Shown here piece after piece: positions 1 to 64,000 of a DNA stretch of 64,000 nucleotides (its first letter is position 1; each line of letters starts with the position of its first letter). The DNA is from Octopus vulgaris (lineage: Eukaryota): the NCBI GenBank assembly GCA_951406725.2, contig OX597819.1, positions 43,896,001 through 43,960,000 on the forward strand, in the 5' to 3' direction. A model generated the notes under the pieces. The model ran no database searches and was not told the origin of the DNA. It worked only from the letters and a program-made list of their open reading frames with translations. The translations under genes and the position numbers were made by a program.

Positions 1-1415
1 TAGAACATCGCATCCAATTCAAAAACAATCCCAAATAAAAACTATAGCATACACATGTATTGAGGTTGAGCAAAGCAAGGTCAGATTAAAAGTGCCTAAA
101 ACCAGTCTGGAGCATTAATACCTGTGTCACTCGAGGGAAACGTTTTGGTGCTATTGAAGTAAGGTTTCAAACTGAAAAAGCGAAGAGTGACGAACTGCTA
201 CCGATTCCAACACTCCTAGGTCGGGGAGAGGCAAAACTAAAGGTGACTGAGGCGCCCGCAGAAGAATATCTCTCTCCTTGCTTGTGGAAGTGTATTCTGG
301 AAGTCCACAGAGTGGAAAAGGAGAATTAGTTAGATACATAGATGGAACACTATTACTTCAAGCAGAGTAAGTAATCATGGAGGCTATTCCTGACTTGGTC
401 AAGCTCCGAGATGATTTGCAGCTTTTCATAGCGCCACCAAACTGCTCCATCAATGTTTTACAAAATTATGTCCTGGAACAATTGTAACAAATTAATCATG
501 GGTGCAGGGTCTACAGAATGGACTAGATAACAGGAAGTGCACAGTAGACCTTTCAGAATGGAAAAGTCATTCAGAAATCACCATAAAAAAGTAGTAAGAT
601 ATCGGATATAATCAAAACAAGTGATTCTGATTGAATTCGTTGCATCACATGAAAGCAGAATGGAGTATGCCGACATCTACATGAATGAGAAATATACCAG
701 TTTTGCCGTCAAATTTAGAGAATCTGACATCTTAGTCTATGTCCTTGACATAAACATGGGAATAAAGGATTTTGTGGCCAAATATGCCCATATTATCATG
801 AAGCGATTATCACTTTCTGGGTAAAAGTGAATCAGAATTGTAAAGATAATGCCAGAAACAGTCGAAAAGAATTTAATCTGGATTTGATTAGAGTGAACTT
901 CAAAACGTATAACTTACTCTACATGAAACTGGTGCCTCAGACCGAAGTGGAAGCGCCATACAAAGTACCTTGATTCAAGGGCAGTATTATCACTCTCAAA
1001 GATGCAGGTTAATATGCACACAGCAGAGCAAAAATCTGAAAGCAAAGGAATATCAAGATGTCATGACTTGGATACGGCATGGACCCTTTACAACGCAAAG
1101 AGTTAAGGGTCAAAACACTTATATAAGAGGTAGGGATTCATCTCACATATCTCGCTGCTGTTCAACTTTCCATATAGTTCATTACACGCACCAAACACAT
1201 GACGCACGCGAGCATACATGCACATATATACATATGTGCATGTGTGCGTGCGTGTGTATATGCATATATATATATATATAAAGTGTAGGAAGATTTAAAG
1301 TTTATGCTCCATGGTCGTAACTTCAACCGTGTTTTTTCTGTTGTGATTTTTGCTACCCAGGTATCGGTTATCATTTGAATTATCCGTAATAAGATAATTC
1401 ATTTATCTACTTCAA

Positions 1416-1460
<45 letters not shown>

Positions 1461-1462
1461 AT

Positions 1463-1592
1463 ATAAGGCAAATAAGTAACAAGGATGTCCAGGTAATAAC
1501 TGGACACCCTTGTTATTTATTTGGTGTGCGGATAATACCGGGCTGACTTGGTGCCTCAACTTAAGTACCTTTTTCAGCTGAATCTTAATTAA

Positions 1593-1596
<4 letters not shown>
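1463..1596 (+). mobile_element. Short fold-back insert (PLE-type 3' terminus with inverted duplication) in a (TA)n array
   Basis: Arms caaataagtaacaaggatgtccag / ctggacacccttgttatttatttg (1469-1523, 2 mismatches). The tail carries GGTGC..AAGTAC..GAAT, also found at the end of the GIY-YIG element (18181-20685). TA repeats flank both sides. Confidence 0.6.
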
Positions 1597-3530
<1,934 letters not shown>

Positions 3531-3639
3531 GATATATGTGTGTGTTTGTGCGTTTCTCTCTATGTGTGTTATTTTAATTGCAATAACTTCATTTGCTTTG
3601 GTTATTCATGTAGATGTCTTACCAAAAGCAATATATAAC

Positions 3640-4312
3640 ACTGATGATGATGATGATGACGACGACGACGACGACGATGACTATAACGATGATGGTGGTG
3701 GTAGTGGTGGTGGTGTTGGTAGTGACAGTGTTGGTCGCGTTAGTGATGATGGTGATGGCGATTGTATTAGCAGTGACGGTAAATATGGCGGTAAGGTAGC
3801 TTTAGTTGCATTGGTAGCGTTGGTAGTTGTGGTGGTGGTGGTGGTGGTGGTGGTAGCATTGGTGGTAAGGCATGTGTTTAAAACTTTCATAAAAACCTAT
3901 GTTGATCGTTGACTGAATTCTCGAAGTTTCAAAGTTAAATATTGCGTAGAAGATATACATAAATACATAATACATAATACATACATATATACATACATAT
4001 ATATGTATGTATATATATATATATATTTATATATATATTTGTTTTTGTGTTTATTTTATTTATTTATTTATGTTTGTATTATGCTATTTTTTAAATAAAT
4101 AAATGAATAAATAAATATATAAAGGAACAGCCTTCCAAAATTTCACCTTGACTGGTGGTGCACCTGTTGTCAGCTTCAAACTTGCAAGAAGAAAGAAAAA
4201 TGAAGAAAAACTGCAACCGTAATAGCTACAACAAATGAAACAACAACAACAACAACAGAAACAAAAACAACAGAAACAACAACAACTACATCAACAACAA
4301 CAACAACAACAA

Positions 4313-4367
<55 letters not shown>

Positions 4368-4588
4368 AGCAGGAACTGCAACAGCAGCAACAGAAGCAGG
4401 AACTGCAACAGCAGCCAGCAACACCACCAACAGCAGCAACAACCACAATAATATCCGCAGTATCTGTAACAGCAACAACAACAACAACAATAATAATGAT
4501 AATAATAGCAGTAGTAGTAGTAGTAGTATCAGTGGTGGTGGTGGCGGTAGTAGTAGTAGTAGTAGTAGCAGCAGTGGTGGTGGTGGCG

Positions 4589-4627
<39 letters not shown>

Positions 4628-4645
4628 ATAGCAATAATAATAACA

Positions 4646-4708
<63 letters not shown>

Positions 4709-4800
4709 GCAACTGCAGCACCAACAGCAACAACGACAACCAAAACAGCTGCAACAAGAATACCAAAAGCACTACCACAACAAGAGCAACAACAATGAAA
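3640..4800. repeat. Trinucleotide repeat mosaics (GAT/GAC/GGT; CAA/CAG/TAG/TGG/TAA)
   Basis: Directly visible; source of the poly-Q/L/V/I ORFs. Confidence 0.95.
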
Positions 4801-5519
4801 CCCTCCCAAAAGTATCACCTCTCTACCTAAAAAGGAAAACACAAAAATATGAACAAAAAACTCCTCCTCTCCATTTGCCAAATCCCATCCCCCCCACGCA
4901 ACCTGCCCTCCCTCTCTCCCTCCCAGAGCATACAAAAACAACAACAACAACATACAACATTAAAAACCGTAGAATCCAATGTGCGCATGATATTTTTTTT
5001 CTTCTTCCTCTCTACGCCACGCATCACTGCCCTTCTTCCGCTAAATGTTGTGTCACAAAATTCCATCATTTCACGTGGCTTGCCGACTGTTAGTGTTTGA
5101 TAAAAGTTGAAGTCTGAAACACATTCTTGTCTCCATGGCATCGAATCGCAGAGCTGTTCATAGCACAGAGTATTTGACGTGAAAGATAATTTTTCTTGCT
5201 TCCCCTGTTCGGCTAGGGGTTTGGGGTTAGGGGTTAGAGGTTTGGAGTTTGAGTGTGCGGGTGATGGGGCTTTATGTTTGCAAACCACATGGCTGGGAGT
5301 TTTAATAGTAACCATTTGGTATAGGCGTAGGGCAAGGTTATGCACAACATATCATGCATGACTAAATTGTTAATCCCTCAGAATATGTTTATAACCCGGC
5401 AAGCTATTTTTTTCAATGATTTTCGAATATTTTTGTGATTATTCTAAAATGGTTATTGTTTGGCTTTATTGTAACAATTGTAATCATCATCATCGTCATG
5501 GTCATCGTTGTTTTTATTG

Positions 5520-5650
5520 TTTAACCCCCACGTCTCCTCTGATGGAGCAGACCTATGATCAAAGGTGTTCCAGTAATGACCATCCAGTCGCTTTGGATAT
5601 ATCTAGGACTTCAATGGTCAAAAGTATCTTTATTTTAGAGAGTAGCATGT
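5520..5650 (+). repeat. Fragment of an old unclassified dispersed repeat (family D)
   Basis: gcagacctatgatcaaaggtgttccagtaatgaccatc recurs in degenerate form near 29415. Related ttggctgctatt-containing pieces occur near 25110, 31675 and 38135, and on the - strand near 48300 and 60040. Confidence 0.5.
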
Positions 5651-5742
5651 AAAACAGAAATAGCAGGAAAACCAAGTGCAAACATTTCATTTTTCTATTT
5701 GGCCATAAGGTCCCTTAGGACTTGCTAGACGACAAGAGGAAG

Positions 5743-6036
5743 ATGTATTCAAAGCGAAGGTCAAGCCCTAAAACTTGCAACTTACTTGATTCCTCTGTTA
5801 AAAGCACCCAAGTTCCAGGTGTCAGTGATAAACCTATCAATGGATTAAGTCGACTGACCATGTGGATCACGACGGAATTTGAATCCAGAACGAAAAGAGT
5901 CAGAACAAATACCGCAACAGAGTACTTCCCAAAGTTTTTAACTATCACACCCACCTTTTTTACTGGCATATTTTCAAGACCCCGTTGCTGCAGTTTAGCA
6001 GAGTTAAATACATCACATGTAAATACGCACACACAA
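5743..6036 (+). CDS. Candidate coding exon of an unidentified host gene (MYSKRRSSPK...VNTHTQ)
   Basis: Unique, non-repetitive island with 98 open codons from ATG to a CAA|GTTAGT donor-like site (phase 0). Possible acceptor at 5709. No homology recognised. Confidence 0.25.
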
Positions 6037-6529
6037 GTTAGTGTGTTATTTAACACTACAGGTGCAATGACTGTCTTTATTGCATGTATGAAAATACACA
6101 CAAGATTTGACGTCGTTATAATTTACAAGCATGGTGGTACATATTCAGTTGTATTTGTTTATTTATTCACATTTTGTAGCCTATTATTATGGTTGATGTT
6201 GTATTTGTGGTGATTATGACAAACAAGCGTTTATCATATCACATTAATGTTTTTCAAGTTAATAATTAAATAGGAGAGAAAAGCTAAACAATACAGTGCA
6301 AATGTCTCGTGTCACCAAATATATGATACATTGAGGAACCCTTTGGTGTGATTGATAGAGTTTGGCCGTAATCACTAAAGAGAAAAACTGTTACTCTACT
6401 CATGAAGTTAGTGTTACTTCTTAGATATTGTAAAGTGCGACAGATGCTAGCCAAATGCTAGTCTTTGAGATATTGTTTTTCTCATAGTTTCTGTGTGTCT
6501 CGCTTTAGAATTTCTACAATTTATTGATT

Positions 6530-6748
6530 CTATTCTTTTACTTGTTTCAGTCATTTGAATGCAGCCTTGCTGGAGCACTGCACCGCTTTCAAGGTCTTTT
6601 TAGTCGAAGAAATCGACCCCGGGACTTCTTCTTTGTAAGCCTAGTACTTATTCTGTCGGTCTATTTTACGGAACAGCTAAATTACGGGAACGCAAACACA
6701 TCAATATTGGTTGTCAAGCGATAATAGGCGGACAAACACAGACACAAA

Positions 6749-6793
<45 letters not shown>

Positions 6794-7491
6794 AGATATA
6801 CCGTAAATCATCGAGTATAGTCCGCCCTTGAGTATAATACGCAGGGGATTTTTAAGGAGCTGTACCTCTGAAAAACCTAAACCATGTGTATAATACGCAC
6901 CCCTTCTCTAACTTGAGCCTTGCGTAATTAAGCCAGCATCACCTAGTCGAACAAACACTTCCGCGCATGCGTAATACAATAATGGTGATGTTCTTAACTG
7001 TTATATGGAAATGTAAATATGTTTGCAAATTGTTTTTGTTACATGTTATTCTATGTTCTGAATACATTTATTTTAATAAATGTTGCTTACTGCAAGTTAT
7101 GGATGATTCTTTTATGACTTCATTGCTTTCAGGCTTAGCTTAAGGTATTTTCGCGCCCGACATCACAATATGTGTCCGAATAAACATTGCCGGAGAGCAA
7201 ATAGAGACTAGGACATTGCTTAGAAAATATTTTTCATTTTTAACCTCGTATATAATACGCAGTAGGGATTTCGACCTTTAAGTTTTGGGAAAAAGGTGTG
7301 GATTATACTCGAGGATTTACGGTATATACAACGGGCCTCTTTCAGTTTCCGCTTTACCAAATCCACTCACAAGGCTTTGGTCGGCCCGGTGCTATAGTAG
7401 AAGACACTTTCCCAAGGTGCCACGCAGTGAAACTGAAACCGGAACCATGTGGTTGAGGAGTAAGCTTCTTACCACACAGCCACATCCCTAT
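6530..7491 (-). mobile_element. tRNA-derived SINE, family A, split by a MITE
   Basis: 3' half (6530-6798) and 5' half (7323-7491) match intact copies at 32915 and 38654 in reverse complement. Confidence 0.88.
6801..7322. mobile_element. pogo/Tc2-like non-autonomous DNA transposon (MITE)
   Basis: TIRs ccgtaaatcatcgagtatagtccgc / gtggattatactcgaggatttacgg with TA on both sides. Subterminal tataatacgca occurs three times. Inserted in the microsatellite linker of a SINE. Confidence 0.85.
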
Positions 7492-7632
7492 CCAGTTATT
7501 TCGCCAATATTGTACAGATGACACGTATTAGGTGCAAAACTGAAGTGTGCAAAGCTGCAGCAATTCCCGATAAGGCCACCGCAATACAAAGTGCTTGGGA
7601 GTGAACAAGCATCTTGCCAAATTTACTTATGA

Positions 7633-7674
<42 letters not shown>

Positions 7675-7680
7675 GGTCTG

Positions 7681-7745
<65 letters not shown>

Positions 7746-7767
7746 ATACCTAGCTCTATAAACAACA

Positions 7768-7959
7768 GTGTGCTCAATAGTTCCTGGCTTTATGGGTATC
7801 GCACAAGGCATGGTTGGACGCCCAACATTCCGAGTTTTTTTTACAGGGACCGCTGCAATAAGTGTGTGAATCTGAGAGGGGAATACGTTGAATAAAATCA
7901 TAATTAGCTGATCCTCCTGTGTTTTCTCTTACTCAAAGGAATTTTTCAGCACACCCTCG
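7768..7959 (+). mobile_element. mariner-derived MITE
   Basis: Degenerate TIRs gtgctcaatagttcct / aggaatttttcagcacaccctcg-TA. Retains a transposase C-terminus (DRCNKCVNLRGEYVE*). Second copy at 47860. Confidence 0.75.
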
Positions 7960-7991
<32 letters not shown>

Positions 7992-8337
7992 TGTATGTAT
8001 GTATGTATGTATGTATGTATGTATGCATGCATGCATGCATGCATGCATGCATGCATGCATGCATGTATGTATGTATGTATGTATGTATGTATGTATGTAT
8101 GTATGCATGCATGCATGCATGCATGTATGTATGTTTGTATGTATGTATGTATATACATATACATATACATATATATGTGTGTGTATGTGTGTGCATATAA
8201 ATATATACATATATATATATATACACACATGTACATAAACATGCATATCATAAATACATGTGCTTCTAAATATAGCCACGCATAAATTCACACATACATG
8301 CATATATATATATATATATATTGATATATATATATAT

Positions 8338-8411
<74 letters not shown>

Positions 8412-8991
8412 GTGTGTGTTTATATATATATATATTTACATGTATATACAGGCACAAAGCGAAGGAAAAGAGAGAGAGAGTGAGATAGAGAGAAAGAGGG
8501 GAAGAGAGAGTGAAAGAGAGTTATATGAAAAGATATAGGCAGTATTTTAGACATGCCAGGTTTCGTCTAGCTGAAGACTAAATGCAAATTCCATCATAAG
8601 TGATATTTCCTGCAAGATCTCACAAGAAGTACTTCGAAAATTGGCATGTGAACACAACTGAGTATGTGTGTATTTGTGTGTGTATGTGTGCGTGCGCGCG
8701 CATGCCTGTGTTCGCGCACGCGCATTGAATAGGATTCTTTGAGTTCTGACTGTAAGATGAAGAGATGCTCTGGTGTCTTACTGAATATTTGTTAAGGCCA
8801 ATAAGTTGTTAAATTATCGGATCATTGTTAAAAGATGCAGACAAGACCATTCCACGCTCTGTTGAGGTTCAGAAAACTGCTTGTGAATTGGCATTCCGTT
8901 ATTTGCACTATCTTGTATAAATATATGTATGCACGCATATTTTTGTATACATTCGTACATACATACATACATACATACATACATACATACA

Positions 8992-9379
<388 letters not shown>

Positions 9380-9616
9380 AGCATGGGTCTACACACGCAT
9401 ATAGTGACATTTAGTGCGTTGTAATATCTGCGTAATGCTACCAACCGGTTATTATTATCTAAATGGCTCAATCTCAAAGCAATCACAATCTGTTTTCACA
9501 ATATGCGCGTGCGTAGATAAATATATAAATGTGAATATATATACTTCGTTTCGTATCTGGTTTGCAAGATTCTTGATGTGTATTCCCGAGACATACGTAT
9601 GTGTATATATAGACAA

Positions 9617-9694
<78 letters not shown>

Positions 9695-9847
9695 TACTCT
9701 TACACACACGCACAAATATGTACACAGTACCCGGTACACAAGCATGCAATATGTATGCATACATACGTATTCACATCCACACACATACACACACACACTT
9801 ACGCACGCACATACACACACTTACACATGCACGTACACACACACACG

Positions 9848-9913
<66 letters not shown>

Positions 9914-10547
9914 GGTATGTGGGCTAATTCTCCACGTCAGACTGACACAATGTTTTCGTAGTTTCTTTTAAGTTTTTTACATGCATTTTCGTTACTCATA
10001 TTTCTTCTCTCTTCTTCCATCTCTCTCATCTCTCTCTCTCTCCCTCTCTCTCTCTCTCATGCTCACTCTTTCCACTTCTCATTATCTTTCTCAGCATCTC
10101 CCATTGCTTTCCACCTCCGCCAATCCCTCCAACACATTCCTTGCATCTAATTCACCATAATTTTCGAAGCTATTGTAACGCTCACACCTCACCTCATTCC
10201 TGTTTTTAGGGAACAATAGTTACATAAAACACAAGTTCACATGTACATGCATGCATGCATGCATACATACATGTACACTTACATGCACACACATACCCCC
10301 GTATATATACACACATATACGTACGCAGTCATGTATGTGCATGTATATAATGTATTTGAGTATGTATACGTATACATATATACATACAAACATGCATATA
10401 TATTTACATATATACATGGAGTTTCAGCTGACTTGGACTTGTGTTTTCCATTCCATTTCACATACATACATACATACATACATACATACATACATACATA
10501 CATACATACATACATACATACATGCATGCATACGTACGTACATACAT

Positions 10548-10920
10548 AGGGTAAAAGGTATGTACCATCATAGAGGTCAGATGTCCTGCAAGTATAAATA
10601 TCTCTTTGAAAATCAAAGAAAAAGAGGATATATATGGATAACTGCTTCGGAACCTCCAGTTTCTATATCCAAAATATGAATTCATATTCCTACTAGTAAT
10701 AATTGGACCTCTAGTTTTTCTTAGTAAATGCTTAAAGGAGAATCTAGATGAACTAGGATTTTCAGAAGGAGAAATCGACCAGTTAATTCGTACATTAAAA
10801 GTGCAATCTGTGAGTGGAACAGTAAAAAAATGCAAGCTCCAAATTTGAATTTTCTGAGTTAACCACATCCCAAGGATGGGGCCTTGTATATTTGTTGCAA
10901 AGCGGCTCCCTCAGTAGAGG
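10548..10920 (+). pseudogene. 3' fragment of an RLE-type (restriction-like endonuclease) non-LTR retrotransposon
   Basis: Manual translation gives KVCTIIEVRCPASINISLKIKEKEDIYG*LLRNLQFLYPKYEFIFLLVIIGPLVFLSKCLKENLDELGF...QSVSGTVKKCK, matching the E-x-x-CP / K-x-x-x-Y / IIG motifs of RLE C-termini. One stop codon. Abuts (TACA)n. Confidence 0.7.
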
Positions 10921-10933
10921 ATTTATTATAATT

Positions 10934-11436
10934 CTTTTCTACTCTAGGCACAAGAGGCTAGTCGATGAGATCGACCCTAGAATGCAACTGGCACTTAATT
11001 TATCGACCCCGAAAATCAAACTCAACCTCGTTGGAATATGAACTCAGAACGTAAAGAAAGACGAAATACCGACAAGGACAGACAAATGGATTAAGTCGAT
11101 TACATCGACCCCAGTGCGTAACTGGTACTTATTTAAACGACCCCGAAAGGATGAAAGGCAAAGTCGACCTCGGCAGAATTTGAACACAGAACGAAACGGC
11201 AGACGAAATACCTTTTTTTTTTTACTACCCACAAGGGGCTAAACACAGAGAGGACAAACAAGGACAAACAAAGGGATTAAGTCGATGATATCGACCCCAG
11301 TGCGTAACTGGTACTTAATTTATCGACACCGAAAGGATGAAAGGCAAAGTCGCCCTCGGTTGAATTTGGACTCAGAACGTAACGGCAGGCGAAATACCGC
11401 TAAGCATTTCGCTAACGTTTCTGCCAGCTCATTGCT
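10934..11436 (-). mobile_element. SINE family B concatemer (three partial units)
   Basis: Repeated core gtcgactttgcctttcatcctttcggggtcg (Nin-domain-like) and B-box gagttcaaatt. Flanked by gatttattataatt (10920-10933) and gatttataataatt (11442-11455). Confidence 0.88.
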
Positions 11437-11626
11437 TTGAAGATTTATAATAATTAAAAAAAGAAGAGACATACATACATATATATATAGATAGATACAC
11501 ATGTATGTATGTACGTGTGTATGTGTGTATGACTAAAAGTAAGATTCAAGTATCGAGGTGTACGAAGTTAGTAAGCTTTGGGTGTTTTGTTTTTGTTTTT
11601 TTATTTTTTTGACTAAAGTATATATA

Positions 11627-11712
11627 TAGCCTGATGATTAGCTAGTGATGTACCCCTCGTTTGAAGTATTACTATTTACGAGGTTCTGCTATCTATGAAA
11701 CATATGTAACCT
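11627..11712 (+). ncRNA. Minimal type I hammerhead ribozyme motif, partly decayed
   Basis: CTGATGA at 11631; long helix II with cctcgt/acgagg; GAAA-CATATG-TA (palindromic helix III, GUA site). Helix I pairs poorly. Confidence 0.55.
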
Positions 11713-11843
11713 GGATTTTATCTACGTCATCCCCTAAATTACACACACACACACACAGAAACACACACACACACATGTTTATATAAAAATGTATATATAT
11801 ATTATGTATAGGTATGTATATATATATGTATGTATATGCATAA

Positions 11844-12220
<377 letters not shown>

Positions 12221-12309
12221 TATATGTATACATACACATACACACGAAAGTATGTATGTATGTTTGTGTACACGTAAAGAAAGTAGCACCCTCTGTGACG
12301 AATATCATC

Positions 12310-12590
12310 TAGCACATTCATCCATACCTGAATGTGTTATTTATAACGCTGTAGACTTCGGCGAACGTCCCCGAAAATCATTTAGACGAAAAAATACTAA
12401 ACAGCTTCGAAATTCTATATCGGTTGATTAGATCTAGTCAGCGCCGCCGGATGGCGTTACTGTATCATGTGATTTCACGGTTTTGCGGATCAGCAGCAGT
12501 AGAAACTCAAGCACTGGATGCCAGGCAGAAAATCATTCAAACCTGTATGGAACAATGCTGGCCCAACAAGCAAAAGACTGGCGAATGCGT
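12310..12590 (+). pseudogene. Possible decayed RTE-clade LINE C-terminus
   Basis: IPECVIYNAVDFGERPRKSFRRK resembles the RTE PK-x-LYG...GRP-x-KR segment; heavily degenerate. Confidence 0.35.
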
Positions 12591-12663
12591 GTGTATGTGT
12601 ATGTGTATATACATACATACATACATACATACATGTATATATATATATACGTGGCTCCGTGGA

Positions 12664-12779
12664 GGCGCAGGCGTGGTTGTGGTAAGAAACTTGTTTCACA
12701 ACCACATAGTTTCGCTTTGGGTCCCAACCAAAGCCCTTTGAATAGATTTGGCGGACGGAAACCGGAAGAACTCGTCGTA

Positions 12780-12790
<11 letters not shown>
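12664..12790 (+). mobile_element. SINE family A, 5' fragment with internal deletion
   Basis: ggcgcaggcgtggttgtggtaag...ggaaaccggaagaactcgtcgtat aligns to the 38654 copy. Confidence 0.75.
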
Positions 12791-12857
<67 letters not shown>

Positions 12858-12858
12858 T

Positions 12859-12920
<62 letters not shown>

Positions 12921-13279
12921 ATATATACATACATGCACACAGACACACACACAATTAATATAAACATGAAGCTGCAATGTCTCATCAAAAAGGGGAATTA
13001 TGATTGTCACCAAATGTGATTAGAGTGTTAAACAATATGTTTAAAATACTGGCATCCGTATGCAGTAAAGTGTTTCCTCGCGGGGTAAAAACAATTTGTT
13101 AATAGGAAATCGTAGGGGTATTAGGTCTAGAGAAGTTAAGTCGAAATTTCTTGAACCGCCTTTGCTGCATGTGACGGGCGTATTTTTCAGATTTTACACA
13201 AAATTTATATAGAAGGAGTTTTCGTAGAATATATTATTGTTTGAATTATGGAACATATTTCAAAGATTGTGCTCTAAAC

Positions 13280-13504
13280 CAGTGTTTCTTAAGCGGTTTT
13301 TTGGTTGTCTGTGGACCCCTTTGATTCCTATGTCACTTTCCTGGACCTCCAGAGAGATCATTGAATATAAAAAGAAATCCTACATTATTAGGAATTTTAT
13401 TAAAGAATTTGTTAATATATTTTGTGTACTGTAAAAGTATAAGCAGTTTCATTCTACAAACAAAATCTTATATAGGCCCCTAAAGAGCCAATTGAGAATC
13501 ACTG
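13280..13504. mobile_element. hAT (Charlie-like) MITE
   Basis: TIRs cagtgtttcttaa / ttgagaatcactg. The 8-bp flanks ctctaaac / ttctaaaa (6/8 identical) resemble the NTCTAGAN target. Confidence 0.7.
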
Positions 13505-13919
13505 TTCTAAAAGACTGACATCCCTATCCTTCGTACCTATGATGATTATGGACTCAACTATCAATAGGTAGATTGTCCTGTATCATCTGCCTCAGTTCAG
13601 TATGACAATGGTATTCTTGTATGTTTATTACTTGAAATAACTTCAGAAAATGATTATTGATAAATTAAATAATAATTAGATGTAAAGTATCATGAACGAA
13701 CTTACTCAATATTTGGAGTAGAATTTATTCAAATATTTATTTAAATTGAAGACTTGCCTGATACTGGAGTTTCATATTCTATGATCCCCCAGAGCATTAC
13801 TAAAGGCGTTGAAACAGTTACACCATCTCATATGCTAATCAGACTTATTATTAATCCATTGACAGGTCTAGTTTATTCGCTGGCTCATAGAATCACAGCT
13901 TGATATTTAGTATTACCCA

Positions 13920-14031
<112 letters not shown>

Positions 14032-14954
14032 ATACATTTTTCTCAATTTCATTCAAAATAAACTGCAGCAAGTAAATTCTCTCCACATTCGCTGCAGAAT
14101 GAGTTTATATTCTGTGGACCTTTAACAGGTTCACTCATTCCCCTATTGTTTTTATCAGCACATTACCTATTACTGTAGTTTTGTCTTGTTAATTATTACC
14201 TTTGCTTCTTTTTTTTTTTTTTTTGAACAATTATCATTGAACGAGATTGTCCTTGATCTGTCAGATTTACATCTAAATGACATGTTTATCCAGATGTCCT
14301 CTGTCGATTCGGACCCGTGTCTTTGGATATTAGATTATCTCAAACTTGGCTGATACATATCTAGCGGCATGCAAAGTTTCCTCGAAATTCTTTAAGATAT
14401 TTTTTTCATCAGGAGCGTAGTTATAGTAAGATATAAGGAATCTTCGACTCTCTTACTTAGATGGAAAGTTAGTTATGTCATAACACCATCGCGATCATAG
14501 TTATCTATTTGACAGTATAGCTAAATTTCACTGCTATGTAGGCACCTCCTGGTACCTACATGGCACATTAACGTTGTAAGCATTAATCTAGATAAAATAA
14601 AATAATATTCGTTTTTCTTTGTGCATATTCACTGATAGGCGGAGGAGAAAAGCTCCTATGATCTTTGTAAGTTTTTTTTAATATAGTGAAGAACTATGGG
14701 TTGATATCGTTGAGAAAGTGCGTATAAGAAAGAAGATTAACGAAGATTCTTCAAAGATATCAGTGTGGATTAAAGAAAGAGGTGAATAGAAATAGAAGTG
14801 ATAGGAAAGACAAATGCATCATAAGGTCCAATATGGCCGAGTGGACATTGTAGATATATGGCACATAAGCTGCTATTGAGCCGATAAACGTTAGAAGTGA
14901 CCAACATAAGATACACCTGAGTGCAGCATGTTGAGTAATATACATATACATACA

Positions 14955-15021
<67 letters not shown>

Positions 15022-15023
<2 letters not shown>

Positions 15024-15326
15024 AGGCGCAATGGCCCAGTGGTTAGGGCACCGAACTCGCGGTGGTAGGATCGCGGTTTCGATTCCCATTCCGGGCGTTG
15101 TGAGTGTTTATTGAGCGAAAACACCTAAAGCTCCACGAGGCTCCGGCAGGGGGTGGTGGCAATCCCTGCTGTACTCTTTCGCCACAACTTTCTCTCACTC
15201 TTTCGTCTATTGGCCTGCTCACCTAGCCAGCGGGATGACGTAATTTGAAGGCAAAAACAATGCTAAGCGCATTGTGACCAGCGATGTGTAGCAACATCTG
15301 ATAGCCTGGTCAGTGACGGTGATCAC

Positions 15327-15330
<4 letters not shown>
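15022..15330 (+). mobile_element. tRNA-derived SINE, family C (single copy here)
   Basis: tRNA-like head with A-box tggcccagtgg and B-box gtttcgattcc, then a ~230-bp non-tRNA body ending in (TA)n. Confidence 0.8.
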
Positions 15331-15364
<34 letters not shown>

Positions 15365-15371
<7 letters not shown>

Positions 15372-15620
15372 TAAATAATATGGGTGTAAAATTGAATATT
15401 AATTTGATTAATATCAATTTAAAACCAGTGGCCTAGTATACTGAAAAATCTGAAGATTCAGAAATAATATATTTCATAGATATAAGAGGGATGACCACTA
15501 AGAGGATATCCATTATGCTAGAAGAGGACACCTTGAGAACAATTTTTTCTTAGTGGTCAGACCATATGGGGTCTTCTTCTAGCATAATCGATGCCCACTT
15601 CGTGGTGATCCCTCTTATAT
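15365..15620. mobile_element. Fold-back PLE-type terminus, older, in (TA)n
   Basis: Diverged ~53-bp inverted arms (about 15480-15533 and 15568-15620). The unpaired end (accagtggcctag) resembles the 52206 and 63521 elements. Confidence 0.55.
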
Positions 15621-15661
15621 GTATATATATATGTGTATATATATGTATATATATATGTATG

Positions 15662-15787
<126 letters not shown>

Positions 15788-15916
15788 ATTTTTAAAACTC
15801 ATCATTCAAGCCATCTCTTTCTCTCTCTCCTTAGTCGTTGCAACTGCAAAAATGTAAGCGCAAGTGATTTTTGGCGATTTTATTTCCTCCTTCGTCTGGT
15901 ACTTTACTGTTTTCCT

Positions 15917-15951
15917 GTTTCAGAAGAAGAGCCATGCCCGAAACGTAAGAC
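15917..15951 (+). ncRNA. Minimal HHR-like motif with a core substitution
   Basis: gttt-CAGAAGA-a-gagc-cat-gccc-GAAA-CG-TA-agac. Helix I is gttt/agac and helix III is palindromic ACGT; U4 is replaced by A and helix II has one mismatch. Confidence 0.5.
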
Positions 15952-16155
15952 TACTACTCTTTTCCTTCTCTGAGCGTCTTATTAATACATTTGTTTCTTT
16001 TTTTCCCGGTGTGTTTTTTAATTGACTATATATATATGCATACGTATATCTATAGCCATACATACAAACTTGGAGTAAAGATTTGACATTTGACAAGGTA
16101 TCATAGATGATAATATTCATAATTCTCAAAGCCCTTTTTAATATATGCCTTTTAA

Positions 16156-16180
<25 letters not shown>

Positions 16181-16189
<9 letters not shown>

Positions 16190-17883
16190 TATATATATGC
16201 ATATATTTTATTAACATATTATACGACTAAACGCACGCACCCTATTAAGTAAGATTGTTCTGTTTATCAAGTTCGCCTTGATATTAACTCTCACGCGACT
16301 CTGCATCTTTCTTTCTTTCTCTCCCATTCCCTTTTTCGTCTTTTTTCCCTCACTTAACTTGTCTCTTCCTCTCTCTCTCCCCCTCACTGTTCTTCATGGT
16401 CTCCTCGCACCATTCCCCTTCTTCTCTCTCTTCCTCTTGCTCCTCCTCCCCCATTCCCGTCGTCCATCTGCGACGATACTTCCGTCGTAACTGCTATCCC
16501 GTCCTTTCTCGCCCGCCTTCTAAGGCCACTGGTCGACATCTTCCTCTCTCGTCGTCCACTATAATCCAGCGTTTACAATACTTTTTTCGTCTGGCGTTAA
16601 CAGCCCTTCTTATCTTGTTCTCCTTGTCCTGTCTCTCACTGTTATATATTTATTTTTCCACTGTTTATATATATATTTTTTACTGTTTATATGTTTGTAC
16701 TGTCGTTACCGTCTTGCTTTTTTTACCCCTCTGCGAAAGGATCTCAGAATTTTAATTGATTTGCTTTTCGCAGGAAGGAATTTTTCATTCGAAGTATACG
16801 TCTCGCTTTTATCCTTCGAAACGTTTAGTAGATGAAACTTTAGCGACTGAAGAAGGGGATTTTTCGTTGTGCTTATTGTCCTGTATCTCTCTTTTTTTGC
16901 CTGTCTTGTTCCTTGGTTGTGTCTATGTTTTTCGTCTCTCTATGTGTTCGACGTCTTTTTGGTGTCCTGTACACATATATGCGTGTATATGTACATGTAG
17001 AGGTAGGTACGTACATATATGTTTATATATATGCATATATTTTATTAACATATTATACGACTAAACGCACGCACCCTATTAAGTAAAATTGTTCTGTTTA
17101 TCAAGTTCGCCTTGATATTAACTCTCACGCGACTCTGCATCTTTCTTTCTTTCTTTCTCTCCCATTCCCTTTTTCGTCTTTTTTCCCTCACTTAACTTAT
17201 CTCTTCCTCTCTCTCTCCCCCTCACTGTTCTTCATGGTCTCCTCGCACCATTCCCCTTCTTCTCTCTCTTCCTCTTGCTCCTCCTCCCCATTCCCGTCGT
17301 CCATCTGCGACGATACTTCCGTCGTAACTGCTATCCCGTCCTTTCTCGCCCGCCTTCTAAGGCCACTGGTCGACATCTTCCTCTCTCGTCGTCCACTATA
17401 ATCCAGCGTTTACAATACTTTTTTCGTCTGGCGTTAACAGCCCTTCTTATCTTGTTCTCCTTGTCCTGTCTCTCACTGTTATATATTTATTTTTCCACTG
17501 TTTTTATATATATTTTTTACTGTTTATATGTTTGTACTGTCGTTACCGTCTTGCTTTTTTTACCCCTCTGCGAAAGGATCTCAGAATTTTAATTGATTTG
17601 CTTTTCGCAGGAAGGAATTTTTCATTCGAAGTATACGTCTCGCTTTTATCCTTCGAAACGTTTAGTAGATGAAACTTTAGCGACTGAAGAAGGGGATTTT
17701 TCGTTGTGCTTATTGTCCTGTATCTCTCTTTTTTTGCCTGTCTTGTTCCTTGGTTGTGTCTATGTTTTTCGTCTCTCTATGTGTTCGACGTCTTTTTGGT
17801 GTCCTGTACACATATATGCGTGTATATGTACATGTAGAGGTAGGTACGTACATATATGTTTATATATATGCATATATTTTATT

Positions 17884-17890
<7 letters not shown>
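16181..17890 (+). repeat. Head-to-tail tandem of a ~835-bp non-coding unit (two copies plus restart) in (TA)n
   Basis: Offset 834-837 bp with only a few differences; duplicated ORFs at 16756 and 17593; the third copy stops after ~35 bp. Confidence 0.93.
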
Positions 17891-17918
<28 letters not shown>

Positions 17919-18057
17919 AGCTATAGGTACACACTAACAGCAACAACTGCAATATTAACAACACTGTGCCATATATAGTGTACTTACTATACACACAACC
18001 AACAACCAGCAACAGTATCGAATTATACAGAAAAAGTCACACACAAACACGCGCACA

Positions 18058-18095
<38 letters not shown>

Positions 18096-18287
18096 GTATT
18101 TATATATTTATGCATCTATATCTATCTATCTATCTATATTTCTATCTATCTATATATCTATCTATCTATCTATCTATATAGAAATTCGGGGTGAGTACTT
18201 GATAATTATAAGCACCTGTGTATACCGTTTGGTGGTGTAGGTGGTGGAGTAAAGTGATCAAAATAAAAACATGATGCGAAGGATTCA

Positions 18288-18365
18288 GCGGTACATATGT
18301 TTCGGGCCTTTATTAGACAGATTTATAACAATGCATAATGTATGTCTGTGGCCTTCTTCAGCCGC
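18288..18365 (-). ncRNA. Minimal type I hammerhead ribozyme
   Basis: On -: gcgg-CTGAAGA-aggcc...ggccc-GAAA-CATATG-TA-ccgc. Helix I is a perfect 4 bp, helix II is ggcc/ggcc plus acaga/tctgt, helix III is palindromic ACATATGT, cleavage triplet GUA. Confidence 0.85.
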
Positions 18366-20355
18366 GCACAACAGCTTCCACAAGGACATGTGTTACATCA
18401 AAAATTCTTGGTTGGGGATGCAAATCCTCTCATTCGCGTACGACATAATGCGGCAGCAGCATAGAATTGAAGCGTCCATCTCTTTCTTCTCTCAATGTAG
18501 AATGAGGAAATTTGGATGTTGAAGTAATGTAAATAAATAAATACATATATAGACGTGAAGATGGAGGGGCGAGAATTCAGGACGAGGGATAAAAAATGTA
18601 TAAAAAGTGTAAGTATAGAAAAATATAAAAATGTAGAGTATAAAGATATAAAGGGATATAAGGAGATGTAAAGGGGGTATAAAGAATATAAAGAAATATA
18701 AAGAAATATAAATAAATGTAAAGGCATAAGGTTATAAAGTAAAAATAGAAATAGAAATAAAAGTAAAAAGTAAAAAAATAAGAATAGGAATAAACATGAT
18801 GAAAATTAAAAAAAATATAAAGATAAGGGATGTATAGAGGTTACGGACCAAACATGGTGGTCAGGAGATTGATACAATTTAGTTGTAGAAGTTTTGGGTG
18901 TCAATAAATCAACAGTGTCGTCTGGGGACCTAATGTGTTGTAAATCAGAGCTGTTGAGCGTTTAATCTGGTTCTTTGAATTAATTGGTCATCTGGAACAT
19001 ACATACCATCATGGATACATACACCCATATACACGCGTACATATACGCCTCCAAGCCTATAAGCATACACACGCACTCACGTGTAAACATGTACATAAAC
19101 ACACACACACCCACACGCACGCGCGTACATATACATACATACAACAGAATATCCGCATGTATACACGGACATTATACGTGTACACACCCATATGTACATA
19201 CGTGCGCCCATCCTTACATACACATACGCATATGCCCACGCTTCCAGGTCTAGATATAAGATGTTAAAGGATGTATATAAGAACGTATGTAAAGAATCAC
19301 GCACTCACGTCTATACGTGCACGCACACACGGCTGTGTGTCCATATGTGCGTGCACATATACACTTACATACACACACAGAGACATACGCGCATATGGGT
19401 ATAGCTATAAGATATTAAAAGATGTATACAGATAGGTGTAAACATATGAATATAAGAAAACATGTAAAAAGAAGGAATACGGGGTATGTACATCCAGACG
19501 TAGATGTTTACTCGTACATATGTACATATATGTATACGTATACATACGTACACGGACGCTCGTATAATCATAAAGTGGATCCATAGGTAAGTAAATAAGG
19601 GATAAGCAAAAAAAATAGACATATATAGAGATATAAAGCGATAAGTTAGGGGTAAGAATGAGGGTAAGGGTAAAAATTAGAAATAAAAGTAAGAAATACA
19701 GTATAAAATAAGAAATACAATGTAAAAGTTAGAAATGAAATATAAAAATTATAAAAATTATAAGAATTAAGATAAGGGATGAAAATAAAAATGAGAATAA
19801 ATCGAAGTAGAATAAAAGTAAAAATAAAAGTAAAAATAAAAATAAAATAAAATAAAATAAAAATATAATTTGGTAAAGCTTAACATGAGATGAAGGTGGT
19901 TGAAAGTTAGAGGTGTGTGTTAAAGGTGCCCACGTAGGGGCGGGCGGGGGGAACTGAAAATTGGAAGGGTGGGAAGTGGAGTTTGGCGGTGTGCGTTCAA
20001 CATCCGAGTTAGAAATGTGAAAGGGTATAGATATAGGGAAATAAAGAGACTATATAGGAAGGATATGGGTGTAGGAGAAGAAAAATGTAGGGAAAAGAAG
20101 ACATATATGGGAGACAAAATTTGTATATATAGGAGGAAAATGCAGGGAAACATATATGCACATACACACACCCACACACACACACACACACACGCACATA
20201 TATATATATATACATATACGTACACATATGTGCACATACATATATATACGCACACATATACGCATATACACGCACATATAGGAAAGCGGGATGTGCTGGA
20301 GCCGACAGGTTGCACCGGGTGGGAGGAAATTGCATGGGGGAGTTGGTATAATAAC

Positions 20356-20685
20356 CTAAGCTTTGTAGTATTTGAAAGTATTTATAAGTTTGTGTATACA
20401 GGATGGTTTGAACTCTGACCTTTTGTTAATAAGATTGTGTTTGTCTTTGAATTTCAAGATGTTCAGGAGTTCTACACAACATAGTTGGCATCCTGCTCTA
20501 TTATTTAAATAAGGTGCAGCTGATCCGATGATGGACCACCTGAGTTTGAAGCCTATGCATTTGTCTTTTAATTCCCAAATTCTTTTAGAAAGGGAGGTGC
20601 TGTTAGCCTTATGTCTGTGTTTCAGCGAGGACCGGTGGTTGTAGTATCTGGATTTCCAGGAGGTTGAGCAACCTATGTAGGTGAT
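20356..20685 (-). pseudogene. GIY-YIG endonuclease C-terminal part of a PLE (Naiad-like)
   Basis: YIG...[11 protein letters not shown]...[13 protein letters not shown]...WSII...CQLCCVE...LINKRSE...CIH; no stops over ~110 codons. The N-terminal part of the ORF call is microsatellite. Confidence 0.88.
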
Positions 20686-20758
20686 ATATACGTATATACA
20701 TAAATTTATACATATACATACATACACACATACATGCATACATACATACATACATACA

Positions 20759-20908
<150 letters not shown>

Positions 20909-21378
20909 CATGAATAATATACATGTGCAATTACATACACTTAGTAATATGATTTTTACAGAATATATACTTATTCCCAGCTTAGAGTATAAAAAAGAAA
21001 AAAAATTTAAAAACAGAAAGAGAACAAGAGCCAATGTAAAACAGCATAAAGAAAATATGTAAAAAAAGATATCATAGAGAAATAAATAAAAAAAAATGGT
21101 TCTTTTGATCAACATTGGTGCGTAAGAAGTGAGACAAGATGTAATACTTCTCAGAGAGAAAACCAATTTCTCTAGAACTATCTTTAATAAATAAATAAAT
21201 GAATAAATAAACAAAAGTATAAATAAATAAAGGGAAAAGTAAAATAACAAAACAAGAATATCAGAACTAAAAATAGAAAAAATATAAACAATATCAGACA
21301 AAACATTGCTCTATTTCCGTCTGATCGATATAATTTTTACTGAAAATAAAATATTACAACACAAGCACGTACATACAC

Positions 21379-21445
<67 letters not shown>

Positions 21446-21504
21446 CTCACGCACATAAACCACATGTACACACACAACACTCGTACGCATAGATATATAT
21501 ATAT

Positions 21505-21537
<33 letters not shown>

Positions 21538-22204
21538 CACGTTATACACATATAATATATAATTAATATACATTGATATGCACATATACATACATACATA
21601 CATACGAATATATATCTGTGTGCCTATATGTCTGTGTGTGTGAGTTTAGTATATGTATGTATGTGTGTGTGTTTATCTATGTATAAGAAGGAAAGACAAA
21701 TATAAAATATTCCAAATTTAATATTTTTTCGATATATTTTCGATCAATGTAATGGAATGTGTGTTTTGTTTTTGTTTTATTTTCTTACATCCATTTATAT
21801 TGTTTTTGTTTTATTGTTAAAATATAATTTTAAAAAGTCCTCTTGGTACAAAATAAATCAAACAACACAAATGTTCGTACATAAATATACAAACACACGC
21901 ACGCACGCAAACAGACACACACACACACACGCACACATATATATATGTGTGTGTGCATATATATATATATATATACACTTCTATGTATGTATTTGCATTT
22001 CATTTGATTAAAATGTTGAAAATGATGTCGGCACAACTGACACAATCTCTGACAGATGTCCCGACGAAAACATTTGTGCAATGACACCTATGCCAAAAGA
22101 TAAATCGCTATGATGATATGGAGTTTTTTCCCGCCATTTTGAAGCAGTCCACAAGCCTACGTCATCTGGTCGTCTGGTCAATCTTCAATTCCCTTTTTCA
22201 TTAG

Positions 22205-22251
22205 GATGATCTGAAGAAATACACAGGGTCTGTGACAGATTACGTAGGAAA
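22205..22251 (+). CDS. Candidate 47-nt internal micro-exon (DDLKKYTGSVTDYVG)
   Basis: Pyrimidine tract ttccctttttcattag| and donor AA|GTAAGA in a unique island; phase 0 to phase 2. Confidence 0.35.
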
Positions 22252-22279
22252 GTAAGAATATTTGATGAAGTGACGAGAA

Positions 22280-22350
<71 letters not shown>

Positions 22351-22383
22351 TGATGATGATAAAAAAAAAATTCTTTAAAAAAA

Positions 22384-23682
22384 CTGATGGGGAAAGAAAT
22401 GACAGAAAAATTTAAAGTGGAGTACTTGCGCAGACTGAGTCTGATCCTAAAGTCGAAATTAAACGGACGGAATACGATAGAAGCTATCAACACCTGGGCG
22501 GTTTCACTCTTTAGATATGGAGCAGGGGTAATCGCATGGACAGTAGACGAACTAAACAGCTTAGACAGAAATACAAGGAACTATATATGGGTCACATCAC
22601 CCAAAAAGTGACACAGAGAGACTGTATGTACCAAGAAAAAGAGGGGGAAGAAAACTTATTGGATGCGAACACTGCATTACAGCAGAAGAAAACAACATAG
22701 CATGGTATGTAAAAATGCCACAGAACCGCTGTTACTAGAAGGTCAGGCTTGTGTAGGATGAAAGATTGCAAAGATAAAGCACTATACAAGGAATTGAAAA
22801 CGAATGAAACCGAAAATAGGTGGGTAAAGAAAAGAATGCATGGTTTATTCCATAGGGATGTTGAAGATAAGACAGACAGAGAAAAAAACATGGTTGTGGA
22901 TGACTAAAATTGATTTAAAACCGGAAACGGAGGCTCTAATCTGTGCTGCCCAAGAGCAAACACTAAGAACAAACTACATAAAATACAGAATAGACAAGAC
23001 AGCAGAGAGGGATAAGTGTAGAACCTGTGGAAAACGGTGAAACCGTATTGCATATTACCAGCCAATGTACGCCACTAGCCCAGAAGGGATATAAGAGACG
23101 CTACGACAATATAGCCAGGCTTGTCCATTGGACACTTTGCAACAAGAATGGACTTGACAAAGCAAAAAAATGGTACGACCACAAACCTGAAGGCATCGTC
23201 GTAAATGGAAAAGGAAAGATCCTATGGGATTTTATGATTCTGTGCGACCATGAGATAGACAATAGGAAGCCGGACATAGTCTTAATTGAGAAAGAAAACA
23301 AACTATGCTGGATCATAGATATAGCATGCCCAGCTGACAACAAGGTATGCGATAAGGAAGATAAAATTGCTATCACTTAAAATTTGAAATAGGAAGAATC
23401 TGGAGCATGCGAACTTTAAGGGTCATGCCTATAATAATTGGTGCGTTGGGTAGAGTAAGCAAATATATAGACAAATGGCTGAAGGAGATTGAAATAGAAT
23501 GCTTGGTAGAGCTCCTACAAAAAGCTTGTCTCTTAGGGATAGCAAGGATTATCAGGAGGGTTCTAAGCACTTGAAAGACTGCTGAAAACTTGTGGATACC
23601 TAAGGTTACAGATAGTAACCCGCTACCTATATAAATCCTATCAGTAATAAGACCAAACCTGTGCCAAACCAAAATAATAATA
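22384..23682 (+). mobile_element. 5'-truncated R4-clade (Dong/Rex6-like) non-LTR retrotransposon in (TAA)n
   Basis: RT thumb (EAINTWAVSLFRYGAG), AAQEQ, CCHC knuckle CRTC..ETVLHITSQC, RLE motifs RYD / KPDIV / IIDIACP, and end QKACLLG..RRVLST* at 23574. Frameshifted. TAA repeats on both sides. Confidence 0.9.
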
Positions 23683-24579
23683 ACGATCTTTTCTAATATT
23701 GGCACAAGGCCTAAAATTGGGTATGTGTGTGTGTGGGGGGGGAATAGGAAGAAGTAGGAGGAGGAGAAGGAAAAGAAGAAGACCAAGAGCAACAACAAGA
23801 ACTTCATTAACAGCAACGTCAACAACAATATTGATGAGAGAGGGAGAAAGGCGATTACATCCATATCAGTAATTAACTGAACCAGTAATTGACTGGTATT
23901 TCATCAATCTTGAAAGAATGGAAAGTGAAGTCAGGAGTCACCGTAACCTCCAATGCCCCACCCCTGTGTGATTCTAGTTTTGTGTTGCCCTACGTACGTA
24001 TTGGGGATACTAACCAATCCTTAAGTGTAAAATGCACTGGATGTGTTTCCTTTCTCACCCGTCTTCAGTTTCGAAATCTTGAATGTATTCCCATTAGCGT
24101 AATCCAATCAATAGAGTAAATATTGCCCCCAGTTTTAACCGTATAAGGAAAACTCCTGTACTTTTAGAGATGCCGAGATATGTGAAATTCCTCCTTTCTA
24201 GACCTTTGATAGAGGTTTTACTTTTGTCACAAAGTCTGCCACATAGAACTTCTTTCTTTTAAGGCTCTCATATTCCTTTCCTACCGAAAACTAGAAACGC
24301 GAGCCTAGGAAATGAGAACAAACCTGAGTCAAATCTTGTTATTGTTGGCTTTTTAGTGGAGTAAACCTATTATCAAACTCATACTGTGATCATCTTGCCT
24401 GTCTTTTATAGACCTAATCTGTCTCCCGGATTAACGCTATCACCTGGCATCTTGAATATATTTAGCAGATCCTATTCTGTTAAATGTTATCCTCAAAACC
24501 AGAGACTTGGCTTTGTTTAAGGATACCATTCTTCCTCTGTTCTATCAGTCACGTCCTTTTCCACATGGCTAGGCGATTA

Positions 24580-25000
24580 ATAATTTTCATTTTTGGTACA
24601 AGGCCGGCAATTTTCAGGAGAGAGGGCTAGTCGGTTGATCGATACTTTATTTTATTGATCCCGAAATGACGGAAAGCAAATCGATTTCAGCGGAATTTGA
24701 ACTCAGAATATAAAGAAGCGAAAGAAATATTGCAAAGCATTTTGTCCGATGCATTACCGTTTCTGCCAAGTCCCGAGTTAACTAAGCGATTAATAATCGT
24801 TTCAGGTTTCGACACGATACCTGACATTTTAGGGTGGTAGGAGAGCAATTCAATTACATCGACCCCTACTGTTCAAGAGTTACTTATTTTATTCACTTTG
24901 AAAGGATAAAAGGCAAAAATCGACTCCGGCGGAATTTGACCTCAACGTAAATTTCCGGAAGAAATGTTGCTTAGCATTTTGTCCGACACGCTACCTTAAC
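24580..25000 (-). mobile_element. Two decayed SINE family B units
   Basis: Degenerate matches to cggaatttgaactcagaa and the Nin-like core. Confidence 0.7.
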
Positions 25001-25428
25001 TAAGTAATCAATGACAAAAGGACACAGTGTACCTAAGCATATTATTAATCAATATTCTCTTCCCTTTTTTTCAACGGTAAGATGAAATATGAGGAAGATT
25101 TAGGTACTATATTTAGCTATTCTAGCAACCAAGTAGAGGCTCTCTCGTCGTCTCACAAGTTTCTTTCTTGCTTCGTTAGCAGCAAAAGCAAAAACAGATC
25201 AGACCAGAGTTTACTGAGCAGCAATAAATATAATAACGAGTTTGGTGTAGTTTACAGAAGTTAACTAAACACGTCTCATGTCTCTAGCGTAAACATATAA
25301 CTATAAAGCATTCATAAATGATATATTAAAGCACATTATATACCTTAAACAGCTTCAAAGACAGCGGCGAATGCATTTTATCCACCAAGAATTATTGCGT
25401 TGAAATGACAATTAACAACCAACCAAAG

Positions 25429-25472
25429 ATGGCCGATCAGTGGATCCGTGAAAATGCGTTTAAAGATATAAA
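25429..25472 (+). CDS. Candidate short first coding exon (MADQWIRENAFKDI-K/N)
   Basis: aaagATGG start context and AA|GTTAGT donor-like site (phase 2) in a unique island. Confidence 0.3.
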
Positions 25473-26469
25473 GTTAGTCGTAGCTTGACACTGGGGTATT
25501 TCAGAGCACACGTCTAAATGGTTTCGTTAGATTAGAAAGAGAGAGAGTTCAGTTGTACGATAAGTAGGGATAGTTTCCCTTTATATGAAGGCTTGTGTAT
25601 GCATTTTGTATACATATACATACGCATATTTACGCTCATACATATACATTATATATGCCTATACACACAAATACACAGGCACAGACACTGACAAATACAT
25701 ACACACACAGACACACACGCTCACATACATACAGACACACATGTAAGTACTTATATCCAATGTGAGATATATATATATACATGTGTATTTGGATGGATGT
25801 AAACACATACATACACACTTATATGAATGTATAAATGTGTGTGTGAGAGTGTGTGTATGTATATGTATATATACAAAAGGAGAGAGTAGAGGATAAGAGA
25901 GTTGTACATATATATTCGTCTATTTATATTCCTGTATTCCTGGAAGTATGTATGTGTATGTCTATATACAGCTAGTGTAACTAGCTATATATATGCGTAT
26001 ATATGTGTTTGTGTGTATGTGTATGTGTGTGTATGTGTGTGTATGTGTGTGTGTGTGTGTGTATGTTGTGTGTGAATATATATATATGTATGTATATATA
26101 TGTAAATGTATATATAAATATAAATACATATATGCATATATAAATATAAATAAATACATATATATATATATATATATGTATATTCATATATACACTTCTA
26201 AAAACATAATTCATTTTTGCACAAACACACACACATACACAGATGCACTCACACACACACACACACACAGATGCACGTCCGCACACACATATTCACACAC
26301 GCACACAGGCGTCTGTAGATATATAATAAAGTCGTCAAAATTATTGCTGTATAAGTAGCCAGTGGCGATTTATAATGTTATGTGATTATAGCACCAGTGT
26401 TAAAGGGCTTGGTGGTTGTTGTACTGAGCGTGGCTATAAGGAGAGTAGCAATTTGAATGGTGTTAACAG

Positions 26470-26864
26470 AAACACGATGGCGGCGGTAGCGGTGCTGGTC
26501 GTGCTAGTGATGAAAATGGTGGTGGAGAGCTGGTTTGTTGGCAGAAGTGGTATTGGTGCCGCTGTTGTTGTTGATGATGATGATGTTGATAATGATGATG
26601 ATGGTGGTGGTGGTGATGGTGTTGATAGTAATTATGGTGGTGATGATGAAGTTTGTTGTCTGCAGTAGTGAGGTTTGTCGTGGTGATGGTGGTGGTGGTG
26701 TGTAGTGTTGCTGGTGGAGTAGAAGTGGTGGAGTTGGCTGTGGTGTTCACAGCTGCGATGATGATGATGGAGATAGTGATGGTAGTGGTGGTAGTGTTGA
26801 CGAAGGGAGAGATTTTGACGGAGAAAATGATGATGGCGCTGTTGCATGCTTTCGTGTTGGTGGA

Positions 26865-26941
<77 letters not shown>

Positions 26942-26956
26942 CACCATCATCATCCT

Positions 26957-27052
<96 letters not shown>

Positions 27053-27430
27053 AATCCCTATACAACTGCTAGTTGTAGTAATGGTGGTGGTGGTGGTGGT
27101 GAATGTGGTTGTGGTAGTGTAGGTGGCAATGGCGGAGGTGTTGGTGTCATTGGTATTTATGGCAGCGTTGATGTTGATTGTGGTGTTGATGGTGGGAATG
27201 ATGTTCAGTTTGGTGGTGGTGATGGTGGCAGTTGCGGTGATGGTGGCTGTTGCGGTGATGGTGGCTGTTGCGGTGGTGATAGTGGTGATGGTGGTGATAT
27301 CACTGAGTAGATAGTGGTGGAGGTAGTGGCGATTCTAGCAGTAATAATACTTTCAGTTTCAGTTTTGTAGCTATTGCTGTTGTTGTTGTTGTTGTTGGTA
27401 GTGGTGGTGGTGGCGGTGGTGTTGAGCGTA
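26470..27430. repeat. Trinucleotide mosaic (GGT/GAT) with an internal (CTA)n/(CAC)n block
   Basis: Directly visible. Confidence 0.93.
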
Positions 27431-28044
27431 GAGGGCGTTATTGGTGATGCTAGACATTAATGTAGAATGGCGAATGATGATTAGGAGTGTAGAGTTAAGG
27501 TCTGAAAGATTTTTGACTATCGCCTCCTATGAAGCATAGCTCTATGATTTAGCAAGTCTAATGATGTAATTTGCAGCATCAGTTGCCAAAAAGAGCTGCT
27601 ATCAAAGCTGGATCAAACGGATAAAAACATTGACTATGACCGGACAATGACCGGAATATTACATATGTCACCATCCCCCACTTGACCCCACCGACCTACC
27701 TGACTCCTTCCATATCCGCATTTATCCATCCTCCTATCACACGTATATTCACACACACGTGGATGAACACAGAGATACAAACGTATCTATATGTGTGTGC
27801 ATGCATATTTATATGTGAATGTATGTATGTATGTATGTATGTATATATATATATATGTATATATTCTCAAACACATATAAACCTAAACGCACACACTTGC
27901 AAGTATATAATTACATAAGTATTCACATACACTAAAGGCCAAAATATGTCTGTGTATATATATATATGTATATAAGTATATATATCTATATATACATGAA
28001 GATATATAATAACATGCACACACATATATAAGCCTATATATAAG

Positions 28045-28099
<55 letters not shown>

Positions 28100-28299
28100 G
28101 CTTGTATGTATATATATTAAGTACTTGTGCTTGCTTATACTTCTCTCTCTCTCTCTTTCTTTCTCGCTCCCGCATAATACATACACACACATACACATGC
28201 ATACACACACGCACACACACCCATTAAGAAGTAGAAAAAAAAAGCATTCATATTCTCAGATAAAACTAGAACTCTTTATGAAGTAGAAAATGGTACCAA

Positions 28300-29130
28300 T
28301 AACTTACTCTTAAATAAGAACATTACCCAAAACTATAAGACGACTAGAGTACACCCCCACTTGCAAAAATATAATATTGAAGCAAAAATTATAGTTCATA
28401 AAATTCAAGTAGATAATAGATTCCAATGTTTAACTAAACGCAAAGAGATAGTCATACTCAAAGACCATGAGGAGTATTTCGCCTCCGTTCCTAAACGCAG
28501 ATTAATCAATCTTGCAAAAACCGAGATCGGATTAATTAGCAAGAAAATCTGAACCGTAAATTACAGAATTCAACTAACCTAGAGCAATGGAATGACAGTA
28601 CCACAGTTATTAGCTGGCTTAATCACATCAATAATCACAACGATTCCAATTTTGCCCTATTTGATATTGTCGAATGTTATCCTTTTATCTTCAAACCTCT
28701 ACTCGTCAGTACCTTAGGAGGATAATGATAAGAATATCAAGATGGCTCCATGATCGTCTTTGACAAGTATTCATGCTAGATTAAAGTAGCATACGCCGTA
28801 AGTTCGTTCAATGTCAGCATGGAATCATTTAACAGCGCAGTAATATCCAGTCTCGTTTGTCTGTATATCATAGATACATTTAAAAACAAATCATCGTGAT
28901 AGATATTGGCCTATATAGAGATGATGGGTTCGTTAGATTTCAATACGTCAATTAGCTCAGATTACATACACTTATAAAAGATTTTCTTCATAGCTTCTAT
29001 AATTTCAGCCTGAAACAAATTTCTTCTCTCATAATATACGTGCGTATTAAAGAAGTCATTGCTAGAACTGAAATCTACATCTAATATAACTATTCTCAGT
29101 ATTCATCACATCCTTTTGTTACGAAATCGT
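28300..29130 (+). pseudogene. Decayed PLE reverse transcriptase (Naiad-like)
   Basis: LKDHEEYF..PKRRLINLAKTEIGLISKKI, QWNDSTTVISW, FDIVECYP, FNVSMESF and IGLYRDDG; multiple lesions. Confidence 0.85.
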
Positions 29131-29791
29131 TCCCCATTTCATAGGAAGCATATACCCACGTTATGAAAATTCTTTCTCGGGACTACACTCTACACATTAA
29201 TAAGACCAGTCCTAGAAATTACGACAATTCACTTTTTACAAAGATGTTGTCTGCCAGACATATGACATTTCCATAAGTTATGACAGGCCTCACTTTGGGA
29301 GCCTTGCTCACAAAGTTCATGTGTCATTTGATTTGCTTAATGGTGGCCGAAATTTTCTATTATGGAGTTGTTACTGTTGTTGTATTTGTAGCTTAGACGC
29401 ATGTCAGTTCTAATCAAGCATACCTATGATAAAAGGCAATCCATCCATGACCATGCCATCTCATTTTTCATACGCAGTGCATATAGGACTACATTAACTT
29501 ATGAATCCCATCTTTTAGAAGATGGTGGAATGTAATTTAAGCATAATGTGGCTTCTATTTTAAGCTCGTCGAGTAAACAAATATGGGTTCTTACTTTGAT
29601 TTGCCAATGTATTTGGAAACACCAGTGATCATTTTTCCAAGCATTCCTGTTAACTTCCGTACGATATCAAGGGAGCTGAGACTTAGCAAAATATAGAAGG
29701 TAGAAATAGACTCAAAATATATGTAGAATTTGAATTCACGAACTGTGTACTGAAATTCTGCAGTAACTTATCCACCTTATCCATTGCTCCA

Positions 29792-30226
29792 AGTCGGACA
29801 GCTGGTAGAATCGTTAGCACGTCAGACAGAAATGCTTAGCGGCATTTCGACCGGCTTTACTTTCTGACTTCAAATTCCACCGAGGCCGACTTTATTTTTC
29901 ATCCTTTCGTCGTTGATGAAGTAAATAGCAGCTGAGCACTAAGGTCAATGTAATCGACTAGCCCCTCCCCCAAAATGTCTGATATTGTGCTTGTAGTAGA
30001 AAGAATTATTTTAAGGTGGCGAGCTGGAAGAATCGTTTGCACGCCGGGCGAAATGCTTCGCAGTATTTCGTTTGCCGCTACGTTCTGAGTTCAAATTCCG
30101 CCGAGATCGAATTTATCTTTCATCCTTTAGGGGTTGATGAAATAAGTACCAGTTATGCACTGGGATCGATGTAATCGACTTAAATCCTTCCTCCGAATTT
30201 GAGGCTTTCTGCTTCCAGTAGAACGG
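29792..30226 (+). mobile_element. Two adjacent SINE family B copies
   Basis: Heads gctggtagaatcgttag (~29800) and ggcgagctggaagaatcg (~30018); both have B-box and Nin-like core. Confidence 0.85.
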
Positions 30227-30227
30227 A

Positions 30228-30306
<79 letters not shown>

Positions 30307-30433
30307 GATTGTTATAGACGTTGCACAGTACACAATATCGTGAGGTTGTTGACTGAAGATATTGTATCTGCCGGAGGGGGGATGGTTGTACTGTTTGTCA
30401 AGTCACAACAAGGACCTCAGATAGACAGTACTT
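30307..30433 (-). mobile_element. 3' tip of a Dong/R4-like element in (TAA)n
   Basis: On -: ..VLSI* then ggtccttgttgtgacttg and a short UTR ending in (TAA)n; the post-stop arrangement parallels the 22384 element. Confidence 0.55.
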
Positions 30434-30437
30434 ATTA

Positions 30438-30503
<66 letters not shown>

Positions 30504-30603
30504 ATTATTGTGATTAAGGCGGTTAGCTGGCAGAATCGTTAGTTTTTGAAATACTAGGTGTAAATTTTATGTTGGAGTTTAACACCATAGTTTTTAGCAC
30601 ATT

Positions 30604-30646
30604 TTGAACTCGACAAAGACAGGCTTGCTGTCGAAATATCGTTCAA
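30604..30646 (+). ncRNA. Minimal HHR variant with a U3-A8 core
   Basis: ttgaac-TCGACAA-a-gacag-gcttg-ctgtc-GAAA-TA-TC-gttcaa. Helix I is 6 bp, helix II 5 bp, helix III palindromic ATAT, AUC site, followed by aataaa. Confidence 0.7.
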
Positions 30647-30966
30647 CCAATAAAATATCTATTGCAATCGCATCGCGCTCTTTGTATTGTCTATTTAGCT
30701 TTGGGAAAAGTTACATCAATCCTTTTAAAATATTATTAGTATTAGTGTTATCTTTATATTAATTCTTGTGGCCAATAAAAGACATAATGATGATAATAAT
30801 AATAATAACAATAATAATAATAACAATTATTATCATTATTAGTAGTAGTAGTATAGTTTCTTTTCATTATAACTTTATTTCAGTTGCCTTAGTATCGGAC
30901 ATCCTACGGAGGCCAAGAGTAGCAAGGGCACTTTTGTTGTCGTCGTCGTCGTCGTTATTGTTGTTG

Positions 30967-31475
<509 letters not shown>

Positions 31476-31486
31476 TATTATTATTA

Positions 31487-31557
<71 letters not shown>

Positions 31558-31869
31558 GTTGTTGTTGTTGCTGCTGCTGCTGCTGTTGTTGTGCATCATA
31601 ACAAAATATATTTTCTACGTAATTGTTTTCTAATGAACATTTCCAATTTTTAGGATGTAATTTGAGGATGAGTTGGCTGCTATTTCTTGTAGATGAAGTG
31701 AAGTATTGATCTGAAAGAAATACACAAATAAAAAAATAAACCCAACACTTGTCACCATATTTCCATGTCTTCCGTCGTTTCCGATGGTGAGTTTTCAAAC
31801 TGAACAATCAATTGAATTGGCTACTCATATTCTTTCAATATTCTTTCTAATTGATATATGAAGTAAGAA

Positions 31870-32320
31870 CCAGTCGAGGCAAGAGGAAGTCGATTACATC
31901 GATCCTCCAATGAACAACTGGTACTTATTTTATTGACCTCGAAATGATGAAAAGCAAAATCGACCTCCGCGACATTTGAACTGAGAACGTAAAGAACAAG
32001 AAGAAATACCTATTTCTTTACTACCCACAAGGGGCTAAACACAGAGAGGACAAACAAGGACAGACAAACGGATTAAGTCGATTAGATCTACCCCAGTGGG
32101 TAACTGGTACTTAATTTATCGACCCCCGATAGGATGAGATGTAAAGTCGTCCTCGGCGGAATTTGAACTCAGAACGTAATTCCAAACGAAATACGGCTAC
32201 GCATTTCGCCCGGCGAAATACCGCTAAGCATTTTGCTAAACAACTAGAAGAAATACCGCTAAGCATTTTGACCGACGTGCTAACTATTCTCTCAGTTCGC
32301 CTGTTCCTTAAAATATAATG
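31870..32320 (-). mobile_element. SINE family B concatemer, rearranged
   Basis: Two cores, the recurrent junction gaaatacc|tatttctttactaccc at ~32010, and triplicated gaaatac(c/g)gcta segments. Confidence 0.8.
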
Positions 32321-32344
32321 CAAAATGACTGAGTATTCAACAGA

Positions 32345-32535
32345 TATACGTAAAAACAAAAATAAATCATCTCGAAACTGGCCTGTATAGAGATGACGGG
32401 TTCGCTTTATCTCAATAAGTCAATGAACACGTACTGCATGTAATTAGATAAGATTTTCTTAACAGCTTTAGTAATTTTAGCTTGAAACTAATTTCTCCTC
32501 TCATAATATATGTATTAAACATGTCATTGTTAGAA
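32345..32535 (+). pseudogene. Second fragment of the same PLE RT (GLYRDDG region)
   Basis: Aligns by eye with 28905-29070. Confidence 0.7.
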
Positions 32536-32914
32536 CTGATGCAGAATCAGTGACACCTTGTACCATAAAACTGGCCTTTTGAATTACAGGTACATACCAT
32601 CTGACAGGATGCTTCACAGATTCTGTCTACTTAATTGCATGTGCAAATCTTAAGTCGATTCAAGACTATGGTAGAAAACACTCGTCCATCATGTCAAGTA
32701 TATACACATAAACATACACACATTCACACGCATAAACATACTACACTTAAATACACATATGCACATATATATAATCCTATAAACACACACACATACATAC
32801 ATGCGTACATACATATATAAATACATGTATAAATACACACATACACACATACGCATGCATACATGCATACCACATAATTGTACACCAACGTACACAAGAA
32901 ACCCATACAAATTA

Positions 32915-33324
32915 GGCGTAGGAGTGGCTGTGTGATAAGTTGCTTGCTTACCAACCACATGTTACTGGGTTCAGTCCCACTGCGTGGCACCTTGGGCAAG
33001 TGTCTTCTACTATAGCCTCGGGCCGACCAAAGCCTTGTGAGTAGATTTGGTAGACGGAAACTGAAAGAAGTCCGTCGTATATATATATATATATATTTGT
33101 GTATGTGTGTGTATATGTTTTTGTGTCTGTGTTTGTGCCCCCCAACATCGCTTGACAACCAATGCTGGTGTGTTTACGTCCTCGTCACTTAGCGGTTCGG
33201 CAAAAGAGACCGATAGAATAAGTACTAGGCTTACAAAGAATAAGTCCTGGCGTCGATTTGCTCGACTAAAGGCGGTGCTCCAGCATGGCCACAGTCAAAT
33301 GACTGAAACAAGTAAAGGAGTAAA
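32915..33324 (+). mobile_element. SINE family A, full length
   Basis: A-box tggctgtgtga, B-box ggttcagtccc, internal TA/TG linker, tail aagtaaaggagtaa. Confidence 0.92.
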
Positions 33325-33694
33325 CTACTACATAAAATCGCACGCGTACACACACAAACATTCATGCACACACATACACACACACACAAGCATGCACACA
33401 CATACACTCACACAAACACGTGTACTCACGCATTCTACCTTAATATACACAAATATACGCAGACCGTTACATGAACTCTCACGCCGACACGTGCACGTTC
33501 ATCTACAAACACACATACACAAACACATACACAGACGCATGCACACATACACACACACATATATACGTATGCATATACTTAACACGCACACATACGTACT
33601 CAAATATCTGCACAAAACACTATACAGGAGCACAAATATTCATACACATATACTCATAGTAGCAAATACGTACCTATGTATACTGCCGCATGAA

Positions 33695-33808
<114 letters not shown>

Positions 33809-34367
33809 ACACACATATTGCTATAGAAACACGCACATAAATTCTTGTACACAAACACATTCAGTCATACACATTCACACAAACCTGCCAACATAAAAAC
33901 CACACGTATGGCCATCTGCATTAACACATCTTACATAGAAAACACACATACATATACACCCATATCCAAACAAACAAACATAGACACAACCTCCCACACT
34001 AACAAACAAACAAGCAAACAAACAAACAGATTTGGTAACTGAAAATCTGTGTAATTAAGCCATAACATTATTCAACAATCTAACAATATCGATAAAGTTA
34101 TTAACAAACACTAAATAAATAAAATAAATAATAAAATAAAAAATAAAGTGGTGATCTATAGATATTCGAACTTAACACGAACATAGTGGAACTTTCCCCT
34201 ATATTATAGTGTCTGTTTAGAAAACTGTCTAGAAATTAGTGTTAACATCGGAATAACAGTTAACCGGAGACGATGGGTGTTCTGGAACCACTGGCGGTGT
34301 TTACATGGAATTTCAGAAATCTATTGAGAGTTGACGTTAGTAGAAACTAATGATGTTCTTTACTCTT

Positions 34368-34462
<95 letters not shown>

Positions 34463-34995
34463 TGTGTGTGTGTGTGTGTTTGATTATGTATATATATAGG
34501 GTTGAGTTAGGTAGATGTATAGGTAGTTATACATACATACGTGTGTACATTTATATATATATATATATAAATTGATATAATTATATACATGCATATATAA
34601 TATTTAATCTACATATCAGATTAATTACATATATACTACATAAATGCACATCATTATATATTTATATACATTTATATAGCAATAAAGTAAATATATATAT
34701 ATATGTATGTATAGGTATATGTATGTCTATATCTATATCAATCTACCTATCTATTTATCTATTTATATATATTATATGCATACACACACACACATATATA
34801 TATATATGTGTGTGTGTGTGTATACATAAATTCAGATACACATATAATATATATCTATGTATGTCATATGTGTGTATGTGTGTGTATATAGGTATGTACA
34901 AGCAATCATACATTCTCTCGTGCTAAGTAGTACACAGACAAATATATATGGAACTTCTTGAGTAAATATCTCGTTATGGGTGTGTATATATATAT

Positions 34996-35057
<62 letters not shown>

Positions 35058-35160
35058 ATATATGTGTATATATATGTATGTATATGTATATATGTATGTA
35101 TTTATATGTATATATATATACATATATACATATATACATATATATATGCATATGTATATA

Positions 35161-35305
<145 letters not shown>

Positions 35306-35350
35306 GTACGTGATCTCAGAAAATCACACGCACAGATGTGCAGTCATTCG

Positions 35351-35394
<44 letters not shown>

Positions 35395-35559
35395 AGGGGA
35401 TTTGTACGCTGACACACATTTCTACGCTGTGTTCAATATTGAAATATATATTGAATTGCCAGTAATAATCAGGTTGTATATTAAGAGAAAATTGTAACAA
35501 TTGGGACAGTTATTATATTGGTGAATGGACAGGAGAGAGTGTATAATGAAGGAGCAGAG

Positions 35560-35570
35560 ATAGTGAGAGA

Positions 35571-35622
<52 letters not shown>

Positions 35623-36200
35623 GAGAGAAGGGTAGATAATGAGAGAGAAAGAGAAAATTAGAGGGAGAAAGAATGAAAAAGGGATGGAGATAAAGGAGAG
35701 AGAGTACAAGCAGGCAAAGCGAGGCAGGGAAAGAGAGAGAAAGAGAAATATAGTTCAAGGGAGAGAGAAAGTGAGAAAGAGAGAAAGAGAGACAGAAAGA
35801 ATAAAAGTAAAAGAAAGAGAGAAAGAAAGTGAAAGAGAAAGAGTGAGAAACAGGAAGAGAGAGAGAGAAAGAGTGAAAGAAGTAGTACAAGACAGAGAGA
35901 AATGAGAGAGAGAGAGAGTGCGAGAGGGAGAGCGAGGGGGGGAGAGAAAGTCCGAAGGAGACAAAGAGAGAGTGTGTGTGTATGTAGGGTATAAGAGAGA
36001 AGGCGAAATGAGAGAGGGGAGGTATCATGAGAGAGTAACAAAGAGAGAGAAAGAGAGTGGGAGAAAGAGAAGGAGTTATGAAACCGAGCATAGAAGGGAG
36101 ACAATGTGTGTGTGTGTGTTTGTGTGTGTGTCTGTATGTATGTGTGTGTGTGTGTGTTTGTGTGTTTGTGTCTGAAAGAAAGAGAGAAAAGGGGGTGAGT
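35560..36200. repeat. Degenerate (GA)n purine tract
   Basis: Directly visible; explains the ER-rich and SL-rich ORFs. Confidence 0.9.
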
Positions 36201-37019
36201 CACTTGAGAAGCTTATTAAAGATTAATGTAATTAGAGAGTCGAGTAAAAACCAATCTAAGAGTTAATATACAGTTGTATTCCTTTGACAATTGCCTTTTG
36301 ATTAGAGCACTTTCGCTCGGAAGATTTCGTCTAGTCACGTGAACGCCTGAACCCCCCCCCCTCCCTACCGTCTCCCCACCACCACCCCATCCATGAAATT
36401 GTGATATACGCGGAGAAAGTTATGAAAATTCATTATCAATTTTTCAAAACTTTTCTTCCTTCGACTGCCACACCAACTCCAAATTTTCCAACCTACACCG
36501 TATTAGTCGCAAATCTCTCTTCTTTCTACCCAGTCTCTTCCCGCCTTTACCTTATCGATTATCTATGCCCTCTCCTACTCATTTACGTCTACCTAATATT
36601 GATCTCTGATATTGATAGGCGCGAGGTCACATATTTTGGAGAAGAGTAGTGGGGGGTGGATAAAATCAATCACTTAATATCGATCTTTTCAGTGCTTATT
36701 TATTTCTTATTTCATCCACCCCTTGGATAAGTAGACCTTACTAGGATTTGAAACCAGAACGTTTTATTTAACACAAGACAAAATATTTTTTACATAGACA
36801 ACCAACCCAGTCGATTAAATCTCCTCCACTTCATCATCCTTTATTTCATCGACCCCGGTAGTATTAAAGATAAAGAAGGACTTTGTGGGTATCGAACTCA
36901 AAACGTCATTGAATACCATAATGCATGTTAACATTCCATTGTTTCCCCAATCCATCTATCCATCCATCCATCTATCCATCTTTTCTACGTACTATTCCTG
37001 GAAAGGATGTCAGGATATT

Positions 37020-37430
37020 TCTTATTTCTTTATTGCCCACAAGGGGCTAAACATAGAGGAGAGAAACAAGGACAGGTGAAGGGATTACGTCATCGATCCC
37101 AGTGCGTAACTGGTACTCAATTTATCGACCCCGAAAGGATGAAAGGCAAAGTCAACCTCGGCGGAATTTGAACTCAGAACGTAACGGCAGACGAAATACC
37201 TATTTCTTTACTACCCACAATGGGCCAAACACAGAGAGGACAAACAAGGACAGGCAACGGGATTAAGTCGAGTATATCGACACCAGTGCGTAAATGGTAC
37301 TTAATTTATCGTCCCCGAAAGGATGAAAGGCAAAGTCGACCTTGGCAGAATTTGAACTCAGAACGTAACGGCAGACGAAATACCGCCAAGCATTTCGCCC
37401 GGCGTGCTAACGTTTCTGCCAGCTCGCCGT
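37020..37430 (-). mobile_element. SINE family B dimer
   Basis: Complete head at 37430 and recurrent junction at ~37200. Confidence 0.9.
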
Positions 37431-37431
37431 C

Positions 37432-37880
37432 TTGGCGATGTGAGGATATTGTCCTCGTGCACCTTTTCCATTTGGTCCTATTAGAAGCAATAACCATTAC
37501 ATTTACGAGCTGAATTCCCAAGCGTGACCAACTAAGATTATGGATATTTTCCAACCATCTCATTCTTTGTTTAATTCTATGTTTTGCCTGCAACATTCTA
37601 ATCACATGTGCGTCCCACTGAAGTTGTGACCTATCAATGCAGGGAAGTGGCGACCCAATCTGGAGAGACTCTCTGATCTCAGAGATCTGCATGCTATCGA
37701 GTAACGTTACTCCTTCGGAGAAAGCCTGTTTCGGTCGCTTGTATTAGCGATCGCATCTTTTCGAACATTACCCAAAGTTCATGACCATAGAGAGGGATAG
37801 ACACGAAATTCAAACTGAAGCTTGGCTTTTTACCAACTTCTCCTTTTAGAATGCTGGAGTCGGCGCATTACTGTGACATC
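37432..37880 (-). pseudogene. RTE-clade (Rex3-like) LINE ORF C-terminal fragment
   Basis: LYGHELWVMFEKMRSLIQATETGFLRR, then IDRSQLQWDAHVIRM...RMRWLENIHNLSWSRLGI. Confidence 0.85.
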
Positions 37881-38295
37881 ACTTAGCATCAAATTCAACA
37901 GCCTGCTTCCATCACTCTAATATTGTCTTTTCTGTAAGAGTTACAATTTTTCGCACATCATTTTAATAGGTAGACTTGTCGAGATCGTTATTGATGATGG
38001 TGTTTCGCCCCATTTCGGCTTGGTAAAGTAGACCCGTAGCCATCAGGTAAATTTACCAGAGAAAAAGAATATATCAACTTTCATTTTCTTTTTTTTTTTT
38101 TTTTTTTTAAACAGCAGGATAACATTTGATGATTTGGCTGCTATTGAAATCAGGTCGAGCTATCAGTTAATGGCTTTCTCATTGCCTTGTATTATGATTT
38201 GATTAGCCGTTTAAAAACAAGTATGTTTTTTCACTGTAAACCGGAAACTGTATGTAGAATAATTAGTTATACAAATGGGTAATAAGAAGAGTGTA

Positions 38296-38581
38296 CAGTA
38301 ATCCCTAACCATATCGCGGTTCACCTATTGCGGTTTACCTATCACGGTTTACCTATCGCGGTTTACCTATCACGGTTTACCTATCACGGTTTACCTATCG
38401 CAGTTTATTATTTAAGCTTATGTCGATTATGGTGGTGTTTTGTATTTATAATAAAATAAATATATACAAATTATAAAAAAAATTAAAAAATATATAGTAC
38501 AGTACCGTTTCTACTTCGCAGATTTTCATCTATCGCAGCGGGGTTTGGAATGTAACACCCGCAATAGTCGAGGGATTACTG
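38296..38581. mobile_element. Tigger/pogo-like MITE with an expanded 14-bp internal repeat
   Basis: TA-cagtaatccct...agggattactg-TA; six copies of a cctatc(a/g)cggttta-like unit. Confidence 0.88.
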
Positions 38582-38653
38582 TATAAGCAATTTTACTTTT
38601 TTCAATAGCAAAAGGGCTTGAATTCCATAAAAGATATAAATAATATTCACTTA

Positions 38654-39060
38654 GGCGCAGGAGTGGCTGTGTGGTAAGTAGCTTGCTAACCAACCACATG
38701 GTTCCGGGTTCAGTCCCACTGCGTGGCATCTTGGGCAAGTGTCTTCTGCTATAGCCCCGGGCCGACCAATGCCTTGTGAGTGGATTTGGTAGACGGAAAC
38801 TGAAAGAAGCCTGTTGTATATATGTATATATATATATGTATGTGTGTGTGTCTGTGTTTGTCCCCCTAGCATTGCCTGACAACCGATGCTGGTGTGTTTA
38901 CGTCCTCGTCACTTAGCGGTTCGGCAAAAAAGACCGATAGAATAAGTACTGGGCTTACAAAGAATAAGTCCCGGGGTCGATTTGCTCGACTAAAGGCGGT
39001 GCTCCAGCATGGCCGCAGTCAAATGACTGAAACAAGTAAAAGAGTAAAAGAGTAAAAGAG
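38654..39060 (+). mobile_element. SINE family A, full length
   Basis: ggcgcaggagtggctgtgtggtaag head and (agtaaaag)n tail. Confidence 0.93.
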
Positions 39061-39514
39061 TTAGGCATAGCGATACTGATAACCTCAGAAAAAGAAAGCG
39101 CCTGAGGAGTGATTAGTAATTAAAATGACAAAGGAATAAAAGATTATATCATCAACTTCATTCCTTTACAACTGTTTCTACTACATATGATGCAACGCAC
39201 TCATAGGTCAATGCTTGTGTTGGAAATTGATCTAAAAATCATTCATAGTATATTCGGTTGTAGGAGCTGAGTCCATCTTTGCGTAGCTAGTCAAAGGCCA
39301 ATGAATATAGAGGAATAACTCTTTTTAACGATGAACACATTATGAATTTAAGACAATAAACTAACACAATACAAGGCTATATCATATTGAAGCAGTTGTC
39401 TTCATATGGATCTCAGTTCAATTTGGGCATTAGGTCCATTAGATGAGTCCATTCTGTTGCAAAAAAAAAACAAAAAAAAACAAAAAAAAAAACAAAGAGC
39501 AAAAAAAAAAATGA

Positions 39515-39652
39515 TCCTTTTCTCCGTAGGAACAAGGCCTGAAATTTGGGGACAGGGGTTATTCGATTGCATCGACTCCAGTGCTCAACTGGTACTTACT
39601 TCTTCGACTCCTGAAAAATAAAACATAAAATCAACCCCGGCGAAATTTGAAC
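39515..39652 (-). mobile_element. SINE family B 3' fragment
   Basis: Degenerate core and the alternative tail (acaaggcctgaaatttgggg on +). Confidence 0.65.
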
Positions 39653-39725
39653 CAGGGGTCTTCCAATGATAATAATAATAAGAATAATAATAATAATAAT
39701 GATGATGATGATGATGATAATAATG

Positions 39726-39774
<49 letters not shown>

Positions 39775-39890
39775 TGATGATGATAATGATGATGGTCAGA
39801 GCTATGTAGTTATCCGAGGCCCCGTGGTAGAAATTCTATTAAGCCTCTTACTGGTATAGCCACTTTCTACAATGAAGCAAATGACTATGC

Positions 39891-39949
<59 letters not shown>

Positions 39950-40634
39950 ATGTGTGTATGTATGTGTGTACACTCACACATTTATATACACATATATTCA
40001 TATATATATATATATATATAGAGATATATATATTAATATGTTCGTATGTGTATATGTTTGTGTGTATGCATGTATGCATTTATCTGCTTCTTCTATCCAA
40101 CTATTGATTTCAACCGGAGGCTGTCACCATGCTGGGGCACCGCCATTAAATGAAATTCACCATACGTTCCTCATACACACATGTATTCAATCCACACATA
40201 TATATATATATGTGTGTGTGCGTGTGTGTGTGGATGGTGCGAGAGGAGAGAGAAAAAGCGAAGGAAACACTTTCGTAAAAGAAAGAAAAAGAAGATACGA
40301 AAGAAGGTGAGCAGGAGATAAAGAGACAATGGAAGATCTTGAAAGCTTTAAACGGCTGATTAATCTCTATTTGACCAAACCATGGAATTCTAGATGGAAT
40401 GACTGTGACAAATTTCTAGCATCACACTCAATGCCATACGAAGTAATACGGAGCAAATAATTTACAACATGTAAAATTGTGAGTATTATACGTTTATCAG
40501 TAAATATAATCTTATGGTTTATTAGATCTATCAGTCGGCCAAAACTAAATTGCATATAATAGCCGCTTTTTAATTGGTTGATTGCCATGTGGGGAAGTTA
40601 GTCATATGATTACGGAGTTAAAACTAGTGTCATA

Positions 40635-40705
40635 ATGGCGCAATTCATCAAACATCGCCAAAGTGTTCAGCTCGATATCTTGAGCGGAAATTCTTGGATT
40701 GTGCA
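40635..40705 (+). CDS. Candidate short first coding exon (MAQFIKHRQSVQLDILSGNSWIV-Q/H)
   Basis: ataATGG start and CA|GTTAGT donor-like site (phase 2) in a unique island just before microsatellite. Confidence 0.3.
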
Positions 40706-40974
40706 GTTAGTAGGTAACGGATGGATTGTAAGAGCAGGCATAAACGCACACATGCACACACACACATACACACAGAGGCACACAGACACACACACACACA
40801 CAGGCACACACACACACACACACATACACACACACGTACACATACATACACATATATGCATATATATATAAATGTATATGTATATCACTTACGCAGTGTC
40901 CACACATACACACACACTCATTCACAGCACAAATACTCAGATAGGCACAGAATCAGGGGAGCATGTACGTTAAA

Positions 40975-41040
<66 letters not shown>

Positions 41041-41183
41041 AACGCACACACACACATGCACATGCGTAACATAAACGCACAAATATATATATTTGAATAT
41101 ACATGCATATCTATGTACATGCACATGTATCTGTTTTTCTGTCTCCCTACATCTATTTATCTATCTCTCTCTCTATCTCTCTC

Positions 41184-41250
<67 letters not shown>

Positions 41251-41251
41251 C

Positions 41252-41346
<95 letters not shown>

Positions 41347-42080
41347 CGTATACATATGTACATTAGTATGTGTGTGTGTATATATAAATGTATTTATGTA
41401 AACGTATATATACATACATATATATTGCTTTATGTGAATGAATGAATGAGGAAGTTATGAAGATATACCTTAATTTCAGATGAACGCCCTATTGGCTATG
41501 GCAAAGTTTATGCATTACGCAGTGTAGCGCTTATATGTGTGTATGTATGTATGTATGTATGTATGTATGTATGTATGTATGTATGTATGTATGTATATTT
41601 GCATGTATGTAATTATACGCTTTCATACATACACACATACCATATTCTGTCTCGAGATGTAGCATGTCTTGGAGAGACAAATGTCTCTAGTATTTTATGG
41701 TCATTTGATACCATTGTCCCGGTGCTGCAGAGAATCGCAAGTTGCTCTTTATGTATCGGCCTCTTAAACTCCATTATTCGTTAGCAGTGCGAAATCTCTT
41801 TAATTCAAATGCATTTATAATTTCTTATGGAAACTTGCTAGTACTCTAATCGTCAAAATAAAATTTAAAATAAATTAAAATTAACTTACGGTTTTTATTA
41901 ATTGTATGGATAAAGATTTCGAAGTTTTACGCAAGTAATATCTTTTTTTGTACTCAAAGCAAAAGGGACTAGATTACGTGGTCGAATGCACACAATGATA
42001 TATCAATATTGCTAATACTAGAATACTCTTGGAAATTCAATGGTGCTACACAGACAGAGGCACACAAACAAGCATATATA

Positions 42081-42307
42081 AGGTGGCGAGCTGGCAGAAA
42101 CGTTAGCATGCCGGGCGAAATGCTTAGCGGTATTTCGTCCGCCGTTGCGTTCTAAGTTCAAATTCCGCCAAGGTCGACTTTGCCTTTCATCCTTTCGGGG
42201 TCGATAAATAAAGTACTAGTTTCTCACTGGGGTCGATGTAATCGACTTACTCCCTTTGTCTGTCCTTGTTTGTCCCCTCTATGTTTAGCCCCTTGTGGGC
42301 AATAAAG

Positions 42308-42311
<4 letters not shown>
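42081..42311 (+). mobile_element. SINE family B, full-length monomer
   Basis: ggcgagctggcagaaacgttag head, B-box, Nin-like core, tail ending aaagaaata then (TA)n. Confidence 0.93.
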
Positions 42312-42357
<46 letters not shown>

Positions 42358-42366
<9 letters not shown>

Positions 42367-42652
42367 AGAATATTTTGCGTAATGAGATAAAAAACCAAGG
42401 CTTTGTAGATATTAGAACATTTATAGATAAATCTTATAAATCTATAAATTTTTCTATCTATAAATGTTCTAATATCTACACACCCTTGGGTTTTTTTTAT
42501 CTCATTACGCAAAAAATTCTTATATACACCCGCTGACATATAACCAACGTTGAACCCCTTATTTGTAAAATTACCGAACCTGAAACTTAACTAAGGTCTG
42601 TCTATAGCACCTATTCAGCATTACCTGACACCATTACCTCTAATAACATACA
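42358..42652 (+). mobile_element. Fold-back insert with ~70-bp arms plus unpaired tail
   Basis: 42361-42430 is the inverted copy of 42452-42526; same layout as the other fold-back termini; adjacent to (TA)n. Confidence 0.55.
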
Positions 42653-42655
42653 AAA

Positions 42656-42925
42656 ATGGGACAAGAACGCAAAACAGCCAGACAGTTAGGTGATACAAAA
42701 GAGACAACAAAACATTCAGACAGACGATACAAAGAAAACAAAGCCGGGTCATTCGGAGTTTTCTTTCTTCAGTCGAGTTCCAGATTATCTTTGCAATTTC
42801 GGCTGGTTATAGTGGAGATTGTTCCAATCTCGCCAGCCCCAAGGAAAAACTAAGCTAAGCGCACTAGATTCATTGGAAAAAAGCAGCGAATGTATACGAA
42901 AACAAGGACGGAAAAAAACGGAGAA
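42656..42925 (-). repeat. Fragment resembling the 3' part of the 835-bp tandem unit
   Basis: On -: hairpin ggctgg..ccagcc-GAAA followed about 25 nt later by cgactgaagaa and a T-rich tail, the same order as 16770-16970. Confidence 0.45.
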
Positions 42926-43365
42926 ACGGTGCTTATCCTATCGGTCTATTTTACGGAACCACTAGGTTACGGGGGATGTAAACACACTAACACCGGTTGT
43001 TAAGTAGTGATGGGGAAACAAACATAGACACAAAAACACACTCGTATAGATATATGCATATGTGTGTGTGTGTGTAAAAAGGATGAAAGAGCTAATGGAA
43101 TTATATTTTTGAAAAATAGGAAGAAAATATGTACCGGCTTCAGTCGCTTAAGACGATCTCCTCATGCTGGAATGAAGTGAAAAGAAGAATTGAAGTAATA
43201 TTAATTAAACCTTCATAATACTACTTCTGCAAGCTTATATATTTTTGTTATAACAATCACTCTTATTAAACAGCGATAACTACCAACTAGCAGCAGTTAG
43301 AGGGACCACAGGTACAGCAACAGGTGATTTTCATAAGAAAAATATATGAATTTCCAGAACTGATA

Positions 43366-43618
43366 TTACTCTTTTATTTGTTTCAGCCATTAGACTGCGG
43401 CCATGCTGGAGCACCACCTTTTGTGAAATAAGTCGAGCCCAGGACTCATTATTTGTAAGCCTAATACTGTGGGGTATGTAGCTTGCTTACCAGCCACATG
43501 GTTCCGGGTTCAGTCCCACTGCGTGGCACCTTGGGCATGTGTCTTCTACTATAGTCGCGGGCCGACCAAACTCTTGTAAGTGGATTTGGTAGACAGAAAT
43601 TGAAAGAAGCCTGTCGTA

Positions 43619-43661
<43 letters not shown>

Positions 43662-43891
43662 ATATGTATGTGTGTGTATATGTTTGTATTTCTGTGATTG
43701 TCCCCCCAACATCGCTTGACAACCGATACTGGTGTGTTTACGTCCCCGTAACTTAGCGGTTCGGCAAAAAGAAACGATAGAATAAGTATTAGGCTTACAA
43801 AGAATAAGTCCTTGGGTCGATTTGCTCGATTAAATGTGGTGCTGCAGCATGGCCGCAGTCAAATGACTGAAACCAGTAAAAGAGTAAAAAG
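43366..43891 (+). mobile_element. SINE family A with an inverted copy of a 3' end fused to its head
   Basis: 43366-43467 corresponds to the reverse complement of the last ~100 bp; the body runs from 43468 to 43891. Confidence 0.88.
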
Positions 43892-43897
43892 AAAGGG

Positions 43898-43943
<46 letters not shown>

Positions 43944-44174
43944 TATATAAATTATATTAGATATAAAACCACTATTAGGCAAATCAAACAGTGAAAAACA
44001 TAAACCAATACATAAAAATAAAAATAAAAATAATTAATATAATATACAAAATATATAAAATATAAAATTTAAAATTTTTTATTTATATTTATAAATTTTT
44101 ATATTTTTAAATATTTAAAAAAAATTTTAAACTTTTTTATTTTTTTCATTTTAAATATATATAGCTATCAAAAA

Positions 44175-44267
<93 letters not shown>

Positions 44268-44270
<3 letters not shown>

Positions 44271-44900
44271 CTTAGAATAACTTAGAAAGATTTTGGCCAG
44301 TATTGGCCCAGGCCATGTCTAACTTAATAGCACCACCTGGCGAAGTCTTTCAGTTCAGGATTTGGGCACCAAGGCCCATTCGAGCAGAGAGTTATTGTTT
44401 GCGGAGACATATCCGGGTGTGGGTGGTTTGTCCGGTACTGTTTGAAGGAATTTGTCCAAAGACTTCTTGAATTTTGTGTGGTCAGTTTCTTTTTTGACGT
44501 GTCCTGGTGTAATGTTGAAGAGAGCGGGTCCAATTGAGGTGAAATAGTTGTGCCGTATTGTCGTTATGTGATGCGATTTAGATTTTTGTTGTGGACGGAT
44601 GGCACGTGGTCCAAGCCTTGGATGTATTTTGAAGGTGATGCCAACATCATTCGGACAGTGCTGATGGAATATTTTCCACATCATACAGATAATGTAGCGT
44701 TCACGGCGTCGTTGGAGTGAATACAATTTCAGCTTCTCTAGTCTACCCCAGTAGTCAAGGTCTGACATGCCATCTATCTTTTTTGTGATTGACCTTTGGG
44801 GAGCTTCAATTCTCATAATATTTTGTTTTGTGTAGGGAGACCACAGTGGACAGCAGTATTCAAGGTGGGGTCGGGCAAAAGTAGAGAAGAGAAGGATAAT
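44268..44900 (-). mobile_element. 5'-truncated CR1-type LINE (ORF2 C-terminus, short 3' UTR, ttctaagtta repeat tail)
   Basis: Open frame 44900-44355: FARPHLEYCCPLWSP...QRSITKKI...YWGRLEKLKLYSLQRRRER...FKKSLDKFL. Confidence 0.92.
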
Positions 44901-44914
44901 ATGTATGTATATAT

Positions 44915-45281
44915 ATACTTATTCTGTTGTCATTTATTGAACTGTGATCATGAAGGTGCATAATCATCAAGCATAATCATTTTTGAAGGTAGGTACATAT
45001 TTTACGGATTAGTTGAATCGTAAACAAACGAACACCGGTTGTCAAGCGGTGGCGGGTGACAGATACTGACACAAAGATACACCTAGATATACTTATATAC
45101 GACGAGTTCTTTACATTTCCGTCCATCTTTCGTCGGCAAGAGGCTAGAGTTTCAGCCATTTGACTGTGCCCATGCTGGAGCACCACCTTTCGTCAAACAA
45201 ATCGAACCCAGGACTCGTTCTTCGTAAGCCTATTACTGCGCTGTAAGTAGCTTGCTTACCAACCACATGGTTCCGGGTTCA
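44915..45281. mobile_element. Scrambled SINE family A fragments including a second tail-head inverted junction
   Basis: - strand body pieces at 44915-45125, inverted tail at 45149-45237, + strand head to 45281. Confidence 0.75.
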
Positions 45282-46104
45282 TGGTTCTGACTGAAGCCGG
45301 TACATTCTGCTACATTTTGATAGTATTCCTTCTCCCACCATATAAATTTCATCCACATTCTCTTGTATGTTTGCTTCAACTCCCACTTTTGTTCAGCCAC
45401 TTGCACTTTAGAACTTTCTGTCTTACTTCCACACACTCTTTTTCTTTCATGGTTTAGCACTACATAAAAGGCAAGTGGGAAACTTTTCTCTATAAATATG
45501 TAAATAAAGCAACATTCAAATTTCACTTCGATTTCTATAGGGTATATCTTATATATTGAAATAATAGTAGTTCATAATTTAGCTATATTTAACAGGCTCA
45601 TTATGATTTTCTTAAGCTACAAGCTAGAATACTCAAAGGTGAAAAGCCAGCATGTGAATCTATAGAATTTTGAAATTATTCTTTTGTGTTACCTGTCTTT
45701 TTCATACACTATATCTTCAGTGTGGAACATAAATTTGTATTTAAAAAAGTTTGCGAGAAGGTAATTTGTGGATAATTTCGGTGAAATTCAAAGAAAATAA
45801 TAACGTTAGACGATTGAATTATTCACAATGCTTTGCTTTCTGTTGCTAGTCACATATTGACAGTTTGCATAATATATATGACTGTATGTGTATGTATGAT
45901 TGTATGCATAAGTATTTGTGTATATATGTATAAATATATGTGTGTATATACACACATGCTTATATATATATATATATATATATGAGTATATACAAAAATG
46001 TCTAAAGAGTAATTGCTGATTAGATGAACATATGTATCCTGAAGGTCATGCTATCTTAATGGAATCATTTTTGCATTGAAAGAAGATAAACAAAGACCTA
46101 GCGT

Positions 46105-48073
<1,969 letters not shown>

Positions 48074-48078
48074 TGTTC

Positions 48079-48216
<138 letters not shown>

Positions 48217-49106
48217 TTGCGTCAATGAGGAGCAGATAATTCAGATAAGCGAACAGAGATGTATTCATTCAAATAATGAGCCAGCCCGAGAGCCACTACA
48301 TGTTTGTTCCGAATTGCTAGTAATAACAGTTAAATACCTCTCAAATCAAAAACAATCACCTTTGAAAAAGAACATGTATTATAATGGAGTGTTGGATATA
48401 ATCTGGCCGAATATAGCATACGATAGCGGCGTAAACGTCATTGAAAATTGATCTGCTGTTACAAGGACTTCTGGAGATTAGCCAACATCAACATACACAT
48501 GCACACAAATATACATGGAACACACACACACACTCAACTATAGACATACATCCATGAACATTATCTATTTTGTTATCTATCTACCTCTATCGTTCTCACT
48601 CGGTCTAGCTCTCTCTCCCTCTGTCCGTCTGTATATATGATGGATTTTCTTATCGCGAACGACAATCGAGGGTTCAGTAAAATAAAGCGGTAATCATGGT
48701 CTACGGACACCAATGTGTCTCTTGAGGCCTGCTGGTGCCTTGAAAACCTTTTGGCAAATAGAACAAGTTCAGGACTTGTGAATAATTTACTATGTGTTTT
48801 CTTGAGCGGACAGCAAGACCGGTTTCCATTTAGAGAAGCGTTTTACTAGCTTCGTGCAATGGCCATACTCGATAACGAGGGGGCAGCCACCATGTATGTA
48901 TGTATGTATGTATGTATGTATGTATGTATGTATGTATGTATGTATGTATGTATGTATGTATGTCCAGTTTCGTATCTTAAAGCGAGAAAAACAATCAACT
49001 CATCTCCACGAATTGAATACTATATTCGTCTTCGTAAATCTCCCTCTCAATCCGTCTTTCTTTGACACTTCAGTGTCTCAGTTTCTATGTCTGAGGTCTC
49101 TTGTCT

Positions 49107-49220
<114 letters not shown>

Positions 49221-49238
49221 GGCTGACTGCCTGTCTGC

Positions 49239-49340
<102 letters not shown>

Positions 49341-49341
49341 G

Positions 49342-49413
<72 letters not shown>

Positions 49414-49578
49414 ACGAACTATTCATCTATATCTATGTGCTTTTCGCTTGCATACATATTTGTAATAACGTTGTAATGAAATCTATTTGACGGCGATAGA
49501 AATGGTTGATAAATAACTTTGATGAAAACAACGACAACGGTCCTAAGTAATGACGACGACGATGATGACGATGATGAC

Positions 49579-49610
<32 letters not shown>

Positions 49611-49816
49611 CGATGCCGACGATGATAATGACAGAAATGAGAAAGCTGACCACGTCATTCTACTCTGAGTTTTAATTAAGTTTAGATCTAAAGTAGCGAA
49701 TCCAATCGCTCTGACGTTTCATGCACCCAAGAAACTTTGATCATGTGTCAGACAAGTTTTAAATAAGAACTGTATTTCCAGAGTTGACATCTAACTAATC
49801 GTCATGATCATCATCG

Positions 49817-49888
<72 letters not shown>

Positions 49889-50758
49889 CCATCACCATCA
49901 TCATCATCGTCGTCGTCGTCGTTGGCGGCCTTGTCGTCGTTGGCGTCGTTGTCGTCGTTGGCGGCGTTATCGTCGTTGGCGGCGTTGTCGTTGTTGTGGT
50001 TGGTTGTTGTTGTTGTTATTATTATTATCAGTCATACACAGAGGTATATAGTAAGGTGTGCATAATTCCTTGTGTTAATGAACATAGGTTGTGTTTATCT
50101 TTTATTTACTTATTTCATTCGCCAGCATGTACTACCTACAGTTTTACAAACTATATGCGTGTACGTTCTCGTACGTAATTATACACATTCATACGTACTG
50201 GATGCTGTATACGTCACGTATGTGGATACAACATTATTATGGAGTATGCAAGAATGCATCAGGTGTATAAGTCAATTACTCGTTTTTTTTTTTTATGCAG
50301 TCAGTTCTTGCAGTTACGCCACTGGTTCGCGTGCTAAATATTTCTCTTTCATTTTTAATTTTTAATTCCCGTGAAAGTCGCCCCTTTTTGTCTCATGTCG
50401 ACATTACGAAAACACGCGACCTGCACTGACTAGCCACAAAAGACTTGCTGTCTGAAGATAAAGACTTCTGTTCTGTTTTGCTGAAACTATTAATCATAGT
50501 CATTTTCGTTTCAGCCAGCAGAATTTTACACGCATGTACACACACTTACACACGTACGCACCGCCCCACACACATGTATGCATGTAGATACGTACGTGCG
50601 GAGCGACGAGTAGATGGATGGGTGCGTGTATGTAAATGTATAATATCTATCTATCTACGGTTGTGTTCTTTCTGTGCTTTCTTACCTTTGTTTTATCTAC
50701 GCACACTCACATGCATATATATATATAGTATTCATATATATATATATATGTATATAGT

Positions 50759-50811
<53 letters not shown>

Positions 50812-50819
50812 ATATAGTA

Positions 50820-50861
<42 letters not shown>

Positions 50862-50864
50862 GTA

Positions 50865-50903
<39 letters not shown>

Positions 50904-51032
50904 CTCGTTTCAGCCATGCGGCCGTGTTCATGCTGGAGCACCACCATAATTGGTGCCGATTAGTTCGAATTTCTCAATAACAACGTTATTGTTGGGATTC
51001 TTGCTGTTCTGCGTGCACCATTTAGTGATTTA

Positions 51033-51089
<57 letters not shown>

Positions 51090-51173
51090 TGGGGCTCCGT
51101 ATACAACATAACCCTGCAATACACATATGCAAAATAGGAGGAATAAAATAAACGAAAACAATGCCTTACCGTT

Positions 51174-51236
51174 AATAGCGAACATGTTTCTGGATCGGAG
51201 GTGAGAAAATGCCTCATGTCTTTCATCAGCGCCATC
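51174..51236 (-). ncRNA. Minimal HHR motif (inverted copy)
   Basis: Reverse complement of 51782-51844. Confidence 0.65.
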
Positions 51237-51781
51237 TTCGTTAGCGTTATCAAATGCCACCAGCCTCCACTTTTGACCAGGCGTCATCAAATAGTGGGGG
51301 GAAAGTGAACATAGGCTAAAGCTATGTAGGCGATTGAATCCGTAAATTCTCCCTCCAAAATTCTACCATGCGCACCACAAGGATAGTCGTTAGGGAGTGA
51401 AAAATCCAATATAATAATAAGGGTAAATAATTTTTTCGATGGTTTTTCAGGCAACCAACAATTATTTACCGGTAGATTTCGGTATGTAAATATGACCTTT
51501 AGCGGTGGGAACTTCTGTGGAGTTCAGTATATATAGAGTTCAGTATATATAGTATATAAGTAGAAGGGCAGGCAACAAAATTATTTACCCTTATTATTAT
51601 ACTACTAATTGGATTTTTCACTCCCTAACGACTACCCTTGTGGTGCGCATGGTAGAATTTTGGAGGGAGAATTTACGGATTCAATCGTCTACATAGCTTT
51701 AGCCTATGTTCACTTTCCCCCCACTATTTGATGACGCCTGGTCAAAAGTGGAGGCTGGTGGCATTTGATAAAGCTAACGAA

Positions 51782-51844
51782 GATGGCGCTGATGAAAGAC
51801 ATGAGGCATTTTCTCACCTCCGATCCAGAAACATGTTCGCTATT
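51782..51844 (+). ncRNA. Minimal type I HHR motif
   Basis: gatggcg-CTGATGA-...-a-GAAA-CATG-TT-cgctatt. Helix I is 7 bp (two G-U), helix III is palindromic ACATGT, GUU site; the base of helix II is non-canonical. Confidence 0.68.
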
Positions 51845-52137
51845 AACGGTAAGGCATTGTTTTCGTTTATTTATTCCTCCTATTTTGCATATGTGTATTG
51901 CAGGGTTGTGTCGTATACAGAGCCCCACTTGTAGAAAATGGAAATAAACAGTCTCTGACTGCTATTTCTAATTCTTTCGGTATGCGGCAAAGCAACTGTT
52001 GCCTGCCCTTCTACTTATATACTATATATACTGAACTCCACAGAAGTTCCCACCGCTAAAGATCATATTTACATACCGAAATCTACCGGTAAATAATTGT
52101 TGGTTGCCTGAAAAACCATCGAAAAAATTATTTACCC

Positions 52138-52205
<68 letters not shown>

Positions 52206-52211
<6 letters not shown>

Positions 52212-52422
52212 TCAATTTAGGTAGTAAAAAATTCGATAGAAATTTATCACTACCAGCGGCCCAGTGGGAAAGAAAAATAGTCATGAGACTAAAATGTAAA
52301 TATATAACAATTTAGGAATGGCCTTAACAGGCCATTCGTCCACTAGACAGAGCAGCCATAACTTGGTTGGAGTTATGGCTGCTCTGTCTAGTGGACGAAT
52401 GGCCTGTTAAGGCCATTCCTAA

Positions 52423-52430
<8 letters not shown>
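52206..52430. mobile_element. Fold-back PLE-type terminus with perfect 57-bp arms in (TA)n
   Basis: 52307-52363 and 52371-52427 are exact inverted repeats around a 7-nt loop. Confidence 0.7.
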
Positions 52431-52492
<62 letters not shown>

Positions 52493-52540
52493 CATATATA
52501 TATACATACATACATATATATACATATATTTATATATATA

Positions 52541-53837
52541 CACGAAGGGTATTCATTAAAGATTTCCTCTAACCTGCTCCTCGTTATTGTAGGAAACGGA
52601 ACCTGAACAGGTATAATCATGCATGTCTCTACATGTCACATTGTGAATTGTAGCTTTCCACTAGAATTCCTTTGTCCCTTACGGATGCTGAAGTGGGCTA
52701 AGTTGTTGAAATGGAGGCAGTTGAATGCAGATCAGTGATCAGGTTCTTATACTTGAAATGTACACCAAAATAAACTTTGGAAGAGATGAAAGACGTTTAT
52801 GGTGACGATGCACGATCATATGACGTAGTCAAGTACAGGCATCGCCAGTTCAAATTTGGTCGTTCTTCAGTAGAAATTTCTCCTATTCCTGGACGACCAC
52901 ATTCCGCCATTGATGACGACACCATCCATAAAGTGGAAGCCGCCACTCTGGAGGATTTGGAGGATAGCCGCCTAACTGTTCGACATATAGCCCAATTAAT
53001 GAAAATAAGTGTAGGGTCCGTGGAAAAAATCATTCACAACCATTTGCTTATGGGGAAGTTGTCCGCGCGATGGATTCCCTGGATGCTCATACGTTTTCTG
53101 AAGCAAGAACGAGTCAATTGCTCTCAAGCCTTTTTGGCAATGTATCAAGAAAACGAGGACTTTTTCGACAGACTTATCACACAGGATAAAACATAGGTCC
53201 ATCACTATGTTCCTCAAAGTCCAGTCGAAGCAATGGAAATATGATAACTCACCATCTCCAAAGAAGGCTCGTGTCCATCCCTCAGCAGGCAAGGTAATGC
53301 TCACAGTTTTTTGGGACCATCGTGGAGTAGTGATGATGGATTTTCTAGCAAAGGGCACCACAATTAACGGGGCATATTATGCTTCTCTGCTGCAAGAACT
53401 GCGGGACGCCATCAAAGCGGAGAAACGTGGCATGCTGACCAAAGGAGTCTGCCTCATCCAAGACAACGCCTCAGTTCACAATGTGTATGCTGCCCAGATG
53501 AAAGCTCACACCTACGGTTATGAAATCCTTCCTCATCCCCTTTACTCTCCCGATCTCACACCATGTGACTTCTACCTCTTTCCAACCATGAAGTCTTTTT
53601 TGAAGGGGAAGCACTTTTCAGATGATGATGAACTTATTTCCGAGGTAAAGACTTGGCACCAGATGCAACCTACCGACTTCTCTATAGACGCGGTCTTCAC
53701 AGCAGCATAAGGCGATGGGAGAAGTGTGTCACCACTGGTGGTGGCTATGCAAAGAAGGACTAATAATTATGTCACGTATCCTTTATCCCGATCCTTTGAA
53801 GTGGGTTAGGGAAAATCTTTAATGAACACCCCTCGTG
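52541..53837 (+). mobile_element. Full-length mariner element, decayed
   Basis: TIRs cacgaagggtattcattaaagatttcctctaacc / ggttagggaaaatctttaatgaacacccctcgtg; about 1.3 kb. Confidence 0.95.
52711..53763 (+). pseudogene. mariner DD34D transposase (irritans-like), disrupted
   Basis: RSVIRFLYLK, ARWIP, ITQDKT, SAGKVMLTVFWD, QDNA, YSPDLTPCDF (34 residues between D and D); stops and frameshifts. Confidence 0.95.
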
Positions 53838-53839
53838 TG

Positions 53840-53895
<56 letters not shown>

Positions 53896-54225
53896 CACAC
53901 CCAAACACATACACATACGTGTGTGTTTGTGTGTGAATGTGTGTGTATGCGTTATTGTTTGTCCTGCAATTCGTTTGGATTTGGAGTCTCTAGACTGCGG
54001 TGCAATAGATGCAGTGAGTGACCCATGTGTGACCTTCATGACTCGTTGTGTATTCAGTCAGCCATTTGTGAAGGTATGCGTAACTGGAGAACAAATCCGT
54101 GTTTACGTTTGTGAGTACGTATCTGTCCTTAAGCATTGCTTGAGTTGACCTTGGGCCTTTCACTATTTAAGTATCCGATTCTCTTGAACCCTGAAAATAT
54201 TTTGTATACTCTCTCAAACACACAC

Positions 54226-54280
<55 letters not shown>

Positions 54281-54559
54281 TATATATATATTGCCAGTAA
54301 TATACACGGGACAATTGAGTAAACGTCCTTGCTTGTAAAATAAAATAGGGAACGGAGTATAAATGAAAAACAGTTCATATCAGCCCTAGTCAAAAGTAAT
54401 TATGTTTTTTGCTCTGAGGCTATTTTTCTTTGTATTTTTATTGTTTATTTTGTAACGAAAGTCTTGTTTTTTTTATGACACAGTTCAATATATTGTCGCC
54501 TGTGTTTCTTAAAACTTTAAAGGTATCGATTTCAAACACGAACGCAAAACTACACATCT

Positions 54560-54745
54560 GAAAAATTGGTAGAGGCAATTGCATCGATTATTCCGTAATT
54601 TACGGGTACATAGTTTATCCACCCCGAAAGGATGAAAGGCAACTACGAAAAAGAGAGAGTAAGAGCAGGATGCGAACTCAGAACGTAAAGAAACGTAAGG
54701 GAAAAAATAAAGAAAAATACCACACGGTATCTTATCCACCGCTTA
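54560..54745 (-). mobile_element. Decayed SINE family B
   Basis: accccgaaaggatgaaaggcaa and gaactcagaacgtaa. Confidence 0.65.
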
Positions 54746-55161
54746 GGCTACTCTACGACTGCAAGAATATTATCGATTAAAATACAGTAAAATTATTATT
54801 GAAATGAAATATCTCCAGCTACCTTCCTACCCTGTACTGTAAGAAAGAAACAAACGAAATAATAAAACATGTCTCTAAAAAAAAAATGACATGAATTAAT
54901 AACAATTAAAATATTATATTACGGGTATAGTGTATGTAGACACACCCAAGTAACGATTCGTCTTTCCTATAATGGTGAAAAATAAAATAAAAAGAAAAGC
55001 GAAAGAAATTCGTGTCACTGCTTAATTAAAGACTGTTTCTCAAGTTTAAAGTTGGAATCGAACTGTAGTTCGATCCTAACATCAAACAATAATATTTGTA
55101 TTTATTTATTTATTTATATATTTATTTATTTATTTATGTGTTTACTTAGCTGTGTAGCTTT

Positions 55162-55209
<48 letters not shown>

Positions 55210-55262
55210 TTACATATTCATATATATATATATATATATATATATAAATTTACATATTCATA

Positions 55263-55349
<87 letters not shown>

Positions 55350-56921
55350 GTGTGTGTGCGTATGTATGCACGCATGAAATATATACAGACATACATAATC
55401 ACACATAAGGTTATTCCTGTATTTATTTTTTTTTTTCATCAATTTCTGAAGAATTTCTTTGGCAAACTTTACAATAGTCCATACGCCTATTTCTCTCGAT
55501 ATCTTTGAATATAATGTTGTTGTTGCTGTTGTAATTATTGTTGTTGTTAACACCTTCTTCTTCTTCTTCTTCTTCTTCTTCTTCTTCTTCTTCTTCTTCT
55601 TCTTCTTCTTCTTCTTCTTCTTCTTCTTCTTCTTCTTCTTCTTCTTCTTCTTCTTCACCGTTTCTTAGTCTTTTGTCTCATAATCAGGCTTGTTACTCCC
55701 GCTACTATTTGCTACTCTTTCCAACTAAATCCATTACATTGTCTCCTCCTCCTCCTCCTCCTCCTCCTCCTCCTCCTCATCATCATCATCATCATCACCA
55801 CCACCACCACCACTGTACTCACACCAACTCGGATCCGGAATAGTATTACCTGTTAGTTTCCCAGCTAAGGGTTATCTACCATGTGAATCACTGGGAATGA
55901 AGAACTCCTAGTTTATGTTAGAACTTCTTTTTAGGGGAAGGTAAACTCGTTTAAAGAAAAGCGTAAGTGCGGTCGGTTTCGGATCGTCTCAATCTTTGTT
56001 GTGTTTTAGGGGCTAGAACTGATTGTGCCGAAAAGTGTGTTCAGTACTCTGCAACACTTTATCCACTCAAAACAAATTTACGCACAGGAACTCTTTGGAT
56101 CCTGGGAACCTTTGCATGGACTTATAAATTTAGGAAATGGTCTTACTCTGTCACAAGTTAACTTGCACCATGCATGTATGCATGGATGGGTGGGTGGATG
56201 GATGGATGAATAGGATGTTGGGTGGAACGATGGATGTGTGGTAGTTATTTCCCTCCAGATGCGTAGGTAATCACCTTGTGGAGGGTGTATTCACACCTTA
56301 TAAGTACTTAATTATCGATGTTTGAAATGTCTTGCCTTTAAGTCTGAAGTTAGCATTTGTAATGAGATTCCAGTATTTGAAGAAATTTAGGTCGTAATTA
56401 ATTTATTGAGGATTATTCAGATCAAAAATTTGTTGGAAGTGTAGAGTTTGGAATTGGTGTTGTTTCAATGTAAAGAGTATTCATTGTTTTAACTTTGATA
56501 TAAATAGAATCTTTGTTTTGATCCAAAGTTTAAAAAATAGAGCCGCCAATGAAAGAAACGTGTGAGGTCTGTATTGAAGGTGGCTGTGTATTTTAGTGGT
56601 GGTGAAATTGCGTGTGAACAATGTCCGCGGGAAAGAATATTTGAGCAGTGTTAGATTGCATCTCGGGCATCGAAAAGTGAACAAATCTGCATGAAAAAAG
56701 ATTTCAGTATTATTAGATTGTGACTTCAGCATCGAAATGTGGATTATTTAAATTTTCAGCTATTGGGAGATTTTACTAAAGCTCTGAAGCTCTCTCGTCT
56801 TGATAGAAAAAGGAATTTGCAAACGCTTGTTAAACGCAGAAAGAACGAAACTACTGGAATATTCAGATGAATGTTAATATAAAAAAACTCTAAACGACGT
56901 ATATATGAACAGCGTTTTATT

Positions 56922-57732
56922 CTTTTCTACACCAGGTACAAGGCCCGAAATTTTTAGATCGACCCCAGTACGTAGCTGGTACTTAATTTATCGACCCCAA
57001 AAAGATGAAAGGCAAAGTCGACTTCGGTGGAATTTGAACTCAGAACGTAAAGATAGATGAATTACCGCCAAGCATTTCGCCCGGCGCGCTAACGTTTCTT
57101 ATTTCTTTACTGCCCACAAGGGGCTATACACACAGGGGACAAACAAGGACAGACAAACGGATTAAGTCGATTATATCGACCCCAATGCGTAACTGGTACT
57201 TATTTAAATCGACCCCGAAAGGATGAAAGGCAAAGTCGACCTCGGCGGAATTTGAACTCAGAACGTAGCGGCAGACGAAATACCTATTTCTTTACTACCC
57301 ACAAGGGGCTAAATACAGAGAGGACAAACAAGGAAGAGACAAACGGATTAAGTAGATTATATCGACCCCAGTATAACTGGTACTTAATTTATCGACCCCG
57401 AAAGGATGAAAGGCAAAGTTGGCCTCAGCCGAATTTGAACTCAAAACGTAGCGGCAGACGAAATACCGCTAAGCATTTCGCCCGGCGTGCTAACGTTTCT
57501 TATTTCTTTATTGCCCACAAGGAGCTACACACAGAGGGGACAGACAAGGACAGACAAAGGGATTAAGTCGATTATATCGACCCCAATGCATAACTGGTAC
57601 TTATTTAATCAACCCCGAAAGGATGAAAGGCAAAGTTGACCTCGGCGGAATTTGAACTCAGAACGTAGCGGCAGACGAAATACCGCTAAGCATTTCGCCC
57701 GTCATGCTAACGTTTCTGCCAGCTCGACATTT
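56922..57732 (-). mobile_element. SINE family B tetramer flanked by one 18-bp target-site duplication
   Basis: Four cores; flanks tatgaacagcgttttatt (56904-56921) and tatgagcagcgttttatt (57733-57750). Confidence 0.92.
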
Positions 57733-58520
57733 TATGAGCAGCGTTTTATTGCTAATTAAAAATGTTAATAATAAATATAGTTTTGGAAAATACCAATTAC
57801 AAAATTTACAATCAGTTCAATATCATATTGTATATATAGATATAAACTTGGATCTATAATTCGGAGAAAGATTATCGACACGGAATTGTAGATAAAATAT
57901 TTCGATATATCTTAGATGTAACTATGACATCTCATTTTGTCCTGGAGAAGAAGTTTCAAGTTGATCAGCCAGTAGTCGTTAGTTTTTGCACTCTGTTTCT
58001 TTTTATCTTCGACTTTTTCGTTCGATACATCACTCTATATCCGCCCCTCCTTATCTTTGGTTAGATGTTAAATACTTTCGTTCTAGCTTCGGATAGATGA
58101 ATCGATAACCGATAGAAAGAACACGGAAATGGCAACCAAGTTGCTTTTTGATAATATTTTCCTGTCGTATCCCAAGCTAGCCCACCTCCCAATACATGTA
58201 CTTCCACCCTCCTCCGTACCAACACCAACGCCAACACCAACACCAACTCCAATACTAACACCAAAACTTCGATATTGCCCGAATGATCGATGTATCTCAT
58301 TTCAAGTTGGATATTTAATGCCTAACTTTCGTAAATCTTTAGTCGTATGTTCTATCATCTTCCATGTGTTGCGCCATTAATAAGATCTTCAGAGATCGCA
58401 AGGGAATTAAAGAATGTTCTTCAAGTCCCAAGCTGCTTATTATGACTTCATATCGAATACGATCTTCAACAGATCTTCTCCCTATCAATAATAATGATGA
58501 TGATAATAATAATAATAATA

Positions 58521-58575
<55 letters not shown>

Positions 58576-58818
58576 TTAATAATAACTACAGCAGCAGCAA
58601 CAACAACAACAACAACAGCAACGTCAACAACAACAACAAGATCATCAACAATGCAATAATGACGGTGATGGTAATAAATTCAATAAGGGATCAATTATTA
58701 ATAATTAAGTTTTTTTTAATTGAACATTTAGTTGGGAACATAAAAAGACAAGGGATTGTGTATGTGTGTGAGGGAGAGAGGGTATGTACACGTATGTAGA
58801 ATATTCTTTTTAGACGGT

Positions 58819-58866
<48 letters not shown>

Positions 58867-59554
58867 CATGTATGTATGCATGTATGTATGCATGTATGTA
58901 TGCATGTATGTATGCATGTATGTATGTATGTATGTGTGTGTGTGTTTATGCTGGTATATGTACATGTATATGTATGTGTGTACGTCCGTTTATGTATATA
59001 GTGTATGTGTGTAGAGGAGAAACCGAATATCGCCACAAAGATTTTATTGAACCTAAGTCCCCTAAAAAAACATCGGCTTTTTGATCTAAGGATTGTCTCA
59101 TTGATTCATAGCTTAGTTCTGCTAAAGTAGCCAACCTTGTAATTGATTTCTTTGTCATGTAATACAATTTTGTTAGATAATTGATTGGAGATCTAACCTA
59201 ACCCCAATTTTTTGTTTTAGCTTTTAAAATTAACAAACACAAATTATAATTTCTTTTGTATATGTATATATATTTTTATATGGAGTTTTATTTTACCGTG
59301 TTGTTGTTGATGCTGTTGTGTTTTGCGATGTATCCTTCAACGTAGCTTCACAATGTCAATGTTTTTCAGAAACGGTTTAGGAAATAGAGTAGATGATTTC
59401 ACGTCTTAAAGAGCTGCTTTTATTGTATATTTTTCACTAAATTTTTTTTTTATAAGATTATTTTTTTTTTTTTTTTTGCGTGTGTAACTCGGCGAGTTTC
59501 CTTGATATTATTGTGAGGTAAATTCTCGTTTGTGGATTTCTATTAAAAAAATAG

Positions 59555-59993
59555 GTATGGCTCTGTGGTAAGAAGCTTGCTTCCCAGCCACATGGTTCCG
59601 GGTTCAGTCCCACTGCGTGGCGCCTTGGGCAAGTGTCTTCTTCTAATACAGCCTCGGACCGAGCCAGAACTTTTTAGTGGATTTGGTAGTCAGAAATTGA
59701 AAGAAGCCAGTCGTATTTATATATATTCGTATTTATATATATATATATAAATATATAATATATCTGTGTGTGTGAGTGTGTGTGTGTGCGTGTTTGTCCC
59801 CCAGTATCGCTTGACAACCGGTGTTGGTGTCTTTACATCCCTGTAATTTAGTACTTCGGCAAAAGTGGCCGATAGAATAAGTGCCAGACTTAAAACAAGT
59901 CATTGGATCGATTCAATCGACTAAAGATTCTTCAAGGCCGTGCTCCTGCATGACCGCAGTCTAATAACTGAAATAAGTAAAAGATAAAAGATA
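59555..59993 (+). mobile_element. SINE family A, older near-full-length copy
   Basis: Head, linker and (aaaagat)n tail all align to the 38654 copy. Confidence 0.88.
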
Positions 59994-60654
59994 ATAATAT
60001 AAATGAATACGAGGGCATCTATGCGGTCATTTAGCTTGCTAGGAACAGCAGCTAAATCCCCCCTCTACTCTCAACTACTTGTCTTGTAAAATGAGTTAAC
60101 CGTTGATAATTTCTTTCTTGATCCAAACTTTGCACCTCCAAGACAAACCTAGGGGTAAATACCAAGAATAGTATTTAACTTTGCTATATACGGGTATTTC
60201 TTGTATATGTTGAAGACTTATAGAATTAAAAAATAAAATGGAAACAACGCAAAGCAATTATGTTCCAGAGAAACACCAATCATCTCAGTCTTATCAGAAT
60301 TGTAGGAGACAGCATGTAAATGTTCTTAAGTTAATACCACTAAGTTTTTTTTCTAATCCACGCTCAACAAATTCTGCTAATCCACATATAATAAAACGTT
60401 GCAAGGGTTTTATTTTTCTTCATTCGTTTTAATGACAGAATTAAAATATTAGAAGAAATTCACATTTTGTAGGCGGAAGCTGTGTAGAAACCACTGTTAT
60501 ATAGACATATACATACATACATATAGTTATACAGAGAGATATACATGCATACGTCTGTACGCGCGCACATACACATACACACACATACTATATGTGTGCG
60601 TGCGTGGGTATATGGGTGCTTACTTTAAGTGTAGTGCATATATGTCAAACTAAC

Positions 60655-60830
60655 ACCACTTTACAACCGGTGTTAGTTAGTTTATGTCACTGTAACTTAA
60701 CAGTTCGGCAAAAGATACCGATAAAATACTTACTAAATAAGTACTGAAATCGAATAATTCGACTAAACCCTTTAAGGCGATACTCCAGCGAGGCCGCAGT
60801 CCTACGACCGAAACAAGTAAAAGGTAGAAG
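60655..60830 (+). mobile_element. SINE family A 3' half, decayed
   Basis: acaaccggtgtt...gttcggcaaaag...gaaacaagtaaaa. Confidence 0.7.
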
Positions 60831-61129
60831 ATAGCAGCTACCAGGGCTTCACTTTGACAAGTGCTTCAATTATACTTTCTTAATGACGTTGGTATTAATT
60901 TACTACATTTTTCGCTCGTTTTGGGTTTTTCTTCGGTTTTTAGCGGTCTGGTAAATATATTTTTATATTTTTGTTTCATATATTTTCACAAAAATGATAC
61001 CTAATGCTCCAATTATCATATACACTATTTTCTGTGCTACTTTGGCGTGTGATCTACAACTTAGAGGGAGGTTATTTTTTGGAAAAACGGTGAAATTTTG
61101 ATTCGTACCTCTACTAGTAAACTGATCCA

Positions 61130-61385
61130 CCTCATTATAAGAGAAAGTTTGCAATCGATTTTGTTATTTAAATCCTGTGCAGATAGACCGATAAGTTAGG
61201 CAGCTGCGTGTTTTGTAACGTAATGTTGGTAAAATTTCACCGTTTTCCCCCTTCGAGCTTCCTCCATTTCTCCACCACGACGGTGACATAGTATAACATT
61301 TTGTTCATCATCTAAAGGGCTCCTTTCTTCGTAAAAATGCAACTGTCTTTGTCTCGTCGCTAATCGCATAGTAAAAATCTTTAGC
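61130..61385 (-). pseudogene. Possible Merlin (IS1595-like) transposase N-terminal remnant
   Basis: On -, across frameshifts: FYYAISDETKTVAFLRRK..LCHRRGGEMEE..LPTLRYKTRSCLTYRSI..CKLSL, resembling the Zn-ribbon region of Merlin transposases. No catalytic domain or TIRs seen. Confidence 0.4.
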
Positions 61386-61851
61386 CAAAATCTTAAGGGT
61401 TTTTAGAAAAGTAAACTAAAAGGTAACCTAAAATAATCTTCCTTTAAGACGTAGATCATACGCCAAAGTAGCACCCTGTTTTCTATTACGTGTGCTACAA
61501 CTTGCTCATTCAAATCTCAAGGTGCTCGCAATTTGATTGTTTCTGCATCCATTTATTGGCAATGTTCCAGTAAAAATTAATTGAGGCACTGTCGTTATCA
61601 TTATCGCTCGGGCAGCTCTTTTACTCCTTTACTTGCTTCTGTAAAAACTGTTGTGAGAGGTTCAATACCTCGCTTTGTTTATTCTGTTTAAAAAAAAGAA
61701 TGATGTTTTAGAGAAGAAGAAAATCGGCGGGCGTTTTTGCCTTCTTTCACCAAATATCATCCTTATTTCATCATTTACCTCATCACTGTATATGTCCAGT
61801 CCGCAAGCTACACTTTGTAATGCCTTTATGGCAAATTTTTATGAAATAAAT

Positions 61852-61997
61852 TAGCTTGCTTACGAACCACATGGTCCAGGGTTCAGTCCCACTGCGTGGC
61901 AACTTGGGCAAGTGTCTTCTACTATAGCCTCGGGCCGACCAAAGCCTTGTGAGTGGATTTGGTAGACGGAAACTGACAGAATCCCGTCGTATATATG

Positions 61998-62046
<49 letters not shown>

Positions 62047-62288
62047 ATGTGTGTGTGTGTGTGTGTGTGTCTATATGTTTGTGTGTCTGTGTTTGTCCCC
62101 CGAACATTGTGTTTGACCACCGATACTGGTGTGTACGTCCCCGTAACTTAGCGGTTCGGCAAAAGGGACCGATAGAATAAGTACTAGGCTTACAAAGAAT
62201 AAGTCCTTTACTCGACTAAAGACAGTGCTCCAGCATGGCCTCAGTCAAACGACTTAAACAAGTAAAAGACTAAAAGAGTAAAAGAGAA
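61852..62288 (+). mobile_element. SINE family A, slightly 5'-truncated
   Basis: Starts tagcttgcttac; complete body and tail. Confidence 0.9.
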
Positions 62289-62604
62289 TATATATATATA
62301 TATATATATACAGACATAGAGTGCGGCGATAAGGGAGATATGCTAATCGTAGCAGTGTATATCACTCTTAACGCCAGGCATTGAATGACAAGGATTAAGA
62401 AAATTGGGCTAAATCTAATTAACCTTGTCATATTGACTCCCATTCATACTAACAATAACTTTACAGATACTCTACAATGGAACCTTCTTATAGATTTATT
62501 CATTTATTTATTTATTTATTTATTTATTGTAAGAGTTTCTGCTGCTGTTATACTGTGGTACAAGACCTTGTATCCTCTGCCCAAATTCCTTTCCTACACA
62601 TACG

Positions 62605-62680
<76 letters not shown>

Positions 62681-62770
62681 AGCACGCGCGAGCACACGCG
62701 CACACTATGTATATATGTATATAGAAATATATACATGTATACATATATGTCAATATAATTATATATATAC

Positions 62771-62812
<42 letters not shown>

Positions 62813-62918
62813 GTATACACAGATACACATATACCCCGACGCACATACACATATATGTATGGTTGAGTGGACAAAGCCAGAAAAAGGCATCCAACACATT
62901 TAGGGACCGAATCAAACT

Positions 62919-63077
<159 letters not shown>

Positions 63078-63259
63078 GAGGGTGATAATAATATGTGTGT
63101 GTAAATGGTATCAGTATTGTTGAGGTCAGTGTAGTGTTCCCGTTGACTCTATTCTACGCTTGTATGACTGCCGACATTGTAAGGGTTCAGTGATCTGAGA
63201 AGTTCTCTCCTCTTTCTCTTTCTTTCCCGCATACATATAAACATATCTATATACACTCA

Positions 63260-63310
<51 letters not shown>

Positions 63311-63520
63311 AAAGAGAGAGAGAGAGAAAGAGTGCGAGATAGAGAGAGAGGGAGAAAGATACACAGACACACACATAAATATAGCTGTCTTCTCCATTAT
63401 GTACGTATGTATGTATGTATGTATCTATCTATCTATAAACACACGTATGTATGCATATACTTGTAAATATGAGTGCATGCATGTGTCAGTGTGTATAAGT
63501 ATATACATGCATATATATAA

Positions 63521-63850
63521 ATTATAATTTAAGCCATCTAAGAGATACCGCAACGCCGGAACTAGCAGCCAAAACCTGACTAAAAAATCACATTACATGT
63601 TCATACAGCTCCAGGAGATAAGACAAAAAGACAAAATAAACTGCGCAAAAATTACTAGATAATTCCAGATCCCGGATTTCTGGCTTTGCATAAGAAATGC
63701 TTTGCCTCTTCAGGTTTTGGCTGCTATTTCCAGCGTGGCGGTATCTCTTAGATACCCTAAATCATAATTTTAATAATAATTATTACCTTTGCAGGTTTTT
63801 ATTTCCATGCTGGCCACTTGACAAGATTGATATTTGAATTAACGATCTTA

Positions 63851-63855
<5 letters not shown>
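63521..63855. mobile_element. Fold-back PLE-type terminus with an HHR core in the spacer
   Basis: 59-bp diverged arms at 63521-63579 and 63710-63768; the unpaired end resembles the 15365 and 52206 elements; (TA)n follows. Confidence 0.65.
63668..63713 (-). ncRNA. HHR-like core
   Basis: On -: CTGAAGA-ggc-aaa-gcat-ttctt-atgc-aaa-gcc-a-GAAA-tccggga-TC. Helices II and III are formed; helix I is not. Confidence 0.55.
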
Positions 63856-63894
<39 letters not shown>

Positions 63895-63897
<3 letters not shown>

Positions 63898-64000
63898 TCT
63901 TACGCTTTACTCTTTACTCTTTTACTTGTTTTAGTCATTTGACTGTGGCCATGCTGGAGCACCACCTTTTATTCTAGCAAATCGACCCCAGGACTTATTC
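63895..64000 (-). mobile_element. SINE family A 3' end, running off the window
   Basis: tactcttttacttgttttagtcatttgactgtggccatgctggagcacc. Confidence 0.85.

What the first reader, a model, noticed from the sequence alone, without database searches (positions are those of the whole stretch)
51087..52150. ~547-nt hammerhead-bearing unit inserted as a direct copy plus an inverted, circularly permuted copy (candidate cephalopod retrozyme)
Seen: the + copy reads R-X-Y-Z-R (R = aaaattatttacccttattattat; X to 51930, Y 51931-51996, Z 51997-52148). The - copy reads Z-R-X, crossing the end-to-start junction of the unit. X holds an HHR (51782-51844), Z ends in an 11-bp hairpin (ggtaaataatt/aattatttacc), there is no credible ORF, and the copies differ little. 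Known: PLEs generate inverted and partial-tandem pseudo-LTRs with minimal HHRs, and metazoan non-LTR retrozymes are non-coding HHR repeats that give circular RNAs. Inference: the template was a circular or multimeric RNA copied by a PLE RT into a (TA)n site.
Basis: partly seen in the sequence, partly recalled or inferred. Interest (0 to 1): 0.82.

Follow-up and report, generated by a model that had tools for sequence, protein, structure and literature searches.

The report
Hammerhead retrozyme with Penelope-style inverted insertion
This 1-kb stretch holds two back-to-back copies of a 547-base non-coding repeat with a hammerhead motif predicted to cut RNA only weakly, likely pasted into a TA run by a Penelope-type retrotransposon enzyme; it is a new member of a kind already known in animals, and a circular RNA template is possible but not required.

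Summary
The anatomy is real: a direct arm (51577-52147, one 547-nt unit plus 24 nt) and an inverted arm (51577-51087) that crosses the unit's end-to-start junction, between (TA)n runs, with no ORF. The arms differ by 8 substitutions and 3 indels, so this is no fold-back chimera. The unit is a multi-copy family in public runs, where single contigs cross the same junction (2 of 4 runs). It folds strongly on the + strand only (z -5.6 vs -1.2). The hammerhead has intact core boxes, stem I and a palindromic stem III, but a poor stem II; Rfam misses it and cleavage is untested. The head-to-head layout in (TA)n is the published footprint of Penelope-like elements, and animal retrozymes are already proposed to be their non-autonomous derivatives. 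The scan has noted like families before, in this genome and others. Verdict: new member of a known kind; modest interest.

The parts
51036..51086 (.). Left (TA)n target run; the inverted arm abuts it with 0 nt gap. About 3 nt of TA microhomology with template positions 51931-51933.
51087..51577 (-). Inverted arm: Z (from unit position 51997) - R - X (to 51930). Lacks Y; carries a 16-nt duplication in Z and lacks the 7-nt spacer after R.
   Evidence: many contigs stop at the 16-nt duplication (table 8)
51174..51236 (-). Hammerhead copy in the inverted arm, identical to the + copy
51411..51434 (-). R inside the inverted arm: the unit's end-to-start junction (Z-R-X)
   Evidence: same junction in single contigs of runs X2 and X7 (tables 5 and 5c)
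51577..51577 (.). Head-to-head inversion junction. One shared A; the inverted arm stops at the apex of a short palindrome of the unit (51991-52001).
   Evidence: no listed contig bridges it
51577..52147 (+). Direct arm R-X-Y-Z-R: one 547-nt unit (39.9% G+C) plus 24 nt
51627..51912 (+). Predicted long self-paired rod of X with the hammerhead near its tip (z -4.8 on +, -0.56 on -)
51782..51844 (+). Type I hammerhead motif: 7-bp stem I, CUGAUGA 51789-51795, GAAA 51828-51831, palindromic stem III (ACAUGU), predicted cut after GUU 51837, weak helix II without a closing pair
   Evidence: family variants
51931..52123 (+). Y-Z segment between the two arm ends; structured (z -5.0 on +, -4.3 on - for 51930-52147), with an exact 10-bp helix 51975-51984 / 52072-52081
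52088..52136 (+). 11-bp hairpin whose 3' arm is the start of R; the arm is largely kept in a diverged relative whose loop differs
   Evidence: table 5c
52124..52208 (+). Right end: R, a (TTA)n run, then the right (TA)n target; other copies also end at R into (TA)n
   Evidence: table 7

Best explanation
This is one insertion of a multi-copy, ORF-less 547-nt hammerhead-bearing repeat, likely a non-autonomous Penelope-dependent element (non-LTR retrozyme type), likely copied in trans by a PLE reverse transcriptase/endonuclease that would have primed at both sides of one break in a (TA)n run. Shown: the two-arm layout, the closed unit order, the lack of coding sequence, relatives in public runs, and a recurring right end at R. 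Inferred: one cDNA began at R, using its TTA repeats to pair with the target, and ran 571 nt (a full unit plus 24). The other began 217 nt earlier in the unit (51930) on about 3 nt of microhomology and ran about 480 nt. The two were joined head to head at 51577. The template was + strand RNA that was continuous across both the unit junction and the ribozyme site: an uncleaved multimer or a re-ligated circle (about 60:40; the DNA cannot decide). The ribozyme probably cuts slowly and only as a dimer through its palindromic stem III. The arms then drifted apart by about 1.6%.
For: Anatomy. Family: 285, 498, 346 and 69 contigs of runs X1, X2, X7, X10 lie on the unit, mostly 90-99% alike, covering 30 of 30 bins in each. 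Closed order: one contig each in X2 and X7 (2 of 4 runs) joins Z (52105) to R-X (51594) through 34-35 diverged letters; X-Y and Y-Z are bridged by other contigs; R-X read-through appears in X1, X2, X7, X9. Recurrent end: 3 contigs of X1 go from R into (TA)n. RNA-level selection: circular fold z -5.63 on + (0 of 40 shuffles as good) against -1.21 on - (4 of 40); 23 of 40 listed variants fall at unpaired sites where 14.6 are expected (p 0.005, sites not independent). Hammerhead variants are of the tolerated kind: N7 U>A, the G.U pair of stem I turned to A-U or G-C, +AU that keeps the stem III palindrome; none of the 40 listed variants (of 50) hits an invariant core base (unphased). One source: both arms share letters at 51709 and 51918 that all four runs read otherwise. 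Literature: inverted 5'-truncated copy, partial tandem and tail, and (TA)n bias (PMC8557442); 26 of 27 Hydra-clade PLEs list (TA)n, one from an octopus, and U17 sites and unpaired 10.1/11.1 positions occur in their hammerheads (supplement). Three other fold-backs in the window also have one arm running about 100 nt further before (TA)n.
Against: No autonomous partner was identified: no RT in the element, and four motifs of the unit found no relevant match in the PLE consensus files of PMC8557442. Helix II is poor in both arms, and the MFE fold of the unit does not form the ribozyme. Rfam does not score it. Variants at paired sites keep pairing in only 9 of 17 cases against 7.3 expected, so the rod gets no covariation support. 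The locus has only one hammerhead per strand, so it fails the 'two consecutive units' test for an active retrozyme. The 217-nt offset between the two ends is far longer than the published 30-40 nt tail. A fixed end at 51930 was not seen in the 24 of 159 loose-end rows shown. The closed path is pieced from short contigs of different copies. The shared letters may mark a species-specific subfamily and not one template.
Confidence: 0.72

Rival explanations
1. The locus is a stump of an autonomous PLE. X-Y-Z-R is the ribozyme-bearing terminal region (pLTR plus tail) of a coding element, and the Z-R-X junction comes from partial-tandem insertion of truncated copies, not from a self-standing unit.
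For: The layout equals that of published PLE insertions. The distance from hammerhead to the 51930 end (168 nt by the table's convention) lies in the range of roughly 100-210 nt for most Hydra-clade 3' ends (my reading). Only 24 of 159 and 24 of 58 loose-end rows were visible, so a branch into an ORF is not excluded.
Against: Random truncation would not put the same end-to-start junction into relatives whose loop has diverged (X2, X7) and into R-X contigs of four runs. The unit is non-coding throughout. Only 0-2 in 100 of laid contigs in the DNA-type runs run on unlike for 20 or more letters, though short contigs limit this test.
Confidence: 0.15
2. A dead or decorative hammerhead. The unit moves as a plain non-autonomous PLE derivative from read-through multimers, and the ribozyme no longer cleaves, so no monomer or circle is made. 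This is compatible with the best explanation in everything but RNA processing.
For: No closing pair in helix II, best segment fold -3.7 kcal/mol. No variant that restores it among those listed. In vitro, 8 of 9 predicted Xenopus retrozyme dimers did not cleave, and PLE minimal hammerheads cleave weakly.
Against: Core boxes show no listed variant, while N7, stem I and stem III vary in tolerated ways. Two other hammerhead motifs in the window also lack a standard 10.1/11.1 pair, as do many published Hydra-clade motifs.
Confidence: 0.3
3. A SINE-like passenger of a LINE (RTE, Dong-R4, CR1): a 3' stem-loop plus (TTA)n tail, inserted with an L1-type twin-priming inversion.
For: An 11-bp hairpin followed by (TTA)n at the right end. 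Such 3' ends and twin priming are LINE features (recalled). These LINE groups are recently active in Octopus vulgaris.
Against: The unit is closed end to start and carries a type I hammerhead with a palindromic stem III, a PLE/retrozyme trait. The arms overlap by about 350 nt instead of abutting.
Confidence: 0.05
4. The inversion is an assembly or library fold-back artefact.
For: No listed contig bridges 51577 (32 of 391 pieces shown, and the window's own individual may not be among the runs).
Against: The arms differ by 8 substitutions and 3 indels, each arm holding the family letter at some sites. They are staggered and of unlike content. A fold-back chimera would give identical arms.
Confidence: 0.03

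Closest known systems
Metazoan non-LTR retrozymes (Cervera and de la Pena 2020, PMC7229834, parts 2-3 of 6 read; Li, Clavereau and Pollet 2026, bioRxiv 10.64898/2026.07.22.740005, parts 1-3 of 5 read)
   Same: Non-coding, low-GC unit with a type I hammerhead and short palindromic helix III; predicted self-paired circle; dispersed monomers; proposed PLE origin; 547 nt is inside the 51-972 bp range of Li et al.
   Different: No tandem of two hammerheads at this locus; longer than the 170-400 nt expressed circles; weak helix II; no RNA or cleavage data; head-to-head two-arm insertion not described in the parts read.
Insertions of endonuclease-bearing Penelope-like elements, especially the Hydra clade, e.g. 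Hydra-1_Obim (Craig et al. 2021, PMC8557442, passages and supplement parts 2 and 52; Arkhipova et al. 2013, PMC3846280, passages)
   Same: Inverted 5'-truncated copy head to head with a direct copy, unequal ends, (TA)n target, hammerhead near the end, often with U17 and an unpaired 10.1/11.1 position.
   Different: No RT/GIY-YIG ORF; closed 547-nt unit; end offset 217 nt against a 30-40 nt tail; no sequence match found with four short motifs.
PLE minimal hammerheads (Cervera and de la Pena 2014, PMC4209133, parts 1-2 of 4 read)
   Same: Palindromic positions around loop 3, predicted dimer activity, pairs of motifs 100-700 bp apart on opposite strands (here about 550 bp).
   Different: Lacks the conserved G10.1-C11.1 pair and the 7-8 bp helix II; stem I is 7 bp rather than 4-5.
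Non-autonomous Chlamys PLEs such as MRC1 (PMC8557442, passage)
   Same: ORF-less PLE passenger forming pLTRs and head-to-tail copies.
   Different: Algal; Chlamys mostly lack canonical hammerheads; those elements share 3' sequence with a known autonomous family, which is unidentified here.

Membership tests
Metazoan non-LTR retrozyme | Type I hammerhead in the unit | tested here: inconclusive
   Core boxes, stem I and palindromic stem III present and beyond chance; helix II lacks a closing pair and Rfam gives no hit
Metazoan non-LTR retrozyme | No protein-coding capacity | tested here: met
   Longest frame in the unit 92 aa; 0 of 6 frames hit Pfam
Metazoan non-LTR retrozyme | Unit joined head to tail | tested here: met
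   Z-R-X in the inverted arm; same joint in single contigs of 2 of 4 runs
Metazoan non-LTR retrozyme | [quoted passage not shown] | tested here: not met
   One hammerhead per strand at this locus; the locus counts as a monomer-type copy. Arrays elsewhere could not be tested, as no genome is held
Metazoan non-LTR retrozyme | Low G+C and highly self-paired predicted circle | tested here: met
   39.9% G+C; 64% paired; z -5.63 on +
Metazoan non-LTR retrozyme | Expressed as linear and circular monomer RNA | not testable with these tools
   Only contigs were served; no raw RNA reads
Metazoan non-LTR retrozyme | Self-cleavage in vitro | not testable with these tools
   Needs a bench assay
Autonomous EN+ Penelope-like element | ORF with RT and GIY-YIG endonuclease | tested here: not met
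   None in the element
PLE-type insertion | Inverted 5'-truncated copy head to head with a direct copy | tested here: met
   described
PLE-type insertion | (TA)n target | tested here: met
   Both flanks; R into (TA)n in 3 other contigs
PLE-type insertion | 30-40 nt tail at one end only | tested here: not met
   The two ends differ by 217 nt of the unit
PLE-type insertion | End sequences shared with a resident autonomous PLE | tested here: inconclusive
   Four 9-12 nt motifs searched in the PMC8557442 supplement: three absent; one 9-mer with 3 hits, the 2 shown lying in unrelated sequence. No genome-wide search possible
Non-circularly permuted hammerheads (earlier scan notes; PMC10085705, listing only) | Core strands in non-standard order | tested here: not met
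   Order here is the standard type I: stem I, CUGAUGA, spacer, GAAA, stem III, UH, stem I

The most novel reading that the evidence does not exclude
A 547-nt covalently closed RNA with an atypical hammerhead (no canonical helix II) is the true mobile form. A PLE enzyme primes on it at two fixed sites 217 nt apart from both sides of one break in (TA)n, one cDNA running past a full turn. That would be direct evidence for rolling-circle, twin-primed PLE integration, with the Y-Z domain between the two sites acting as the enzyme-binding element.
Probability: 0.25. Interest if true: 0.6.

Novelty: new member of a known kind. Interest (0 to 1): 0.3.

Why it matters
How PLEs make tandem and inverted insertions, and whether their hammerheads produce circular templates, is open: PMC4209133 proposes circles, PMC3846280 proposes self-priming on an antisense template, and PMC8557442 calls for an in vitro system. 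A short non-coding unit with two staggered arm ends is a handy substrate for that question, and I found no paper on cephalopod retrozymes. But this single, slightly aged, monomer-type locus does not decide between circle and multimer, and the scan's notes describe younger multi-unit arrays of the same kind that would test it better.

Tried and rejected
No whole genome is held, so copy ends could not be mapped. Rfam: 0 matches at gathering in the window; no hammerhead among 38 matches up to E=10 at 51000-52500. Pattern scans: 0 hits in viral contigs; 5 metagenome hits were chance 21-mers without further homology. Run search: no RNA holder listed. Run X10 (RNA is only a guess) covers all 30 bins, which does not show transcription. 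Contig depths were not used as copy numbers. The inversion junction was not bridged by any listed contig, which is uninformative. Covariation test of the rod with unphased variants: 9 of 17 against 7.3 expected, no support. The scan's index holds no look-alike of this sequence. Motif search in the PLE supplement found no partner; the 3' end of the Hydra-1_Obim sequence lay beyond the part read. Lunse et al. 2016 on PLE hammerhead variants is not held; I saw only a review's passages (PMC6765202), so an A.A-closed variant may be described there. The supplement of PMC13282606 was listed but not read, and the bioRxiv supplements are closed; either could hold this family. A rewired (non-circularly permuted) hammerhead was considered because of the poor helix II and rejected on strand order. 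A satellite-DNA origin was rejected: the locus is a single two-arm insertion in (TA)n.

Full report
Observation. The element lies between two (TA)n runs. Self-alignment gives a direct arm 51577-52147 in which a 24-nt segment R occurs at 51577 and 52124, so the unit is 547 nt. The inverted arm, read from 51577 down to 51087, matches Z from 51997, then R, then X up to 51930. The arms differ by 8 substitutions in about 500 nt (one at the very edge) and by indels of 7, 1 and 16 nt. No other copy is in the window. The longest stop-to-stop frame in the unit is 92 aa, and none of 6 element frames hits Pfam.

The hammerhead. My type I descriptor found exactly 2 hits in both strands of 64 kb, the two arms; 3 of 5000 shuffled units gave a hit. 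Stem I has 7 pairs and stem III is the palindrome ACAUGU with a GUU site ending at 51837. Helix II is poor: A.A and A.C sit below the core, the 32-nt segment folds to only -3.7 kcal/mol, and the free fold does not form the ribozyme. Rfam does not report it. Variants in relatives look tolerated: N7 U>A, the stem I G.U pair changed to A-U or to G-C, an AU insertion that keeps the stem III palindrome, and no change at an invariant core base among the 40 of 50 rows shown (unphased). Published Hydra-clade PLE hammerheads often have U17 and U.U at 10.1/11.1, and one other PLE has C.A there (supplement of PMC8557442); two other motifs in this window also lack a standard pair at that place. I read it as a maintained but probably slow, dimer-dependent ribozyme; activity is untested.

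The unit as RNA. Folded as a circle, the + strand scores z -5.63 (0 of 40 shuffles as stable) and the - strand -1.21 (4 of 40). The X rod alone gives -4.8 against -0.56. Of 40 listed variants 23 are unpaired where 14.6 are expected (p 0.005, sites clustered). Variants at paired sites keep pairing no more than expected (9 of 17 against 7.3). So selection on a + strand RNA is likely, but the exact rod is not confirmed.

The family. Twenty of 24 listed runs, under four coded organism labels and 9 studies, hold part of the unit; none holds half of its words. Laid on the unit, four runs gave 285, 498, 346 and 69 contigs covering all 30 bins. One contig each in X2 and X7 joins Z (52105) to R-X (51594) through 34-35 diverged letters that largely keep the hairpin arm; other contigs bridge X-Y and Y-Z. 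Laid on the native junction of the inverted arm, contigs of X1, X2, X7 and X9 read between R and X, and contigs of three runs continue from Z into Y. The unit order is therefore closed at family level, though pieced from short contigs of different copies. Three contigs of X1 instead go from R into (TA)n, so R is a recurring end. A matching recurring end at 51930 was not visible in the 24 of 159 loose-end rows shown. No listed contig bridges the inversion junction, but unequal, diverged arms argue against a chimera. Both arms share letters at 51709 and 51918 that all four runs read otherwise, while the inverted arm alone holds the family letter at 51908, 51919 and 52062. That fits one source and later drift. 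With the calibration quoted in PMC13282606 (distance 0.09 = 25 million years), 0.8% per arm is roughly 2 million years, if the host is an octopus; that label is recalled and taken from earlier notes, not tested.

Mechanism. Neither outer end nor the inner junction lies at the cleavage site, and both arms cross it, so a cut linear monomer is excluded as template (shown from the sequence). The right arm ends in TTA repeats that can pair with the target; the left arm ends on about 3 nt of microhomology. The simplest reading is two target-primed cDNAs from the two sides of one break, starting 217 nt apart on + strand RNA and joined head to head (inferred). A 547-nt circle would serve. So would a linear RNA of Z-R-X-Y-Z-R (about 700 nt) read twice, or about 2.3 units read once. 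With a weak ribozyme the multimer is at least as likely. The two-fixed-end reading came to me from earlier scan notes. Here I confirmed one recurring end, and found three other fold-backs in the window whose one arm runs 99, 100 and 113 nt further before (TA)n.

Comparison with what is known. PMC8557442 (passages) describes PLE insertions as partial tandems with an adjacent inverted 5'-truncated copy, a 30-40 nt tail and microsatellite bias. Its supplement lists (TA)n for 26 of 27 Hydra-clade families, including one from Octopus bimaculoides. PMC3846280 (passages) shows the same head-to-head layout and trans-mobilisation by pLTR sequences. PMC4209133 (parts 1-2 of 4) reports opposite-strand minimal hammerheads 100-700 bp apart and proposes circles as templates. 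PMC7229834 (parts 2-3 of 6) defines non-LTR retrozymes and shows circles in coral, mussel and axolotl. bioRxiv 10.64898/2026.07.22.740005 (parts 1-3 of 5) argues that they are non-autonomous PLE derivatives and found cleavage in 1 of 9 dimers. The element works like a PLE-mobilised retrozyme. As a member it meets non-coding, closed unit, low G+C and self-pairing; it fails the two-unit array criterion at this locus; expression and cleavage are untested. It is not an autonomous PLE. Searches for a cephalopod retrozyme or a PLE twin-priming paper (listings only) returned none, but subscription papers and Repbase are outside the library.

Verdict. Real, coherent and largely explained by known classes: a new family of a known kind. 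The scan's notes describe at least ten similar families or loci in this and other genomes, none with this sequence. What remains open, circle against multimer and two fixed priming sites, is interesting but is better tested on genome-wide or multi-unit data. Interest 0.3.

Noticed in passing
window 11948-12218, 15367-15620, 52208-52426: Three short fold-backs beside TA-rich runs, each with one arm running 99-113 nt further before (TA)n; the first holds a palindromic hammerhead 3' half. Probably PLE-type head-to-head stumps of other families.
   Followed up: partly
window 42358-42700: A further 170-nt fold-back abutting (TA)n on the left, with a long extension on the right.
   Followed up: no
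window 18361 (-) and 63713 (-): Two more hammerhead-like motifs with palindromic stem III and no standard 10.1/11.1 pair; the one at 63713 lies in a 61-bp inverted repeat and has no stem I adjacent to the core.
   Followed up: partly
window 51975-51984 and 52072-52081: An exact 10-bp helix between Y and Z; its two strands fall in the bins with the highest summed contig depth in all four runs (depth is not a copy number). Loose ends at 51959 and 51992 in X2 suggest another repeat shares this 33-nt stretch.
   Followed up: no
window 51929-51972: Relatives in runs X1 and X7 carry a local 44-nt go-back here, right at the left arm's end position (table 5); unexplained.
   Followed up: no
window 46149-47751: Element with 214-bp terminal inverted repeats (94% alike) in (TA)n, Tc1-like by eye; its frames were not scanned.
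   Followed up: no
window 52540-53840: Decayed mariner transposase next to the element (PF01359, E 5e-21).
   Followed up: partly
window 16224-16968 and 17058-17805: Near-identical direct duplication about 835 nt apart; recent duplication or assembly effect.
   Followed up: no
window 10931-11430, 37018-37428, 56919-57735 and others: A SINE-like family of about 185-215 nt that often sits in head-to-tail runs.
   Followed up: no
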